A stretch of 64,000 nt of DNA from Nitrospirota bacterium (GTDB lineage Bacteria; Nitrospirota; Thermodesulfovibrionia; Thermodesulfovibrionales; UBA6898). The notes below the pieces were generated by a model. The model was given only the letters and a program-made list of their open reading frames with translations. It made no database searches and had not been told where the DNA came from. The DNA lies in assembly GCA_040753635.1 (NCBI GenBank), contig JBFMDL010000001.1, positions 3,714-67,713 on the forward strand, in the 5' to 3' direction. Each line of letters starts with the position of its first letter. Position 1 is the first letter of the stretch. This document shows positions 1 through 64,000 of the stretch, piece after piece. Made by a program: the position numbers and the translations under genes.

Positions 1-2
1 TC

Positions 3-416
3 ACGAATTTGATAATAGGCCCCAGGACCAGTGGCACAGAGGACGGTATGCTTATGGGAAGCGAAATATTGCACTGGTATTCAGAGGCCGCCATGCCAAC
101 ATATACTCCTAAAGACCCAAGGGTTAAGTCAGAAATACCCAAGACTACAAGCGATTCACCACTTTGTCATATATCAGTAGGCAAATGGATGAAGGCAGCC
201 GGGAAAACGCTATCAAGTCCAGAAAGACGGGACAGATGTGCACGCGTTACAGCAAGTGTGGCCTTTTACCTCTCAGAGTTGTTAAATGCATGGAAAGACG
301 GTAAATATAATACGAAGGGAACTATACCGTCAAAAGCCTATGGTATTACTGCACAGAATAACTGCATGGATTGTCATGGGTCAAACATACCGGCACCACC
401 GTCATCGAAAAAATAA
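3..416 (+). CDS. C-terminal part of a putative c-type cytochrome (gene runs off the left edge of the window)
   Basis: The frame is open from the window edge. There is a single CXXCH haem-binding motif (NNCMDCHGS) near the C-terminus, followed by an intrinsic terminator. I did not recognise a family. Confidence 0.35.
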   Translation, partial: TNLIIGPRTSGTEDGMLMGSEILHWYSEAAMPTYTPKDPRVKSEIPKTTSDSPLCHISVGKWMKAAGKTLSSPERRDRCARVTASVAFYLSELLNAWKDGKYNTKGTIPSKAYGITAQNNCMDCHGSNIPAPPSSKK

Positions 417-463
417 CTTATCTGAACCCCAAACATCAGCATTATTTCTTATTTAAATTCAGG

Positions 464-494
464 GAGGGCGAGGATTTGCTCTCGCCCTTTTTTG
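464..494 (+). terminator. Rho-independent terminator
   Basis: GC-rich hairpin GGGCGAG (466-472) / CTCGCCC (481-487), followed by TTTTTT (488-493), directly after the cytochrome ORF. Confidence 0.7.
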
Positions 495-696
495 AGTGCA
501 ATTATTTTATTGTCAGAAAAACAATGATTAGCAGGATCCCAATGCCCGAAAACAGGCCGTAGAAGCGTGCGCCCGATAAGCATCTCATCAGATAAAGGCG
601 GGCAGTCTCAATATGCCCCGTCGATTAATTATGTTGATGAGGTATTCGGGCATCATAAGCAACCATTGGAACAGAGTTCGCTATGAATTAAGCGGG

Positions 697-1419
697 TTAA
701 ATCTTTACTTCGGCCTTCATAACGATCGTCTGGTAGCCTTCCCGGCCAAGTTGATCGGCTATTGAAACTGCGCTGTTGAAATTATCAAAATTCCCTATCC
801 GCACCCTGTAGTATTTTACGCCCTTTACGTCCGCTTCCTGGATATATACGTTTTCGTATTTAAGATTCAGACCGGCCTTGAGTCTTATCGCATTGATACC
901 TTCAGTAAAGGAGCCGACCTGGATAGCGAACGGCCCTGTCTTTTCAACGGTCTGGACATTTACATTTTTTATGTACGAATCGTCCCTGCCGGCAACCTCA
1001 AGCAAGACCCTTCCGGTCCCGGGTCCGATGAGGCCGATCTCTTTTGCGCATGCGTATGAAAGGTCTATGTCCCGCCCCTCGACAAAAGGCCCCCTGTCAT
1101 TGACAGTGCATTCGACAGACCTGCTGTTGGAGATGTTCGTGACTTTCAATCTCGTTCCGAAAGGATATTCCCTGTGCGCGCATGTGTTTGCATACATATT
1201 GAAAGTCTCACCGGATGAGGTCGGTCTGCCCTGGAAGTCAGGGCCATACCAGGAGGCAACAGCATGGGTCTTTTCGTAAGCGGTCTTTGGATAAGATTCA
1301 TATCTTACGGTCGAACATGAAGAAATAAAAAAAAGACTGAAGAGTAATGCGTAACAAGCAACAAGCAGCCTTAGATCTGAAAAAACTGATACCCTGTTTT
1401 TAAACTCGTTACCCGTCAC
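697..1419 (-). CDS. rlpA: Septal ring lytic transglycosylase RlpA family protein (DPBB domain plus C-terminal SPOR domain)
   Basis: Lipoprotein-like N-terminus (FFISSCS). The DPBB core reads WYGPDFQGRPTSSGETF...VNDRGPF. The C-terminal SPOR-like segment reads FAIQVGSF...YYRVRIGNF. Confidence 0.85.
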   Translation of the reverse strand: MTGNEFKNRVSVFSDLRLLVACYALLFSLFFISSCSTVRYESYPKTAYEKTHAVASWYGPDFQGRPTSSGETFNMYANTCAHREYPFGTRLKVTNISNSRSVECTVNDRGPFVEGRDIDLSYACAKEIGLIGPGTGRVLLEVAGRDDSYIKNVNVQTVEKTGPFAIQVGSFTEGINAIRLKAGLNLKYENVYIQEADVKGVKYYRVRIGNFDNFNSAVSIADQLGREGYQTIVMKAEVKI

Positions 1420-1432
1420 TCGCAGCTCGTCA

Positions 1433-2782
1433 CTATAATATATACCTGCTCAGATCCTCATCTTTCACAATATCTATTAATTTTTCGCGCACATATTTTC
1501 TGTCGATTCTGAGCTCTCCGTTTTTTCTTTCAGGCGCTTCAAAAGATATATCCTCAAGAAGTTTTTCGAGTATGGTATGAAGTCTTCGCGCTCCTATATT
1601 TTCGGTCTTGTCATTTACAAGCGCAGCAATTTCGGAAATTTCATCAATGGAGTCATCCGAAAAATCAATCCGCACATTTTCTGTAGAAAGCAAGGCCGTA
1701 TATTGTTTTATTAATGCATTATGAGGTTCTGTAAGTATTCTTGCGAATTCCTCTTTGCCGAGCGGATCCAGCTCAACTCTTATCGGAAATCTGCCCTGAA
1801 GCTCCGGTATGAGGTCCGACGGCTTTGTCATATGAAAAGCCCCTGATGCAATAAAAAGTATATGTTCTGTCTTGACCGATCCATATTTAGTCGTCACTGT
1901 AGATCCCTCTACTATCGGCAGGAGGTCGCGTTGAACACCTTCCCTCGACACATCAGGTCCGTGACCATGTCCCTTGCTCGCAATTTTATCTATCTCATCT
2001 ATAAATATTATTCCTGACTGTTCGACCCTTTCCACGGCTTCTTTTGTGATTTTATCCATGTCAATGAGTTTGTCCGCCTCATCCTTTTCGAGTATGATCA
2101 ATGCCTCCGGTATCTTCACCTTTTTTCTTTTGGCCTTCTCAGGCAGAAGATTGCCGAGCATGGATTTCAGGTTTATCTCTATCTCTTCAAGACCCGCGTT
2201 CGATATCACGCCAAAAGGCATTATTTTTTCCTTTACGTCTATGTCAACGTACCTTGCATCAAGCTTTCCGTTTCTCAGTTGTTCCCTGAGTCTTTCCCTT
2301 GTTTCCCTGTTCCTTTCTCTTTCTGTCTCGTCCATCTCAGCGGACCTTAACATGCCGGACATCCTTGGCTGCGGCAATAAAAGATCAAGCAGTCTCTCCT
2401 CCGCGAGATGCTTTGCCTTTTCTCTTATCTTATCAAGGTGTTCATTTTTAACCATATTTACAGATATCTCCGTGAGGTCCCTGATCATTGATTCCACATC
2501 ACGGCCGACATAACCGACTTCGGTAAATTTTGAGGCCTCAATTTTTAAAAAAGGCGCACCGGCAAGCCTCGAAAGTCTCCTTGCGATCTCTGTCTTGCCA
2601 ACCCCGGTAGGTCCTATCATTATAATGTTTTTTGGGAGCACCTCGTCCTTGAGGTCAGGGGAAAGCATCTGTCTTCTCCACCGGTTCCTTAAAGCTATTG
2701 CCACAGCTTTCTTAGCCCTGTTCTGGCCGATTATATATTTGTCAAGTTCTTCTACAATTTTTCTTGGTGTAAGATTGTCCAT
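1433..2782 (-). CDS. hslU: ATP-dependent protease ATPase subunit HslU
   Basis: [16 protein letters not shown] and the Walker A motif [15 protein letters not shown] are present. The full-length AAA+ HslU architecture sits directly downstream of hslV. Confidence 0.95.
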
Positions 2783-2783
2783 T

Positions 2784-3314
2784 TTAAGTCAATTCCTCTA
2801 TAGTTATGTTTTCGTTTGTATAAATACAGATATCAGAGGCGATCTTCATGGCTTTCTCTATTATATCTGTCGCACTCATATCAGTGTTTTCATACAGAGC
2901 CCTTGCCGCTGCCTGTGCATAAGGCCCTCCCGATCCAATTGCTGCAATGCCCTGCTCGGGTTCAATCACATCACCGTTCCCGGATATTATGAATGTATGC
3001 TCTTTATCGGCAATTATCAGAAGGGCTTCGAGCTTGCGGAGAATCCTGTCGGTCCTCCAGTCCTTTGCAAGTTCAACCGCAGCCCTTGTTATATTGCCCC
3101 TGTAAGATTCCAGTTTTCCTTCGAATCTTTCGAACAACGTGAAAGCATCTGCTGTAGCGCCCGAAAAACCGGCTATGACTTTATCTCCATACATTTTTCT
3201 TATTTTTTTAGCATTCTGTTTGAGTACGGTATTACCCATGGTAACCTGGCCGTCGCCGCCGATGGAAACCATGTCATTACGCCTTACACACAGTATGGTT
3301 GTTGCATGAAACAT
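2784..3314 (-). CDS. hslV: ATP-dependent protease peptidase subunit HslV
   Basis: N-terminal TTILCVRR...GGDGQVT and GSGG motifs typical of HslV, at 176 aa. The stop lies 1 nt before the hslU start. Confidence 0.95.
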
Positions 3315-3377
3315 CGCCGCTCCTTTTTTGTTTATTTTATATCTTACAGGAAACCTGCGCTGTCTGTCATTACTTTA

Positions 3378-3397
3378 TGCGATTTAATGCGATTTAA
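3378..3397. repeat. Perfect tandem direct repeat, TGCGATTTAA x2
   Basis: Read directly from the sequence: 3378-3387 equals 3388-3397. It lies 64-83 nt upstream of the hslV start codon on the minus strand. Confidence 0.8.
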
Positions 3398-3413
3398 ACT
3401 TCTGCTTATGCAG

Positions 3414-3587
3414 GGATTATCCAAATCCACCATCAACTTTGCGAGGGAACGCATTCGAACGGTTTCAGCGGGCCGTTTTGCCTCACCATCCAGGTGAGGC
3501 GGCCCGGTGCACCGGAGCGAAGCGGGAATGAGAGAGAATGACGTTCTCTCGCCTATGGCGCTTTTTTGATGGCGGATTTGGGATTAT
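3414..3587. repeat. MITE-like element (~160 bp) with 14-bp terminal inverted repeats and a flanking 7-bp direct repeat
   Basis: The TIRs are CAAATCCACCATCA (3422-3435) and TGATGGCGGATTTG (3567-3580), complementary at 13 of 14 positions. GGATTAT is present at 3414-3420 and 3581-3587. Internal hairpins include GGGCCG..GCCTCAC/GTGAGGC..CGGCCC and GAGAGAA/TTCTCTC. The 30-nt core at 3513-3542 recurs at 9822-9850. Confidence 0.6.
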
Positions 3588-3627
3588 ATAATGATTATCC
3601 GCAAACCATGGATTAGGAAGGCATCTT

Positions 3628-4515
3628 TTATTCGCTGTCATCATCCTTGTCCGACATCGGATGCGCCTTGTCATAAATGTCCATCAGGTGTGTTATATCT
3701 ATATGTGTATACTTCTGGGTCGTTGATAAAGAGGAATGCCCGAGGAGTTCCTGAATTACTCTCAAATCAGCTCCCGCCTGAAGCAGGTGCGAGGCAAAAG
3801 AGTGTCTTAATGTGTGAGGTCCCACCGTGCCGTTTATGCCGAGCATCCTTGCATATTTAACCACTATTCTTCTTATACCCCTTTCAGAAAGCCTTTCATC
3901 CCTTCTGTTTAAAAACATTGTGTTGTTTTTCTTCTTGAGAAGCATTTTTTCGACCATATATGATTTTATCGCATCAATAGCCTTTGAACCTACAGGCAGT
4001 ATGCGTTCCTTTTTGCCTTTGCCCCTGACTTTTACAAGTCCCTCTTTTGTATTTATATCATCGTTGTTAAGCCCGGCAACCTCACTGACCCTCAGACCGC
4101 TTGAGTATAATAGTTCGAGTATGGCCCTGTCCCTGACAGGTATGAACCCTATGCCTTCGGGTTTTTCCACAAGGGAAAAAGCGTCATCCACTGAAAGGAA
4201 CCTTGGTAATAATTTTGACGTCTTCGGGCTTGAAACAAGTTTTGCAGGGTTGGATTTTATGTATCCTTCCCTGTACATAAACTTCAGGAAAGACCTTACA
4301 GTTGCAAGCCTTCTGCCTACAGATGTCTTGTTCAATCCGTTTTTAATCTGCTGCGCCACGAAGCTTCTCACATCTATAAGATCGATATCTTCCGGCTTTT
4401 TCTTAATCCATGCGCTGAATTCCTCAAGGTCTTTTCTGTAAGCCCTGAGTGTATGTTTTGATGCGTCCTTCTCGACCTCAAGGTAACGCATGAACTTGTC
4501 AATCTGATTCTTCAT
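3628..4515 (-). CDS. xerC: Site-specific tyrosine recombinase XerC/XerD family
   Basis: The C-terminal catalytic region reads GPHTLRHSFASHLL...LLGHSSLSTTQKYTH. The position between trmFO and hslVU matches the Bacillus gid-codV-clpQY order. Confidence 0.85.
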   Translation of the reverse strand: MKNQIDKFMRYLEVEKDASKHTLRAYRKDLEEFSAWIKKKPEDIDLIDVRSFVAQQIKNGLNKTSVGRRLATVRSFLKFMYREGYIKSNPAKLVSSPKTSKLLPRFLSVDDAFSLVEKPEGIGFIPVRDRAILELLYSSGLRVSEVAGLNNDDINTKEGLVKVRGKGKKERILPVGSKAIDAIKSYMVEKMLLKKKNNTMFLNRRDERLSERGIRRIVVKYARMLGINGTVGPHTLRHSFASHLLQAGADLRVIQELLGHSSLSTTQKYTHIDITHLMDIYDKAHPMSDKDDDSE

Positions 4516-4620
4516 GGCAGTAAACAGAAATCCAAAATTAAACCCGCATAGTTATCTGTCATTGTCCCGAATGCCTTCGGGATCCGCAATCCTTCCCAAA
4601 AAGAAAGATCCCCCGCCTGC

Positions 4621-5937
4621 CTATCCATTTATCCTCTCCAGATATTCTGCCCAATCCCGGATCGCCTTTTCGGCAATAATCTTTCTCCTGTGCTTCTTAT
4701 CCCTTATTTTCTCCGCCCCCCCGGTAACAGGGAACAAACCGAAATTTATATTGCTGGGCTGGAAATATCTGCTGTCCGATTCTGTAATATGTCTGATTAA
4801 AGCGCCGTGCGCTGTTGTTGCAGGGACATCGATCATGCTCTCGCCTTTAAGCGCTGAAGAGGCGTTTATGCCTGCTATTAGACCCATCGCCGTTGATTCG
4901 ATGTAACCCTCGACCCCTGATATCTGTCCGGCAATAAATAAATTTTTTTTATTTTTAAGCGACAGGTCCCTGTTCAAAAACAGAGGTGAGTTTATAAAAG
5001 TATTACGGTGGATTGAACCATATCTCAGGAATTCAGCATATTGAAGGCCGTTGATCATGCTGAATATCCTCTTCTGTTCAGGCCGCTTCAGCCTTGTCTG
5101 AAACCCCACCATGTTATAGGCTGTCCTTTCCTTGTTTTCAGTCCTGAGCTGCACAACCGCATAAGGCTCTTTGCCGGTTCCGGGCTCCGGCAATCCTACG
5201 GGTTTCATCGGACCAAATCTGAGGGTGTCTACCCCCCTCGACGCCATTACTTCAATGGGCATGCAGCCCTCAAAAACTCTTGTATCTTCAAAACTTTCAG
5301 GAGTAACTCTGTCGGCTTCGATAAGGGCATTATAAAAATTCAGATATTCCTCTTTTGTCATCGGGCAGTTCAGGTAGTCGTCTCCTCCCTTGCCGTATCT
5401 TGACGCTCTGTAAACCTTTACGTTTTCGATGGATTCAGCAGAGATAATCGGCGCAATGGCATCATAAAAATAGAGATGGCATTCTCCTGTAAGCCTGGAT
5501 AACTCGTTTGTGATGGATTCAGAGGTGAGAGGCCCTGTTGCAATTATAGACATTGTATCCGGCAATTCTTTGCATTCCTGTCTCACTATAGTGATATTTT
5601 TGTTGGTTGATATTTTTTCCGTAATAAAATCTGAAAAAAGATTCCTGTCGACAGCCAGCGCCGACCCTGCAGGGACGCTTGATGCATATGCAGCCTCCAT
5701 TATGAGGGAGCAGGCCATGGAAAGCTCTTTTTTCAAAAGTCCGGGAGCGGTATATATGTCGTTGGACCTGAGGGAATTGGAACATACAAGTTCGCCGAGC
5801 ATTCCCGTCTTGTGGGCTTCGGTCGATTTCTTCGGTCTCATCTCGTACAACAAGACCTTAACCCCTCTTTTTGCCGCCTGCCACGCAGCCTCAGAGCCGG
5901 CGAGCCCTCCGCCGATAATAATCAATTTCTCAGACAT
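4621..5937 (-). CDS. trmFO: Methylenetetrahydrofolate--tRNA-(uracil54-C5)-methyltransferase TrmFO
   Basis: N-terminal FAD-binding motif IIGGGLAGSEAA. The protein is 438 aa with a Gid/TrmFO-like sequence throughout. Confidence 0.9.
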   Translation of the reverse strand: MSEKLIIIGGGLAGSEAAWQAAKRGVKVLLYEMRPKKSTEAHKTGMLGELVCSNSLRSNDIYTAPGLLKKELSMACSLIMEAAYASSVPAGSALAVDRNLFSDFITEKISTNKNITIVRQECKELPDTMSIIATGPLTSESITNELSRLTGECHLYFYDAIAPIISAESIENVKVYRASRYGKGGDDYLNCPMTKEEYLNFYNALIEADRVTPESFEDTRVFEGCMPIEVMASRGVDTLRFGPMKPVGLPEPGTGKEPYAVVQLRTENKERTAYNMVGFQTRLKRPEQKRIFSMINGLQYAEFLRYGSIHRNTFINSPLFLNRDLSLKNKKNLFIAGQISGVEGYIESTAMGLIAGINASSALKGESMIDVPATTAHGALIRHITESDSRYFQPSNINFGLFPVTGGAEKIRDKKHRRKIIAEKAIRDWAEYLERING

Positions 5938-5979
5938 GATTTATTATCATTGCTGTCCAAAATAATTTCAAATATGGAT

Positions 5980-6153
5980 AAGAAGGCGGGATGTCGAGGA
6001 AACAGAATAACGACACCCTGAAAATCAATCCACAAACAATTACGAAATAACACAAATACAGAGTTATCGTTAATGCGTTTATTTAACAAAGTCGGGGTCT
6101 GACATTTAATAATCATGTCGATTTATTCTGTTTTCGAGGCATTCCGCCTTCTG
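5980..6153 (+). repeat. Long imperfect inverted repeat / hairpin element (~174 nt); candidate structured RNA or MITE
   Basis: Positions 5981-6010 pair with 6123-6152 over 30 positions: 25 Watson-Crick, 3 G-T and 2 mismatches. CGAC (6011-6014) pairs with GTCG (6117-6120). All three G-T pairs are G-U compatible only on the plus strand. Confidence 0.6.
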
Positions 6154-6193
6154 TAAAGTTTTATTCTGGACAAGTATGATTTATTATAACTTA

Positions 6194-6427
6194 CTAAAAA
6201 CTTCCCTTTCTCCTGCATATCGTGGTTATCATCCAGATCGAAACGATGAGGGAGACCCAGAAAACAAATCTCAGGACAGAAGCAATGTTTAAGTTGTCCT
6301 TGTCAATATCTTTCGGACTTATAAAAAAAATGGTGAACTTTTCTCTTAAGGTTCTTCCGGAGTTGCCGAGTATCAATGCCGATACCGCCGCAGACAGGAA
6401 TGGTATCAAAAACAATATCAAAGCCAT
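6194..6427 (-). CDS. Hypothetical small membrane protein (two predicted TM helices)
   Basis: The ORF begins 33 nt downstream of the cusA stop on the same strand. It has a hydrophobic N-terminal segment and a hydrophobic C-terminal segment. I could not see a clear RBS. Confidence 0.3.
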   Translation of the reverse strand: MALILFLIPFLSAAVSALILGNSGRTLREKFTIFFISPKDIDKDNLNIASVLRFVFWVSLIVSIWMITTICRRKGSF

Positions 6428-6459
6428 ACAATAGATTTATAGCAGTTCGTATCATTATG

Positions 6460-9400
6460 TCAATCAATTATTGTTTCTCTGCCTTTAAATTCCCTCCCTC
6501 TCCAGATCATATAAATAGCAGGGTAAATAATCAATTCGAGGATTGTTGAGGTGACAACTCCACCGACCATAGGAGCAGCTATCCTCTTCATTACGTCAGA
6601 GCCCGCTCCATGGCTGAACATAATAGGTATAAGCCCTGCAAGTATAACGCTCACGGTCATGATCTTTGGTCTTATCCTCTTTACGGCTCCATCCATAATA
6701 GCTTCCTTAATGTCCTGCTCCGAGTTCAGTTTCCCTTCCTTTTTCCACTGTTTATATGCAAGCTCAAGATAAAGGAGCATCACAACTCCTGTCTCTGCAT
6801 CAAGACCTGCAAGGGCTATTATACCGACCCACACAGCAATGCTCATGTTGTAGTTAAGCATGTAAAGAAGCCAGAATGAGCCTACCAGGGAAAAAGGTAC
6901 GGCAAGCAGGACTATCATCGTCTTTATAATAGATTTTGTATTGAAGTAAAGCAGGACGAAGATGATAAGAACAGTGAGGGGAATAACAAGTTTCAGCTTT
7001 TCGTGTGTCTTTACAAGATACTCATATTCCCCGCTCCACTGAAGACGATAGCCCTCAGGCAGTTTGACCATGGAATTCACTTTGTTCTTTGCTTCTTCAA
7101 CAAAACCTCCCACATCTCTGCCGGAGAAATCGACAAAAACATAAGCTGTGAGCAGACCCTCTTCACTTTTGATGACTGTTGGGCCTTTTACAATATCTAT
7201 GTCAGCGATCTGCCCGAGGGGCGTCTGCCCCATAACTGCGGGGGCCTGACTTCCTGTCATCGAAGCGCCGGCAGACATACTGACCGGTATAAGTATCCTT
7301 TTGATCTTTTCTATATCATTTCTCAATTCCCTTGCATAGCGAACATTTACCGGATAACGCTCCCTGCCTTCTACAGTAATGGTCAGGTTCATCCCTCCAA
7401 GTGTGCTTGCCACTACTGACTGGACTTCTTCCATTGAAAGACCGTATCGTGCAATCTCATCCCGCCGTGGTTTGATGTCAAGGAAATATCCGGTAGAAAG
7501 CCGTTCGGCATAGGCGCTCCTCGTTCCCGGTATATTCTTTACAGCGCTTTCAACATCGATAGCAACCTTTTCGACCATTTCCAGTTTCGGCCCCATTACC
7601 TTAATGCCGACAGGGGTCCTGATGCCTGTTGCGTTCATGTCGATCCGCGCTTTGATAGGCATGGTGAAAGAATTGGCTACTCCGGGGATAGTGACGGCAT
7701 CGTTCATTTCGTTTTTCAATTGTTCAACGTCCATTCCTTTACGCCATTCAGATTTCGGAAGATCTTTTTTAAAACCTATTGAAAATAGAAATTTATCAAA
7801 CACGGAAGGTTTATTATCCGGCTTGAGGTTGATCACCGTCTCGAACATTTCCACAGGCGCAGGGTCTGTCGCGGTCTCTGCCCGACCTGCCTTGCCGAAG
7901 ACCTGTGAGACCTCGGGTATTGTCTTCAACAACTTATCCTGTATCTGGAGCAGTTTAGCCGATTCTGATACAGACAACGCCGGAACCGTGACAGGCATAT
8001 AAAACAGCGTACCTTCATACAGAGGGGGCATGAACTCCGAGCCGAGTTTTGTGAATGGATAGGCAGTCGCGACCATTATGATTATGGCTATGACAATAAC
8101 AATCCACTTGAACCGCAAGGCGAGCTTTGCAAATGGCTCATAGATTTTGTGGATCACGAGACTTACCGGGTTTTTCTCCTCGGGCCGTATCTTTCCCCTA
8201 ATGAAAAGGGTCATCAGCACAGGAGTCAAAGTAATCGCGAGGAATGATGAAAAGAGCATCGCAAAGGTCTTTGTGTATGCCAAAGGTTTAAAGAGCCTCC
8301 CTGCCTGAGCCTGGAGAGTAAAGACAGGAAGAAATCCGACAGTAATCACGAGGAGTGAAAAAAATAGCGAAGGACCGACTTCTTTTGCAGCCTCTATGAT
8401 GACATCAATCCTCTCTCTTCGTGAACGGTTTGAACTGTTTGAACCGACATCGGCCTCCCACGCTTCAAGCTTCTTATGTGCATTCTCAACCATAATGATC
8501 GAGGCATCGACCATTGCACCGATAGCGATTGCAATGCCCCCAAGGCTCATGATATTCGAGGTAACACCAAGATAATACATACAGATAAAGGAGATTATAA
8601 TTGCTACAGGGAGCGTCAATATCACAACAAGGGCGCTTGGAAGATGGAAAAGGAACACAATACAGACAGCGCTTACCGCGATGGAAAGCTTAACGATCTC
8701 TTCTTTTAAGGTATTTATGGAGCGATGAATAAGATCTGTCCTGTCATAGGTAGCAACAACCTTCACGCCTTCTGGCAAAGAAGGCTGAACATCCTTCTTA
8801 ATCTTTTCCTTAACACGCTCGATTACGTTGAGGACATTCTCGCCAAAGCGGACAACAACAATGCCCCCGGCAACTTCACCCTTTCCATCGAGATCAAGCA
8901 GTCCTCTCCGTATCTCCGGCCCGAGCTGGACTGTTGCGACATCACGCAAAAAAACAGGCGTCCCTGTTCCGTTTGTTCCTACAGCAATGTTTTCCAAATC
9001 CTTTATACTCTTTATATACCCTCTACCCCTCACCATATATTCTGCCTCGGAAAGCTCAAGCACCCTTCCTTCAACCTCTGTGTTGCTCTTCTTTATAGCC
9101 TCCATTATCTTCATCAGGGGTATGTTGAAAGCTGTAATACGGTTCGGATCAATATTTACCTGGTACTGCTTTAGAAAACCACCGACACTTGCAACCTGAG
9201 ACACGCCGGGAACGCTTTCGAGGGCAAGTTTAATGTTCCAGTCCTGCATTGAACGGAGTTGTGAGAGGTCATGACTTTTTGTTTCATCAACAAGGGCATA
9301 GGTAAACCCCCATCCAAGGCTTGTGGCATCAGGACCTAAAACAGGATTAACATCAACAGGGATCTTGCTCTTGACAGATTGAAGGTATTCAAGCACACGG

Positions 9401-9723
9401 CTTCTTGCCCAGTAAATATCTGTTCCTTCATCGAAGATCACATAAATAAACGAACTGCCGAGGAATGAAAATCCTCTTACAGCCTGAACCTTCGGCGCTG
9501 CAAGAAGAGTGGAAGATATCGGATAGGTAATCTGGTCTTCTATAAGGTTCGGACTTCTTCCTGTCCATTCCGTATAGATTATGACCTGTGTGTCGCTTAA
9601 ATCAGGTATAGCATCCAGAGGCGTATTCTTCAGCGACCAGTATCCCCATACACAAAGGAAAATCACCATCAGAAAGATGATGAACCTGTTCCTTGCGCTG
9701 TATTCGATTATTCTGGAAATCAC
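6460..9723 (-). CDS. cusA: Heavy-metal efflux RND transporter permease, CusA/CzcA family
   Basis: The protein is 1087 aa with a multi-TM RND architecture (N-terminus MISRIIEYSARNRFIIFLMV..). It lies in an operon with a membrane fusion protein and a TolC-like outer membrane factor. Confidence 0.85.
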   Translation of the reverse strand: MISRIIEYSARNRFIIFLMVIFLCVWGYWSLKNTPLDAIPDLSDTQVIIYTEWTGRSPNLIEDQITYPISSTLLAAPKVQAVRGFSFLGSSFIYVIFDEGTDIYWARSRVLEYLQSVKSKIPVDVNPVLGPDATSLGWGFTYALVDETKSHDLSQLRSMQDWNIKLALESVPGVSQVASVGGFLKQYQVNIDPNRITAFNIPLMKIMEAIKKSNTEVEGRVLELSEAEYMVRGRGYIKSIKDLENIAVGTNGTGTPVFLRDVATVQLGPEIRRGLLDLDGKGEVAGGIVVVRFGENVLNVIERVKEKIKKDVQPSLPEGVKVVATYDRTDLIHRSINTLKEEIVKLSIAVSAVCIVFLFHLPSALVVILTLPVAIIISFICMYYLGVTSNIMSLGGIAIAIGAMVDASIIMVENAHKKLEAWEADVGSNSSNRSRRERIDVIIEAAKEVGPSLFFSLLVITVGFLPVFTLQAQAGRLFKPLAYTKTFAMLFSSFLAITLTPVLMTLFIRGKIRPEEKNPVSLVIHKIYEPFAKLALRFKWIVIVIAIIIMVATAYPFTKLGSEFMPPLYEGTLFYMPVTVPALSVSESAKLLQIQDKLLKTIPEVSQVFGKAGRAETATDPAPVEMFETVINLKPDNKPSVFDKFLFSIGFKKDLPKSEWRKGMDVEQLKNEMNDAVTIPGVANSFTMPIKARIDMNATGIRTPVGIKVMGPKLEMVEKVAIDVESAVKNIPGTRSAYAERLSTGYFLDIKPRRDEIARYGLSMEEVQSVVASTLGGMNLTITVEGRERYPVNVRYARELRNDIEKIKRILIPVSMSAGASMTGSQAPAVMGQTPLGQIADIDIVKGPTVIKSEEGLLTAYVFVDFSGRDVGGFVEEAKNKVNSMVKLPEGYRLQWSGEYEYLVKTHEKLKLVIPLTVLIIFVLLYFNTKSIIKTMIVLLAVPFSLVGSFWLLYMLNYNMSIAVWVGIIALAGLDAETGVVMLLYLELAYKQWKKEGKLNSEQDIKEAIMDGAVKRIRPKIMTVSVILAGLIPIMFSHGAGSDVMKRIAAPMVGGVVTSTILELIIYPAIYMIWRGREFKGRETIID

Positions 9724-9805
9724 GCGCGTTCCACAGGATTAAAGCAGGATATGGTATTTGAGCGGCTTATTTTGCCGATATACAGTAGAAAATAATTTAT
9801 AAAAT

Positions 9806-9891
9806 AAAGAGGCAAAATCCTCGGAGCGAAGCGAGAATGAGCGAAAATACTATATGCCGCTTTTTTAAAATATCCCATGAAATCCTCTTTA
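9806..9891. repeat. Short repeat element inserted between cusB and cusA; shares a 30-nt core with the element at 3414-3587
   Basis: The core CGGAGCGAAGCGAGAATGAGCGAAAATAC (9822-9850) matches 3513-3542 at about 26 of 30 positions. It is followed by GCCGCTTTTTT. The element is bounded by TAAAGAGG (9806-9813) and CCTCTTTA (9884-9891). Confidence 0.55.
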
Positions 9892-9901
9892 ATCAATCAT
9901 A

Positions 9902-11113
9902 TCAGTGTTTATGCCCGCCGAGGGGCGTCACATTCTTCAACTGCGCCTCGGAGTCTATAAGGAAGGTTGCTGATGAGGCTACTTTTTCACCTGCCTTCAG
10001 TCCCATTATTACCTCCCTGAAACCCTCGCCTCTTACCCCGAGCATCACTTCCCTCGGCTCGAAATATCCGTCGCCTTTGTCGACATAAACGATCTGCCTC
10101 GTTCCCGTATCTATAACCGCATCGTCAGGTATCGAAAGCTTTTTACCTATAGGGATTTTCACTTCAACGTTCGTAAACATCTGGGGCTTAAGCTGCCCGC
10201 CGGGATTTGGGATAGTGAACCTAATCTTTGCGGTCCTTGTATCACCTGAAAGGGAAGGATACACATAGTCTATTTTCGATGAGAATTCCCTGCCGGGAAA
10301 ATAACTGAGGCTTATAGCCGCAGTCTGTCCCAATCTGATCAACGGCAGTTCATATTCATAAATATCGGAAATGATCCACACGGATGAGAGGTCCGCAATA
10401 TCGAAAAGCTTTTCTCCGGGCATAACCTTCATCCCCTGCAGGGCCATTTTCTGGACAACATAGCCGCTCACAGGACTATATATCGTGAGCGTCCTTTCGG
10501 GCATTCCTGTCTCTTCCATCTTTTTTATCTGAGCATCCGTTATGTCCCAGAGCCTCAGTCTCTGCTTTGCGGCCTCTACTAATGCCTCTGCATCCTTTGA
10601 AAGCATTTCCGACTGTTTTGAGCTAAGACGCCACTTTAACACGTTAAGAAATTCCTGCTGAGTTGCAACAAGCTCCGGGCTGTAAATCTCTGCCAGCGGT
10701 TCTCCTTTTTTTACGTGCTTTCCCGTATAGTCGACGTAGAGCTTTTCTACCCAGCACTCGAACTTTGTATTTACTGTCGCAAGCCTCCTCTCATCGTATT
10801 CGATCCTGCCTACAGTCCTTATAATCTTCTGGAGCGGCTTTACAGAAACCTCAACTGTCTTAACTCCTATTAACTGTTGTTTTTCAACAGGTATTTCGAC
10901 TGTGGGAGCCTCTTCCTCGGTCTGTTCCTGTGCATTTTCAGGTTGAGCCTGAGTCTGCTGCCCATCTGCCTCATGTCCCTCATGCACAGAAGTCCCTGTC
11001 TTAGGAGTCCCGGATATTTCAGCCTTTGCTAAAATTCCTGTTTTTGAAAAATAAATCGCAAGCCCTGCAACCAGGATTAAGCCGATGATAATTATAATGT
11101 TTCTTTTTTTCAT
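9902..11113 (-). CDS. cusB: Efflux RND periplasmic adaptor (membrane fusion protein), CusB-like
   Basis: It has an N-terminal TM anchor and the HlyD/MFP barrel-sandwich pattern (..AEIYSPELVATQQEF..). There is a 4-nt overlap with the upstream OMF gene. Confidence 0.8.
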   Translation of the reverse strand: MKKRNIIIIIGLILVAGLAIYFSKTGILAKAEISGTPKTGTSVHEGHEADGQQTQAQPENAQEQTEEEAPTVEIPVEKQQLIGVKTVEVSVKPLQKIIRTVGRIEYDERRLATVNTKFECWVEKLYVDYTGKHVKKGEPLAEIYSPELVATQQEFLNVLKWRLSSKQSEMLSKDAEALVEAAKQRLRLWDITDAQIKKMEETGMPERTLTIYSPVSGYVVQKMALQGMKVMPGEKLFDIADLSSVWIISDIYEYELPLIRLGQTAAISLSYFPGREFSSKIDYVYPSLSGDTRTAKIRFTIPNPGGQLKPQMFTNVEVKIPIGKKLSIPDDAVIDTGTRQIVYVDKGDGYFEPREVMLGVRGEGFREVIMGLKAGEKVASSATFLIDSEAQLKNVTPLGGHKH

Positions 11114-12477
11114 TTCTTCTCCCCGCCGGGCGCTGCCGGCTGGACGCCGGCATATGATATCGCCTCAATTCTTCCTATTGCCTTCTCCCTTTCAGAGAAC
11201 TGTCCCCAGTATAAAAGCTCAAAATCAATGACGGACTTCAATCTCGTTATGACCGTTATCGCCTCTACCTTTCCTGTAATATAACCGGAAAGCGCCGATT
11301 CAAAATCCTGATAGGCTTTTGGTATAAGGCTCTCTTTATATAACTCCATCAGCCTCTCAGAGGTCCTTACCATGGAATAATTTTCCCTCAGGCTCGAGGC
11401 CAGCATGAACCTTGCCGCTTCAAGCTCATGCCTTGCCTCCGACAGAGAGGACTCCGCCTCGAGAACAGCCATCTTCTGCTTTGTTTTGTAAAAAAGCGGT
11501 ATATTTATTGTCGTGGTGAGGCTCCACATGTCCTCGAACTCCCCGCTTCTTTTGAAGAGGCTCGCCGCAAGCGTAAAATCGGGATAGTATTCTTTTTCGG
11601 CCATCTTAACTCTTGCCTCCGAGGCCTTAACCATCTTTTCCTTCACCTGTAGCAGGGGAGAATTCTCCTGAGCGCTCCGGAGGAGATCGTCCATCGTCAT
11701 GGTGTATGGTATGAATACAGGCTCTATGGGCCTGCCGAGAGGCGAGTTCACCTCACGGCCTGCTGTCGTATTAAGCATCGCCTCAAGAGACTGGAGTCTC
11801 TGCTTTAACATTTCGTCTTTTTCGATGAGCATATACTTCTCTGTCTGGGCCATTATAACTTCCTGCTGGGGCGCCATACCCGAGGAGTATCTTGCGAGCG
11901 CCGCATCCTCTATCCTTGAAAAGAGCTCTGTCTTTTCCGTTATGAGTTCGATATTCTTGTGTGTAAGGTAAAGGTCATAGTAGAGTTCTTTTATCCTTGA
12001 CACCAATACGAGCCTTGAATAGTCATGCTGCGCCTTGAGACCCTCTGCATCCCATGACGCCATCTCTCCTTTTAACGAGAGTTTCCCGGGAAAAGGGAAC
12101 ATCTGGGATGCGCTGAACATCCACTGCGCGCCCTCCATCTCGCCGTACGTATACCTTTTATATCCCTCATTCTGGTACCCGAACATGAACATAGGGTCAG
12201 GAAGGCTCTTTGCCTGCGGGATCTTGTATCTTGAGGTCTCAACTTTCAGACCAGAGATGATCAGATCGTGGTTGTTCCTGAGCGCCTCGTCAATAAGGTC
12301 CTGAAGCCTGAGATCTTCGGCGTGAAGGAAAGAAGCAGAAAGTAAGCAGTAGGCAGTAAGGAGTAAATAAACCAAAGAGCGGTTGCCGGAAAGACGCGGC
12401 AGAAGAGCCTTGAACCGGGAAAAAGGTCTTTTATTCCTCTCTACTGCCTTCTGCCTGCTGCCGGATGAAGTCTTCAC
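11110..12477 (-). CDS. cusC: TolC-family outer membrane efflux protein (CusC-like)
   Basis: Signal peptide ..LLLTAYCLLSASFLHAEDL followed by an OEP repeat architecture. I placed the start at the in-frame GTG at 12477, immediately after the TGA of the preceding gene. The longest ORF (to 12552) would overlap that gene by 73 nt. The start is uncertain. Confidence 0.75.
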   Translation of the reverse strand: MKTSSGSRQKAVERNKRPFSRFKALLPRLSGNRSLVYLLLTAYCLLSASFLHAEDLRLQDLIDEALRNNHDLIISGLKVETSRYKIPQAKSLPDPMFMFGYQNEGYKRYTYGEMEGAQWMFSASQMFPFPGKLSLKGEMASWDAEGLKAQHDYSRLVLVSRIKELYYDLYLTHKNIELITEKTELFSRIEDAALARYSSGMAPQQEVIMAQTEKYMLIEKDEMLKQRLQSLEAMLNTTAGREVNSPLGRPIEPVFIPYTMTMDDLLRSAQENSPLLQVKEKMVKASEARVKMAEKEYYPDFTLAASLFKRSGEFEDMWSLTTTINIPLFYKTKQKMAVLEAESSLSEARHELEAARFMLASSLRENYSMVRTSERLMELYKESLIPKAYQDFESALSGYITGKVEAITVITRLKSVIDFELLYWGQFSEREKAIGRIEAISYAGVQPAAPGGEKK

Positions 12478-12479
12478 AC

Positions 12480-12869
12480 TCAGTGCGCGTCGACGTTGAA
12501 CCTCAAAGAGGACGTCTTCCCGCCTTTTGTAATCTTTACGGCAATATTCCACGCACCCGACATTGAAAGGTTCATCCTTGCCTTGTATTTATCGCCTTTG
12601 AGCGCTGCGTCAGTCTTGTAATTCATAGCCGGCATGCCAGGCATTGCTGGCATCGAATAATCGACCTTCACTATAGCGTCGGTCACGTATTTACCGGACG
12701 GGTCTTTGATTTCGATCGCGATATTATTATCGCCCACTACAGGAGGATTTTTGTCTATCTTCACCTCCACGTCGTATTCTCCGGCCTTTTTCTTCACCTC
12801 GTAGTCCCTTGCATAGGCGAGGCCTGCAACTAAAAGTAAAATCAGTATAAATACTGTAAGTTTTTTCAT
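12480..12869 (-). CDS. Secreted Met-rich protein, FixH/YtkA-like fold (putative periplasmic Cu(I)-binding component)
   Basis: Signal peptide MKKLTVFILILLLVAGLAYA. Met-rich motif SMPAMPGMPAM. Beta-rich, about 110-aa mature domain. An AAGGAG RBS is present. It lies in the cus operon. Confidence 0.55.
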   Translation of the reverse strand: MKKLTVFILILLLVAGLAYARDYEVKKKAGEYDVEVKIDKNPPVVGDNNIAIEIKDPSGKYVTDAIVKVDYSMPAMPGMPAMNYKTDAALKGDKYKARMNLSMSGAWNIAVKITKGGKTSSLRFNVDAH

Positions 12870-12880
12870 ATCGAATCTCC

Positions 12881-13288
12881 TTATCTTTTATATTCTTTTT
12901 CAACGGTGTCCCGTATCTGTTTTACGGGATATCCTTTTTTGTAAAGTTCGAAAGCCCTAAGGGCCTCCCCTAAACAAATATCTCACATGGAAGCATGGTT
13001 GTCAACATAGCAACTCAATAAACTTTTATGCCTGAAGGCGGGGGACTCTTCGCATTTGCAATAACAGTAAATACTGTCAAGAACCCGGGGGATCTCTTTT
13101 GCCGTATGATAAGCTTTTCTTACATAAGACTCACCGAACATATCAGGATTAAGCGTAGCATTAGTCTCGCCTCTCCTTAGTGACCGGTCATGCCTGCCCG
13201 AAAGACTTTTTTGAGCCCCTTCTGCAGCAAATGCAAAAAGCATCAGCGGGATTATTATCCCGATAATCGTTGATCCCGGCATTTTCAC
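12881..13288 (-). CDS. CYCXC/PCYCGC-motif family protein, probable selenoprotein (in-frame UGA at 12983-12985 read as Sec)
   Basis: GTG start with a GGAGG RBS, a signal peptide and a CYCKC motif. The ORF track stops at TGA, but the frame continues for 33 codons (DICLGEALRAFELYKKGYPVKQIRDTVEKEYKR) to a TAA that sits inside the RBS of the next gene. Readthrough would create a U-D-I-C motif. A hairpin lies 15 nt downstream of the UGA. Confidence 0.6.
12950..12968 (-). promoter_or_regulatory. Candidate SECIS-like hairpin downstream of the in-frame UGA
   Basis: The minus-strand RNA GGAGGCCC-UUA-GGGCUUUC forms an 8-bp stem including G-U pairs. It starts 15 nt after the UGA at 12985-12983. Confidence 0.35.
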
Positions 13289-13378
13289 GCTCTCACCTCC
13301 TCAGAAATTTTATCATTCATTTACAACTGTACAAAAAGATTATGAAGAAATTTTGAAACGTGAAAAAATATAAATAAA

Positions 13379-13408
13379 TTGAATAAAAATCAGGCAATGC
13401 ACTATAAT
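13379..13408 (+). promoter_or_regulatory. Putative sigma70 promoter of the PilZ gene (TTGAAT-N18-TATAAT)
   Basis: -35 box at 13379-13384 and -10 box at 13403-13408. The ATG at 13417 is only 8 nt past the -10 box, and no SD sequence is visible. Confidence 0.35.
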
Positions 13409-13416
13409 ATTTTGTT

Positions 13417-13956
13417 ATGCATGATGAATTTGAGGATTTCAAGAAAGATTTCCTGAGTAAGGACGCCAAAGAGCCGGTTCAAAGAAAAAAATTCCAGTGC
13501 CCTCATTGCAAAGGGATCCTCGTTGAGGCATACATAGAACAAAATCCCTTCCCCGAGATCCCGTGTCCTTCCTGCGGCTCGATGCTGGATACTTCTTCAA
13601 TTGAAGAAGTTGCGATGCCTTCCAAAGACACGAGAGCCGACAAGAGATGTGAAATGTCTCTGAAGGTCTCTTATACAAGTTACAATGAGTTCATAACTGA
13701 ATATACAAAAAACGTAAGCCGCGGCGGCATGTTTATAAATACAAGGCGCAAACACGAAGTTGGAGAAAATGTAGACTTATTCCTTTATGTGCCCGGCCTT
13801 GACGAACCTTTGAGAGTGGGGGCAATGGTAGTGCATATTAATTTTCATAATGTAAAGGATGAAGACGCAGGGATAGGAGTTAAATTTGTAGATATCGACA
13901 ATTCAAGCAGGCATCTCCTGATAAATTTCATAAAATCCCGGGAAGAACGTCTGTAG
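13417..13956 (+). CDS. Zinc-ribbon plus PilZ domain protein
   Basis: The N-terminus has CPHCKG...CPSCGS. The C-terminal PilZ-like region reads RADKRCEM..., NVSRGGMFI and GIGVKFVDID. Confidence 0.75.
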   Translation: MHDEFEDFKKDFLSKDAKEPVQRKKFQCPHCKGILVEAYIEQNPFPEIPCPSCGSMLDTSSIEEVAMPSKDTRADKRCEMSLKVSYTSYNEFITEYTKNVSRGGMFINTRRKHEVGENVDLFLYVPGLDEPLRVGAMVVHINFHNVKDEDAGIGVKFVDIDNSSRHLLINFIKSREERL

Positions 13957-14077
13957 ATTCTGTAAGTGTTTGCGGCAGGGGATTCTTATAGCGTTAAAAC
14001 TTTAAAAGTTTCACCGCTATCCTTGACTAACTTTAAAATATTTTGTTAGGCTATTCTAATTTACAACAGGAGTAAAT

Positions 14078-14635
14078 ATGGCGAAGATCAAAACAGTTAA
14101 AACAACAAAAAAGGCAAAACCAGGTTCTCTTAACCCTTCATCAAAAAGCGGGAAGATTTCTTCTTTAAAGAAGAAGTCTGAGAATAAAACTGCTTCAGCA
14201 TCTTTAAAACATAAAGGTGAAACATCAAGATCAGGGAAAACAGCTATTAAAACAAATAAGAAGAATTATAGTTCTTCGAGAGATAAGAAAATCCAGGAAA
14301 TCAGGACGAATCTCCTGAGCCAGAAGGAATCTCTTTTGAGCGAGGCGGTTGTTGCTCTTAATGAGCTGCCCGGACAGACGGTATTCCCTGATCTGGGCGA
14401 CCAGGCTTCCGCCGAAACGGACAGGAATTTCATGTTAAGGCTTAGAGGCAGGGAGCAGCGTCTTTTGAAAAAAATCGAGGAAGCCATCGACCGCATCGAA
14501 AACGGCACATTCGGGATATGTGAAGACTGCGGGGAGGAAATCGATATCAAAAGACTGGAGGCAAGGCCTGTGACGACCATGTGCATTGACTGCAAGACCC
14601 TGCAGGAAGAGGAAGAAAAGCTAAGGGAAGCATAA
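14078..14635 (+). CDS. DksA/TraR family C4-type zinc finger protein with a Lys/Ser-rich N-terminal extension
   Basis: A C-terminal CEDCGEEI...MCIDCK zinc finger is preceded by a coiled-coil region. The first ~70 aa are K/S-rich low complexity. A GGAG RBS is present. Confidence 0.8.
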   Translation: MAKIKTVKTTKKAKPGSLNPSSKSGKISSLKKKSENKTASASLKHKGETSRSGKTAIKTNKKNYSSSRDKKIQEIRTNLLSQKESLLSEAVVALNELPGQTVFPDLGDQASAETDRNFMLRLRGREQRLLKKIEEAIDRIENGTFGICEDCGEEIDIKRLEARPVTTMCIDCKTLQEEEEKLREA

Positions 14636-14662
14636 GGAAGGACGCACAGTATTCCCCGGGTT

Positions 14663-15391
14663 TCAGGATATTTTGAATGCTTTGGTTTTCAGGTTCCTTT
14701 CTATAATATATCTCACATGCTCGTCAATTAATCCGGAGAACTCCGAGATGAGCTCCTTTGTCGGTTTTATTCGTTTTATATTTGATCGGCTCCAGTTCAA
14801 CAGGTGTGAATAAAGATTGATAATCCCTGCCGAGATCCTGAAGGACGTCTCGTATCCTCTTGAACAATTTTCGCACAGGACCGTTCCGTGGGAAACAAAA
14901 AATGCGTCGCCTTTCTTGCCGCATCTTCCGCAGCTGTCAAGCTTCGGCAGATAGCCTGCAAGCTCAAGGAGTCTTACTCTGTAATAGAGCATAAGCATTT
15001 CTGTCTCGCAGTCTTCCTCAAACGACAGCAGTATATCCATGAGCAAAAAAAATGCCCTTTTGTTCACTTCTCTCTCAGGCACGAAATTCAGTATGAGTTC
15101 TATCAGTTCTGATATTTTCAGATAACATTTTACGGTGTTCCTCGGCAGATGAAAAGAATTTATGATATCGGACTGGGTCAGACGGGGCAGCGCTGCATCC
15201 TCCCTGCCCCAAAAAGAAATTTTCGAATGCGTGAATGGTTCCAGGCTGCTTCCGAACCTGCTTTTAATCTTGCGGGGGCTTTTTGCGAATGTCTTTAAAA
15301 TCCCGTAATCTTTTGTAAGATATGTGACTATAAGATCTGCTTCGCCGTAAGGAGTGGTTTTTAAGACGATTCCCTCTGTCCTGTGAAGCAT
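14663..15391 (-). CDS. recO: DNA repair protein RecO
   Basis: N-terminal OB-fold pattern (EGIVLKTTPYGEADLIV) and a central CGRCG...C.NC zinc motif. It lies in the typical era-recO neighbourhood. Confidence 0.85.
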   Translation of the reverse strand: MLHRTEGIVLKTTPYGEADLIVTYLTKDYGILKTFAKSPRKIKSRFGSSLEPFTHSKISFWGREDAALPRLTQSDIINSFHLPRNTVKCYLKISELIELILNFVPEREVNKRAFFLLMDILLSFEEDCETEMLMLYYRVRLLELAGYLPKLDSCGRCGKKGDAFFVSHGTVLCENCSRGYETSFRISAGIINLYSHLLNWSRSNIKRIKPTKELISEFSGLIDEHVRYIIERNLKTKAFKIS

Positions 15392-15844
15392 CTACATGAT
15401 ATTCCCGAAATCTTCCGGCTTGAGATTTTTCAACCATTCATCAAGCTCATCGGCTGTTCGCATGCCCATTATGTTTTCATCAACGAATATCGGGGAATTT
15501 GCCCTCAGGGCGACTGCTACGGCATCGCTCGGTCTTGAATCAATTAATGTCTCCTTCTTGCCGTCGTTAAGATAAATAAGCGCATAGTATGTATTATCGA
15601 TTATCTCTGTGACCACGATTTTGGTTATCTTGATCTTGAGGCCGTCGGTGATATTCTTAACCAGATCATGTGTGAGGGGTCTCGGTGTCGCTACCTTCCC
15701 GAGCGCCAGGGCGATTGAGTCCGCCTCGGGTTTCCCGATCCATATCGGGAGTGTGCCGGCGCCGTTTAATTCCTTCAGCAACAGTATGTACATATTGCTT
15801 CTCGGGTCGAAAAGAAGACCTTCGACCTTCATTTCAACGAGCAT
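15392..15844 (-). CDS. Bifunctional nuclease family protein (BFN/DUF151)
   Basis: The motifs LPIWIG..EA.SIA, RPLTHDL and DSRPSDAVAVALR are characteristic of the DUF151 family. Confidence 0.8.
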   Translation of the reverse strand: MLVEMKVEGLLFDPRSNMYILLLKELNGAGTLPIWIGKPEADSIALALGKVATPRPLTHDLVKNITDGLKIKITKIVVTEIIDNTYYALIYLNDGKKETLIDSRPSDAVAVALRANSPIFVDENIMGMRTADELDEWLKNLKPEDFGNIM

Positions 15845-16732
15845 TTATCCATACCCCAGTTCATCAAGGAACTTTTTATTGTCCCTCCATCCTTTTTTTA
15901 CTTTTACCCATAGTTCAAGAAAAACCTTCGTGTTTAACAGACTCTCAATATCATTCCGGGCTGCTATGCCTATCGATTTGAGCTTTTCCCCTTTATTTCC
16001 TATTATTATACCTTTTTGTCCTTCTCTTTCAACATAAATATTTGCGCTGATTAATATCACCCCGTCTTTCCTGTCAGTCCATTTCATGACTTCAACAGCT
16101 GCTGAATACGGGATTTCTTCTGAAGTCTTTTCCATTATCTTTTCCCTTATTATCTCTGCGGCCATGGACCTTTCCATCTGGTCTGTAATCAATTCATCGG
16201 GATAATATTTCGGACCCGGCGGAAGATATTTCAGTATATTCTTAATGAGTATATCCATGCCATCCTTTTTGATTGCCGACACCGGTATCAATTCCTTGAA
16301 AACATGCAGTTTCATGTAATCATCTATCATCAAAAGAATATCTTTTTTCTTAACCCTGTCGATTTTGTTTATAACAAGTATGACCGGCCTGGCAAGGTTC
16401 CTGAGCAGATCAATAATAGCCTGATCCCTGTTTATATTGCGGCCTGGTTCGGTTATAAATATGACCAGGTCTATTTCTTTCAGGGCCTCTTTCGCTGCCT
16501 TTACCATTTTCTCCCCGAGCATGTGCCGGGGGCTGTGAATCCCGGGCGTATCAACAAAAACAATCTGCGCATCTTCATAAGTTTTTATTCCCAAAATCCT
16601 GTTCCTGGTGGTCTGCGGCTTTTCTGTAACGATGGAAATTTTCTGTCCGAGAATTACATTGAGGATCGTTGATTTTCCAACATTTGGAGCGCCTGTCAGT
16701 GAGACAAAACCTGAGCGGAAGGAATCCTTCAT
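15845..16732 (-). CDS. era: GTPase Era
   Basis: G1 motif GAPNVGKST, G3 motif DTPG, G4 motif NKID, and a C-terminal KH domain. Confidence 0.95.
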   Translation of the reverse strand: MKDSFRSGFVSLTGAPNVGKSTILNVILGQKISIVTEKPQTTRNRILGIKTYEDAQIVFVDTPGIHSPRHMLGEKMVKAAKEALKEIDLVIFITEPGRNINRDQAIIDLLRNLARPVILVINKIDRVKKKDILLMIDDYMKLHVFKELIPVSAIKKDGMDILIKNILKYLPPGPKYYPDELITDQMERSMAAEIIREKIMEKTSEEIPYSAAVEVMKWTDRKDGVILISANIYVEREGQKGIIIGNKGEKLKSIGIAARNDIESLLNTKVFLELWVKVKKGWRDNKKFLDELGYG

Positions 16733-16843
16733 TTAAATAACGCTAAAGATTTTTAGATTCACTGAATTCCCGTTTGCACGGGAATGTTTTATTGTCCCGT
16801 AAATACCCCTCTTTGGCAAAGTCGGAGACTCGACTCTACGAGA

Positions 16844-16928
16844 GGGGTTAGGGGAGATTTTATGAATAATACATATAAACACTTTTTTAAAAAATCCCCC
16901 TTCATCCCCCTTTTACAAAGGGGGAAAG
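16844..16928. repeat. C5/G5-tract palindromic repeat cluster (family also present at 33261-33310)
   Basis: GGGGTTAGGGGAGATTTT (16844-16861) is an inverted copy of AAAAATCCCCCTTCATCCCC (16889-16910). The hairpin CCCCCTTT-TAC-AAAGGGGG lies at 16906-16924. A related sequence, ATCCCCTTTTACTAAGTGGAGA, occurs at 33272-33294. Confidence 0.55.
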
Positions 16929-16943
16929 ATGTAAATAGTCATA

Positions 16944-18137
16944 CTAAATTTCCAGTTTGCCTATCGCCTCTTTTATCCTTGCTGTCGCCCTCTTTATATC
17001 ATCAAGGGATGTTGCATATGAAAGCCTTATATGATTATCGTCTCCGAAGGCTTCGCCTTGAACCAGCGCGACATTTGCCTCTTCCAGCAGGTAAAGCGCA
17101 AGATCAACTGATGAAGATATCTTCCTGTCCCCGAATTTGCCGCCATAAATTTTTGAGGTGTTGGGAAATGCATAAAATGCGCCTGTGGGCATAATACAAC
17201 TTATACCGTCAATCGAATTCAGTTCGTCAACAAGATAACGCCTTCTTCTGTCAAACTCACCCAGCATCTTTTTTATAAAATCCTGCGGGCCTCTCAATGC
17301 CTCTATAGCGGCCTTTTGGGCAATTGAGTTAGGGTTTGAGGTTGACTGGCTCTGGATGTTTGTCATGGCCTTGATTATTCCGGCGGGACCCGCTGCATAT
17401 CCTATCCTCCATCCGGTCATCGCATGTGATTTTGACAATCCATTAACAACTATTGTCCTTGATTTTATCTTTGCATCCAGAGAGGCAATGCTTATATGTT
17501 CAAAACCGTCATAAATAAGTTTTTCATAAATCTCGTCAGAAATGATATAGAAATTATGCCTGAGAGCAACTTCTGCTATTTTTTCGAGAGCCAGCTTATC
17601 GTATGTAAGGCCTGTAGGGTTTGACGGGGAATTCAGTATCAACGCCTTTGTTCTGTCAGTTATGCATGTCTCAAGAACTTCAGGCCGTAACATAAACGAA
17701 TCGGATTCGGAAGTCCTGGCAAAGACAGGAGTTGCATCATTCAGTACAACCTGATCCGGATAAGAGACCCAATAAGGCGACGGGATTATCACCTCATCAC
17801 CCGGACCGTACAAAGCCTGTGCTATATTGTAAAGGCTGTGTTTCGCGCCGCATGATACTATAATTTCCTCTCTCTTATAGGACAGACCGTTGTCATTCTG
17901 CAGTTTGTCGATTATCGCATCCTTTAATGCGTCTATCCCTCCTACCGCAGTATACTTTGTGAAACCGTCCTTAATGGCCTTAATGGCAGCTTCTTTAATA
18001 TTGTCCGGAGTATCGAAATCAGGCTCGCCCACCCCGAAACTTATAATGTCAACTCCTGATGCCTTCATGGATTTTGCCTTCGAATCAATGGCAAGTGTGG
18101 GTGACGGCTTTATCTTTTTCGCCCTTTCAGAAAGCAT
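16944..18137 (-). CDS. Pyridoxal-phosphate-dependent aminotransferase (aspartate aminotransferase-like, class I)
   Basis: The protein is 397 aa with the SKSHAMTGWRIGY PLP-lysine motif and the LNSPSNPTG motif. Confidence 0.85.
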   Translation of the reverse strand: MLSERAKKIKPSPTLAIDSKAKSMKASGVDIISFGVGEPDFDTPDNIKEAAIKAIKDGFTKYTAVGGIDALKDAIIDKLQNDNGLSYKREEIIVSCGAKHSLYNIAQALYGPGDEVIIPSPYWVSYPDQVVLNDATPVFARTSESDSFMLRPEVLETCITDRTKALILNSPSNPTGLTYDKLALEKIAEVALRHNFYIISDEIYEKLIYDGFEHISIASLDAKIKSRTIVVNGLSKSHAMTGWRIGYAAGPAGIIKAMTNIQSQSTSNPNSIAQKAAIEALRGPQDFIKKMLGEFDRRRRYLVDELNSIDGISCIMPTGAFYAFPNTSKIYGGKFGDRKISSSVDLALYLLEEANVALVQGEAFGDDNHIRLSYATSLDDIKRATARIKEAIGKLEI

Positions 18138-18138
18138 G

Positions 18139-20079
18139 TTACTCTTCTTTCCTCTCTTTCTCTTTTTCTGGATCTGAAATGTTTTTTCTGTTTTTTTCCT
18201 CTATCTTCTTTTTAAGATCCTTTACCTTGTTCTGGAATTCCCTTGTAAGTGCATCAGCCTCCTCATGGTTTGCAACGACATGAGGCGTAACCATAAGAAC
18301 CAATTCTTTTTTTGCAACTGAATCTGTTGTTGTGCCGAAGAGATAACCGAGTACGGGTATCTTGCTCAGGAAGGGGATGCCGCTTCTGGTCTTCTGCATC
18401 CTTTCAGTTATAATGCCCCCGAGGACAAGGGTATGTCCATCCTGTACAATGGCGGTAGTATTTGCCTTTCTCGTCTTGAACCCCTGATATTCTTGATCCG
18501 CAATAGGTACTTTTCCCCCTAATTCGCTGACCTCCTGTGTTATCTTTAATGTCACCTGCTTGTTCTCATTTATATGAGGCGTAACCGTCAAAATAGTCCC
18601 CGCAGATTTGAACTGAACCTGTGAAGTGGAATAATCGGTGCTTGTCTGGGGTTGTGATATGGAGGTTGCCACAGGCACTTCATCCGCGATCTCTATCTTC
18701 GCCTCCTTGTTATCGAGAGCAAGTATATGCGGACTTGCGAGCACATTTATCTTATCATTTGTAGCAGCAGCATAAATTAAAGCATTAATCTTATTAGGAG
18801 CAATTACATTAGCAAAGAGACCAGATGCTACAACAGGAACAAAGTCAGTTGATTTAATTATTATTTCTCCGGAAGTGGTGTCTTTTTCTGTTGTAATAAA
18901 GTCTGTAGGTTTCTGGGCAAATCCACCTAAAACATCAAAATCCTTCCCCTCAGCATGGATGCTTGTCTTCAAAAGCCATTCTATCCCCAGTTTTGTCGTA
19001 TCATCCAGTGTAATCTCGGCTATCAACACCTCTATCAATACCTGCTTAGGCTGCACATCGAGTTTTTTGATGGTCTCAAGAAGGGTCACATATCCGCGGG
19101 GAGTGGTTTTTATGATGAGGGCATTGATGTCTTCATACGCCTCAATAACAATCTCTCCCTCAATTTCACCTGCAAGCCCTTCCTGAACTGTAGCTCCTGT
19201 TGCTGGCTGAGGACGTGCAGTTACTCTGGGAGGCGTTCTTGGCGCAGGCACAGGCGCTGTCGTGACCGATTTAACAGAGGGGGGAACCCCTTCGGCTTTT
19301 TTATAAATATTCTTCAGGATATCCGCAAGCTTCTTTGCCTCGCCGTTTTCAACATGATAGACAAAAGTTCTTATGGAGTCACGCTCCGTGGCGGGTATAT
19401 CTATAAATTCGAGAATCTTCATGAGTTTTATGATGCCTGCGGGTGGAGCCGTAACAAACAGCGTGTTGGCCGGCTCATAAACTATAATATCCGTCCCTCT
19501 CGGCATAAGATTCCTTACTATATTTGCGACGTCATTTGCCTTTACATATTCCAGGGGAATTCCCTGTGTAACAAAACTCGAATCTTTAGGAACAGAGGGG
19601 GTCTTGCCTGACTCAACCGGAACAGGCTGCTGTTTTGCCGTATCAATAGGGACAATCCTGTAAAAACTTCCGTCTTTAACAGCGGTGAAACCGTTGAATT
19701 CGAGCAATGTTTGGAATGTGGGAAACAACTCGCTCAATGGTATTTTGTTGCTTGACTGCACAGTGATCTTGCCGCTTACTCCGGGAGCAAGAATATAGTT
19801 TATCTTCAGCATTTCGGCAATTGTGGATACAACAGTCTCAATATCCGCATTTTCGAAATTCAGCATTATATACTGCTCTTCAGCCTTTTTTTCGGAAACA
19901 GGCTTCTCAGGCTTCTTTTCTTCCTTGACTTCTGTTTTAGGGACAAATTCCGGCAGTTTCAGCTCTTCGGCCTCAGGAGATACGGCAGGGACTGTCTCTT
20001 CAGGTCTTGAAACCTGTTTCGGAGCGCAGGAACTCAGAATTAAGAAAAGTATAAGAACCGATAGAAGTCTATGGATCAT
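18139..20079 (-). CDS. gspD: Secretin, GspD/PilQ family (type II secretion-like outer membrane channel)
   Basis: Lipoprotein-type leader (LILSSCAP), N0/N1-type domains, a Pro-rich insert, and a C-terminal secretin core (..GIPFLSKIPVLGYLFG..LVLMVTPHVV). Confidence 0.85.
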   Translation of the reverse strand: MIHRLLSVLILFLILSSCAPKQVSRPEETVPAVSPEAEELKLPEFVPKTEVKEEKKPEKPVSEKKAEEQYIMLNFENADIETVVSTIAEMLKINYILAPGVSGKITVQSSNKIPLSELFPTFQTLLEFNGFTAVKDGSFYRIVPIDTAKQQPVPVESGKTPSVPKDSSFVTQGIPLEYVKANDVANIVRNLMPRGTDIIVYEPANTLFVTAPPAGIIKLMKILEFIDIPATERDSIRTFVYHVENGEAKKLADILKNIYKKAEGVPPSVKSVTTAPVPAPRTPPRVTARPQPATGATVQEGLAGEIEGEIVIEAYEDINALIIKTTPRGYVTLLETIKKLDVQPKQVLIEVLIAEITLDDTTKLGIEWLLKTSIHAEGKDFDVLGGFAQKPTDFITTEKDTTSGEIIIKSTDFVPVVASGLFANVIAPNKINALIYAAATNDKINVLASPHILALDNKEAKIEIADEVPVATSISQPQTSTDYSTSQVQFKSAGTILTVTPHINENKQVTLKITQEVSELGGKVPIADQEYQGFKTRKANTTAIVQDGHTLVLGGIITERMQKTRSGIPFLSKIPVLGYLFGTTTDSVAKKELVLMVTPHVVANHEEADALTREFQNKVKDLKKKIEEKNRKNISDPEKEKERKEE

Positions 20080-20576
20080 CTTGTCGTCCTCGGATTACTT
20101 ATCGTTTTTATTTTATCAAGGCTGAGATTTATTGTCTCGGCATTCCATTTTATCATAACTTTTCTTTCAGATATATCAAATAATTCCACTCCTTCGATTT
20201 TATCCCCTTTTCTCATGGGCATCGGTTTTGATTTATCTATCTCCAGATAAGCAACATATTCTCCGAACTGATTCAGTACAATGCCCTTCAGAGCAAGTTC
20301 GGGTTTTCTGGGCGGAGGCAAAGGTATATCGGAGGGTAAAACAGGCCTGGGCTCTGCATATGACCTGAATGGACTGAACAAATTTTTTTCATAAATATCA
20401 CCGCTCCATCCCGGCTTATAGCTTGTTACATTGATTATCCCGGTTTCATTAGTCCCGGCCGTCTTGATCCCGAGATCCTTTAATGGATCGTATCTGACTG
20501 CCTTCAGATAAAAATTCCAGGATATGTATATAAACAAAAATATGACTATTATGAGCATAAAGACCTTCCGTATCAT
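20076..20576 (-). CDS. Hypothetical T2SS/T4P-associated protein (GspC/PilP-like, single TM)
   Basis: N-terminal TM helix, a Pro-rich linker, and a C-terminal beta domain (LKGIVLNQFGEYVAYLEI...GDKIEGVELFDI). It has 4-nt overlaps with both neighbours. Confidence 0.4.
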   Translation of the reverse strand: MIRKVFMLIIVIFLFIYISWNFYLKAVRYDPLKDLGIKTAGTNETGIINVTSYKPGWSGDIYEKNLFSPFRSYAEPRPVLPSDIPLPPPRKPELALKGIVLNQFGEYVAYLEIDKSKPMPMRKGDKIEGVELFDISERKVMIKWNAETINLSLDKIKTISNPRTTR

Positions 20577-21103
20577 GCCCTGACCAATCCTGACAACTGT
20601 ATCTTGAATTTAAGCTCCTTGGGATTCTGGATATTAGTTATATTCAGATTAAGCTTGTCGATTTTTATCATAAGATTGCCGGATTCTACGTATTTCAAAA
20701 AATCCCCGATCTGCTTTATATCTCCGTTGCCTTCGATAAATAACGGAATATTAATATAATTATTGATCTTTACTGCGCTTAAAGGCCTGACAGTCAGGAT
20801 CCTTAAACCTGCCCTGGACGTGATGCCCGATATTTCGCTCTGCAATCTTGCAGAGGCAAGAAATTCGGATTTTTCATCAATCAATTTTTTTTCTATTTTT
20901 TTTATGTCATCGATCGCAGATTTTATCTCCTCTTCGGTCGCGCCGGCGCCTTTTATGAATTGTTCATATTTCTGCAAGGCATTATATTGGGCGCTGATAG
21001 ACTCTCTCATTATTTCGGCTTCAGGCTCCAAAAAATAGTTCTCAAAAACAAAGACTGCGACAATGAACAAAAATACTATAAAAATATATCTGTTTTTTTT
21101 CAA
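20573..21103 (-). CDS. GspM/PilO-like assembly protein
   Basis: TM helix, coiled coil and a ferredoxin-like C-terminal domain. It occupies the position between the GspL-like gene and the secretin-proximal genes. Confidence 0.5.
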   Translation of the reverse strand: MKKNRYIFIVFLFIVAVFVFENYFLEPEAEIMRESISAQYNALQKYEQFIKGAGATEEEIKSAIDDIKKIEKKLIDEKSEFLASARLQSEISGITSRAGLRILTVRPLSAVKINNYINIPLFIEGNGDIKQIGDFLKYVESGNLMIKIDKLNLNITNIQNPKELKFKIQLSGLVRA

Positions 21104-22371
21104 AATGACTCAGCCTCCAACTTTATTGCAAAGCGCTCTTCGCCGTCTTTTGTGATAATCGGCGATGAAAACGAAACATTTTTAAAGGCATCGGATTTCT
21201 CTATTGCCATAACAAGCTCGGACGTCTTTTTTGCAAAACCTTCCATCTCGATCTTCCCTTTGTCGTCAATTGCAATATTTATCAGCCATGCGTCTTTCGG
21301 GATCACCCTGCTCAGTCCGCTGAACGCTCTTATAGCAAAATTACTTTTGGCCTGAAAATCCAGAAGAACCTTTTTTTCATTCTTTATTGAATCCAGCTTT
21401 TTCTGATTCTCGATCACTCCCGATGCCTTATTCTTAATCGAGGATATCCTTGACTCTATCGATTTCAAAGTTGCCCGGTCCTTATAATAGGCTATCAATC
21501 CCGTGAGAAGAAAAACAACAACTGCGGCCGCTGCAAATCCACCCAGTATATATGGATAATAATCCTTTCCTTTTTCTATATAATCAAGCGGCAGAAAATT
21601 CATATCCAGACGGTTCTTCTTAATGCCGCTCAATGCCTGTGTGTTCGAAACAGAGATATGGAATTTTCTGATGTTCAGCTTTTCGTTCAGGGACAATTCA
21701 GTTTTCCCTGTCAGGTACACGTTCCCCGGATATGATGCCAGAAGTTTTTCCAGCTCGCCGGAAAGGTCGATTTCCTTGTTAAAATTCCTGAAAATCACCG
21801 GCATCGAGTCTTTTATTACGGCGACCTCATATGAATTATCTGTCATATTTACAAATATCCCGTCTATCTTCCTTTCTCCTGCGATATCAAGGAAACCGCA
21901 AAGCGCTCCGATTGCGCTGCATCTTATTGATGAAATATTCAGGCCGGCCTCTTTCATATATTTCAGGATGCTATTGATGATATCTTTTTTTAATGAAAAT
22001 ACAACCGCCTTCAATCTCCCCTTCTCTTTTGCAACCAAAATAAAGTCAAAAATATATTCATCTACAGGAAGCGGGAGATATTTCTCAAGTTCGAATCTAA
22101 GAGCGTTCCGCAAATCAGCCCTGTTCATTAAAGGCATGTCGAGAAGTTTAAATGAGAATAACCTCAACGGAACGCCGACAGTAACCCTGTCGGGAGAATA
22201 TTCCTTTTTTATCTGTCTGAATGTCTCTACAATCACCCGGTCTTTTTCTTCTTTTTCATCAGGCAGAGCCACATCCAGCGTCTTCACATCCTTAACAACT
22301 CTGAAGCCGGAGTCTATTATAGACGCACTCAGAGTTTTATCTTTAAGATCAACCCCCAGTATTCTCCGCAC
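21100..22371 (-). CDS. GspL/PilM-PilN-like assembly protein
   Basis: Cytoplasmic actin-like N-terminal domain (ILGVDLKDKTL...), a single TM helix (ILGGFAAAAVVVFLLTGLIAYY) and a ~120-aa periplasmic domain. Confidence 0.55.
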   Translation of the reverse strand: MRRILGVDLKDKTLSASIIDSGFRVVKDVKTLDVALPDEKEEKDRVIVETFRQIKKEYSPDRVTVGVPLRLFSFKLLDMPLMNRADLRNALRFELEKYLPLPVDEYIFDFILVAKEKGRLKAVVFSLKKDIINSILKYMKEAGLNISSIRCSAIGALCGFLDIAGERKIDGIFVNMTDNSYEVAVIKDSMPVIFRNFNKEIDLSGELEKLLASYPGNVYLTGKTELSLNEKLNIRKFHISVSNTQALSGIKKNRLDMNFLPLDYIEKGKDYYPYILGGFAAAAVVVFLLTGLIAYYKDRATLKSIESRISSIKNKASGVIENQKKLDSIKNEKKVLLDFQAKSNFAIRAFSGLSRVIPKDAWLINIAIDDKGKIEMEGFAKKTSELVMAIEKSDAFKNVSFSSPIITKDGEERFAIKLEAESF

Positions 22372-23332
22372 TTTCTCTCCAGTATACAGTCTTTATTTTA
22401 TAACCTTTTGGCGACATCCGCCTGTCAAGAACAGCTGTGATCTTTGCTGACAGTTTGCTGTTTTTTGCAGTGCCGGTAACCTCGACCCTTAAAGTGTTCG
22501 AGGATATCATGTTCAGTCCATACGGAATAAACTGCTGAGGGATGAACCTGAAACCCCCTGCATCACTGTTCCTCTGTTTAAGGACAGCCTCGATCTCTAT
22601 TTCGTTCAAACCGAGCAGCTGCATTGTATCTTTTGAGACCGTATTTATATTGATCTGTCCTCTGCCGAATGTTGTTATCAAAGGGAGCAGAGATCTTATC
22701 TCTTCAGAGCCGCGCATAAAATCAGTCTTTATTCCTTTGACAAGACCCAGTTCTTCGGGAACATCAAAGAGAGCATTCTTTGCCTTGTATGGTTCCGGAA
22801 TATTCTCATAATAATCATCTTCAGCGCCTGACAGATGATGCTCATTGTCCGGGTCCTTCCAGTCCAATATTGAATCGATTATCTCTGTTATCGAATCCTG
22901 CGGAATGCCGGCATACTCGAAAAGTTTCCTGAGCCTTTCCTGGTTCGAAAAATTAATGTTAATCCTGGAATTTTCGTCTGTTATACGGATCTCTATTTCT
23001 CCTTCATCTGTGGACATTCTGCCTGTTAATGGTGTTGCATCGCTGTCGGTCCGGAAATTCCCGTCATTGTCGATAAAGTCGAACGACGGGTCCTTGTCCG
23101 ACATCAGGTAATTCAGGACCTTATGATATCCCGACATGGCCAGATAATATGAGAGCGTTTCCTCTTTCAGGTTATGGGTGCTTGCCGAATTCCATCTTGT
23201 GGAGATCAGGAAATTTACGGCAATTATGCTCAGCATGACCGTGATCCATAAGACCATAATAAGGGCAATGCCATCGTTCCGGACAAATATCAAATTTGAA
23301 ATTCGAATTTTGAAATTCGAATTTTTTTTCAT
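22349..23332 (-). CDS. gspK: Type II secretion minor pseudopilin GspK-like
   Basis: The sequence has G-IALIMVLW..., DENSRININ, ILDWKDPDNE..GAEDDYY and an HhH-like ININTVSKDTMQLLGL. Confidence 0.75.
   Translation of the reverse strand: MKKNSNFKIRISNLIFVRNDGIALIMVLWITVMLSIIAVNFLISTRWNSASTHNLKEETLSYYLAMSGYHKVLNYLMSDKDPSFDFIDNDGNFRTDSDATPLTGRMSTDEGEIEIRITDENSRININFSNQERLRKLFEYAGIPQDSITEIIDSILDWKDPDNEHHLSGAEDDYYENIPEPYKAKNALFDVPEELGLVKGIKTDFMRGSEEIRSLLPLITTFGRGQININTVSKDTMQLLGLNEIEIEAVLKQRNSDAGGFRFIPQQFIPYGLNMISSNTLRVEVTGTAKNSKLSAKITAVLDRRMSPKGYKIKTVYWRESAENTGG
23295..23324. repeat. Perfect 14-bp tandem duplication containing two 12-bp palindromes (AAATTCGAATTT)
   Basis: TTTGAAATTCGAAT at 23295-23308 equals 23309-23322. 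The palindromes lie at 23299-23310 and 23313-23324. The repeat covers codons 3-13 of gspK, just downstream of the gspE stop / gspK start overlap. Confidence 0.85.
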
Positions 23333-25005
23333 AGCTCCACCTGGGTAACCCTAAAAACCTCGTCGATTGTCGTGATGCCTTTTTTCACCTTTTCTATCCC
23401 GTCCTCCCTGAGCGTCCGCATCCCGAGTGAAATCGCCTTGTCCTTTATTTCCTTTACTGTCGCCCGCTTCATTATTAATTCTCTTATTTCATCGGTAATC
23501 GGCAAGACCTCAAAAATGCCGATCCGCCCCCTGTAGCCTGTACCCGAGCAGTAATCGCAGCCTTCCCCGGCCCATAATTCTTTGATATCATAATTAAACT
23601 TGCTCAAAATCTCTTTTGACACCTCCTGCTTTACCTTGCAGTGCCGGCATATTCTCCTGACAAGCCTCTGGGCCATTACGCATATAAGCGTTGAAGAAAC
23701 AAGATAATTCTCTATCCCCATATCCATCAGTCTAGTAATTGCGCCCGGGGCATCATTTGTGTGCAAAGTGCTGAAGATGAGATGTCCTGTCAAGGCAGCA
23801 TGTATCGATATCCCGGCTGTCTCCATATCCCTGATCTCTCCTACCATGATTATATCGGGGTCCTGTCTGACTATGTGTCTAAGGCCGCTTGCAAAAGACA
23901 GGCCTATCTTCGGCCTCACCTGTATCTGATTTATGCCCTGCATAAGGTATTCAACAGGCTCCTCAATAGTTATAATTTTTTTCTCCGGGGAATTGATTTT
24001 GTCAAGAGAGGCATATAGTGTAGTGGATTTGCCGCTCCCGGTAGGCCCTGTTATAAGAATCATCCCGTATGGTTTCTTTATTATCTCCTCGTAGATATTA
24101 AGGATTACCCTGTCAAAACCCAGCTCTTCCAGTGTAATAAATGACGTCTCCTTATCAAGGAGCCTCATCACAATGCTCTCTCCATATATCGTAGGAATGG
24201 TGGAGACCCTTATATCTATCGCTTTACCCGCGATGTTCACCTTGATCCTTCCGTCCTGAGGAAGTCTTCTTTCGGCGATATTCATCTGAGACAACAACTT
24301 GATGCGGGATGATACAGCAGAATACATGCTTACGGGCAGAATCTCTTTTTCATAAAGCACACCGTCAATCCTGTATCTTGCTTTTACGCTCATTTCACCC
24401 GGTTCAATATGTATATCGCTCGCCCTGTCCTTTACGGCATTTTCAATAATTAGATTAACGAGTTGTATAATGCCCTTTTCCTGGGCCATATCCCTTAAAT
24501 GGCTTATCTCACCTGTAAGATCTTCCTGCATGATGTCATCCTGTCTGACATCCTCGATGAGTCTCTGCATAACAGCGCTTCTGGAGCCATGAAGAAATTT
24601 CAGGTGCTGGATAATATCGGTTTTTTTTGCAAGAAAGACGCTCACATCATATCCGAATGAGGATTTCAAGGCTTCTATGCCTTCGGCATTTGCCGGATCG
24701 CCTACAGCTATCTTTAAAACATTGTCTTTGATTTCAACAGGCAAGATCATATTTTTTTCGAGAAAACTGTAGGATATTTTCTCAAGAATTATTTCCTGCG
24801 GGAAATCCTTCATCTCCAGCAACGGCATATTGAACTGTTCGGACAACGCCTTATAAACTTCTTCTTCAGAGCTTGTATCGTCCGTCAGGATCTCTCCGAA
24901 TCTCCTCTCTCCCTTTTCTTCATTTTGAATATCAAGGGTCCTGTCGACGTCAGCCTTTGAAATGAGACCCTTTTTAAACAATATTTCACCGATCTTTTTA
25001 TGCAA
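23329..25005 (-). CDS. gspE: Type II/IV secretion ATPase, GspE/PilB family
   Basis: N-terminal T2SSE_N-like domain, Walker A motif GPTGSGKSTT, Walker B/Asp box, a His box and a C-terminal Cys cluster (CRHC...CDYC). Confidence 0.9.
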   Translation of the reverse strand: MHKKIGEILFKKGLISKADVDRTLDIQNEEKGERRFGEILTDDTSSEEEVYKALSEQFNMPLLEMKDFPQEIILEKISYSFLEKNMILPVEIKDNVLKIAVGDPANAEGIEALKSSFGYDVSVFLAKKTDIIQHLKFLHGSRSAVMQRLIEDVRQDDIMQEDLTGEISHLRDMAQEKGIIQLVNLIIENAVKDRASDIHIEPGEMSVKARYRIDGVLYEKEILPVSMYSAVSSRIKLLSQMNIAERRLPQDGRIKVNIAGKAIDIRVSTIPTIYGESIVMRLLDKETSFITLEELGFDRVILNIYEEIIKKPYGMILITGPTGSGKSTTLYASLDKINSPEKKIITIEEPVEYLMQGINQIQVRPKIGLSFASGLRHIVRQDPDIIMVGEIRDMETAGISIHAALTGHLIFSTLHTNDAPGAITRLMDMGIENYLVSSTLICVMAQRLVRRICRHCKVKQEVSKEILSKFNYDIKELWAGEGCDYCSGTGYRGRIGIFEVLPITDEIRELIMKRATVKEIKDKAISLGMRTLREDGIEKVKKGITTIDEVFRVTQVEL

Positions 25006-25009
25006 TTTC

Positions 25010-26494
25010 TTATTTTGTTGGTATTTTCGGAATAGTCCCGAACAGGTATTTGAAGTCCTCGTCCTCGAACTTTAAACCCATACCAACATATCCTCCGCTC
25101 CATTTTTTGTTAAGTATGTTGTCCGCACCGGCGCTTATAAACAAATTCTTGAAAAGAAAATAATCCGCTCCCACCTTAACATGAGGGCTTCTGGAGCCTT
25201 CTTCATCATTCGAGAAATCCCACACATCAGCGCTGATCTTGATCTTATCGTTATTGAAAAAATAGTCCCCGCCGACTCCGAATGTGTTTTCGGTAAGCCC
25301 TATCCTCATTGCAGCATCACCGAACCTCTTTGCGAATTGTGCCGTAAATTCTATCTTCTTCTTTATTTCTTCTTCTTTTACGGTTTTCGGTGGCGGGCTC
25401 GTGATAGTCTCTGTAGTTGTAACGCTTCCCACAGGGTCTCCGACAACGCCGAGTATGTAATACTTGTCAGGTTTCGGCTGGAGTGTGACATAAAAATATC
25501 CTTTGGCGTCCTTCGGTTTTGTGAGGTATTCCGTCTGGAATGTTATAAATGTCCTGAACCTGTCGACTGCGGAAATGGTCTTGTTTACGCCTTCCGCAGC
25601 TTTGTTTATTGATTCATACAGGCGGTCGTCCTTGACGAGTTTGCCGAGTGAACCCTCTCCCTTTTCAATATTTTTGGCTATGTTATCCAGTGATTCCACC
25701 GCGCCCCTGATGCCGGGCCGGTTTTCTTCAACCATTGCCTTTAATTCTTTGGTTGCCTTGTTAAGATTCTCAACGAGTTCGGGTCCGCTGGTCCTGATCG
25801 TGCCTGAAAAATCCCTTATATTTGCGATGGTAGAGGTGAGCGGTTCCCGGTTATTCTCTATAAGGTCGCTTATCGAAGCAGTAAGGCTGTTAATATTGTC
25901 AAGCACGGTCCTGAGCTTGTGGTCATTCACGGTTATCGTCTGGTTAAGATTTGCCGTTATTTCCCTCAGATTAACGATAGTCTGGCTTAAGGAATTCTTG
26001 GCCTCCTCTGTTCCCAGCACATCATTTAAAGATTCCGCAAGACTGGTAAATTTTTGAGATACATTTATCAAATTCCTTGCAAGATCATCAATATCAACAA
26101 GCTCCCTGACATTGGCTATCGTTTCTCCATCTTTCAATACAGGGGCATCGGGAGATCCGACATTGATATCAAGGAACTTGTCTCCCAGAAGACCTGTGGA
26201 CTTTATCGAGGCCATTGCATTCCTGTAGATCTTTATATCCGGATAGATTGAGAGCTTAACTCTCGCCTTTCCATCGGAAAGGTCAATGCTTTCAACCACG
26301 CCGGCATCTACACCCGCGACTTTTACTCTCGTCTTTTCATCAAGGCCCGCAATATTGTTAAAGTATACATATACGGTATAGCCTTTTCTTTTGGCCCATT
26401 CCAGTCCACCGACCTTAAAGGTCATAAATGCAAGAACGGCTATGACCAGGATCGCGAAAAAACCTACTTTAAGCTCTGTTGAGAGTCCTCTCAT
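25010..26494 (-). CDS. mlaD: MlaD/MCE family protein with a long helical and beta-rich C-terminal extension
   Basis: An N-terminal TM helix and MCE domain occupy about the first 125 aa. These are followed by ~180 aa of helical repeats and a ~190-aa beta-rich C-terminal region. The gene lies downstream of mlaE and mlaF. Confidence 0.8.
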   Translation of the reverse strand: MRGLSTELKVGFFAILVIAVLAFMTFKVGGLEWAKRKGYTVYVYFNNIAGLDEKTRVKVAGVDAGVVESIDLSDGKARVKLSIYPDIKIYRNAMASIKSTGLLGDKFLDINVGSPDAPVLKDGETIANVRELVDIDDLARNLINVSQKFTSLAESLNDVLGTEEAKNSLSQTIVNLREITANLNQTITVNDHKLRTVLDNINSLTASISDLIENNREPLTSTIANIRDFSGTIRTSGPELVENLNKATKELKAMVEENRPGIRGAVESLDNIAKNIEKGEGSLGKLVKDDRLYESINKAAEGVNKTISAVDRFRTFITFQTEYLTKPKDAKGYFYVTLQPKPDKYYILGVVGDPVGSVTTTETITSPPPKTVKEEEIKKKIEFTAQFAKRFGDAAMRIGLTENTFGVGGDYFFNNDKIKISADVWDFSNDEEGSRSPHVKVGADYFLFKNLFISAGADNILNKKWSGGYVGMGLKFEDEDFKYLFGTIPKIPTK

Positions 26495-27248
26495 GGTTTA
26501 CTCCTTCTATCTTTATCGGTCCGGTTGCGCTGCCGGTAATAAATTGCTTAACAACGGGATTAGCCGTGTTTTTGATTTCCTCAGGTGTTCCGGTTTCTAT
26601 AATCCTTCCGTCATAAAGCATTGATATTTTATCGGCAATTTTATATGCGCTGTTCATATCATGCGTTATTGCCACAGAAGTTACAGAAAGCCTTTCCCTC
26701 ATCTCTATTATCAAATCATTTATCGCATCGGCCATAATAGGATCAAGTCCTGTTGTCGGTTCGTCATAAAGCAGAATTTCGGGTTCATGCGCTATCGCCC
26801 TTGCAAGGCCGACCCTTTTCTTCATGCCTCCGGACAGTTCAGACGGCATAAGGTTCTCTACGCCGACAAGGCCGACCATCTTTAACTTCTCTATCGCTAT
26901 GTCCCTGATTTCACCGGGTTTATTTTTTTTATGCCTTTGCAGCGCAAACCCCACATTCTCCCATACATTCATGGAGTCGAACAAGGCCGCCATCTGGAAC
27001 AGCATCCCGAATTTCTTCCTGATCTCATAGAGTTCGTTCTCTTTAAGGTTTTTTAAATTTATTCCGTCAATAATCACATCACCTTCATCCGGCTTTAAAA
27101 TCCCTATTATATGTTTAAGGATAACACTCTTTCCGGATCCACTGCCTCCTATAATAACCCTGCTTTCGCCTTTTTTAACCTCGATGTCAAGGCCCTTCAG
27201 GACATGATTATCGCCGAATGATTTATGCAAGCCTATCAATTTAATCAT
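26469..27248 (-). CDS. mlaF: ABC transporter ATP-binding protein MlaF
   Basis: Walker A motif GGSGSGKS, signature LSGGMKKR and Walker B LLYDEPTTGLD. Confidence 0.9.
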   Translation of the reverse strand: MIKLIGLHKSFGDNHVLKGLDIEVKKGESRVIIGGSGSGKSVILKHIIGILKPDEGDVIIDGINLKNLKENELYEIRKKFGMLFQMAALFDSMNVWENVGFALQRHKKNKPGEIRDIAIEKLKMVGLVGVENLMPSELSGGMKKRVGLARAIAHEPEILLYDEPTTGLDPIMADAINDLIIEMRERLSVTSVAITHDMNSAYKIADKISMLYDGRIIETGTPEEIKNTANPVVKQFITGSATGPIKIEGVNHERTLNRA

Positions 27249-28018
27249 TTGAACAACAAGCTTGAAAGAAAATAATCAGAAATAAGAATTGTCATGGAAG
27301 ACAAAACCACAGCTCCTGTTGTAGCCTTGCCCACACCTTCAGCTCCTCCGCTTGTGTAGAAGCCCTTGTAACAGCTTATCATAGCTATCGAGGCGCCGAA
27401 AAAACATGCCTTTATCAGTCCGTTATAAATATCATCAATTTCAAGGAAATCCCAGGTCCTTTTCCAATATACTACAGAACTTGCCCCGAATAAGCCCACT
27501 GTAACAATGTATCCGCCAAGAATCCCTATTATATCCGCGCAAACCGAAAGCGCAGGCAGCATTACAAGGCCGGACAGAAACCTCGGTACAATAAGATATT
27601 TTACAGGGTTCGTAGCAAGTGTTTCCAATGCATCTATCTGTTCAGTAACCTTCATTGTTCCCAGCTCTGCAGCCATTGCCGCCCCTGCCCTGCCCGCCAC
27701 TATCAGTCCGGTAAGAACCGGACCGAGTTCCCTTGTCATCGAAAGCGCCACGACCGTGCCAACAAGGGCTTCAGCTCCGAATCTCTTGAATCCTGTATAA
27801 GTCTGCAAAGCAAACACCATGCCTGTAAAAATGGCTGTAACAATCACGACCGGAAGGGATTTTATTCCTATTTCGAGCATCTGTTTAAAGGTATTTCTTA
27901 CCTCAAAGGGCGGCAGGGCAATCTGTTTAACTGTCAACAGAAAGAGTATCAGGATACTCCCGAGTCCTTCAGAAAAGGCGATTATTGTTCTTCCCAGTTT
28001 CTCGATAAGTTTAATCAA
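27245..28018 (-). CDS. mlaE: ABC transporter permease MlaE
   Basis: The protein is 257 aa, multi-TM, and MlaE/YrbE-like (..TRELGPVLTGLIVAGRAGAAMAAELGTMKVTEQIDAL..). Confidence 0.9.
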   Translation of the reverse strand: MIKLIEKLGRTIIAFSEGLGSILILFLLTVKQIALPPFEVRNTFKQMLEIGIKSLPVVIVTAIFTGMVFALQTYTGFKRFGAEALVGTVVALSMTRELGPVLTGLIVAGRAGAAMAAELGTMKVTEQIDALETLATNPVKYLIVPRFLSGLVMLPALSVCADIIGILGGYIVTVGLFGASSVVYWKRTWDFLEIDDIYNGLIKACFFGASIAMISCYKGFYTSGGAEGVGKATTGAVVLSSMTILISDYFLSSLLFK

Positions 28019-29112
28019 TTTATGTATTCCTTTCTTGCTCTGTTCCCGAGTGATGTAATAATCTCATAGGGGATTGTATTTATTCTTGAAGCAAGTTCGG
28101 TTGCCTCAATCATCTCATTCCCCTGCTGTCCAAGGATTACCACTTCATCGCCTTCGGAAATGTCTTCAACCTCTGTAACATCTATCATTGTCAAATCCAT
28201 GCACACCCTGCCCACTACAGGCGCCCTCACGCCTCTGACCAGAACAAAGGCATTGTTGGAGAACATGCGGCTGAATCCGTCTGCATATCCAACCGGGATT
28301 GCCGCTATCCTGCTGTCTCTTTTAGTAACAAAAGTCCTGCCGTAACTCACCGGGGAGCCTGCATTCATATTTCTTATAACGAGTATTCTGGTTTTAATTT
28401 TCATAACCGGAGTAAGTCCGTGACTTTCGCTGAAAGGCGAATAACCGTAAAGCATCAGTCCCGGTCTGACGGCATCAAGCAATGCATCCTCAAAGGAAAG
28501 GATAGCAGCGCTGTTTGCCATATGTGAGATTAAATGACGTCCGCATTTTTCCAAAATATTCTTTCTTATTCTATTGAAAACCCCGAGCTGGAACACTGCA
28601 TATGACCTGTCCGACAGGTCGGCTTCAGAAAAATGACTCAACAGCCCCTCTATTTCAACGCCTTCCATCTCTGAAATGCTGACAGCATCTGTCACAGCAT
28701 TTTCAGTATTAAATCCTATCCTGCCCATTCCGGTGTCAATCTTCAAATGCACCGGGATTCTAATCCCTCTTTTTACTGCAGCATTCGAAAATTGTACTGC
28801 CTTGTTTATGTCATAAATCACGGGAATAAGATTATAATCAAAAAAATCCTCTATGTCGCCACTGTCAAAAAGTACAATTATTTTTGCGGAGATGCCGGAT
28901 TCCCTGAGAATCTTTGCCTCTCCGGTATATGCCACGGCCAGATATGACACACCCTCGATTAAAAGTTTTCTCGAAATTTCTATTGAGCCGTGGCCATAAG
29001 CGTCTGCCTTTACTACTGCTATGATATTTCTTTGACCAATTATCTTGCGTATAATTCTAAGATTGTTCCCTAACGCGGAGAGATTTATTTCAGATAAAGG
29101 GCCCCTATTCAC
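28015..29112 (-). CDS. alr: Alanine racemase
   Basis: The PLP-lysine motif [11 protein letters not shown] is present. The protein is 365 aa. Confidence 0.9.
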
Positions 29113-29323
29113 TTTTATCTTTTTCTTCGCCTCCCTTGCTTTCTTCTGTTTCCACTTTCTTTTTCGGGGTTACATCAATCTCATCAGGCTCTGAAGATGC
29201 CTTTTTGAAGTTCTTTATCGCCTTACCCAGACCGCTTGCAAGTTCAGGCAGCCTTTTGGCTCCAAACAAGATAAGTATTATGACCAGTATGATAATTAAT
29301 TCCTGCATTCCTAAGCCAAACAT
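29105..29323 (-). CDS. tatA: Twin-arginine translocase subunit TatA/E
   Basis: [42 protein letters not shown] is the canonical TatA N-terminus. Confidence 0.85.
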
Positions 29324-29898
29324 TTATTGCCTCCTTTTATCTTCCTTAGATCATCCATTGTATTTATATTCACAAATGACCTCCCCTCAGGGTCAACCCT
29401 GACTATATCCTGTTCTGAAATATAGTGGACATTAATGTCATCAAACAGATCGAGCATCCCGCGCCTCTTGTATCTTATCCTCTCTTCCATCAGGTTAACA
29501 ATCCTCCCGGAATAGATACCGGGCAATGGCTGAGGCCTTCCATGGAAAAAAGGTATTACAGCATCCTGTCCCCTGTAATTGCCGGTTATTATGCTTACAA
29601 GACCGGCGTTGATAAACGGCATGTCACACGCAACAACAAAAATTTCCCGGGCGCGTGTGCAGACGAAGGCAGAAAAAATACCTGTCATAGGTCCCCTGAA
29701 ATTCAAGATATCTCCTATCATGTCACATCCAAGATAAAAATAAAGTTCCGGGCTATTGGTGCTTATGAATACTTTACTAAAGTATTTCTTGAGCAATTCC
29801 ACATTTGTTTCGACAATTCTCCTGCCATTGACTCTTAAAAGTCCTTTATCGCATTGAATTCGCCTGTTTTCTCCTCCGGCCAGGATTATTGCATACAT
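29311..29898 (-). CDS. mobA: Molybdenum cofactor guanylyltransferase MobA
   Basis: N-terminal [10 protein letters not shown] motif and a MobA-like fold length of 195 aa. Confidence 0.8.
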
Positions 29899-29976
29899 AT
29901 TTAAATTACTAAATAGTTTATTAAAAAACTGCTTTCAATACAAGATAAAAAGTCTCTATACAAAAAGAATTTTTTC

Positions 29977-30005
29977 TTGCTCTATTATTGTATTTTTGTT
30001 ATAAC
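29977..30005 (+). promoter_or_regulatory. Putative sigma70 promoter (TTGCTC-N17-TATAAC)
   Basis: -35 box at 29977-29982 and -10 box at 30000-30005. It lies in an AT-rich region just upstream of the structured segment that precedes rarA. Confidence 0.35.
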
Positions 30006-30011
30006 ATATCT

Positions 30012-30204
30012 AAATGCTGTATTGGGCAGCTACCTGCCCTGTTTGTGATATATGAAAAAGTTGATCCGGCAAATTAGATCTTTTGGGAGCCTGCGTAAGT
30101 CGTTGGTGTGCATGTTGCCAATAAGGCAAAAGCCTGAAAACCTCTTCAAGGCACCCACCTATAAAATAGGCGGATCTAATCTTTCATGTACACGGCAGGG
30201 CGGG
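30012..30204 (+). ncRNA. Candidate structured RNA or long structured 5' leader of rarA (class unknown; rod-like, 6S-like shape)
   Basis: A long imperfect closing stem pairs 30037-30070 with 30169-30200 (for example ATGAAA/TTTCAT and GATCCG/CGGATC), and its wobble pairs are G-U compatible on the plus strand only. Internal hairpins are TTGCC-AATAA-GGCAA and GCCTGAA/TTCAAGGC. No plausible coding signal is present. Confidence 0.3.
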
Positions 30205-30406
30205 ATTAATATAACTCTATTAAGGCTGGTGTCTATGGTTTTTATTTTTTTGGGGGAGAAATTTAAAAGAAATACAACAAAAAAGACAATTGAGTCTGAT
30301 CTCTCAGGCTTTTGTATAGATTTCTGTAATAACATTGCTTTTTATAATAAAACTTTTTCACCTCCAAAAGCCTTATTCAAACCATAGTCCGGCCCGGGAC
30401 TAAATA

Positions 30407-31687
30407 TTGGAACTTTTTAAAGCTGAAAGCGATAAAAAACATCCGCTTGCCTGGCGAATGCAGCCCGAGGATTTTAACGATTTCCTCGGACAGTCTCATT
30501 TGCTTGACAAAAACAAGCCTCTGAGAAGGCTTATTGAGGAAGATAAGATGGTTTCCCTGATATTTTATGGTCCGCCCGGCACCGGCAAGACCGCTTTGGC
30601 GCATATTATTGCGAGAAAGACCAGGGCTGACTTTAAATCGATAAATGCGGTTACATCCGGGATAAAAGACATCAGGGATGCCGTATTATACAAGAAATCC
30701 GAAAAAACAATACTCTTTGTAGATGAAATACACAGGTTTAACAGGGTACAGCAGGATGCCCTGCTCCCATTTGTCGAGACAGGAGAGATAACCCTTATAG
30801 GCGCTTCTACACAAAACCCGTTTTTTTCGCTTGTTCCCGCCCTGTCTTCCAGGTCATTAATCTTTCAGTTTGAGCCCCTTTCCGGGGAAGATATAAAGAA
30901 ACTTATACATAAAGCGCTCTCGTCCGGCCGCGGTTTGGGCGTCTATGATATTGAAATTGAAGATAATGCCGTCGATTTTATCGCTTCAGTCAGCGAAGGT
31001 GATGCACGGAGGGCATTAAACATACTGGAACTGTCTTTCATCTCATCTTTTCAGGACAGCAAAAACAGATACATTATTACTCTTAGCCATGTTAAAGACG
31101 TCCTGCAAAAAAAGACAATCTATTATGATGAAGATGACCACTACAATACTGTTTCAGCTTTTATCAAAAGCATGCGCGGCTCTGACCCTGATGCCGCCGT
31201 GTACTGGCTGGCCAGGATGCTCGAATCCGGAGAAGACCCCTTATTCATAGCAAGGAGGATTGTAATCTGCGCATCCGAAGATGTGGGCAATGCTGATCCG
31301 AACGCCCTTGTTTTAGCTGTTTCAGCAATGGAGGCATTGGAGAAGATAGGGATGCCCGAAGGAAGAATACCCCTCTCTCAGGCTGCCATTTACATCGCCG
31401 CTGCGCCAAAAAGCAATGCTTCATACATTGCGCTTGACAAGGCTATTGAGGATATCAGAAAAGAACCTGTCCAGCAGGTCCCTGCACACCTTAAAGATTC
31501 CCATTACTCAGGAGCCAAAAGGCTCGGTGCCGGAAAGGGATATTTATATCCGCATAACTTCGAAGGTCACAATGTAAAACAGGATTATATGGATAAGCGC
31601 AAAACATTTTACACACCTTCTTCTGAAGGTTATGAAAAAATTATCAAATCAAGGCTACAAAAAAGGAGGAGCACACCAGATGATTAA
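30407..31687 (+). CDS. rarA: Replication-associated recombination protein A (RarA/MgsA)
   Basis: [12 protein letters not shown] motif, Walker A motif GPPGTGKT, Walker B motif [10 protein letters not shown], and a MgsA C-terminal domain. The start codon is TTG. Confidence 0.9.
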
Positions 31688-33242
31688 TCCACTATATCTG
31701 TTTATAGCTGTCGTTACCGGAATTGCAGCTGGCCTGATTCTGAGTTTAGTATACAGAAATGCATTAAAAAGCCAGAGGAAGTCTATAGAATCGGAAAGAG
31801 AAAAAATAAAAGAAGAGGCACTGAAAAACGCCGAATCCATTAAAAAAGAGGCCTCCATGGAGGCCAAGGACATTATTTATCAGGCCAAACTGGAAGCTGA
31901 AAAGGAATTAAGAGAAAGGCGTTCCGAACTTAACCACCTGGAGAAAAGGCTCAGACAGAGGGAGGAAACTCTCGAAAGAAAATTTGATCAAATCGAGAAA
32001 AGGGAGCATGATTTAAGCAAACGTGAAAAAGAATACAACTCAAAAGAGCGTATATTGCAGGACAAGGAAAACCGTTACAACAATCTTATTAAAGAGCAGG
32101 TCCAGGTCCTCGAAAAACTGTCCGGCATAACCACTGAAGAGGCGAAGCAGGAGATACTCAGACGCACCGAGGATGAGGCAAAATTTGAAGTTGCGAAGCT
32201 GATTAAAAGGATTGAAGATGAGGCAAGGGAAACAGCCGAAAAAAAATCCAAAGAAATAATAGGACTTTCCATACAGCGCTATGCAAGCGATTACGTGGCT
32301 GATGCGACTGTAACTGCGGTGAGCCTGCCGAACGATGAAATGAAAGGCAGGATCATAGGGAGGGAAGGAAGAAACATCAGGGCGCTGGAGGCAGCCACCG
32401 GGGTTGACCTTATTGTTGATGATACCCCCGAGATGGTTACGCTTTCCGCATTTGACCCCGTAAGGCGTGAAATCGCCAGGCTTTCGCTTGAACGTCTTAT
32501 TGCAGACGGGAGAATCCATCCCACAAGAATAGAGGAGATTGTAGAAAAAGTAAGAAGGGAAGTCGAATCGAGCATCAGGGAGGAAGGGGAAAAGTCTGTC
32601 TTTGACCTTGGACTTTCGGGCATCCATCCTGAACTTATCAAGATACTCGGCAGACTTAAATACAGAACATCATACGGTCAGAATGTCCTTCAACATTCAC
32701 GTGAAGTGGCATATTTTTCAGGCATGATGGCAGGCGAACTCGGAGTTGATGTTAAACTGGCAAAAAGGGCCGGGCTTCTTCATGATATCGGCAAGGCCGT
32801 TGATCACGAAATTGACGGCTCCCATCAGGAAATCGGAGCCAACCTCGCCCGCAAATACGGTGAGAACAACAAGGTGGTAAACGCCGTTCTGGTTCACCAC
32901 GGCGAGGGTGAACCCATAACTGTTGAAGCTGCCCTGGTGGCAGCTGCAGATGCGCTTTCAGCAGCAAGGCCGGGGGTGAGGAGGGAAAGCATAGAACACT
33001 ATTTAAAACGCCTCGAAAAACTTGAACAGATGGCCCTTTCCTTCAAAGGCGTTGATAAATGTTATGCCATTCAGGCAGGCAGGGAGATCAGAATAATAGT
33101 CAAACCCGAAGATATCAATGATGAAATGTCAGCCATGATCTCACGGGATCTTGCAAAAAAAATAGAATCTGAAATGTCATATCCCGGTCAGATAAAAGTC
33201 ACCGTTATAAGGGAATCAAGATATGTTGAATACGCCAAATAG
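31680..33242 (+). CDS. rny: Ribonuclease Y
   Basis: N-terminal TM helix, a long coiled coil, a KH domain ([13 protein letters not shown]) and an HD domain (LLHDIGKA). The start was chosen at the ATG preceded by an AAGGAGG RBS, and it overlaps the rarA stop by 8 nt. Confidence 0.9.
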
Positions 33243-33260
33243 GACAAAATCCGTTAATGA

Positions 33261-33310
33261 CGCCCCCCCTATATCCCCTTTTACTAAGTGGAGAGTCAAG
33301 GAGGGGTTTT
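33261..33310. repeat. C/G-tract repeat (same family as 16889-16928)
   Basis: CGCCCCCCCTATATCCCCTTTTACTAAGTGGAGAG...GGAGGGGTTTT. About 80 percent of the ~32 aligned nt match the copy at 16.9 kb. Confidence 0.5.
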
Positions 33311-33314
33311 AAAT

Positions 33315-34097
33315 ATGAGGGTGCTTTTTATCGGAGATATAGTCGGAAACGTAGGCAGGTCGGCTGTTAAATCCCTGCTTCCTAAACTTATAGACAAATA
33401 CAAGGCTGAATTTGTCATAGCCAATGGCGAAAACATTGCCGGTGGTTTTGGTTTGACGGAAGCCCTCGTTGCCGAAATATTTAAAATGGGAGTCCATATT
33501 ATAACTACAGGCAACCACGTATGGGATAAAAAAGATTTTATCAGCTATATCTCGAAAGACAACCGCGTTCTGAGGCCTCTTAATTACCCACCGGGCGTCC
33601 CGGGCTGCGGGAGTATTGTGTTTAATTCTTCCAATGGTCTGAAGGTAGGCGTCATGAATGTCTCCGGCAGGATATTCATGACCAACATGGACTGCCCCTT
33701 CCGAACAGTCGAAAAAGAGCTGGAAGGGATGTTAAAGGAGACAAAAATAATCATAATAGACTTTCATGCGGAAGCCACATCTGAAAAAATCGCATTCGGC
33801 TATTTCCTTGATGGGAAGGCAAGCGCGGTAATTGGAACTCACACGCATGTTCAGACGGCAGACGAAAAAATACTTCCTAATGGCACGGCGTACATAACAG
33901 ATGCGGGAATGACAGGACCTTCGAATTCCGTCATTGGCATAGAGGTCGAACAGATTATCCAGCGTTTTCTTACAAACATGCCATCCAGGTTTGAAACAGC
34001 CCGCGGAGAGGGTATTTTGTCAGCGGTCATTATAGAGATAAACAAGGATACCGGAAGGGCGACGGGAATACAGAGATTGCAGATAAAATATCCTTAA
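33315..34097 (+). CDS. ymdB: TIGR00282-family metallophosphoesterase (YmdB-like 2',3'-cyclic-nucleotide phosphodiesterase)
   Basis: MRVLFIGDIVG, NGEN and GNH motifs are present. The rny-ymdB gene order is conserved. The start was chosen after the AGGAGGGG RBS. Confidence 0.85.
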   Translation: MRVLFIGDIVGNVGRSAVKSLLPKLIDKYKAEFVIANGENIAGGFGLTEALVAEIFKMGVHIITTGNHVWDKKDFISYISKDNRVLRPLNYPPGVPGCGSIVFNSSNGLKVGVMNVSGRIFMTNMDCPFRTVEKELEGMLKETKIIIIDFHAEATSEKIAFGYFLDGKASAVIGTHTHVQTADEKILPNGTAYITDAGMTGPSNSVIGIEVEQIIQRFLTNMPSRFETARGEGILSAVIIEINKDTGRATGIQRLQIKYP

Positions 34098-34179
34098 TAA
34101 CTATCCGACTATTCCAAGACATTCAGCCAAGTTTTTTCTGACAACAGTTCTTTTTTTGTTATATAATTGAAAACTGAAA

Positions 34180-34566
34180 ATGTACTGCTTAAATTGCTCC
34201 ATAGAAAATTCAGAGGGACGGAAATTCTGCAGGGAATGCGGTTCATCTATTATGAATTTATGCCGGAAATGCGGTTTCATTAATTCCCTTACCGACAAAT
34301 ACTGCGGGGGGTGCGGGACAGGTCTCCAGAGTCATAAGAAACCGGCCAGCGAAGACAGTATGTCCCCGGATGAATCTCTTGAAATTTCGGGGAAATATTC
34401 TAAAGATGATATCAGCGAACTGTTTGACAGGCAATCTAAAAGCCGGGATAAAGACGCAAAGAAAAAGGATACAAAGGATACAGATGAGGTCTCCCAGGAA
34501 CTTATTGACCTGATTTTCGGCCCTGATGATAAAGAAAAAACAGAAAAAGACAAAGAAAAAGAGTAA
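34180..34566 (+). CDS. Double zinc-ribbon protein with an acidic/lysine-rich tail
   Basis: MYCLNCS...CRECG...CRKCG...CGGCG followed by a K/D/E-rich C-terminus. Its TAA overlaps the ATG at 34566 (TAATG). Confidence 0.5.
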   Translation: MYCLNCSIENSEGRKFCRECGSSIMNLCRKCGFINSLTDKYCGGCGTGLQSHKKPASEDSMSPDESLEISGKYSKDDISELFDRQSKSRDKDAKKKDTKDTDEVSQELIDLIFGPDDKEKTEKDKEKE

Positions 34567-34772
34567 TGTTTATTCGTGAACTGAACCTCAAGCTCGGTGA
34601 AATACTTATTGAAAAAGGCATAATCAACTGAGACCATCTCGAAACTGCGCTGAAAGAACAGAAGTCCCGCGGGATAGATCAAAAGAGAATCGGCAGTTAT
34701 CTCATAGAACTCGGTTATGTAAGCGAAGAGGATATAACCAATGCTCTCGGCATACAGTTTAATCTCCCGGTT

Positions 34773-36269
34773 ATGCATATTGAGGATCTTCGCATAAAGC
34801 CGGAAGTCATCGATTTTGTCCCTGAAGTCATAGCAAAACGATTCAATATCATACCTCTTTTTAAGATTTCAAATGAACTGACGCTGGCCGTTTCAGACCC
34901 GACTGACATCAACCTGCTGGATATAGTCAGTGCGGAAACTAAATGCAAGGTTATTCCTGTAATAGCCCCGTATTCGGAAATTTCCAGGGCTATCGAAAGG
35001 CATTATTCAAGAAAAATCGAAACCCAGCTTTTTGAAAAGTCGAAAGAATCCGAGCATACAGAGATAAGCAGGTCGGAGATTGAGGAGCTTAAAAGAGCAG
35101 GAGTTGATCTCCCCATAGTGAAAATCGTGGACCGAATTCTCATTGAGGCCGTTGAAGAAGGCGTCAGCGATATCCATATAGAACCACGGGAAGATGCCCT
35201 GACCGTCAGATTCAGGGTTGACGGAATTTTGCATGAATATTTGTCGTATCCTATCAAGATGCATCCCGGTATTGTATCGAGAACAAAAATACTTTCCTCT
35301 CTCGACATATCGGAAAGGCAAAAACCACAGGACGGCCGGATACAGGTCAAGATAGACAACAAGGAAATCGACATAAGAGTTTCCACATTACCCACATATT
35401 ATGGAGAAAAGGTGGTAATGAGATTGCTTAACAGGGCATCCGTAAGGGTCCGGATAGAAGAACTTGGTTTCTCGGAGAGAAATTTCAGCGCTTTCCAGGA
35501 ACTGATTAAAGAGCCTTACGGGATAATACTGGTTACAGGCCCTACCGGAAGCGGTAAAACCACAACACTTTATGCTGCGCTCAACGAAATAAATTCGGTC
35601 GGGAAAAACATCATAACTGTTGAAGATCCGGTGGAATACCAGCTGCCGATAATAAACCAGGTGCAGATTAATCTTAAAAAAGACCTTACTTTTGCGAATG
35701 CATTACGCTCTATTTTAAGACAGGATCCCGATATAATAATGATCGGGGAGATTAGAGACCCGGAGACTGCCTCAATAGCTGCCGAGTCAGCGCTTACAGG
35801 ACATCTTGTTTTCAGCACACTTCACACAAATGATGCGCCGAGTTCGATAACAAGGCTTACGGATATGGGGGTTGAACCCTTTCTGCTTTCGCCATCTCTT
35901 CTGGGGATTATAGCTCAAAGACTCGTCAGAAAAATATGCACTGACTGCAAAGAGGAATACTCGCCAGCTTTACAAGAGCTTGGCGCGGTGGGATTGTCGA
36001 CTCCTGTGGAGAACTTAAAATTTTATAAGGGCATCGGATGTGATAACTGCAGTCACTCCGGGTACAAGGGGAGAACAGGCATCCACGAAATTCTTGTTGT
36101 CGATGAAAGGATAAGAGAACTGATAACCCACAGGGCGTCAGCCGACGTGATCCGTCAGGAAGCTTCAAGGAAAGGTTTTAAGGACATGAGGTTTGACGGA
36201 CTCAAGAAGGTTATTTCGGGCATGACAACTGTGGAAGAACTGCTGAGAGTTACAAGGGATACAAAATAG
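34773..36269 (+). CDS. PilB/GspE-family secretion ATPase (uninterrupted ORF part; the conserved N-terminal domain continues upstream across an in-frame TGA to ATG 34566)
   Basis: Walker A motif GPTGSGKTTT, Asp/His boxes and a C-terminal CTDC...CDNC cluster. Upstream and in frame, MFIRELNLKLGEILIEKGIIN-TGA-DHLETALKEQ...LGYVSEEDITNALGIQFNLPV is a typical T2SSE_N repeat. Confidence 0.85.
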   Translation: MHIEDLRIKPEVIDFVPEVIAKRFNIIPLFKISNELTLAVSDPTDINLLDIVSAETKCKVIPVIAPYSEISRAIERHYSRKIETQLFEKSKESEHTEISRSEIEELKRAGVDLPIVKIVDRILIEAVEEGVSDIHIEPREDALTVRFRVDGILHEYLSYPIKMHPGIVSRTKILSSLDISERQKPQDGRIQVKIDNKEIDIRVSTLPTYYGEKVVMRLLNRASVRVRIEELGFSERNFSAFQELIKEPYGIILVTGPTGSGKTTTLYAALNEINSVGKNIITVEDPVEYQLPIINQVQINLKKDLTFANALRSILRQDPDIIMIGEIRDPETASIAAESALTGHLVFSTLHTNDAPSSITRLTDMGVEPFLLSPSLLGIIAQRLVRKICTDCKEEYSPALQELGAVGLSTPVENLKFYKGIGCDNCSHSGYKGRTGIHEILVVDERIRELITHRASADVIRQEASRKGFKDMRFDGLKKVISGMTTVEELLRVTRDTK

Positions 36270-36290
36270 AGTGTTATGTTAAAATAATCG

Positions 36291-36659
36291 ATGCAGAAGA
36301 AAAAAATCTTAATAGTGGATGATTCGGAACAGACAAGAAAATCACTCAGAGATATACTTGAAAAATATAAATTGAATGTTGTCGGGGAATCAAATAACGG
36401 CGCCGAGGCCATCAAGCTTTTTTCCAGTCTGTCTCCGGATATTATAATGCTCGATATAATAATGCCCCAGCTTGGCGGCATAGAAACATTAAGGATACTC
36501 AGGTCCCTAAACAAGGATGTTAAAATAATCATGGTCAGCGCCCTTGATTCTATGGACAGAGTAAAGGAATGCATGAAAGCAGGCGCAAACCATTATATCC
36601 TGAAGCCTTTTGAAGAAGGAAAGGTGATGGAGATTTTAAAAAAGGTTGCAGGCGTATAG
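36291..36659 (+). CDS. Response regulator, single receiver domain (CheY-like)
   Basis: KILIVDDS, the phospho-acceptor context IMLDIIMP, MVSA and a conserved K (ILKP). The protein is 122 aa. Confidence 0.85.
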   Translation: MQKKKILIVDDSEQTRKSLRDILEKYKLNVVGESNNGAEAIKLFSSLSPDIIMLDIIMPQLGGIETLRILRSLNKDVKIIMVSALDSMDRVKECMKAGANHYILKPFEEGKVMEILKKVAGV

Positions 36660-36686
36660 TCTGGATTTTAATCCCGGCCAATATGA

Positions 36687-37097
36687 TTATTCGTTCTTGA
36701 CCTCAATCTTTATCTCTTCAACATTTCCTTCAATAATCTCAAATGCTCTGATCTCCGGCCTGTCTTTGTCGGCAAGACCGACTATCACGTAAACAACATC
36801 TGAATAAAAGGCGAGATTAACATCCCTGGCAGAAGGGTATGGCAGGGAATGAGGATGTGAATGGTAGATGGCTACCATCTTTTTACCCTCGTTTCTTATT
36901 TCTTTCATCACCCTGAACTGTTCTCCAGGGTCCATCATATAGGTTACATTTGAGTTATCAATGTTCGTCATTTCATATGCTTTTTCGACAAGCTGATCCT
37001 TGCCTGCGATTATTCCGCATGCCTCATTGGGATATGCCGCCCTGCAATGGGCGATTATCCTGTCGATGAGACCCCTTGCAATATTCAGCATGGTCAT
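36687..37097 (-). CDS. JAMM/MPN+ metalloprotease (Mov34/Mec+ family)
   Basis: The motif EACGII...HSHPHSLPYPSARD is E..HxHx7Sx2D. The protein is 136 aa. Confidence 0.8.
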   Translation of the reverse strand: MTMLNIARGLIDRIIAHCRAAYPNEACGIIAGKDQLVEKAYEMTNIDNSNVTYMMDPGEQFRVMKEIRNEGKKMVAIYHSHPHSLPYPSARDVNLAFYSDVVYVIVGLADKDRPEIRAFEIIEGNVEEIKIEVKNE

Positions 37098-37121
37098 AAG
37101 GAGATATTCTCAGGACGTCGA

Positions 37122-37925
37122 TTACTGTATTGTGCAGTAGCCTTCATTATAATCGATAAGTTCTGTGATTGTCGGAGATTCTCCGCATACAGGACATGAC
37201 GGGTTCCTGGGAATCTTTACCTTTCTGAATGTAGTTTTGAGAGCGTTGTATATAAGGAGATCTCCATTCAGAGACTCTCCTTTCCCAAGCACCAGTTTAA
37301 GCACCTCTGTGGCCTGAAGTCCTCCGATAACACCCGGCAAAACGCCGAGGACGCCTGCTTCCTGGCATGAAGGCACAAGGCCGGGAGGCGGAGGTTCCTC
37401 AAAAAGACACCTGTAGCACGGTCCTTTACCGGGGATTATTGTTGTAACCTGACCTTCAAACCTTAAAATAGCCCCGCTCACCAAAGGTTTCCCGGCCATT
37501 ACACAGGCATCATTAACAAGATATCTCGTCGGAAAATTATCACTGCCGTCGACCACAACATCATAATCCCTGATCAAGTCTATGATATCATCCTTTGAAA
37601 TCCTCTTTCTGAGCGCAATTATATTAACATCAGGGTTAAGGGCCTCAAATGTCTTCTTTGCAGACTCAACCTTGGGCATGCCTATTGTGTTTACGCTATG
37701 AGCGATCTGTCTCTGGAGATTGCTCATTTCTACCGTATCGTTGTCGATAATCGCTATTGTTCCGATGCCTGCTGCGGTAAGGTAATAACCGACAGGGCAC
37801 CCCAGCCCGCCGGCGCCCACAATAAAAACCTTTGCATTAGCTATCTTTGCCTGACCCTTCCCTCCCACTTCAGGAAGTATTATATGTCTGCTGTATCTCA
37901 ATAACTGGTCTTCTGTAAAATCCAT
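37122..37925 (-). CDS. MoeB/ThiF/HesA-family E1-like adenylyltransferase
   Basis: RYSRHI.., the nucleotide loop GAGGLGCP, and two CxxC pairs (CYRC, CPVC). No rhodanese domain is present. Confidence 0.85.
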   Translation of the reverse strand: MDFTEDQLLRYSRHIILPEVGGKGQAKIANAKVFIVGAGGLGCPVGYYLTAAGIGTIAIIDNDTVEMSNLQRQIAHSVNTIGMPKVESAKKTFEALNPDVNIIALRKRISKDDIIDLIRDYDVVVDGSDNFPTRYLVNDACVMAGKPLVSGAILRFEGQVTTIIPGKGPCYRCLFEEPPPPGLVPSCQEAGVLGVLPGVIGGLQATEVLKLVLGKGESLNGDLLIYNALKTTFRKVKIPRNPSCPVCGESPTITELIDYNEGYCTIQ

Positions 37926-38176
37926 CAGTCTTTATCCTTTCTAATAACTAAAATCCAGTCGGTATCATTGATCTTTTCGACCTTCAGCACCTTCTGTCCA
38001 TGGTCTTCCATGGACTTCGGAATGCTTCTGGACGCCTCTTCATAATCAAGAAGTATCTCGAGAACCTGACCGACTTCCATTGATTCTATCGCGAGCTTTG
38101 CCTTGACAAACGTATAAGGACAGACAAGACCTTTAATATTAATGCTCTTATCGGGAGTAATTTCTTCCATATGCAC
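37925..38176 (-). CDS. TusA/SirA-like sulfurtransferase
   Basis: INIKGLVCPYTFVKAKLAIE contains the active-site Cys context. The protein is 83 aa. Its stop overlaps the start of the moeB-like gene. Confidence 0.75.
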   Translation of the reverse strand: MHMEEITPDKSINIKGLVCPYTFVKAKLAIESMEVGQVLEILLDYEEASRSIPKSMEDHGQKVLKVEKINDTDWILVIRKDKD

Positions 38177-38299
38177 CTCTTTCCTGATCGTTACCTCTTT
38201 TGTCTTTTTTATATTTTAACCCGATTTAAAAAAAATAAAAACACTTCTTAAACGGGTATGATCTTTTTATAGCTAATTGAACCGGGAACGAAAAAAGCC

Positions 38300-39592
38300 T
38301 TATTCTTTCCCTTCAACCCTTATAAAAACCGTGTTCCCGGCTACAACAGACAGCCTGTTTATCTCTTTGACAGCCCTGGCAACATTCTTCTCTCTTGCCT
38401 TGTGGGTAAGGATTACCAGTGGAACAGCCTTCCCTTCCCTCCTGCCCTTCTGGATAACAGAAGCTATGCTGATATTGTATTTCCCGAGTATGCCGGATAT
38501 CTTCGAAAGCACCCCGGGCTTATCAAGGGCTGAAAATCTGAAATAATACATTGACTCAACATCATCCATCTTCATCAGATTTGCCTTACCGTGAGCCCCT
38601 GCCTTTACAGGCATTTCCCATGTTGAATGATGCATTATATTTTTTGCAATGTCCACTATGTCACTGACGACAGCGCTGCCTGTAGGCATATCGCCGGCCC
38701 CTCTTCCGTAATAAAGTGTGGCGCCAACCGCATCCCCTTCAACATAAATCGCATTATAAACGCCATCGACTTTTGATATCAGATATTCTTCAGGTATCAT
38801 GGTAGGATGCACCCTCAGTTCAACTTTTCCTCCGGTCTCCTTTGCGATAGCAAGAAGCTTTATTTTATAACCCAGCTCCAGTGCAAACTCAATGTCCATG
38901 GGCGAAAGCCATGATATGCCTTCTGTATAAACATGCTTCAGGGAAAATTGAGAGTCATATGAAAGTGAAGCGAGGATCGCCAGTTTATGAGCCGAGTCTA
39001 AACCTTCAATATCATACGCAGGGTCAGCCTCTGCATATCCGAGTCTCTGGGCTTCCCTGAGAACATCGGAAAATTCCGCTTTTTCCTCTGTCATTTTTGT
39101 GAGTATATAATTTGTTGTTCCGTTTATTATTCCGTAAACAGCCTTTATTCTGTTCGCTACAAGGCCTTCGCGTATGACCTTGATAATCGGAATGCCACCG
39201 GCAACGGATGCTTCAAAGCCTACCTCAACCCTGTGTTTTTGGGCTGTCTTGAATATCTCACTGCCATGCGTTGCAAGCAATGCCTTGTTTGCCGTAACCA
39301 CATGTTTTTTATTTTCCATGGCGGCGAGAATGATATCCTTTGCAGTAGTGATTCCGCCTATAAGCTCAACAATAATATGGATGTCAGGGTCAGTTATCAG
39401 TTCGTATGCCTCAGCAGTAAGCATGCCTTCGGGCAATTTAATACCCCTGTCTCTTTTTATATCTAAGTCAGCAATCCTTTTAAGATTAATTGATATGCCG
39501 GTTCTCTCCTTAAGAAGACGCCTGTTCTTAAGGAGTATTCTGACTGTGCCTGCGCCAACTGTTCCAAAACCGATTATTCCTACATTAATCAT
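38300..39592 (-). CDS. hom: Homoserine dehydrogenase
   Basis: N-terminal Rossmann motif GIIGFGTVG, a catalytic domain and a C-terminal ACT domain. The protein is 430 aa. Confidence 0.9.
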
Positions 39593-40764
39593 CTGTTCAG
39601 GACCTTTTTAATCCCTTTTGTCGCCTGCCTTATCCTGTGCTCATTTTCAACAAGTGCGAACCTTACATAATTATCTCCGCCTTCACCGAATCCTATCCCC
39701 GGGGATACGGCAACCCCGCCTTTTTTCAGGAGAAGCTTGCAAAATTCCAGAGAGCCCATTTTTTTGAATGCATCAGGAATTTCTGCCCATGCGAACATGG
39801 TCGCCCTTGGAGGTTCAATTATCCAGCCCGCCTGTTTGAGCCCTTTTATGAGCACGTTCCTTCTTCTCTCATATACTCTCCTTATCTCCTCTACGCAATC
39901 CTGCTGACCGCGCAATGCTATCACGCTGGAAATCTGTATCGGCTGGAACATGCCGTAATCCAGATAGCTCTTGATCTGTATCAATGCGCCCACTATTTCT
40001 TTGTTCCCGACACAAAAGCCCACTCTCCAGCCGGCCATGTTGTAACTTTTGGTCAGCGAAAAAAATTCGACTCCGACATCCTTTGCTCCAGGGACCTGAA
40101 GGAAACTCGGCGCCTTGTAATCATCAAAAACAAGATCTGCGTAAGCAAGGTCGTGCAAAACCATTATCTTGTTCTCCTTCGCAAAATCCACGATCCTTTT
40201 AAAAAAATCAAGGCCTTCAACTACCTGCGTAGTAGGGTTATGAGGAAAGTTTATTATCAACATCTTTGGTCTCGGCCAGGTTGTTTTGTATGCCTTTTCC
40301 ATTTCTTCAAAAAAATCTATCCCGGGTCCTATGGGGATCGTCCTCACCTCGCCTCCGGCAATAATTACACTGTATGGATGAATCGGATATGCAGGCGTAG
40401 GTGTCATTACAACGTCTCCCGGGACAACTGTTGCAAGCACAAGATGAGACAAACCTTCTTTAGACCCGATCGTCACTACAGCTTCTGATTCCGGGTCAAG
40501 AGTGACGTCATACCGCCTTTTGTACCACTCGCATATCGCCATTCTTAACTGGGTGATGCCTTTTGATGCTGAGTACCTGTGATTCCTGGGCTTTCTGGCG
40601 GCTTCCACCAGCTTGTCGACTATATGTTTCGGAGTTGGGCCATCCGGGTTTCCCATCCCAAGATCAATAATATCTTCCCCTCTTCTCCTTGCTTCCATTT
40701 TAAGACTATTCACTATTGCAAATACATACGGCGGCAGCCTTTTAATCCTGTTGAATTCAAACAT
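39589..40764 (-). CDS. Class I/II PLP-dependent aminotransferase (AlaA/AlaC / LL-DAP-type)
   Basis: [12 protein letters not shown]...GMGNPD and the [17 protein letters not shown]-lysine motif are present. The start was chosen at MFEFNRIK, 2 nt after the lipA stop. Confidence 0.85.
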
Positions 40765-41599
40765 GTTCGTACATCTCCTCTGCATTCATTGAGCTCCTTA
40801 CAAGGGGTCCGGAAGCTGCGTATTTAAAGCCCATGTCAAGAGCCTTTTGTTTTAAATCCACAAACACATCAGGTTCAATATATTCAACCACTGGAAGATT
40901 ATTCCTTGTAGGCCTTAAATACTGTCCTATTGTAACAAAATCACATCCAACTTTCCGCAAATCTTCAAGAAGATCCATGATTTCTTCGTATTTTTCTCCT
41001 AATCCCAGCATAAACCCCGATTTGATATATATATCAGCAACAAAATCCTTTGCCTGCTTCAGTATCTTTAAAGATCGCTCATAATCAGCGTCCGGCCTGA
41101 CAGCGGGATATAGCCTTTTGACTGTTTCAATATTGTGATTAAACACATCAGGCCCTGCGTCAAGCACCTTTCTCAGGGCGTCGGTATCTCCCATGAAATC
41201 AGGTGTCAGCACTTCAATTTTTATATCGGGTATACGTTTTCTCAGGGAAATTATTGTTTTTGCAAAATGCCCTGCCCCCCCGTCGGGGAGATCATCTCTT
41301 GTTACGGAAGTGACAACAACATATCTGAGTCCCATTTCTTCAGCAGCGAGCGCTATATTTTCCGGCTCATGTTTATCTACAGGAACAGGACTGGAATAAC
41401 TTACAGAGCAGAAGCCGCAGTTCCTTGTGCAATTAGTTCCGAGTATCATAAAGGTTGCGGTGGGCCTGGAAAAACATTCAGATCTATTGGGACATCTGGC
41501 TTCTTCACATACTGTAGAAAGAGCATGCCTTCGCAATAAATGTTTAGTTTCGTGAAGATCAGCATGATTATGTGTTTTTATCCAGTCAGGAAGCCTCAT
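40757..41599 (-). CDS. lipA: Lipoyl synthase
   Basis: CEEARCPN plus the radical-SAM motif CTRNCGFC, with the LipA C-terminal region. Confidence 0.9.
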
Positions 41600-41640
41600 A
41601 AGTTATAAACATAAAAGAATTATTAAACTTTGTCAAATAT

Positions 41641-41676
41641 AAAAAAAGGCCGGTCTTTTAGAAGACCGGCCTTTTG
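41641..41676 (-). terminator. Rho-independent terminator (bidirectional shape) after csp
   Basis: GGCCGGTCTT (41648-41657) pairs with AAGACCGGCC (41662-41671). The hairpin is flanked by A7 upstream and T4 downstream, and the minus strand reads hairpin followed by T7. Confidence 0.8.
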
Positions 41677-41703
41677 ATCAAAAGGTGTTATTACAGGTTT
41701 CCT

Positions 41704-41907
41704 TTATAGTTTTACAACATTGACCGCCTTGGGCCCTTTACCTCCCTCTTCTATATCGAACTTTACTCTCTGACCCTCAGAAAGCGTTTTAAATCCATCG
41801 TCTAATATTGATGAGTAATGGACAAAAACATCCGGACCGTCATCCTGCTGAATAAAGCCGTATCCTTTCTTCTCATTAAACCACTTGATTGTTCCTTCTA
41901 CTGACAT
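41704..41907 (-). CDS. cspA: Cold-shock protein, CspA family
   Basis: [15 protein letters not shown] (RNP1) and DVFVHYS (RNP2). The start was chosen at MSVEG, preceded by an AAGGAGG RBS. Confidence 0.9.
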
Positions 41908-41972
41908 CTCTCTATTATTCCTCCTTATCCCTTTATAGGGAACTTCGTTTACCCCGATAGACGGGGTAAGAT

Positions 41973-42001
41973 TATATAACACGCAAATTCAGCGTTGTCA
42001 A
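41973..42001 (-). promoter_or_regulatory. Putative strong sigma70 promoter of csp (TTGACA-N17-TATATA with an upstream TG)
   Basis: On the minus strand, TTGACA lies at 42001-41996 and TGtTATATA ends at 41973. The ~65-nt leader contains the hairpins TACCCCG/CGGGGTA and TCCCT/AGGGA. Confidence 0.5.
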
Positions 42002-42033
42002 GCCTCATGGTCTCTTGACATATAGTATAGTAT

Positions 42034-42570
42034 TCAACCCGCGCTGAAAAAATTAATAGCCTCTTTTACCTTTTCAAGATCTACCGAGGTGTTGAAACAT
42101 GGGCCATAAGGTCTCACGTTTGAAATGCCTATTATCGGGATGGGATAGGTGTCGACCAGTCCGCTGGAAAGGTCTCTTTCACACGCTACCGCTACAATGG
42201 CTCCCGGTTTTGCTTCTTTGACTATCTTTCTTGCAATAGTGCCGCCTGTTGCTACAAACAGGTCAAGGTTATTTTCATCGGCAATTTCTATCAGATCCTT
42301 TATTTCACATCTCCCGCACCTCTCACAATTATAAATATTATGAGTAAGCCTTATAGTGCATTCGTTTATCTGCAGGCAGTGCGGAAGCAATAACAGTATT
42401 TTCTTTGTTTTGGGCCTTTCTCCCCGCACGAGTCTGTTATTCAAACTTATGACGATTCTCTGAAAACCTTCTTTTTGCCCCTTTAAAAAGGCCCCTGCGA
42501 ACATAAGAAGAGGATATAATAACCTTAGGAGCAAACCTCTCATTATTTTATGATACGTCAAAAGATACAC
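42034..42570 (-). CDS. DUF116 domain-containing protein
   Basis: LLLPHCLQ...C..CGRCEI...FVATGGT..., which is the typical DUF116 Cys pattern. The start may instead be the ATG at 42543. Confidence 0.75.
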   Translation of the reverse strand: MYLLTYHKIMRGLLLRLLYPLLMFAGAFLKGQKEGFQRIVISLNNRLVRGERPKTKKILLLLPHCLQINECTIRLTHNIYNCERCGRCEIKDLIEIADENNLDLFVATGGTIARKIVKEAKPGAIVAVACERDLSSGLVDTYPIPIIGISNVRPYGPCFNTSVDLEKVKEAINFFSAG

Positions 42571-43480
42571 CCTCTCTCAAACGCCTTCCATTCATAAATG
42601 CCCCCCCGCTCATGGATCTCTTGCCTTCGGGTCTTAATTCCAGAATAGATATTATTCCTTCCCCTGTACCTACAAACATCTCTTCATTAAAAAGTCTTTC
42701 GATCCTTCCGGGCACTGTGCTTCCGGTATGTTCGATAACTCCCGCCTTTGTAATAATAATCTTTTCGTTATTAAGATAACAATATGCCCCGGGCCACGGA
42801 TAAGTACCCCTTATAAGATTAAAAATCTCCCTGGATTTTGATGACCAGTCTATCCTTCCGTCCTCCTTCTTTAGAGGAGGCGCATAGCTCGGCTCACCTT
42901 TCTGTTTTAGAGGTTCTATCGAATTGTCTTTCAACCCCCTGAGAGTCCTTATCAGTAGAGACGCACCCGATTCAGAAAGCTTTTTCCCCAAAGTATATGC
43001 ATTGTCTTCGTCATCGATTTCTGTTTCTTCCTGCAAAAGAATATCCCCTGTGTCGAGCCCTTCATCCATAAGCATTGTCGTAACACCTGTCCTGTCTTCT
43101 CCTCTTATTATCGCCCATTGTATCGGCGCTGCTCCTCTGTACTTGGGCAATAACGATGCATGAACATTAATGCATCCCCGGGGAGGGAGTTTCAGGATCG
43201 ACAGCGGGATTATCTTCCCGTAGGCAACAACTACTATCATTTCCGGCTTTAACTCCGAAAGCTCCTCAAGGAAATCAGCATGTCTTATTCCCGGGGGCTG
43301 CCTGACAGGGATTCCCCTTGAGACAGCCAGTTCTTTTACAGGTGGTTGTGATAATTTATGCCCTCTTCCCTTTGTTCTGTCGGGTTGTGTTACAACCGAA
43401 ATAACTTCTTCGCCTGATTCTATAAGGGCGCCAAGGGAAGGGACTGCAAAATCAGGAGTACCGAAAAAAATTATTCTCAT
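42548..43480 (-). CDS. fmt: Methionyl-tRNA formyltransferase
   Basis: MRIIFFGTPDFAVP.., HASLLPKYRGAAPIQWAI, and a C-terminal domain. Confidence 0.95.
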   Translation of the reverse strand: MRIIFFGTPDFAVPSLGALIESGEEVISVVTQPDRTKGRGHKLSQPPVKELAVSRGIPVRQPPGIRHADFLEELSELKPEMIVVVAYGKIIPLSILKLPPRGCINVHASLLPKYRGAAPIQWAIIRGEDRTGVTTMLMDEGLDTGDILLQEETEIDDEDNAYTLGKKLSESGASLLIRTLRGLKDNSIEPLKQKGEPSYAPPLKKEDGRIDWSSKSREIFNLIRGTYPWPGAYCYLNNEKIIITKAGVIEHTGSTVPGRIERLFNEEMFVGTGEGIISILELRPEGKRSMSGGAFMNGRRLREGVSFDVS

Positions 43481-43496
43481 AATTCTATAATTATTC

Positions 43497-44006
43497 TTAT
43501 CCGATGGCTTTATGGGTCTTTTTAAAGCGCTTTTTAAAAAACTCCCTTTTAATCGGGCTTATTCTGTCTATCAGGAGAATACCGTCAAGGTGATCTATCT
43601 CATGCTGCAAGGCTATTGAAAGCAAACCCTCGCCTTGTATTTCTATGTTTCTGCCTTTCCTGTCGATGGCCTTCACATAGACCTTCTCAGCCCTCTGTAA
43701 TTTTACGGTATACTCGGGAATGCTCAAGCATCCTTCCTCAAATTCAATTATGCCTTCTTTTTTTAACACCACAGGATTTATAAGCACGAATACCGGGAAT
43801 TTCGTCTCTTTAGTGCTTATGTCGATAACGGCAAGCCTCTTTGATACACCCACCTGTGGAGCGGCAAGCCCGACGCCGGGCGCAGCGCACATAGTCTCTA
43901 TCATGTCATCTATAAGGCTCTGTAAATTATCATCAAAAGAAGTCACAGGCAATGCCTTTTGATTCAATATCTTTGAAGGAAATTTTTTTATCTCCAGTAT
44001 AGCCAT
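43497..44006 (-). CDS. def: Peptide deformylase
   Basis: The GVGLAAPQ, EGCLS and HEIDHL motifs are present. Confidence 0.95.
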   Translation of the reverse strand: MAILEIKKFPSKILNQKALPVTSFDDNLQSLIDDMIETMCAAPGVGLAAPQVGVSKRLAVIDISTKETKFPVFVLINPVVLKKEGIIEFEEGCLSIPEYTVKLQRAEKVYVKAIDRKGRNIEIQGEGLLSIALQHEIDHLDGILLIDRISPIKREFFKKRFKKTHKAIG

Positions 44007-44127
44007 ATAGAATTATAAAACATTTTGACCTGTCCGGTCGATATTGCTGTCTTACCGGGCGGAAATTCCATTGGATGCAGACCCCTATCCACGGAAGTTT
44101 CCAAACAGTGTTAACACGAACGTCATA

Positions 44128-44298
44128 ATATGGAAGGCAGATGTGATGGAAAAGGACTGCCATCAACACCTTACAGCCCTAAAGCGCGGCCGGCCATCCT
44201 TTCTGTAAAATGCACTTTCAGTTAAGTCTGCATTCATGTGAATAATAATTAAATCATGTTGATTTGCAGAACTTTTACAGTGCATCTGTCTTCCATAT
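44128..44298 (+). repeat. Long imperfect inverted repeat / hairpin element (~171 nt); candidate structured RNA, possibly the same family as 5980-6153
   Basis: Positions 44128-44160 pair with 44266-44298 over 33 positions: 26 Watson-Crick, 3 G-T and 4 mismatches. All G-T pairs are G-U compatible only on the plus strand. The 5' arm shares a GAAGGC.G.ATGT...GGAAA pattern with the 5' arm of the 5980 element. Confidence 0.6.
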
Positions 44299-44398
44299 CA
44301 GGAACATGTTTTGCAACTGGAGGGTAAATATTGCAAATTATATTAAACAATGTCATCATAATTAAAAAAAATACATAATTTTATATATCATATATCTG

Positions 44399-45130
44399 AT
44401 GAAAGTGAACCCTGCTCAAAAAGAGGAAATCCCGCCCGGCAGATGCCGTGTAAACGGTATATATCGACTGATGTTTTTAATCCCTCTGCTGACTTTATTA
44501 TGCTCATGCGCCTCTCTGGGCATTTTATCCGGATTTACCTCAGGAGAACCAAAAAACAGCCTGCCCTTCATCGAGAAGGGCCTGATCGAAGAGGTTAATA
44601 CTGTGGCGGTCCCCCCTTTTTATGGAGACCGGCATAACTGGAGGCTTATAACGCAGGAAATCCTTTCTTCTGATAAAAGGATTTCCGTAATCCCGGCAAA
44701 AAAAATCGACGGCGCATTCAAGAGCATCAAAAAAGACTTAGCCTCTGTCGGAGTTGATGAAAGATCAGGGTTTTTAAGCAATACAGGAAGATTGGTCCAG
44801 TCAGATGCTGTTATTAACGGTGTTATTCTCGATAAAGACAAACGATACGAATTGATTTTACAGCTTGTCTCTTCTGAAGATTCAAGAGTCTTGTGGTGGC
44901 AGGCGGTGGAATTCAGCTTCAGAGAAGGTCATCTCTCCGCTTCCGACCAGAAATCTCTGTTGTCGAAGATCCTTTCCCCTTTGCTGATTTATATGGGCAA
45001 AAGGGATAAGCCTCCTGCAATCATATCACCGCCTGTCCATCCCAAAACCGAAATACAACCCAAAACAGGCACAAAACCGGATAAGGATTCACCCCCTTTG
45101 CCGTCACCGGCTGATATCAGCCCGATGTAG
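44399..45130 (+). CDS. Hypothetical lipoprotein with a Pro-rich C-terminal tail
   Basis: Signal/lipobox-like LLTLLCSCASLG. The true start is probably the internal MFLIPLL. The C-terminus is rich in P/K/T. I did not recognise a family. Confidence 0.5.
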   Translation: MKVNPAQKEEIPPGRCRVNGIYRLMFLIPLLTLLCSCASLGILSGFTSGEPKNSLPFIEKGLIEEVNTVAVPPFYGDRHNWRLITQEILSSDKRISVIPAKKIDGAFKSIKKDLASVGVDERSGFLSNTGRLVQSDAVINGVILDKDKRYELILQLVSSEDSRVLWWQAVEFSFREGHLSASDQKSLLSKILSPLLIYMGKRDKPPAIISPPVHPKTEIQPKTGTKPDKDSPPLPSPADISPM

Positions 45131-45135
45131 AAAAT

Positions 45136-46260
45136 ATGGAGCAGACATCCAGAATAATAATGCAATGCCCTAAATGCCGGAAGGAGTTCCCGGTCGAGGC
45201 AACCTATTGCGAGACATGTTCGGCCATGTTAGAACCTGTTGAAATCACCGTTGAAAAAATGATCCCGGGGAACGAGATCAAAAAACAATTTCCTGCTGTT
45301 TCTGATCCCGAAAACAGAAGCGAGAAAATTGAAGACATCAAGATCGATTCTCTGAAGACAGACATAGAAAAGAAATTTGTACTGACACTGCTGAAGGAAC
45401 TGGGTCAGCTGAAATCAAGACTATCAAAAAAAGAAAAGTTTTTGTCTGATATGAATGAACAAAAGACGTCGATGGAATTTGCCGGGCAGGCTGAAAAAAC
45501 CCGAAAAAGCGAATCCGATATCGAGGGAATAATCAGAAGGACGGCAAAACTGGAATCAATAATAGAAAATCTGAAGAAAAAAATAGAGGCTGAGATAGAA
45601 GAGTTGAGATCAAAACTCGAAGAAGCTGAAAAGCCGGGCATTTCAGGATTTTTCAGCAATAGCGGCCGGTATCACAAAATGCTTTCATCAGAGTTAAAAG
45701 CCAAGAATCTGCTTATGAATGTTATAAAAGGGGAAATTTCGCCTGCCAAACTTAAATACAGAGAATTCAGCAAAGGCCTTTCAATCACTTTTTCTTTCTT
45801 TGCAATTGTTCTTTTTTTCATGTGGATCTTGTTCGATTACAGATACAAGTCGCCTGATATCCGGAACGAAGCGGTCAAACCTGTTCAGACGGAAAATCCC
45901 GTTAAATTCACAGTTTCAGAAAAGGATATTCACGACCTTCTCGATGATATAAAAACCGCAAATCTCACCAAAAATCTTGAACTATGGGAATCGAGATATT
46001 CAAAGGGCTATCTTGAGCTGGAAGGAAAGAAGGAGAATATACTTGAACAGTGGAAGAAATTCAGTTACAAGTCATTGGACTACAGGATCGATAAAATAGA
46101 GATCAAGCCTGAAGCTGCAAGCGCGCATATAACATGGGATATGGTGATAGAAACAAAAAAGACCGGGAGGTTAAAGGCTTTCTCGCATAAACTTCACGCC
46201 TTTTTTTTAAAAGAAAACGGGAAGCTCAAGATAGCTTCTGTATCAAAAGAAAAGCGATGA
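45136..46260 (+). CDS. Hypothetical membrane protein: N-terminal zinc ribbon, coiled coil, one TM helix, and a C-terminal NTF2/SnoaL-like (DUF4440-like) domain
   Basis: CPKCRKEF...CETCSAML, a long K/E-rich coiled coil, the TM helix ITFSFFAIVLFFMWILF, and a ~130-aa alpha+beta C-terminal domain. The domain call is by eye only. Confidence 0.5.
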   Translation: MEQTSRIIMQCPKCRKEFPVEATYCETCSAMLEPVEITVEKMIPGNEIKKQFPAVSDPENRSEKIEDIKIDSLKTDIEKKFVLTLLKELGQLKSRLSKKEKFLSDMNEQKTSMEFAGQAEKTRKSESDIEGIIRRTAKLESIIENLKKKIEAEIEELRSKLEEAEKPGISGFFSNSGRYHKMLSSELKAKNLLMNVIKGEISPAKLKYREFSKGLSITFSFFAIVLFFMWILFDYRYKSPDIRNEAVKPVQTENPVKFTVSEKDIHDLLDDIKTANLTKNLELWESRYSKGYLELEGKKENILEQWKKFSYKSLDYRIDKIEIKPEAASAHITWDMVIETKKTGRLKAFSHKLHAFFLKENGKLKIASVSKEKR

Positions 46261-46269
46261 TATTTCTAT

Positions 46270-47574
46270 ATGTCCAACGCCCGGCTTCTCGCAATAAAAG
46301 TTCTTGTTGAGGTATTTCAAAAACGTTCAAGGCCAAAACAGTCGATTGAAAATCACTCTTCCTCTATAGACAGCAGAGACCGTGCTTTCATGATGGAGAT
46401 TGTGTACGGTGTTTTGAGATTCCGGGACGCACTCGACTGGATACTTAAACATTTCCTCGAAAATACATCAAAACCGGGCATTTTCACTCTGAATAACCTC
46501 AGAATGGCCTTATACCAGATATATTTTATGAGAACACCATATTGGGCTGTTGTAAACGAATCTGTTGAAATAGAAAAGGCCAAGGGGAAACCTTCATTGG
46601 TTAATGCTGTTTTAAGAAATATATTGAGGCAAAAAAAGGATTTTGACTTTCCTTTCAAATTGTCCGATCCGGTTTTGAATATATCTATAAACACTTCCCA
46701 TCCAAAATGGCTCATCAGGAGATGGATCACCAGATTCGGTGAGGATGAAACCATGTTATTGGCTGCGGCGAACAATAGAATCCCGCCGTTTACCATAAGA
46801 GTAAATACCTTAAGGTGTTCGAGGAAGGAACTTCTTTTAAAATTATCAGAAAATGGCGTTAAGGCTGAACCGACTGTCTTTTCGCCTGATGGCATTTTGC
46901 TCGAGGGGATACACTCATATCAGGAACTGTCATTCATTCACGGTTCTTTTTCGGTGCAGGATGAGGCTTCGCAGTTGATTGCCTATCTTCTCAACCCTGA
47001 ACCCGGAGAAAGGATACTGGATGCCTGCGCAGCCCCGGGCGGGAAAACCACCCATATGGCACAATTGATGCAGGACCGTGGAGAGATTGTTGCCGCAGAA
47101 AAAGATCCGCTGCGAATAAGCAGGCTTCGGGAGAATTTAAGAATCTCCGGGATAAAATCGGTAAAAATAATCAATGCCGATATAAACAATTTAAAAAATA
47201 TTGGCACCTTCGACAGGATACTTCTTGATGCGCCATGCTCTTCACTGGGAGTCATAAGAAGAAACCCTGATGTTAAATATAGACATGGCGTCAGGGATTT
47301 GCTTGCATATAAGTCCAGACAGATAAAATTGCTTAATTCAGCATCAAATCTATTAAGTGAGAACGGAATTTTAGTATATTCTGTATGCTCGACTGAACCG
47401 GAAGAAGGAGAGGACGCAATAAATGAATTCTTGAAGACAGCAAAAGAATTCCGTATTATAGATGCTGATATTGAATTCATAAAAAAATTTACACATAACG
47501 GTTTTTTTAGAACATATCCGCATAGACATAATATGGACGGTTTTTTCGGGGTGATATTGTGCAGGAAAGAATAA
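46270..47574 (+). CDS. rsmB: 16S rRNA (cytosine967-C5)-methyltransferase RsmB
   Basis: N-terminal NusB-like domain, the SAM motif DACAAPGGKT, DAPCS and the catalytic Cys in YSVCS. Confidence 0.9.
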   Translation: MSNARLLAIKVLVEVFQKRSRPKQSIENHSSSIDSRDRAFMMEIVYGVLRFRDALDWILKHFLENTSKPGIFTLNNLRMALYQIYFMRTPYWAVVNESVEIEKAKGKPSLVNAVLRNILRQKKDFDFPFKLSDPVLNISINTSHPKWLIRRWITRFGEDETMLLAAANNRIPPFTIRVNTLRCSRKELLLKLSENGVKAEPTVFSPDGILLEGIHSYQELSFIHGSFSVQDEASQLIAYLLNPEPGERILDACAAPGGKTTHMAQLMQDRGEIVAAEKDPLRISRLRENLRISGIKSVKIINADINNLKNIGTFDRILLDAPCSSLGVIRRNPDVKYRHGVRDLLAYKSRQIKLLNSASNLLSENGILVYSVCSTEPEEGEDAINEFLKTAKEFRIIDADIEFIKKFTHNGFFRTYPHRHNMDGFFGVILCRKE

Positions 47575-48269
47575 ACACTTTAATAAGGATACCTCTTATC
47601 TTTGCAATGTTCATTTTGCTTGGTCTGTCATTCGGCTATATTACATTCAAGATATTAAGTTTCAGCCGCACTGTGGAAGTCCCGTCTCTTATTGACAAAA
47701 CTCTGCTGGAAGCAAATGAAACACTGAACAGGGCGGGTCTTTACCTGAAAATAGAGGGAGAAGATTATGATCCCTTAATACAGTCCGGCAGGATAATAAG
47801 GCAGGATATTCCCCCGGGCAACAAAGTAAAGGAGAAACGCTCCATCAAGGTGGTCATAAGCAAGGGACCAAGGGTATATTCTGTGCCTCTTGTCGTTAAT
47901 GAAACTCTTGCCGATGCGGAAACAATTCTCCTTCAAAAAGGACTTAAGATAGGCAGATTAATATACGTACATTCTGATTCTGTTGAAAAGGGCAGGATAG
48001 TGTCGCAGAAGCCGGAACCTGATGAAAGGATTGCCGACAATATCACAATACTTGTAAGTCTTGGCCCTCATGAAGTAAGCTACTATTGTCCTGATTTTTT
48101 GCATAAGAATATCGGCAGCGCAAGAGAAACAGCGGACAAGCTTGATATCTTTATTGAGACAAAAGGCACAGGGAATATAGTATACGCACAAAAACCCAAA
48201 CCTGGTTCTATAATAAAGACAGGCGATAAAATATACCTGGAATTAAAAGAGGAAACAATCAATGATTAA
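47559..48269 (+). CDS. PASTA-domain protein (TM anchor plus three PASTA repeats; no kinase or transpeptidase domain)
   Basis: One TM helix followed by three ~65-aa repeats with the PASTA pattern (VPSLIDKTLLEANETLNRAGL..., VPLVVNETLADAETILLQKGL..., CPDFLHKNIGSARETADKL...). Confidence 0.75.
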   Translation: MQERINTLIRIPLIFAMFILLGLSFGYITFKILSFSRTVEVPSLIDKTLLEANETLNRAGLYLKIEGEDYDPLIQSGRIIRQDIPPGNKVKEKRSIKVVISKGPRVYSVPLVVNETLADAETILLQKGLKIGRLIYVHSDSVEKGRIVSQKPEPDERIADNITILVSLGPHEVSYYCPDFLHKNIGSARETADKLDIFIETKGTGNIVYAQKPKPGSIIKTGDKIYLELKEETIND

Positions 48270-48921
48270 AATTGCCCCATCGATTCTTTCAGCGGATTTT
48301 TTGCGTCTGGGTGATGAGATAAAGGCCGTAGAAAACGCCGGCGCTCACATGATTCATATCGATATAATGGACGGTCATTTTGTCCCTAACATCACGATTG
48401 GATACTCTGTAGTCGAATCTATAAGAAAGATAACAAACCTGCCTCTCGATGTGCATTTGATGATCGAGGATCCGGATAAATTCCTGAATGATTTTATCGG
48501 GGCAGGCGCTGACATTCTTACCGTACATTATGAAGCCTCCGTTCATCTGCACAGGACTGTTCAGAGCATAAAAGAAATGGGCGCAAAGGCGGGGGTATCA
48601 ATAAATCCTGCCACTCCGGTGCAGAATCTTGAAAATATTCTGCTGGATTCAGACATGGTGCTTCTTATGTCCGTGAATCCCGGTTTCGGAGGGCAGCATT
48701 TTATTCCGTATACTATAGAGAAGATAATTGCGTTAAAAAAAATGATTAAAGAAAAAAATTTATCCGTCCTGATTGAGGTCGACGGTGGAATAAAGCCTGA
48801 AAATGCCAGGGAAATCGCGGATGCCGGGGCTGATATACTTGTTATGGGGTCTGCGTTTTTCAAATCAGAAAATTATTCAAACACAATCAATAATTTAAAT
48901 GAAATCCTTGAAAACAGATAA
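48262..48921 (+). CDS. rpe: Ribulose-phosphate 3-epimerase
   Basis: IAPSILSADF, HIDIMDGHFVPN, MSVNPGFGGQ and VDGG are present. Confidence 0.95.
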   Translation: MIKIAPSILSADFLRLGDEIKAVENAGAHMIHIDIMDGHFVPNITIGYSVVESIRKITNLPLDVHLMIEDPDKFLNDFIGAGADILTVHYEASVHLHRTVQSIKEMGAKAGVSINPATPVQNLENILLDSDMVLLMSVNPGFGGQHFIPYTIEKIIALKKMIKEKNLSVLIEVDGGIKPENAREIADAGADILVMGSAFFKSENYSNTINNLNEILENR

Positions 48922-49984
48922 GCTGTTTCAAAAAGCAGAGGGTTTTAGACAGAAAAACCATTACGCCGAATCACTGTTTTTTTTTAAAAAAGCATTGAAG
49001 GGCTATCAAACAACACAAAATTCAGAGGGTGTTCTGGCATGCCAGCTTTCACTTGGCGACGTCTATAGAATGGCGGGCAATTTTGATCTTGCTGAAAAAT
49101 CATATTCTGATGCCATAACAACAGGCGTGAAAATAAATGATAAGGTTGCGATATCAGACGCCAGGATAAATCTTGGTTTATCCTTGAGAGGCAAGGGAGA
49201 CTGGGGAAGCGCCCTGAAAATATTCAATGAAACATTAAAGTTTTACAGGAAAAAGAACGATCTGCCCGCAACCGCCTTCACTCTCTGGGCGATTGCGGGC
49301 GCTTTAAGAATAAAAGGCGATATAATAAAAAGCATTAAAACATACAACGAATCTCTGGAAATATTTAAATCCTTGAAGTTCAGGCCGGGGACAGGCTATT
49401 CTCTGTGCGGTCTCGGAGGGACTTCAAGGGTCGCCGGCCTTTTTAATGAGTCGTTAAAGTATTACACTTCAGCAAACAGGCTTTTTTCAGGGATTAAAGA
49501 CAATTTCGGTTTGGCATATTCGTATTGTGGGATTGGAAACGCTTTCAGAATGCTCGGTGAATACAATAAGGCCCTGTCAAATTTCTCAAAAGCGTCTTCT
49601 TTGTACAAAAAGATCGGAGACGTTGTCAGTTATTCTTATACGATATGGAGCACAGGCACAACGCATAAAATGCTGGGAAATTATCCCGCTGCGCGCAATT
49701 GCTTCAAGATGGCCGGATCCCTCTTCAGAAAAACAAAAGATCCGAGGGGCTCCATTTACTGCATGCTCGGACTTGGAGAGCTTGCCCTGCTGGAGGGGAG
49801 AAAGATTATGGCGGAAAAATATATGATCACATCCCTTTCCAGCGCTTCAAAATACGGTTTTAAGGTTGAAAAATGTCATTCCGAAATTTTACTGTCTCTT
49901 TTGCATGGCAAATCAAAGACAGGCTGTTATAATAAATTGGGGCTAAAATTAAATTTCGAGAAAGTCCCTTTCAACATACCTTGA
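48899..49984 (+). CDS. Tetratricopeptide repeat protein
   Basis: Multiple ~40-aa repeats of the form G.....A...Y..AL..... Confidence 0.75.
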   Translation: MKSLKTDKLFQKAEGFRQKNHYAESLFFFKKALKGYQTTQNSEGVLACQLSLGDVYRMAGNFDLAEKSYSDAITTGVKINDKVAISDARINLGLSLRGKGDWGSALKIFNETLKFYRKKNDLPATAFTLWAIAGALRIKGDIIKSIKTYNESLEIFKSLKFRPGTGYSLCGLGGTSRVAGLFNESLKYYTSANRLFSGIKDNFGLAYSYCGIGNAFRMLGEYNKALSNFSKASSLYKKIGDVVSYSYTIWSTGTTHKMLGNYPAARNCFKMAGSLFRKTKDPRGSIYCMLGLGELALLEGRKIMAEKYMITSLSSASKYGFKVEKCHSEILLSLLHGKSKTGCYNKLGLKLNFEKVPFNIP

Positions 49985-50098
49985 TAATATTTGTATATTG
50001 CAGAAAATAATCCAGGCATATGACTTTTAAGATTTCGGCCGGACTCGAAACGCAACTGTTGAAAATAAGCCTGATGAACAACTGGAGAATTATTTATT

Positions 50099-50638
50099 TT
50101 GACTGTTTTTAACATACCAAACACATTGACAATAATTAGGATATTAATAATACCGGTGTTTATCACCGCAATAATTTATACGAGATACGAATACGCGCTT
50201 TACCTTTTCCTGCTTGCTGCGCTGACCGATATGCTTGACGGTCTTTTTGCAAGACTTACAAACCAGAAAACCGTCCTCGGGACATTGCTGGACCCTCTTG
50301 CGGATAAATTTCTTCTTGTAACCTCATTCATATTTTTTTCTATCTATAACTGGATACCGAAATGGCTTGCTATAACCGTTATAAGCAGGGATCTGATCGT
50401 GGTGATCGGCTGGTTCCTGCTTTATCTTATTACTCACAATTCAAAGGTTGAACCTTTGATACTTGGTAAAATTGCGATAGCGCTGCAGCTTGTCACGCTT
50501 GCCTACGTTTTACTCAAAATCAATATAGAATCGCTTCCCGGGGTTCCGTATGCTGTTCTTCTTTTAACCGCAATAATAACTTCCGTGTCCGGCCTTCAAT
50601 ATATATATAAAGCGTTCAAATTGACAAATGCATCCTAA
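50099..50638 (+). CDS. pgsA: CDP-alcohol phosphatidyltransferase (PgsA-like)
   Basis: PNTLTIIRI... and the DGx2ARx8Gx3Dx3D motif (DMLDGLFARLTNQKTVLGTLLDPLADK). The start codon is TTG. Confidence 0.8.
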   Translation: MTVFNIPNTLTIIRILIIPVFITAIIYTRYEYALYLFLLAALTDMLDGLFARLTNQKTVLGTLLDPLADKFLLVTSFIFFSIYNWIPKWLAITVISRDLIVVIGWFLLYLITHNSKVEPLILGKIAIALQLVTLAYVLLKINIESLPGVPYAVLLLTAIITSVSGLQYIYKAFKLTNAS

Positions 50639-51923
50639 ATGCGGCATAGAGATAGAAAAAGTTCTAACGGACAGTCCTGCTGAAGAAGCGGGTTTGCGGG
50701 CGGGCGATATACTTTTCAGAATTAATTCCCACCCTTTAAATGACGCAATAGATTTCATGTTTCACAAGAGTTCGGACAAACTGAATATTGATTTCATGCG
50801 TAAAGAAATAAAACATTCAACAATGATAAATATCGAAAATGAAATTGATCTTGGCCTGACGATTAAACCTTTCAGGGTTAAAACCTGCAGAAATAACTGC
50901 ATTTTCTGTTTTGTAAAACAGCTTCCGAAAGGCCTCAGGAGATCCCTTTACATAAAGGATGAAGATTACAGGTTGTCATTTCTGTATGGAAACTATATCA
51001 CTGCTTCAAATCTGGACAATAAGGACAGGAAAAGAATTTGCGAACAGAGGCTAAGCCCGCTTTATATATCCGTGCATACAACCAATAAATCTTTACGCAA
51101 TAAAATGCTCGGGAATCCCAGGGCATCTGATATCATGAAAGAACTAAAATATTTTTCAGACCGGAAAATAAGAATGCATACACAGATTGTGCTTTGTCCC
51201 GGCTATAATGACGGCAGGGAGCTTAAAAATACAATCAGGGATATTTATAAATTTTATCCGTATACGGCATCAATTGCCGTGGTGCCGGTGGGTCTGACAA
51301 AACATAGAAAAACAAATGTTAATCCTGTTACAGAAGAAGACGCCTTAAAGGCGATAGAAACCGTTGAATCTTTCCAGAAAAGATTCAAGAAGAAGCATGG
51401 AGACCATATCGTTTACTGTGCGGATGAAATGTATATAAAAGCAAAGCAGCCATTCCCTAAAATAGGTGAATACGGCAGTCTCCCTCAGCTGGAAAACGGA
51501 GTCGGGATGGTGCCTCTTTTTATCAGTCAGTCGAAAAAGATCAAGACACCGAGGTCCATACCGCACAGGCGGAAATTTATTACTTTTACAGGCATGTCTT
51601 TTTTCCCTTTTTTAAAAAAATTCATTGATCGTCTGGCGGAAAAGGAAAACATCAATATTGATTTAATCCCTGTTGAAAATAAATTCTTCGGAAATTCTGT
51701 TACTGTTACCGGTCTTTTATCAGGCCGTGACATCATAAAATGTTTACATGATAACATCGACTCTTATGAAATACTTATTGTTCCAAAAGATGTCCTTAAA
51801 GAAGATGAAAATATTTTTCTTGATAATGTATCCCTGGAAGATATTGAGGATACAACCGGACTGAAGACCGTCATAACCGACGGCACGCCGCAGGGCCTTT
51901 TGGACACAATTGCATGCTTCTGA
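50628..51923 (+). CDS. DUF512 domain-containing protein (PDZ plus radical-SAM-like core)
   Basis: N-terminal PDZ-like segment (AEEAGLRAGDILFRIN), the Cys motif CRNNCIFCF, and a DUF512-like C-terminus. Confidence 0.8.
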   Translation: MHPKCGIEIEKVLTDSPAEEAGLRAGDILFRINSHPLNDAIDFMFHKSSDKLNIDFMRKEIKHSTMINIENEIDLGLTIKPFRVKTCRNNCIFCFVKQLPKGLRRSLYIKDEDYRLSFLYGNYITASNLDNKDRKRICEQRLSPLYISVHTTNKSLRNKMLGNPRASDIMKELKYFSDRKIRMHTQIVLCPGYNDGRELKNTIRDIYKFYPYTASIAVVPVGLTKHRKTNVNPVTEEDALKAIETVESFQKRFKKKHGDHIVYCADEMYIKAKQPFPKIGEYGSLPQLENGVGMVPLFISQSKKIKTPRSIPHRRKFITFTGMSFFPFLKKFIDRLAEKENINIDLIPVENKFFGNSVTVTGLLSGRDIIKCLHDNIDSYEILIVPKDVLKEDENIFLDNVSLEDIEDTTGLKTVITDGTPQGLLDTIACF

Positions 51924-51939
51924 CAAAACGGAGGTGACT

Positions 51940-52776
51940 ATGAATATCACGGGCAAAACCAGGATAACAGGACTTTTCGGGTATCCGGTTGAACATTCTT
52001 TATCGCCGTCGATGCACAATGCGGCTTTCAAACATCTCGGTCTCGATTGCTGTTACCTTCCCTTTCAGGTGCATCCGGATTTTCTGGGACACGCGGTAGA
52101 GGCGATAAGAGCGCTTAATTTCATCGGTGTGAATGTGACGGTGCCCCATAAAGAGCCGGTTATACCTTTTCTTGACATAATAAATGAGGAAGCCTCTTTC
52201 ATCGGCGCTGTCAATACAATCGTCAACTCGGAAGGCAGGCTAAAAGGTTTCAATACGGACGGAAGGGGGTTCATGCGATCTTTGTCGGAAAACAATATTG
52301 CCGTCAAAGGAAAGAAAATACTGGTTGTGGGCGCTGGAGGAGCTTCGAGGGCTATAAGCTATTATATAAGCGAAAAGGCCGCCCTTCTGAATCTGTTCGA
52401 TATTGATAATGTCAAACTTGCAAAACTCGTTTCAGACCTCTCAAGGATAAGGACTAACGTATCAGGCATAAGCAGTCTGGACGACCTGAAGGAATTTGAA
52501 ATAATAATAAACGCCACTCCTCTCGGCCTTGGAAAAGAAGACCCTTTGCCTTTTGCTGTAGATTCACTCACGCCGGAACATACTGTATGCGATCTTATAT
52601 ACAAGAAAACACCTGTCCTGGAGCAGGCTTCCCAAAAAGGCTGTAAAACCATGGACGGTCTGGGCATGCTTCTGTGGCAGGGAGTTTTTGCATTCGAACT
52701 CTGGACCTCTGCCCCGGCTCCGGTTGATGTCATGAAAAACGCCTTGTTAAACCGCATATCGAGATCTCTGGCATGA
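51940..52776 (+). CDS. aroE: Shikimate dehydrogenase
   Basis: GYPVEHSLSPSMHNAAF, NVTVPHK and GAGGASRA are present. The start was chosen after the GGAGG RBS. Confidence 0.9.
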   Translation: MNITGKTRITGLFGYPVEHSLSPSMHNAAFKHLGLDCCYLPFQVHPDFLGHAVEAIRALNFIGVNVTVPHKEPVIPFLDIINEEASFIGAVNTIVNSEGRLKGFNTDGRGFMRSLSENNIAVKGKKILVVGAGGASRAISYYISEKAALLNLFDIDNVKLAKLVSDLSRIRTNVSGISSLDDLKEFEIIINATPLGLGKEDPLPFAVDSLTPEHTVCDLIYKKTPVLEQASQKGCKTMDGLGMLLWQGVFAFELWTSAPAPVDVMKNALLNRISRSLA

Positions 52777-52803
52777 TATTTGCCTTTACTTAAAGTTCCC
52801 TGT

Positions 52804-53331
52804 ATGATAAAATTTTTTATGAAGAGAAGTTTGTTTCTTATCCTCTCTTTATTAATCCTTTTCCTTTTTTTCATAATGGTCAAAAGTGAGAGGGAAAGCA
52901 GGGTGGATATTCAATTCAACAGCGAATCCTTTATCGAAGGGATAAAGATATTTCACAAGATAAACGGAAAATCCGAGTGGATTTTGACGGCCAAAAGGGC
53001 TGATATAATTGAGAACGGCGAGAAGGCAAGGCTTTCCGATATCGAAATGACCGTAGAAGACAGGGGCATGACGATATTCGCTGACAAGGGGTTTTACGAC
53101 TTTACAAATAAGAATATCACTATTGACGGAAAGGTAACGGCAAAAAAGACCGACTATTCAATAATGACTGAAAATATTGAACTCGACACAAAGGCCGGCA
53201 ATTTAAGAACAGATGAAACCGTCATAATAAATGGCAACAATTTCAGTCTGCAGGGCAAAGGGATGGATATAGACAACACAGAACAAAAAGTGAGGATACA
53301 CGGAGATGTTAAAGCGACTTTTAATAATTAG
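52804..53331 (+). CDS. lptC: LPS export protein LptC
   Basis: A single TM anchor plus an OstA-like beta-jellyroll, directly upstream of lptA-lptB. The start is ambiguous, with candidates at 52780, 52804 and 52819. Confidence 0.65.
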   Translation: MIKFFMKRSLFLILSLLILFLFFIMVKSERESRVDIQFNSESFIEGIKIFHKINGKSEWILTAKRADIIENGEKARLSDIEMTVEDRGMTIFADKGFYDFTNKNITIDGKVTAKKTDYSIMTENIELDTKAGNLRTDETVIINGNNFSLQGKGMDIDNTEQKVRIHGDVKATFNN

Positions 53332-53773
53332 CTTCTTTTTTATTGCAGTTCCTGCCGTAAACTCATTCTCTGAAGACACGCGAGCAGTGAAGGGGCCGAT
53401 AATTGTCACTTCAGAAATGCTTACCGCCGATAACAAGGCGCATACCGCTTTCTTTGAGAAGAATGTCATTGCAAAAACGACCGATATGACCCTGTATGCC
53501 GACGCAATGCTTGTTTATTACAATGATAAGAGCGGCGATGTCAATAAGATAGAAGCAACCGGCAATGTTAAACTTCATAAGGATACAAACGTTGTTACAT
53601 CCCAAAAAGCAACTTACTATGCGGGAGAAGATAAGGTTGTCTTTTCGGGTGAACCCCGTGCGGTTGACGGAGAAAATGTTGTGACAGGCACAAAAATGAC
53701 ATTTTTTTTAAAAGATGACCGGACAATCGTGGAAAACAGCAAAGTTTATCTTAAAAATAAAAAGGACCGATAA
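53306..53773 (+). CDS. lptA: LPS transport periplasmic protein LptA (OstA N-terminal domain)
   Basis: Signal peptide, then an OstA-like repeat pattern (..A........F.GNV......). Confidence 0.75.
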   Translation: MLKRLLIISFFFIAVPAVNSFSEDTRAVKGPIIVTSEMLTADNKAHTAFFEKNVIAKTTDMTLYADAMLVYYNDKSGDVNKIEATGNVKLHKDTNVVTSQKATYYAGEDKVVFSGEPRAVDGENVVTGTKMTFFLKDDRTIVENSKVYLKNKKDR

Positions 53774-54496
53774 ATGCATCTTCTTGAAGTTAAGGGTCTC
53801 CGTAAAACCTACGGGAAAAAAATTGTTCTGAAAAATATCGATCTCCATGTTGCAACCGGTGAGATAGTCGGCCTGCTCGGCCCTAATGGAGCCGGGAAAA
53901 CAACCAGTTTCTACGTTATGCTGGGACTTATAAGACCCGATAAAGGCAATATCTTTCTTGACAAGGAAGATATAAGCCTCCTTCCCATGTATAAAAGGGC
54001 ATTGAGGGGAATAAGTTATCTGCCCCAGGAACCCTCGATTTTCAGAAGGCTTTCTGTAAAAGACAATCTGAAAGCAGTACTTGAAATTAAGGGACTTTCA
54101 AGGGAAGAAATAGACGTGGAAACAAAACAGCTTCTAAAAGAATTCAATCTTGAGGAATTCTCGAACAGGAACAGCTATGAACTCTCGGGCGGCGAGAGAA
54201 GGCGTGCCGAGATTGCAAGGGCAATTGCAACAAAACCGACTTTTATGCTCTTTGACGAACCTTTTGCAGGTATAGATCCAATAGCAATTATCGAGCTTAA
54301 AAAAATGTTTTCCTATTTAAAGAATAAAGGCCTTGGTATTGTAATCACCGACCATAATGTCAGAGACACGCTCTCGATAACTGACAGGGCTTATATTATA
54401 AACAATGGAGAGATACTCGAAGAAGGCGTCCCTGACAAGCTTATTTCAGCTCCAAAAGTAAAAGAGGCATATCTCGGCGAGGAGTTCAGACTCTGA
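53774..54496 (+). CDS. lptB: LPS export ABC transporter ATP-binding protein LptB
   Basis: Walker A motif GPNGAGKTT, signature LSGGERRR and Walker B MLFDEPFAGIDP. Confidence 0.95.
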   Translation: MHLLEVKGLRKTYGKKIVLKNIDLHVATGEIVGLLGPNGAGKTTSFYVMLGLIRPDKGNIFLDKEDISLLPMYKRALRGISYLPQEPSIFRRLSVKDNLKAVLEIKGLSREEIDVETKQLLKEFNLEEFSNRNSYELSGGERRRAEIARAIATKPTFMLFDEPFAGIDPIAIIELKKMFSYLKNKGLGIVITDHNVRDTLSITDRAYIINNGEILEEGVPDKLISAPKVKEAYLGEEFRL

Positions 54497-55956
54497 TGGC
54501 ACTGGAAAGTCGTCTCGAATTAAAGCTTTCCCAAAAGCTCGTGCTGACCCCCCAGTTGCAGATGGCGATAAAACTATTGCAGATGCCCCAACTGGAGTTA
54601 TCCCAGACGCTTAACCAGGAGTTGATCGAAAATCCTTTCCTGGAAGAATCAACGGATGCGATTACTACTGAAGAACTTACAACAGAGGAAAAGGAATTTG
54701 AGGAATTGCCGGATTCAACAGATGACTCCGAGATGCCTCTTGAAAAAATGATGAGTTTTGTTTCTGACGACTATTTCGAAGAAAGAAGCTCAGACGGAAG
54801 AGATCTTGGATATTTTACACCCGGCAAAACAGCCCAGCCTTCTTTTGAATACTTTCTATGCAGCTCATCCGATCTTTTTGACCATCTTATATGGCAGCTC
54901 CGACTGTCAAAAGAAGACGAGGAGATAAGGAGTATCGGCGAAATAATAATAGGCAATCTTGACGAGAATGGATATCTGAGACTTACTATCGAGGAGATCC
55001 AGAGCATTTCAAAGGCTGATATCATAAAGGTGGGGAAAGCCCTTGAACTGGTCCAGAGTTTTGATCCTCCCGGCATTGCCGCCAGAGATATCAAAGAGTG
55101 TCTCCTTTTGCAGCTGAGAAACCTTGACCTTCACGACTCTCTGGTAAATAATTTGGTGCTGAACAATCTCGATCTGATCGGGAAAAAGAAATTTTTACAG
55201 CTCTCAAAAATCTATAATGTTTCTATAGAGGAAATTATGTCAGCTGTTAAAGTTATCGAAGGGCTCGATCCTAAACCCGGAAGAAATTTTTCCTCATCCG
55301 CTGTTAATTACATTGTGCCTGATGTCTATATAATAAAGAATGACAGCGGATACCAGATACTTCTCAGCGATGAGGGACTGCCAAAACTAAGAATAAGCAG
55401 TTATTACCAGAAACTGCTGTCCCAGAGAAATTCGATACCTAAAGAAGACAGACAATTTCTGGAAGAAAAACTTCGTTCCGCAATATGGCTGCTCAAGAGT
55501 CTTTCCCAGAGGAACAAGACCATTTATCGCGTAACCGAAAGCATACTCAACTTCCAGAAGGATTTCTTTGACAACGGCATTAATTACCTAAAACCCCTGA
55601 ATCTTAAAGATGTCGCTATAGAGCTCAACCTTCATGAAAGCACTATCAGCAGAGTAACTTCCAACAAATATCTTTCATGTTCTCACGGCATTTACAGCTT
55701 CAAGTTTTTCTTCAGCAATGCGATCCAGAGCGACGCGGGGGGAATATCTTCAACGACTATTAAGGAAATGATCAGGAAAATAATAAATGAGGAGGATCAC
55801 TACAGACCTCTGAGCGACATGCATATTGTTGATATTCTGAAGAATAAAAATATTACTGTTGCAAGAAGGACGGTTGCAAAATACAGGGAAGAATTAAAGA
55901 TTCCGTCACATACACACAGAAAAAAATTTTCATCTAACGCACAATCACATACTTAA
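54496..55956 (+). CDS. rpoN: RNA polymerase sigma-54 factor RpoN
   Basis: Region I LQLKLSQKLVLTPQLQ, and the C-terminal RpoN box ARRTVAKYRE. Confidence 0.95.
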   Translation: MALESRLELKLSQKLVLTPQLQMAIKLLQMPQLELSQTLNQELIENPFLEESTDAITTEELTTEEKEFEELPDSTDDSEMPLEKMMSFVSDDYFEERSSDGRDLGYFTPGKTAQPSFEYFLCSSSDLFDHLIWQLRLSKEDEEIRSIGEIIIGNLDENGYLRLTIEEIQSISKADIIKVGKALELVQSFDPPGIAARDIKECLLLQLRNLDLHDSLVNNLVLNNLDLIGKKKFLQLSKIYNVSIEEIMSAVKVIEGLDPKPGRNFSSSAVNYIVPDVYIIKNDSGYQILLSDEGLPKLRISSYYQKLLSQRNSIPKEDRQFLEEKLRSAIWLLKSLSQRNKTIYRVTESILNFQKDFFDNGINYLKPLNLKDVAIELNLHESTISRVTSNKYLSCSHGIYSFKFFFSNAIQSDAGGISSTTIKEMIRKIINEEDHYRPLSDMHIVDILKNKNITVARRTVAKYREELKIPSHTHRKKFSSNAQSHT

Positions 55957-55965
55957 AAGGAGGAA

Positions 55966-56493
55966 ATGATGAACGTCATAATTAACGGCAAGCATTTTGA
56001 AGTTACATCGGCGTTAAAAAAATATGCGGAAGAGAAGATAAAGAAGTTTGAACGCTACCTGTCTGATATATCAGAGGCAGTGATAACCCTCAGCATTGAG
56101 AAATACAGGCATAAGGCAGAGGTTCTTCTCAAGGTAAACGGTGTTTTGATACAGGCCGAGGGCGTGACAGGAGAAATTTATTCTTCAATAGATGAAGTTT
56201 CTGAAAAACTTGAACGGCAGGTCAAAAAATATAAGGAAAAACTGGTTTCACACAGAAAAGGGGCCGATAAAACCGCCGGGGTTTTCACAAAAACTTCTGT
56301 CGCTGCAGAAAGCGGCATGATTATAAAAAACAAGCGTTTTGAATTAAAACCGATGAGTCCTGATGAAGCGTCCATGCAGATGGAGCTTCTTGACAAGGAC
56401 TTTTTTGTTTTTTTAAACGATATAAGCGGCGATATCAATGTGATTTACCGCAGGAGAGACGGCAATTTTGGTCTTATAGAACCTGTCAGATAA
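55966..56493 (+). CDS. hpf: Ribosome hibernation promoting factor (long form)
   Basis: An S30AE N-terminal domain plus a C-terminal dimerisation domain (..FVFLN...G.INVIYRR.DGNFGLIEP). Confidence 0.9.
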   Translation: MMNVIINGKHFEVTSALKKYAEEKIKKFERYLSDISEAVITLSIEKYRHKAEVLLKVNGVLIQAEGVTGEIYSSIDEVSEKLERQVKKYKEKLVSHRKGADKTAGVFTKTSVAAESGMIIKNKRFELKPMSPDEASMQMELLDKDFFVFLNDISGDINVIYRRRDGNFGLIEPVR

Positions 56494-56498
56494 TTTCT

Positions 56499-57398
56499 GT
56501 GAAGACCGGAAAATCGTATTACAGAAATAAGGCCTCTTCAACTGAGAAAAGCAACTCCTCAAGGATTGTTATAATCACAGGTCTTTCCGGTTCCGGCAAG
56601 ACCGTCGCCCTGAGGGCTGTTGAAGATGCCGATTATTTCTGTGTGGATAATCTCCCGGTTTCATTAATAAGCTCCCTTGTATCTAAATTATCTTCAAATA
56701 CGGAGATCAGGAACATAGCTGTCGGTATCGATATACGTGAAAAAGAATTTCTGCGGAACATCGATAAGACACTAAATTTCTTAAAAAACAGGCACAGGAT
56801 AGAAATATTGTTTCTCGAGGCCGAAACCGACGTCTTGATCAGACGATTCAAGGAAACCCGACGACCTCATCCTCTCGGAGGAAACCTGGAAGACGCCATA
56901 AGAATCGAAAGAGATCACCTGTCTTTGCTGAAGGAAAATGCGGACAGGGTCATTGATACATCATCATTTTCACCCCACCAGCTCAGAAAGCTCGTCACAT
57001 CCCTCTATGTGCCTAAAGTCAACCTTAAGGATATGACGGTCAGCCTCATTTCATTCGGATTTAAATACGGCGTTCCCCAGAATGTTGATCTGCTGTTTGA
57101 CGTGAGATTTTTGCCAAACCCTAATTTTATACCTTCGCTCAAGCCTTTGAACGGCAAGGACAGACCTGTAGTGAAATATCTTTTCAGACACTGGGAAACA
57201 AAAGAATTCATGAAAAAGGTCGGAGGTCTTCTTGATTTCCTGATACCTCTTTACATCAAGGAAGGAAAATCATATCTTGCTATTGCATTCGGCTGTACCG
57301 GAGGCAACCACCGTTCACCTGCAATAGTGGAAGAAATTGTCAAGTCCCTGAAAAAAAATAATCTGGATTTAAACATTATCCACAGAGACATCTCGTGA
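56499..57398 (+). CDS. rapZ: RNase adapter protein RapZ
   Basis: Walker A motif GLSGSGKT, DVRFLPNP and CTGGNHRS are present. The start codon is GTG, and the N-terminus may be shorter. Confidence 0.9.
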   Translation: MKTGKSYYRNKASSTEKSNSSRIVIITGLSGSGKTVALRAVEDADYFCVDNLPVSLISSLVSKLSSNTEIRNIAVGIDIREKEFLRNIDKTLNFLKNRHRIEILFLEAETDVLIRRFKETRRPHPLGGNLEDAIRIERDHLSLLKENADRVIDTSSFSPHQLRKLVTSLYVPKVNLKDMTVSLISFGFKYGVPQNVDLLFDVRFLPNPNFIPSLKPLNGKDRPVVKYLFRHWETKEFMKKVGGLLDFLIPLYIKEGKSYLAIAFGCTGGNHRSPAIVEEIVKSLKKNNLDLNIIHRDIS

Positions 57399-57413
57399 TA
57401 TAATATCAATACT

Positions 57414-58550
57414 ATGATATACCTCGACAATAATGCAACGACGCCTGTTGACCCCGAAGTTTATGATGCGGTGTTTTCATGCCTCAAACGCGATTTCGGC
57501 AATCCTTCAAGCAGCCATCTTCTGGGCCGGAAGGCAAAGGAATTTATAGAATCTTCGCGAGCATCTATTGCAGAATTTCTTGGATGTACCCATGAAGAAA
57601 TCTGTTTTACATCCGGCGGCACCGAATCAAACAATCTCGCAATATTAGGTTCCAGCCTTCTTCACCGCAGCGGGCATATTATAACATCTTCGATTGAGCA
57701 TCCGTCGGTAATCAACACATGCCGGCATCTCGAGTCACTCGGTTTTGATATCACCTTTGCACCGGTGGACAACGATGGAATTGTCAGATTAGATAAAATC
57801 AGAGAAGCTGTCAGAAAGAATACGTTTCTGATATCCGTAATGCATTCAAACAATGAAACAGGGGTTATTCAACCCATCAAGGAAATTGGAGCGCTTGCGA
57901 GAGAGAACAATATCGCATTCCATGTTGATTCTGCTCAATCCATAGGCAAAATGCATTTCAGCCTTAATGATCTGAAAATAGATCTAATGACTATAGTTTC
58001 TCATAAATTCTATGGGCCAAAAGGCGTCGGCGCCCTTTTTATCAGAAAAGGGATAAATCTAAAGCCAATTTTTTACGGAGCCTGCCATGAAATGGGGATA
58101 AGGCCCGGAACCGAAAACGTCCCCGGCATAATAGGTCTTGGCAAGGCGTGTGAGATAGCGCAGAGGGATCTGGAGCTAAGGGTCTCACATACTACCGGTC
58201 TGAGGGATCTGCTTTTTAATAACCTGAAGACCCATATCCCGGATATTAAACTCAATGGTCACCCGACAAAAAGACTTCCGAACACTCTTAATATATGTCT
58301 ACCGGGGATATCCTCGCTTGCTCTTATAGAAAAAATTAAGAACCATGTTGCGGTTTCGTCCGGTTCTGCTTGCAACTCCGGTAAACAGACGCCATCAAAT
58401 GTTCTGAAAAATATGGGGCTTTCTGATGAGGAAGCATTATCGTCCATCAGACTCAGTGTTGGCAAAGATAATACAGAAGCAGAAATAAACGAAGCTTCCG
58501 AGATAATCGCGCAATCGGTTTTTTCCATGAAAAAAGCGCCTGTCAGATAA
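57414..58550 (+). CDS. Cysteine desulfurase (NifS/IscS family)
   Basis: YLDNNATT, the PLP lysine context SHKFYGPKG, and the active-site loop SSGSAC. Confidence 0.9.
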   Translation: MIYLDNNATTPVDPEVYDAVFSCLKRDFGNPSSSHLLGRKAKEFIESSRASIAEFLGCTHEEICFTSGGTESNNLAILGSSLLHRSGHIITSSIEHPSVINTCRHLESLGFDITFAPVDNDGIVRLDKIREAVRKNTFLISVMHSNNETGVIQPIKEIGALARENNIAFHVDSAQSIGKMHFSLNDLKIDLMTIVSHKFYGPKGVGALFIRKGINLKPIFYGACHEMGIRPGTENVPGIIGLGKACEIAQRDLELRVSHTTGLRDLLFNNLKTHIPDIKLNGHPTKRLPNTLNICLPGISSLALIEKIKNHVAVSSGSACNSGKQTPSNVLKNMGLSDEEALSSIRLSVGKDNTEAEINEASEIIAQSVFSMKKAPVR

Positions 58551-58596
58551 TTTTTCGGGCAATCTCTGGATATATTTCTTTATAATAAAACAGTCT

Positions 58597-60501
58597 ATGC
58601 AATATCTTGATGTAGTATTCCCTTTAAACCTCGGTCCACTGACCTACAGATGTCCGGAAGACCTGCTTGAAAATGCACAGCCCGGGATGATTATCACCGC
58701 TCCCCTTAAGAACAGACTGACAAAAGGGATTATCTTCAAAAAAAGTGTCCTGTCTCCTCAGGGGAAAATTAAGGAAATAGTCAAAGTACACGGCGATTCC
58801 CCGGTACTCAGCAGAAATATGTTAAAGCTTTTGAGATGGATGTCCGACTATTACATATCCCCGGAGGGACTTGTTTTAAAACAGACTTTACCTAAAGAAA
58901 TATTTTCTGATACACACTCCGGGAAATCAAAAAAAGAGCCCGGCAATACCGGAAGAATTCCGGTATTGCCGATACCGGAAGAAGAAATCTCCCCTCTCCT
59001 GGCATCTGTCCGTGACAATGTTTATCATACCTACCTGCTTCATTCCCCGTCATTGATATATGAATACTCTATAGCCTCCGCATTGCTTAATACAACGCGG
59101 AATATTATAGTCCTGTTTCCCGAGGTTTCACAGGCAAATATGTTTTTTTCCTCCATTAATGATAAATTTAAAGACAGGGCCTGCCTTCTTCACGGGGAAA
59201 CTCCGAAGGGCAGGCGTTCAGAATATATAGCGGGGATTCTCTCGGGGAAATACGATATAGTGGTTGGGACACGGCCTGCATTGTTCTCGCCATTAAAAAG
59301 CGTATCGCTCATTATCACAACCGGCGAACACAACAGCTCATACAAGCCTGAAGAAGGTGTCAGATACAATATAAGGGACGTAGCGGTAATGAGGGGTTTT
59401 ATTGAGAAGGCTCCAGTACTTCTATCTTCAGTAACTCCCTCAATAGATTCCTATTACAACGCTCTTTCAGGCAAATACAGGCTTATCAGTCCGGACATTC
59501 CTCATAACAGGCCTGTCATAAGGATAATTGATATGAGATTCGAAAAAAAAATCCGTCCGAATATTTCTAGGACAGTCTTTGAGCGGTCTAAAAATTACAT
59601 CAAGAACAACAGAAAAATAATATTTGTTATTAACAGGCGGGGTTACTCTACAACGCTTCTCTGCAATGAATGCGGACATATCGAAAAATGCGGCATATGC
59701 AATATGCCTGTGGTCCTCCACAAAAGTGACAACGTCCTGAAATGCCATTACTGCGGTAAAATAAAAGAAGCAACAGACAGTTGCACCAGATGTAAAAGTT
59801 ACAATCTCGAACTTTTAGGTTCCGGCACTCAAAGGGTGCAGGAAGATATCGGGGAACTTTTCGGCGTTGAAACGATAAGGTTCGACAGCGACAAAGCCAA
59901 AAACAAATCAGAAATCGATAAATTACTTGAGAACTTATCGGGCGATTCTTCGAAAATAGCAGTCTGCACAAAAATGCTGACAAAACGAATCGGGATAGCA
60001 GAAAATTTCTCCATGGCAGCAATTTTGAATATTGACGGCTCTCTGAATCTTCCCGACTTCAGGGCATCTGAAAAGGCGTATATGGAAATATCATCGATAG
60101 CAGAACTCATAAAACCAGATGGAGAAATATTTATACAGACAAGATTCCCCGGCAATGATCTTTTTAAGTATTTTAAGGCGGGACAATATGTCTCTTTCGT
60201 AAAGAAAGAATTATCTGCAAGAAAGGAACTTAATTACCCTCCATACTCAAAATTATTAAATATTATATTCACCGGAAGGTTCGAATCGCCGGAAAAGCTG
60301 TTAAAGACAATATGCGGTTTCAATACGGATATAGACATCTTCGGCCCTATCAAAACCCTTGACAGGAAAGGCAATGCCGAATATTCATTTTTACTGAAAT
60401 CCCCTGACAGGAAGGCACTTAATACCGCGGCCAGAAAAATCCTTGAAAAATATGAAAAAGCAAAAGACGCAAAGATCAGGATAGATGTTGACCCCTTATA
60501 A
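58597..60501 (+). CDS. priA: Primosomal protein N' (PriA)-like protein with degenerate helicase motifs
   Basis: The overall PriA architecture is present, including the Cys-rich zinc region (CNECG..CGICN...CHYCG...CTRC). However, Walker A is replaced by LLHSPSLIYEYS, DEEH by TGEH, and QVAGRAGR by SSIAELIK. Confidence 0.8.
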   Translation: MQYLDVVFPLNLGPLTYRCPEDLLENAQPGMIITAPLKNRLTKGIIFKKSVLSPQGKIKEIVKVHGDSPVLSRNMLKLLRWMSDYYISPEGLVLKQTLPKEIFSDTHSGKSKKEPGNTGRIPVLPIPEEEISPLLASVRDNVYHTYLLHSPSLIYEYSIASALLNTTRNIIVLFPEVSQANMFFSSINDKFKDRACLLHGETPKGRRSEYIAGILSGKYDIVVGTRPALFSPLKSVSLIITTGEHNSSYKPEEGVRYNIRDVAVMRGFIEKAPVLLSSVTPSIDSYYNALSGKYRLISPDIPHNRPVIRIIDMRFEKKIRPNISRTVFERSKNYIKNNRKIIFVINRRGYSTTLLCNECGHIEKCGICNMPVVLHKSDNVLKCHYCGKIKEATDSCTRCKSYNLELLGSGTQRVQEDIGELFGVETIRFDSDKAKNKSEIDKLLENLSGDSSKIAVCTKMLTKRIGIAENFSMAAILNIDGSLNLPDFRASEKAYMEISSIAELIKPDGEIFIQTRFPGNDLFKYFKAGQYVSFVKKELSARKELNYPPYSKLLNIIFTGRFESPEKLLKTICGFNTDIDIFGPIKTLDRKGNAEYSFLLKSPDRKALNTAARKILEKYEKAKDAKIRIDVDPL

Positions 60502-61096
60502 TCACTGCTTCTTCCTCGATCAAATTTCTGTAAATTTTCTCAACCTGTTTTCTCGTGCTCTCCTTTGAACGGTTATTATCTATAGTATAGTCGGCAAGTT
60601 TCTTCTTTACATTGATTGGAAGTTGAGCCCGAAGCCTGACAAGCGCTTCATTTTCTGAAACCCCCTCTTTTTTCAGCCGCTCAACAGCCTTCTGCCGTGT
60701 TGTATAGACTGTAATGGTTTTATCAAACCTGTCCTGGTAATTACCTTCGAAAAGCAGCGGTATTTCAACCACTAACACGTGTCTGCTGTCTTTTATTTTA
60801 TCAATAAAATTGTCGATTTTGCTTAAAACTAAAGGATGAAGCAGTTTCTCAAGTTTTTCTCTTATCTTCTTGTTTTTAAACGCTATACCAGCAATCTTCC
60901 TCTTATCAACCTTATTGTCTTTACTTACTGCATTACTGCCTATCAAATTGTTAACACTCTCAATTACTTCCTTTTCGTTAAGCAGTATATCCACTATTCT
61001 GTCGCAATCAATCGTCACAGCCCCGAGATGTCTGAAGACTGAAAGCACATAGCTTTTGCCCATTCCGTAATTACCTGTCAATCCCGCGACCAACAT
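60476..61096 (-). CDS. coaE: Dephospho-CoA kinase
   Basis: The P-loop GLTGNYGMGKS is present and the protein is 206 aa. Its 3' end overlaps the 3' end of priA by 26 nt (convergent genes). Confidence 0.9.
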   Translation of the reverse strand: MLVAGLTGNYGMGKSYVLSVFRHLGAVTIDCDRIVDILLNEKEVIESVNNLIGSNAVSKDNKVDKRKIAGIAFKNKKIREKLEKLLHPLVLSKIDNFIDKIKDSRHVLVVEIPLLFEGNYQDRFDKTITVYTTRQKAVERLKKEGVSENEALVRLRAQLPINVKKKLADYTIDNNRSKESTRKQVEKIYRNLIEEEAVIIRGQHLS

Positions 61097-61240
61097 TTAT
61101 TTATTATATACCGAAAACATGCTGTTGCCAAAAGAATAAGATGGACCTATTGGCTGGATTTTATATCTTGATAATCATACTTCATACCCGACCGAAAAAA
61201 TGACAGCTTTCTATCTCTATTTTTCGGCCCGATATAGCGA

Positions 61241-61269
61241 TTGACGCAATCTAAATTCTGGGTTATATT
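61241..61269 (+). promoter_or_regulatory. Putative sigma70 promoter (TTGACG-N17-TATATT)
   Basis: -35 box at 61241-61246 and -10 box at 61264-61269. A GGAGG RBS and the ATG at 61306 lie downstream. Confidence 0.4.
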
Positions 61270-61305
61270 ATATAATTAATTTTTCCTTGGAGGTAACATA
61301 AGGCT

Positions 61306-61614
61306 ATGCCTATATATGAATATGAATGCACGAAATGCAGAACTCATCATGAGATAATGCAGAAGATTACAGAAAAACCCCTTACGAAATGTCCCGACTG
61401 CGGCGGGAAAATGAAGAAAATGATCTCAAACACCTCTTTTGTGCTTAAGGGCACAGGCTGGTACGTTACAGATTATGCTTCAAACAGAAAAAATGATGAA
61501 GCAAAAGATTCGAGGAAAAAGACCGATAAACCGGTTGATCTGAAAAGTGAGCTGAAGAAAGAGACAACAACGGAAAACAACGCTAAAGCCAAAGAAGCTG
61601 TAGCAGCAAAATAG
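61306..61614 (+). CDS. FmdB-family zinc-ribbon protein
   Basis: [11 protein letters not shown]....CPDCGG is the canonical FmdB/CxxC_CxxC_SSSS N-terminus. Confidence 0.8.
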
Positions 61615-62366
61615 TGCCGTCACCCCACGTTCATATTCCATTCAACAGGATACCGGAATACATTGATTTTATTAAAAAAAATGAATTAAATCTTGAAATA
61701 TATTTCGGATCAGGGATTCTGGACGCGATAACCGAAGATGAAATAATTTCACTGAAGAATTCTCTCGACTATAATCCCTCACTTTCAATACATGCTCCAT
61801 TCATGGATCTTTCCCCTGGGGCAGTAGATTTTAGGATTCGCGAAGTGACCTTGGAGAGGTTTCATCAGGCGCTTGATATTGCGGAATTGCTTAAATCAAA
61901 AACTGTTGTTTTTCACTCAGGTTATGAAAAATGGAAGTATGCCCTTAATATAGAACTATGGCTTGAAAAAAGTCTTATTACATGGCAGATCATCAATAAA
62001 AAGGCTATCGACATAGGGGTAAAAATCGCTATAGAGAATATTTTTGAAGATGAACCGACCAATTTAAGGCTTTTAATGAAAAATATGAATTCAGAAAATT
62101 TCGGAATATGTTTTGATACCGGTCATTGCAATCTCTTTTCCCGGGTATCACTCGAAAGCTGGATGGAGGCTTTAAATCCGTATGTAATCGAACTTCACCT
62201 GCACGACAACAACAGGACTTCAGATCAGCATCTACCCATAGGAGAAGGCTCTTTTGACTTTGATACTTTCTTTCGCTTGCTCAGGAATAAAGAATGCATA
62301 TTTACCATTGAAGCCCATTCCCCTGAAAATGTCATGAAAAGCTTAGAATACATAAAGAATTTATAA
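61614..62366 (+). CDS. Sugar phosphate isomerase/epimerase family protein (xylose isomerase-like TIM barrel)
   Basis: The metal-ligand pattern ..HAPF.., ..IENI.., ..DTGH.. and ..HLHDN.. is present. The protein is 250 aa with a GTG start that overlaps the preceding stop. Confidence 0.7.
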   Translation: MPSPHVHIPFNRIPEYIDFIKKNELNLEIYFGSGILDAITEDEIISLKNSLDYNPSLSIHAPFMDLSPGAVDFRIREVTLERFHQALDIAELLKSKTVVFHSGYEKWKYALNIELWLEKSLITWQIINKKAIDIGVKIAIENIFEDEPTNLRLLMKNMNSENFGICFDTGHCNLFSRVSLESWMEALNPYVIELHLHDNNRTSDQHLPIGEGSFDFDTFFRLLRNKECIFTIEAHSPENVMKSLEYIKNL

Positions 62367-63473
62367 TGTATGCACCCTATCACTCATCTTAAAACCTTTT
62401 AGTTTAAAACACTTATTACCCTTATATTGAACTAAAACTTTATGTGATTCCCCCATTCCCTGTGGCATAATTATCTTTTTTATCCTTGCTATCTCAAACA
62501 AATAATCTTTTGAACCTGAGGCAAGCTTCTCTATCTCGGCATCGAGTCCGAGAGACAAAAGAAACATTCCCTGGCTGCAATATCCTATTGTCCTGAAACC
62601 GATTTCTTCCCCCCATTTTTTTACTGAAGAAAAATTTACATGTGCAGTAATGTCCTGTTTTCCGATATTTTTATAAGGGTCTTCATTGACCTGGTGTTTG
62701 TAATAACACATCAGTGTTCCCCTGTTTCTGTCCTCACTGAAGTATTCCCTGTCTGAATGCCCGTAGTCTATTGTAAAAATAAATCCTTCTCTTAAGACCA
62801 TATTAATATCTTTCAGCCAGCCCCTCAAATGGAGATTAACCTCCGTTCTATAACCTTCTTCAAATTCAACGGCAATGTCCTTGAAATATTCTGAAATTTC
62901 ATGCCTGCTCAAAGTTCCTGATTTTTCTTTCAGGTCTTTCCCGTCAAAAACAACATATATCTCCTTCATTTCTTCTTCCATCTGTATCAGATGAACGGGA
63001 AAAGCATCAAGCAGTTCATTTGAAAATATGCATCCGACGACATAGGACATCTCTGTTAATGAATTACACCATCTTATTTTTTCCGAAAATCCGGATAATA
63101 TTCTTTTTTGATTGCTTAACAATTCCTGATTGATCTCTATTATTATGTACTGAAGCGAATCATAAAACTCTCTGTCTTTCAGAAATTCGAGCATGTCTCT
63201 GCATAGATAACCCTCACCCGCCCCCATCTCAATAACCTTAAAGTCATGAGGTCTTCCCATTATTTCCCACATCTCCTCAATCTGCTTTCCGATCATTGCC
63301 CCGAACACAGGGTGCAGATGAGAGGTTGTGTAAAAATCTCCTTCCCTTCCAATTCTTACAGGACTTGCAGAGTAATAACCGAATTCCGGGTCATAGAGGG
63401 CCATTCCCATGAATTGCTCAAAAGTTATCGGGCCCTCCTCTTTAATCCTTCTGATTATTTTTTCTTTCAGCAT
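62361..63473 (-). CDS. SAM-dependent methyltransferase, DUF185 / MidA (NDUFAF7-like) family
   Basis: ITFEQFM..ALY.P..GYY, the SAM motif IEMGAGEG, and SNELLDAFPVH. Confidence 0.8.
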   Translation of the reverse strand: MLKEKIIRRIKEEGPITFEQFMGMALYDPEFGYYSASPVRIGREGDFYTTSHLHPVFGAMIGKQIEEMWEIMGRPHDFKVIEMGAGEGYLCRDMLEFLKDREFYDSLQYIIIEINQELLSNQKRILSGFSEKIRWCNSLTEMSYVVGCIFSNELLDAFPVHLIQMEEEMKEIYVVFDGKDLKEKSGTLSRHEISEYFKDIAVEFEEGYRTEVNLHLRGWLKDINMVLREGFIFTIDYGHSDREYFSEDRNRGTLMCYYKHQVNEDPYKNIGKQDITAHVNFSSVKKWGEEIGFRTIGYCSQGMFLLSLGLDAEIEKLASGSKDYLFEIARIKKIIMPQGMGESHKVLVQYKGNKCFKLKGFKMSDRVHTL

Positions 63474-63684
63474 AGCTAAATTAAAACAGGGAATACTTTT
63501 TATGATCGATACAGGGAAATATCTTGAAAATCAGAATAAAAGCAGTCGGTTAAAAATCTTATTAAAACTCTTCCTGCCACATTTCAGGGGTAAACCTGAC
63601 AGATCTGTTCCTGCCCGATTACTTATCAGGCCTATGGTCTTACCCCTCCTTTGTATTCCGGTCACCAGATATCCGTTTTATATA

Positions 63685-64000
63685 TTATTTAATCTCAAGC
63701 ATTCTGTCCAGAGCCCTTTTGGCGGGAATTCTAATATGCTCCGGCACTTTTATAATATGCCTGTTTTCGCGAAATGCGCTGATTATGCTTTGAAGGGACG
63801 TCTTCTTCATATTGGGGCAGATCATATCTTTCCTCAGCGGATAAAAAGCCTTGTCAGGATTTTCCTTCCTCAGTCTGTACATAAGACCTATTTCCGTGCC
63901 TACAACAAATTCTTTTGTCGTTGACGATCCTGCAAATCTTAACATGCCGGATGTACTTGTGACATGGTCCGCCATCTCGAGGACTTCGAGCCTGCATTCC
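63685..64000 (-). CDS. nadA: Quinolinate synthase NadA (C-terminal part; gene continues beyond the right edge)
   Basis: ..VVGTEIGLMYRLRKENPDK.F.....ICPNMK is NadA-like. The minus-strand frame is open to the window end. Confidence 0.85.
   Translation of the reverse strand, partial: ECRLEVLEMADHVTSTSGMLRFAGSSTTKEFVVGTEIGLMYRLRKENPDKAFYPLRKDMICPNMKKTSLQSIISAFRENRHIIKVPEHIRIPAKRALDRMLEIK

Follow-up and report, generated by a model that had tools for sequence, protein, structure and literature searches.

The minus-strand stretch 12881–13288 of the 64-kb Nitrospirota sequence analysed here (referred to below as the window) is, as a whole, best explained as one gene that very probably encodes a 135-residue, Cys/Sec-rich selenoprotein of the CYCXC/OS_HP4 family and heads a copper-efflux operon. 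Comparative sequence data strongly support decoding of the in-frame UGA at 12985–12983 as selenocysteine (Sec). The original prediction of Sec recoding at this codon is upheld by the match to the family HMM, the Cys/Sec pair, the conservation of the TGA, the selection acting downstream of it and an RNA hairpin. The product belongs to an already catalogued selenoprotein family, and there is no novelty in the recoding as such; what is modestly new is that the CYCXC Sec gene consistently sits with copper-export genes.

An in-frame UGA in a CYCXC-family gene

The open reading frame starts at a GTG (13288), with a GGAGG (13300–13296) 7 nt 5' of it, and runs on the minus strand up to a TGA, where its translation ends in ...SCYVDNHASM. 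After the TGA the same frame continues for 33 codons (DICLGEALRAFELYKKGYPVKQIRDTVEKEYKR) up to a TAA at 12883–12881, which overlaps the AAGGAG ribosome-binding site of the next gene (ATG at 12869; Table 1). The TGA, the open frame, the TAA and its overlap with the AAGGAG, on which the case for read-through had originally been built, were found again in the sequence, as was the 113-nt gap that would separate the two genes if the TGA were a stop and that read-through converts into coding sequence. Because 32% of 33-codon stretches drawn at random from the 64-kb sequence are stop-free, however, the open frame alone is not significant, and the weight of the argument lies on the comparative evidence. 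A scan of the window for further TGA read-through candidates gave none that was convincing, the only cases being adjacent genes that share a frame or ORFs within genes.

Table 1. Features of the predicted selenoprotein gene and its operon in the window
Feature	Coordinates	Strand	Details and basis
CYCXC-family selenoprotein CDS (predicted)	12881..13288	-	135 residues, Sec at residue 102, plus TAA stop; translation
N-terminal signal peptide or membrane anchor	13223..13288	-	VKMPGSTIIGIIIPLMLFAFAA, AFA/AE-type cleavage site; read from sequence, boundary approximate and inferred
CYCXC motif (C75-Y-C77-K-C79)	13052..13066	-	Cys conservation in homologues
In-frame UGA, proposed Sec102 codon	12983..12985	-	TGA conserved in relatives; Cys column in homologues
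Cys105, partner in U-D-I-C (UxxC)	12974..12976	-	nearly invariant Cys in homologues
SECIS-like hairpin	12950..12968	-	8-bp stem and 3-nt loop; RNAalifold, covariation
33 post-UGA codons (C-terminal helical segment) and real TAA stop	12881..12982	-	pN/pS
YtkA-like (CtaK-family) Met-rich exported protein	12480..12869	-	MPAMPGMPAM; PF13115, 71.3 bits
Outer-membrane factor, TolC/CusC-like	11110..12552	-	weak TolC, NodT and CusC matches, all under cut-off
Periplasmic adaptor (membrane fusion protein), probable CusB/CzcB type	9902..11113	-	TIGR01730, 114 bits, above cut-off
CusA-type heavy-metal RND pump	6460..9723	-	TIGR00914, 1089 bits

When the read-through protein was compared with NF041379, "CYCXC family (seleno)protein" (U entered as C; curated equivalog cut-off 90 bits), it scored 121.1 bits over model positions 2–90 of 90, while the form truncated at the UGA scored 75.3 bits over positions 2–56. 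With PF13798 (PCYCGC; gathering threshold 25 bits), the read-through protein scored 43.4 bits and the truncated form 24.8 bits, just under the threshold. Reading through the UGA is therefore required to reach the family HMM cut-off and to obtain a full-length match. The HMM check that had been proposed for the 135-residue translation thus came out in its favor, with the whole of NF041379 matched and the truncated form below the cut-off, and the family name that had been put forward proved to be correct (NCBIfam NF041379, Pfam PF13798). Both PMC9312934 and PMC13188914 include OS_HP4/CYCXC among the selenoprotein families with a UxxC; the name OS_HP4 comes from the Global Ocean Sampling selenoprotein survey. 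The selenoprotein reviews of OS_HP4/CYCXC that we found give neither a function nor a genomic context for the family.

All 17 further sequences of our first set, which come from Nitrospirota/Thermodesulfovibrionales assemblies and metagenome contigs, have a TGA at the same codon, as do three more distant genes, one of which (L030) is a degenerate copy. These 20 relatives were assembled independently, are 53–97% identical, and all continue with DICLGEALRAFELYKKGY...-type tails after the TGA. Among the 17 compared first-set sequences, pN/pS amounted to 0.159 in the 33 post-UGA codons, 0.095 upstream of the UGA and 1.02 beyond the stop, and variation in the post-UGA codons fell mostly on third codon positions. 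This pattern indicates that the 33 codons are under purifying selection as protein in the first set.

In alignments of 49 and 100 full-length homologues, the UGA column is a nearly invariant Cys and so is the column three positions further on; C75 is nearly invariant among the 100 homologues, and C77 and C79 do not vary at all. Given the Cys at the UGA column, the CxxC of the homologues corresponds to the UxxC (U102-D-I-C105) of the present protein. Homologues also align past the UGA, in agreement with the expectation that a UxxC should follow the CYCKC motif and be accompanied by a conserved C-terminal segment. Recoding would place U102-D-I-C105 at the N-terminus of the C-terminal helix.

If the UGA were instead a true stop, the gene would encode a 101-residue protein and the conserved 3' sequence would be a regulatory RNA or a spacer. 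Gene callers do end the ORF at this codon, most database entries have 101 residues (stubs of about that length make up nearly all of the best 120 relatives in the databases), and the hairpin described below could in principle be regulatory. However, the post-UGA codons are conserved in a protein-like manner (pN/pS 0.16, with third-position variation), they align to the C-terminal helices of the Cys homologues and they are needed to reach the HMM cut-off, while the truncated protein would be devoid of the conserved CxxC and of two helices of a confidently modelled domain. We therefore regard termination at the UGA as very improbable.

A SECIS-like hairpin and decoding of the UGA

The hairpin GGAGGCCC-UUA-GGGCUUUC at 12968–12950 has a stem that begins 14 nt past the UGA and a loop that is 22 nt away from it. 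A stem-loop had been predicted here, at the place where bacterial SECIS elements sit, and it is both confirmed and conserved: the 8-bp hairpin is kept in 18 of 18 sequences and is predicted independently by RNAalifold, and across these 18 sequences 98.6% of the cells are paired, with compensatory changes at two pairs; G:C is replaced by A:U at synonymous positions, and C:G by U:A in one case. The 33-nt stretch around the hairpin folds with −11.7 kcal/mol here and with a mean of −13.7 kcal/mol in the Sec forms; in the Cys forms, the same stretch gives −6.9 kcal/mol without a common register, and the hairpin is absent. A lone-sequence fold of the 66 nt around the UGA was unexceptional compared to shuffles (z = −0.9). 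The hairpin is thus supported by its conservation and covariation, not by its folding energy.

With respect to known SECIS elements, the legend of Fig. 2 in PMC13188914 gives a bacterial geometry of a 4–16-bp stem, a 3–9-nt loop, a UGA-to-loop distance of 16–37 nt and an MFE of −7.5 kcal/mol or lower, ranges that encompass the values of the present hairpin (8 bp, 3 nt, 22 nt and −11.7 kcal/mol). According to the same source, the consensus bacterial SECIS model requires a G in the first two loop positions, but some genuine bacterial SECIS elements do not conform to it. The UUA loop in the window has no G in these positions and fails the consensus model as well; the loop is UGC, UGA, GGA or GUUCG in 14 of the 18 sequences, the others being the window, L006, L013 and L014. 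No SECIS family was detected with Rfam, either in the window at gathering thresholds or in 12700–13400 at E values up to 10. Matches to the S-element and isrK families were at chance level and on the other strand, and were rejected.

By the standard bacterial mechanism, the hairpin inside the CDS would recruit SelB with Sec-tRNA(Sec). Scans for tRNAs in the 64-kb window and 17 related loci yielded no tRNA-Sec, and selA, selB and selD were found neither in the window (NCBIfam models on 20 larger ORFs) nor in the related loci. A NifS/IscS-type cysteine desulfurase encoded at 57414–58550 was considered and rejected as evidence for Sec use. A selC gene overlapping selB has been reported in Nitrospirae, and we assume the Sec-decoding capacity of this genome from its lineage.

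A reading of the UGA as Trp or Cys, through near-cognate suppression or an alternative genetic code, might be suggested by the database entry P0002, which shows a W at the Sec position. This W, however, stems from a TGA codon that was called under genetic code 4, and the aligned residue of the homologues is Cys, never Trp. Moreover, a genome-wide reassignment of UGA is contradicted by the window, in which 22 of 60 long ORFs end with TGA; the SECIS-positioned hairpin is specific to the TGA forms, and the family is curated as a selenoprotein family. Taken together, these points leave very little room for insertion of Trp or Cys. Finally, although TGA is a single substitution away from TGC or TGT, the idea of a pseudogene or of a sequencing error in a Cys codon is effectively refuted by the comparative data, with the TGA present in 20 independently assembled relatives of 53–97% identity and purifying selection on both sides of it, and we attach almost no weight to it.

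The copper-efflux operon and its counterparts in relatives

The selenoprotein gene heads an operon that also encodes a YtkA-like protein and a Cu(I)/Ag(I) efflux pump of probable CusC/CusB/CusA type (Table 1), and a terminator scan found none on the coding strand between the selenoprotein and YtkA-like genes. The product of the second gene had been described as a Met-rich, FixH-like partner; it is indeed Met-rich, but FixH-like fits it only loosely, with a match under the cut-off (21.9 versus 23 bits), the protein being YtkA-like according to PF13115 (71.3 bits). The YtkA domain has been implicated in extracytoplasmic copper trafficking (PMC13344008). Homologues of the outer-membrane factor align from about residue 50–80 on, and its true start probably lies downstream of the listed GTG. 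The adaptor exceeds the cut-off of the general TIGR01730 model (114 versus 95 bits) and stays under the cut-offs of the CusB and CzcB subfamily models. The RND pump scores 1052 bits against E. coli CusA and 449 bits against the CzcA-like ZneA, bears the TM4 motif AIGAMVDASIIMVEN, and has Met at the positions aligned to CusA M573, M623 and M672, which form the metal (Cu(I)) site in CusA structures. With a CusA-type score and an intact Met triad, the designation as a copper-efflux operon was right. A promoter-like match was also observed within the selenoprotein gene, at 13005–12977.

In 13 of 17 related loci, a YtkA-like gene follows the Sec gene directly or one gene later; in L016, a YtkA-like gene is nearby on the opposite strand, in divergent orientation. 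The genes for the outer-membrane factor, adaptor and RND pump come next wherever the contig extends. L002 and L003 contain inserted YHS-domain genes, and L009 has a similar ORF, called from its motif only; in L012 the Sec gene is followed by genes for a pyridine nucleotide-disulfide oxidoreductase fused to a YHS domain and for a CopA-type ATPase. Part of this conservation of gene order within a single clade is due to common ancestry. The genes of Cys forms adjoin those for TlpA/ResA-like thioredoxins, CcdA, ResB/CcsA or Sco-type proteins, neighbors that represent an extracytoplasmic pathway keeping metal-binding cysteines reduced; some Cys forms (L022) have no metal-related neighbors.

Compared to NF041379/OS_HP4 in general, the present protein exhibits no structural difference, and the CYCXC motif, the UxxC at the Sec position and the conserved C-terminal helix are common to both; its distinguishing feature is that it heads a YtkA-CusCBA operon, a linkage that extends across the Nitrospirota relatives. 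The Cys forms of PF13798 (PCYCGC), such as Bacillales lipoproteins, are extracytoplasmic and share the same domain with the same Cys/His set, but they have Cys in place of Sec, often contain PCYCGC rather than CYCKC, and adjoin TlpA/CcdA, cytochrome c maturation genes or an iron-binding protein instead of Cus pumps.

Fold and possible function of the selenoprotein

An AlphaFold2 model of the homologue P0002 (53% identical, W at the Sec site; pLDDT 92) is all-helical, without any β sheet, and positions the Sec column/UxxC at the N-terminus of a long helix; it does not exhibit a thioredoxin fold, and the selenoprotein gave no match to a thioredoxin-family Pfam model. A profile search of PDB sequences returned no match at E values up to 1, and a Foldseek search of the PDB returned none that was significant, the best being the N-terminal domain of CcmH (E = 1.1). 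As the fold is without a solved relative, a function cannot be transferred to it. We found no characterised homologue or solved structure of the family, and the papers that we found state no function for it.

From the N-terminus of the protein we infer that the domain is extracytoplasmic, consistent with the signal peptide, lipobox or signal anchor that homologues carry at the same place. Eight ligand-type residues are conserved (C75, C77, C79, H87, C93, H98, U102 and C105), and the YtkA-like, CusA-type, YHS and CopA neighbors suggest a role in extracytoplasmic Cu(I) handling or redox. Based on this gene context, the most likely function would be the binding of periplasmic Cu(I) at a thiolate/selenolate/imidazole site formed by the eight residues, a proposal that we make tentatively and to which we would give not quite an even chance. 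The exposed UxxC might act as the exchange or redox-active end of such a site, and the YtkA-like protein and the Cus pump might receive the copper from it, or else the site might be kept reduced. It is conceivable, albeit somewhat doubtful, that the Sec form of CYCXC/PF13798 serves as a dedicated extracytoplasmic partner of Cus-type efflux in anaerobic Nitrospirota, in which a selenolate/thiolate Cu(I) site on the helical fold would capture or reduce periplasmic copper and hand it to the YtkA-like chaperone and CusCBA.

Alternatively, the selenoprotein could serve not to bind metal but as a selenylsulfide/thiol oxidoreductase, with the other Cys and His residues being structural. The UxxC would then reduce Cu(II) to the Cu(I) that is exported by Cus, or it would repair copper-oxidised periplasmic proteins or keep them reduced. 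A UxxC at the N-terminus of a helix is a classic redox-active arrangement, and the neighborhoods of the Cys forms (TlpA/ResA-like thioredoxins, CcdA and cytochrome c maturation genes), as well as the pairing of the L012 gene with the YHS-fused pyridine nucleotide-disulfide oxidoreductase, also point to redox chemistry; in addition, the best, albeit non-significant, fold match (E = 1.1) is to the CxxC oxidoreductase domain of CcmH, which is helical. However, that match is at chance level and the model is without a thioredoxin fold, no gene for a partner reductase was found in the Nitrospirota operons, and eight conserved ligand-type residues, two of them His residues that are invariant or nearly so, exceed what simple CxxC redox chemistry needs. 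We consider it rather unlikely that the protein is an oxidoreductase.

The E. coli CusCFBA system includes a periplasmic chaperone for Cu(I)/Ag(I), CusF, which is a β barrel with Met/His/Trp ligands. As a Cu(I)-binding protein, the selenoprotein would resemble CusF in being a small exported accessory encoded with a CusCBA-type pump, and the proposed feeding of Cu(I) would be analogous. However, the two are related in neither sequence nor fold, the selenoprotein being all-helical, as judged by the P0002 model, and furnishing Cys/Sec/His, and the Met-rich YtkA-like neighbor is a closer functional analogue of CusF than the selenoprotein. Other predicted Sec-containing proteins with a link to heavy-metal resistance are E1-E2 cation ATPases, MerT and CopZ-like proteins, in which Sec takes the place of the first Cys in a CxxC; in the text consulted (PMC13188914), none of these is said to work with an RND efflux pump. 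Their folds and families differ from those of the CYCXC selenoprotein.

Standard gene callers truncate this gene, and its correct annotation therefore needs a Sec-aware model. The two genomic contexts, with Sec forms next to YtkA, YHS, CopA and CusCBA genes and Cys forms next to TlpA, CcdA and cytochrome c maturation genes, lead to a testable hypothesis of a role in extracytoplasmic copper handling or copper-linked redox. If true, the protein would be a rare case of a bacterial selenoprotein that is exported and linked to metal efflux. Should it indeed act as a partner of the Cus pump, copper resistance would be partly selenium-dependent in these organisms, and a widespread domain of unknown function would gain its first function.

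An in-frame UGA in a CYCXC-family gene

On re-reading the sequence, the coordinates in the original prediction for the ORF, TGA, tail, TAA and hairpin were all correct. The ORF closes with ...SCYVDNHASM at the TGA, beyond which 33 more in-frame codons (DICLGEALRAFELYKKGYPVKQIRDTVEKEYKR) precede a TAA. By itself this open frame means little, because 32% of random 33-codon windows in the window sequence are stop-free. Of the 60 long ORFs in the window, 22 close with TGA, which means that the genetic code is the standard one and recoding is necessarily site-specific.

Features of the probable selenoprotein locus, its neighborhood and related loci (window coordinates unless a locus is named)
Feature	Position	Strand	Remarks
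Selenoprotein gene	13288-12881	-	GTG start at 13288; GGAGG 7 nt upstream
Signal peptide or anchor	residues 1 to ~22		boundary approximate
In-frame UGA	12985-12983	-	proposed Sec102
Hairpin	12968-12950	-	GGAGGCCC-UUA-GGGCUUUC; stem starts 14 nt past UGA
Second stem-loop	12905-12933	-	UCCCGUA-AAACAGA-UACGGGA
Terminal TAA	12883-12881	-	overlaps AAGGAG before ATG 12869
YtkA-like gene	12869-12480	-	Met-rich; PF13115, 71 bits
Outer-membrane factor	11110-12552	-	listed GTG start overlaps YtkA-like gene by 73 nt
AT-rich gap	9724-9901	-	178 nt, between adaptor and cusA-like gene
PilZ-domain gene	13417-13956	+	divergent from selenoprotein gene
6S (SsrS) RNA gene	30028-30210	+	Rfam RF00013, 82 bits, full-length match
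P0002 gene, L001	566-976		Trp at Sec position in public entry
YHS-domain gene, L002	10407-10727
YHS-domain gene, L003	10396-11121
YHS-like ORF, L009	2337-2648		CPVSGEKID motif
Oxidoreductase and P1B ATPase, L012	738-1808, 2748-4916
Split TlpA/thioredoxin-like ORF, L027	2976-3530	+	in-frame TGA 3216-3218 (FWLTS-U-TFC)
Distant CYCXC copy, L030	6001-6450		CYCRR replaces CYCXC

With the UGA entered as Cys, the read-through protein matched NCBIfam NF041379 ('OS_HP4_CYCXC, CYCXC family (seleno)protein'; cut-off 90 bits) at 121.1 bits over model positions 2-90 of 90, whereas the 101-residue truncated form scored 75.3 bits and its match ended at model position 56. Pfam PF13798 (PCYCGC; threshold 25) gave 43.4 bits with read-through and 24.8 bits for the truncated form. 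The gene is a member of this family, and OS_HP4/CYCXC (PF13798, UxxC) is among the known selenoprotein families in two prokaryotic selenoproteome reviews (PMC9312934, PMC13188914); recoding and family are thus already catalogued, and the central claim leads back to a selenoprotein family that had already been curated.

Among 5.8 billion proteins searched, 366 relatives were found; nearly all of the best 120 stop after ~101 residues, at a shared position (...H-A-[AS]-[MV]). One seemingly full-length entry, P0002 (136 residues), carries a Trp at the Sec site, where its DNA has TGA, so it was called under genetic code 4. Together with the ~101-residue stubs that make up nearly all other top-ranked relatives, this entry marks the family as systematically mis-annotated in metagenome protein sets.

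TGA occupies the same codon in 17 of 17 related loci (Nitrospirota/Thermodesulfovibrionales assemblies and one metagenome contig), followed by a highly conserved tail of exactly 33 codons in 16 loci and 32 in one, closing with TAA, TAG or TGA; two more distant Sec forms (L031 and L033) share the arrangement. Across the window and loci L001-L016 (17 sequences; L017, frameshifted in its upstream part, was excluded), pN/pS was 0.159 in the 33 codons downstream of the TGA, 0.095 in the 33 codons upstream and 1.02 in the same frame past the real stop, with variation concentrated at third codon positions. Set beside these values, a true stop at the UGA, as in the ~101-residue entries, is very improbable, and so is a pseudogene in the window. 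A degenerate-looking distant copy in L030, with an additional in-frame stop in its C-terminal tail, keeps the synteny of the window, in which RecO, DksA and PilZ lie to one side of CYCXC and YtkA; it may either be decaying or have been poorly assembled.

When 1.84 billion cluster representatives were searched exhaustively with HMMER, 893 relatives emerged. About 11 of the best 150 terminate at the Sec column, which makes them additional candidate Sec forms, and the remainder are full length. Alignments of 49 and of 100 homologues show nearly invariant Cys both at the UGA column and three residues on; in window numbering, C77, C79, C93 and H98 do not vary, and C75 and H87 hardly do. A predicted UxxC in the window protein opposite CxxC in homologues is the textbook mark of a true selenoprotein, and there is very little probability that the UGA is read through other than as Sec.

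A conserved hairpin downstream of the UGA

For 18 aligned Sec-form sequences, RNAalifold predicted exactly the stem-loop originally proposed at a SECIS position (8-bp stem, 3-nt loop). Hairpin cells were paired in 98.6% of cases, falling to 23-73% in slid-register controls, and compensatory changes were seen at alignment columns 24/36 (G:C to A:U in four sequences, by synonymous third-position changes on both sides) and 28/32 (C:G to U:A in one sequence). Folding energy over the 33 nt that include the hairpin is -11.7 kcal/mol in the window and averages -13.7 across Sec forms, with one register throughout, whereas six independent Cys-form genes average -6.9 with no common register; the hairpin is therefore more than a by-product of the amino-acid sequence.

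Stem length, loop length, 22-nt UGA-to-loop spacing and energy agree with a bacterial SECIS model (PMC13188914, Fig. 2). The model also requires a G at one of the loop's first two nucleotides, found in 14 of the 18 sequences but not in the window (UUA) or three relatives; some real SECIS elements fail the model (PMC13188914). This loop-G rule is the single defining feature tested that the window gene lacks, and it belongs to the generic SECIS model, not to the family's criteria. No Rfam family matched the hairpin region. The second stem-loop, within the C-terminal coding part, is partly conserved in relatives as judged by eye.

No tRNA-Sec, selA, selB or selD was found in the 64-kb window or the fetched loci; in Nitrospirae, selC has been reported to overlap selB, which places the support for Sec-decoding capacity at lineage level. 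As Sec insertion in bacteria is established to work, SelB with Sec-tRNA(Sec) would bind the hairpin and deliver Sec at the UGA. Family HMM, conserved TGA, pN/pS, Cys/Sec pair and hairpin all support the recoding originally proposed, and comparison shows a single gene in which the UGA, standing where homologues keep a conserved Cys, is read through in frame.

Operon and copper context

The YtkA-like gene is followed by genes for a TolC-like outer-membrane factor, a CusB/CzcB-type adaptor and an RND pump. The partner had been described as Met-rich and FixH-like; the first holds, but the FixH match fell under the cut-off and PF13115 (YtkA-like) took its place. YtkA/CtaK domains have been linked to copper trafficking outside the cytoplasm (PMC13344008). 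The predicted copper-efflux operon was borne out: by sequence, the pump is clearly CusA-type, scoring 1052 bits to E. coli CusA versus 449 to ZneA, with a Met opposite each of CusA M573, M623 and M672 (TM4 motif AIGAMVDASIIMVEN).

The YtkA-like gene lies immediately or one gene downstream of the Sec gene in 13 of 17 related loci, with pump genes next wherever the contig is long enough. A YHS-domain gene intervenes in L002 and L003, and L009 has an ORF similar solely by its motif. In L016 this operon is oriented divergently, and several YtkA-like paralogues lie close by. In L012 the genes after the Sec gene encode a pyridine nucleotide-disulfide oxidoreductase fused to a YHS domain and a P1B ATPase of CopA type that carries an HMBD domain. 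The link with copper genes thus persists when the locus is rearranged. Cys forms of other lineages adjoin TlpA/ResA-like thioredoxins and CcdA (L026-L028), ResB/CcsA and a Sco/thioredoxin-like gene (L023-L025) or cytochrome c and DsbD_TM genes (L019); L022 had no informative neighbors.

Several further observations concern these neighborhoods. Homologues of the outer-membrane factor align only from about residue 50-80, and its real start is probably further downstream. The AT-rich gap separates two genes that abut in several relatives, and it holds just an unconvincing 58-codon TTG ORF with no Pfam match. The divergent PilZ-domain protein has N-terminal zinc-ribbon-like Cys pairs; as its arrangement is kept in L001 and L030, it could be a c-di-GMP-linked neighbor or regulator. 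The split ORF of L027 probably encodes a second UxxC selenoprotein; its operon also contains genes for a Cys-form PCYCGC protein, a further TlpA-like protein and CcdA.

A possible role in Cu(I) handling

Homologues begin with signal peptides, lipoboxes or signal anchors with positively charged N-termini, and the domain would therefore face outward. An AlphaFold2 model of P0002 (49 aligned sequences) was confident and all-helical (pLDDT 92.2, pTM 0.75), with the Sec column at the N-terminus of helix 104-118. No solved structure related by sequence was found, and the best Foldseek match, the CcmH N-terminal domain, was not significant (E = 1.1). The searchable literature yielded neither a function for the OS_HP4/CYCXC/PCYCGC/PF13798 family nor a description of its linkage to YtkA-CusCBA operons.

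Based on genomic context and residue conservation, we tentatively propose, at somewhat short of even probability, that the exported domain binds Cu(I) via C75, C77, C79, H87, C93, H98, U102 and C105, that its UxxC end would act in ligand exchange or redox, and that it may work with the YtkA-like protein and the Cus pump. The leading alternative, a selenylsulfide oxidoreductase serving as a Cu(II) reductase or repairing copper-oxidized proteins, appears unlikely, though still a serious contender. The YtkA-CusCBA linkage offers a modest but testable lead, and the value that remains lies in annotation hygiene and the copper-context hypothesis.

Follow-up and report, generated by a model that had tools for sequence, protein, structure and literature searches.

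The window, which is the whole stretch of 64,000 nucleotides of Nitrospirota DNA analysed here, contains a three-gene module in which an ATPase gene is the middle gene between a zinc-ribbon gene and a gene for a CheY-like receiver. The following features were assigned:

34138..34167, + strand: best sigma-70-like promoter match, CTGACA-18-TATAAT (11/12 hexamer positions; consensus match only)
34180..34566, + strand: zinc-ribbon gene, double zinc-ribbon (DZR) protein of 128 aa (Pfam DZR PF12773, E 1.3e-9)
34566..34628, + strand: true start and first 21 codons of the ATPase gene, 5' of the premature stop (orthologue N-terminus alignment)
34629..34631, + strand: premature in-frame TGA, codon 22, in frame with ATG 34566 and ATG 34773
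34704..34706, + strand: ATA, start of the database protein call P0002 (521 aa, begins MELGYVSEE; codon read in the sequence)
34773..36269, + strand: open frame from the first canonical start 3' of the TGA, 498 aa (Pfam T2SSE 470 bits, MshEN 68.9 bits)
36291..36659, + strand: stand-alone CheY-like response regulator, third gene of the module (Pfam Response_reg, E 8.8e-30)

The TAA of the zinc-ribbon gene (34564-34566) overlaps the ATG of the ATPase gene (34566-34568) in a TAATG junction. From this ATG, the frame comprises 21 sense codons, the TGA as codon 22, 545 sense codons and the terminal TAA at 36267-36269. The TGA and ATG 34773 are separated by 47 codons, among which there is no ATG, GTG or TTG, and the near-cognate codons in this interval were limited to CTG at 34650, ATC at 34689, and ATA at 34674, 34704, 34734 and 34752. 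An earlier note on this DNA had described the overlapping start and its frame, the in-frame TGA and the missing start codons; all were confirmed, and its translation of the 207 nt between the two ATGs was exact. ATG 34773 is situated 141 nt 3' of the TGA and is not preceded by a Shine-Dalgarno-like purine run; such a run is likewise absent from about half of this genome's genes. Of MshEN, the 498-aa frame encodes the C-terminal part; the N2 domain follows, and then the T2SSE ATPase, which has a Walker A motif (GPTGSGKT) and a CxxC...CxxC zinc motif.

The promoter-like site at 34138-34167, just 5' of the zinc-ribbon gene, is likely to mark the start of a three-gene operon, as judged from its position and consensus match. 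The receiver gene was found 3' of the ATPase gene in every orthologue locus examined, and the zinc-ribbon gene 5' of it at all loci with enough upstream sequence (L002, L003, L013, L014, L035 and L036). The module is flanked by RNase Y/YmdB on one side and by a convergent JAMM/ThiF pair on the other; no pilin, platform, secretin or other pilus/secretion partner gene was found in the neighbourhood of the ATPase gene.

The MshEN domain and its c-di-GMP motifs

The 567-residue read-through product gave hits to Pfam T2SSE (PF00437; 470 bits, cut-off 24.9) and to Pfam MshEN (PF05157; 75.3 bits, cut-off 23.1, residues 65-150), and by these similarities the gene is assigned to the MshE/PilB/GspE-type ATPases with an MshEN (GSPII) domain. 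Residues 3-146 aligned with the MshEN crystal structure (PDB 5HTL, E 7.9e-18). The best solved-structure matches, obtained for residues 9-149, were Geobacter PilB and Thermus PilF (E 2e-21 to 2e-28); for the N-terminal 150 residues, PDB 5TSG (E 2.2e-21) and PDB 6F8L (E 1.8e-28) matched better than 5HTL. The 24-residue c-di-GMP motif RLGxx(L/V/I)(L/V/I)xxG(L/V/I)(L/V/I)xxxxLxxxLxxQ has been defined on Vibrio cholerae MshE (PMC5013675), and two stretches of the window protein fit it:

34590..34661, + strand: first 24-residue MshEN motif, K9-Q32, KLGEILIEKGIIN*DHLETALKEQ (fit to the PMC5013675 motif; aligns with PDB 5HTL, 5TSG and 6F8L)
34686..34757, + strand: second 24-residue MshEN motif, R41-Q64, RIGSYLIELGYVSEEDITNALGIQ (fit to the PMC5013675 motif)

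Both agree with the published conserved positions, the first residue of motif 1 being Lys, not Arg. By the motif fit and the structure alignments, codon 22 with its TGA falls on one of the variable x positions of motif 1 and belongs to the predicted c-di-GMP-sensing four-helix bundle (residues 1-64). Motif 2 is intact, but no canonical start codon after the TGA allows its translation. The interrupted stretch had previously been taken as the first repeat of a T2SSE_N domain. The assignment is refined to the N-terminal subdomain, in which both 24-residue motifs are located, with Pfam MshEN covering residues 65-150. The paralogue at 23329-25005, which had been quoted for comparison, reads KIGEILFKKGLISKADVDRTLD as quoted.

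V. cholerae MshE (PDB 5HTL; Wang et al. 2016, PMC5013675) has the same arrangement of tandem 24-residue motifs, MshEN C-subdomain and T2SSE ATPase, and its motif 1 carries the numbering Arg9-Gln32, equal to residues 9-32 of the window protein. The two proteins differ in the first residue of motif 1 (Arg in MshE, Lys here) and in the spacer between the motifs (five residues in MshE, eight here). Unlike the gene for V. cholerae MshE, the window gene lies outside a pilus operon, in the zinc-ribbon/ATPase/CheY-like module, and has its motif 1 cut by a TGA. Geobacter PilB (PDB 5TSG, 6OLJ, 5ZFR) has a Lys at the position equivalent to the TGA (VITKEQL). Geobacter PilB and Thermus thermophilus PilF (PDB 6F8L; PMC11731258) are pilus-extension motors encoded together with pilus genes, whereas the window gene has no such neighbours.

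Codon 22 in orthologous genes

A large protein search yielded 65 full-length orthologues with 67-81% identity, and in 47 cases the length is exactly 567 aa; the nearest relative among 5.8 billion proteins searched was 81% identical. At codon 22 these orthologues have Arg (39), Lys (14), Gln (5), Pro (5), Ser (1) or Glu (1), and Cys, Trp, Gly or a stop occurs in 0/65. The comparison with related genomes suggested in the earlier note thus gave a sense codon, mostly Arg or Lys, at this position and not a conserved TGA. That note had also considered that orthologues might uniformly start at the Met equivalent to 34773, with the upstream 207 nt unconserved. Instead, 62 of the 65 have a Met in the same start column as ATG 34566, and the 69 N-terminal residues are conserved; the Met equivalent to 34773 (Met70) is present in 51. 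Uninterrupted 567-aa orthologues (73-75% identity) with the equivalent Met start and Arg or Lys at codon 22 were found in two related genomes and in three further public genomes. In the nearest DNA relatives codon 22 is AGG, AAA, CGC and AAA, and it is AGG in the closest. The coding sequence is conserved on both sides of codon 22, and the stop is unique to this genome among those compared. The 69 codons 5' of 34773 are clearly a real coding N-terminus with both predicted c-di-GMP-binding motifs: the upstream 207 nt can be matched, one residue to one residue, to the N-terminal ends of the 65 orthologues and to solved MshEN/GSPII domains.

Conservation in at least 90% of the orthologues was observed for 239 columns, and the window copy departs from them at a single one (Q24H, two codons 3' of the TGA). 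This corresponds to 1/23 conserved columns in the N-terminal 69 residues and 0/216 in the remainder. Over residues 70-567 the window copy was better conserved than every orthologue (orthologue mean, 4.3 departures), and its departures in the N-terminal 69 residues were typical of orthologues. Nothing in the alignment suggests that either the N-terminus or the gene as a whole has escaped selection for any length of time. With regard to dN/dS, synonymous sites are saturated at the 75-81% protein identity of these relatives.

Natural short paralogues of 510-516 aa, which begin at the equivalent of residues 68-79, occur in many related genomes. Where paralogues in related genomes had been flagged for an in-frame TGA, this was the normal terminal stop of the gene. 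The collections searched yielded no sequence from the same species: exact 66-nt and 32-nt patterns with NNN at codon 22 had no match in metagenome contigs, the 66-nt pattern had none in genome contigs, and an exact look-up of the 498-aa product gave no match.

Origin and decoding of the in-frame TGA

With a sense residue in 65/65 relatives, the TGA has the appearance of either a recent nonsense mutation of the ordinary kind or an error in the sequence, not of programmed recoding. Thus, two of the three options put forward in the earlier note, a pseudogene or truncated protein and a sequencing error, are supported by the sense codons in the orthologues, and the third, programmed readthrough, received no support. 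We favour, at a probability of about 0.52, a very recent single-base substitution that generated an ordinary opal nonsense codon at codon 22 of the conserved 567-aa MshE/PilB-type ATPase. The original codon was most likely AGA (Arg), changed to TGA, and otherwise CGA; AGA is the likelier source because AGA and AGG together account for 74% of the Arg codons in this genome, against 3% for CGA. The low number of departures (1/23 and 0/216 conserved columns) argues for a young lesion. As in ordinary bacterial nonsense pseudogenes, the stop is single and lineage-specific, lies one base from a sense codon (AGA/CGA), and is accompanied by intact relatives and by no recoding signals. Unlike in ordinary nonsense pseudogenes, secondary decay is missing, which leaves a lesion of extremely recent date or one that is not real. 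Absence of decay would also be expected from continued selection through readthrough, and to this extent it speaks against the nonsense mutation.

It is quite possible, if less expected, that the TGA arose as an error in sequencing, assembly or consensus calling, for instance from a minority strain allele or through a miscall at this spot, and that the organism has an intact gene with Arg at codon 22. The source is a metagenome-assembled genome of 3.0 Mb in 185 contigs with an estimated completeness of 100%, in which the window spans 3714-67713 of contig C1; the closest named relatives are metagenome-assembled genomes of Thermodesulfovibrionia. An artefact would fit the otherwise perfect conservation downstream, without a deviation in 216 conserved columns. 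The sole other family deviation, Q24H with its T at 34637, is only 6-8 nt away from the TGA, and each of the two changes would have introduced a T. Independent mutations are unlikely to fall so close together, and their proximity hints at an artefact confined to this spot or at an event affecting several bases; the TGA and Q24H may share a single local cause, be it a patch of mutation or a miscall. A rough genome census of start-less coding stretches after stops gave no other nonsense-interrupted gene, which also points to an artefact. The two genome-wide censuses of interrupted genes were noisy, with alternative starts (infC, murA, gpmA-like), adjacent genes and the prfB frameshift as top cases, and therefore show no more than that genes broken by nonsense codons are uncommon here. 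Against an artefact, the TGA is in the middle of an 87.8-kb contig, the largest of the assembly, which contains no duplicate or alternative-allele contig, and no homopolymer or repeat marks an error-prone spot at the TGA. Moreover, the consensus of a short-read assembly seldom contains substitution errors.

We consider it unlikely that leaky or programmed readthrough of the UGA, by near-cognate tRNA-Trp or another mechanism, yields full-length ATPase in a functional amount, with the stop acting as an attenuator or ratio setter. UGA is the leakiest stop codon in bacteria, the N-terminal 69 codons are without relaxed constraint, and position 22 tolerates Arg, Lys, Gln, Pro, Ser and Glu, so that an inserted residue might be tolerated. 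However, the stop is present in 0/65 orthologues, and the genome encodes no opal suppressor tRNA, its only tRNA with a UCA anticodon being tRNA-Sec. The RF2 gene, prfB, is present (SPF and GGQ motifs) and autoregulated, with a canonical CUU-UGA +1 frameshift site. No stimulating RNA structure was apparent downstream: the only local hairpin 3' of the TGA has a 4-bp stem, folding of the 201 nt 3' of the TGA was no better than that of shuffled sequence (z +0.07), and Rfam had no match at the TGA region. The +4 base is G, which is also found at 18% of the genome's genuine TGA stops and does not provide the classically leaky C or A context. The suggestion that regulated readthrough sets the ratio of full-length to truncated ATPase was not borne out by these results. 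We give little credence to an extended version, in which a real UGA, fixed in the lineage and read through at a meaningful rate, throttles translation of an orphan MshE-like ATPase predicted to sense c-di-GMP, a sensor-less form being made by reinitiation at Met70.

A similarly poor candidate is deliberate use of the internal start Met70 (34773) in a lineage converted to a short-form ATPase that is blind to c-di-GMP. The natural 510-516-aa paralogues indicate that a truncated architecture is viable, and Met70 is shared by 51 of the 65 orthologues. However, the start at 34773 has no Shine-Dalgarno-like sequence, and the upstream 207 nt, useless by now on this account, are still conserved, so no time has passed for adaptation. 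A short form may moreover be a consequence of the nonsense mutation and not a separate origin.

That the TGA encodes selenocysteine is hardly conceivable: the genome does contain the machinery (tRNA-Sec at C69:9307-9404, selB with 397.9 bits and selA with 619.1 bits, both above the cut-offs) and the window a probable selenoprotein gene (12881-13288), but Cys occurs at position 22 in 0/65 orthologues, this position varies within a helix motif that binds ligand and is not a redox site, and the 72 nt 3' of the TGA contain no SECIS-like hairpin (-14.6 kcal/mol, z -0.91 versus shuffles, compared with z -2.04 for the probable selenoprotein gene as positive control). The earlier note had likewise disfavoured selenocysteine for want of such a hairpin.

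An alternative genetic code with TGA as a sense codon (tables 4 and 25) was ruled out, in line with the earlier view. TGA ends 617 of the 1631 open frames of at least 250 codons (38%) in this genome and, as prfB is also present, is a stop read by RF2; the TGA at 54494-54496, previously given as an example of a genuine stop, indeed ends a gene and overlaps the next ATG. A frameshift or bypass is not needed, the alignment of the window copy and its orthologues being collinear codon for codon through the stop over 567 residues. Splitting of the gene into two was also discarded, since the stop comes after 21 residues and within motif 1, is followed by no start codon from which the rest of the domain could be translated, and has no counterpart in a split gene of any relative.

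Expected consequences and significance

If the nonsense mutation is real, translation initiated at ATG 34566 by coupling to the zinc-ribbon gene would end after 21 residues with release of the ribosomes by RF2, and so the predicted c-di-GMP-sensing four-helix bundle would not be made. Since the next canonical start follows only after 141 nt and without a Shine-Dalgarno sequence, most ATPase expression would be lost, and only a low level is to be expected. Background near-cognate readthrough may at best yield traces of the full-length protein, and reinitiation at Met70 traces of the sensor-less 498-aa protein. The latter would resemble the natural short paralogues and could therefore fold, but would be blind to c-di-GMP. 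Polarity on the downstream receiver gene is possible. On this reading, the lineage would carry the gene as a fresh pseudogene or a severe hypomorph, and not in a recoded form. We infer these expression consequences, and also the presence of the TGA base in the organism itself.

A single premature stop in one uncultured genome is an ordinary finding and biologically of little weight. If the improbable throttle on this ATPase were true, stop-codon readthrough would have newly evolved in a bacterium as a control on how much of a second-messenger receptor is made. Annotation should mark the gene as interrupted or possibly a pseudogene; neither a protein of 498 aa (ATG 34773) nor one of 521 aa (ATA 34704) should be called, and the gene should not be listed as a selenoprotein or readthrough candidate. 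The zinc-ribbon/MshEN-ATPase/CheY-like module without nearby pilus genes is the more interesting object and constitutes a separate finding.

The zinc-ribbon/MshEN-ATPase/CheY-like module

Window 34180-36659, + strand: three-gene module encoding a double zinc-ribbon protein, a 567-aa MshEN-ATPase and a stand-alone CheY-like receiver.
Window 34138-34180, + strand: promoter-like CTGACA-18-TATAAT (consensus match only) and the stretch to the zinc-ribbon ATG.

The same module was identified in Thermodesulfovibrionia/Nitrospirota relatives at the orthologue loci L002, L003, L013, L014 and L033-L036, with ATPase identities of 73-81%. At every module locus compared, the CheY-like receiver followed the ATPase, and a zinc-ribbon gene was located 5' of the ATPase wherever upstream DNA was available for inspection; an overlap of the zinc-ribbon stop with the ATPase start was frequent. 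No pilus or secretion genes adjoining the module were found in the window or at the orthologue loci. Since only 12 nt separate the end of the promoter-like site from the zinc-ribbon ATG, and this gap contains no Shine-Dalgarno sequence, the mRNA of the operon's first gene may have a very short leader for translation, or none.

Established and candidate recoding sites and a structured RNA elsewhere in the genome

Window 12881-13288, - strand: CYCXC-type selenoprotein candidate.
Source genome outside the window, contig C24 (G000:C24:~3310-3400): prfB (RF2) with its canonical site of programmed +1 frameshifting.
Window 30028-30210, + strand: 6S/SsrS RNA (Rfam RF00013, 82.2 bits, match over the full length).

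The selenoprotein candidate was included solely to give the analysis of SECIS-like folding a positive control; a GC-rich hairpin (z = -2.04 versus shuffled sequence) lies 3' of its TGA (12985-12983). The prfB site reads ...CGAGGT TAT CTT TGA T... and has a GAGG resembling an SD sequence on its 5' side; the SPF and GGQ motifs of RF2 are encoded in the frame that is read after the shift. The 6S/SsrS RNA accounts for the region of rod-like structure that the earlier note remarked on 5' of rarA; thus, the 111-aa ORF at 30052-30387 is probably spurious.

Start codon and codon 24 of the interrupted ATPase

Window 34704: ATA used as start of the 521-aa database entry P0002 for the interrupted ATPase, inside the second MshEN motif.
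Window 34635-34637: codon 24, CAT (His), two codons 3' of the premature TGA.

With the ATA start in P0002, the annotation works around the premature stop; the codon is not a credible start. At codon 24, 64 of the 65 orthologues encode Gln, and the His of the window ATPase is its sole departure among 239 highly conserved columns. Because this change and the TGA cluster, their closeness suggests a single local event or miscall.
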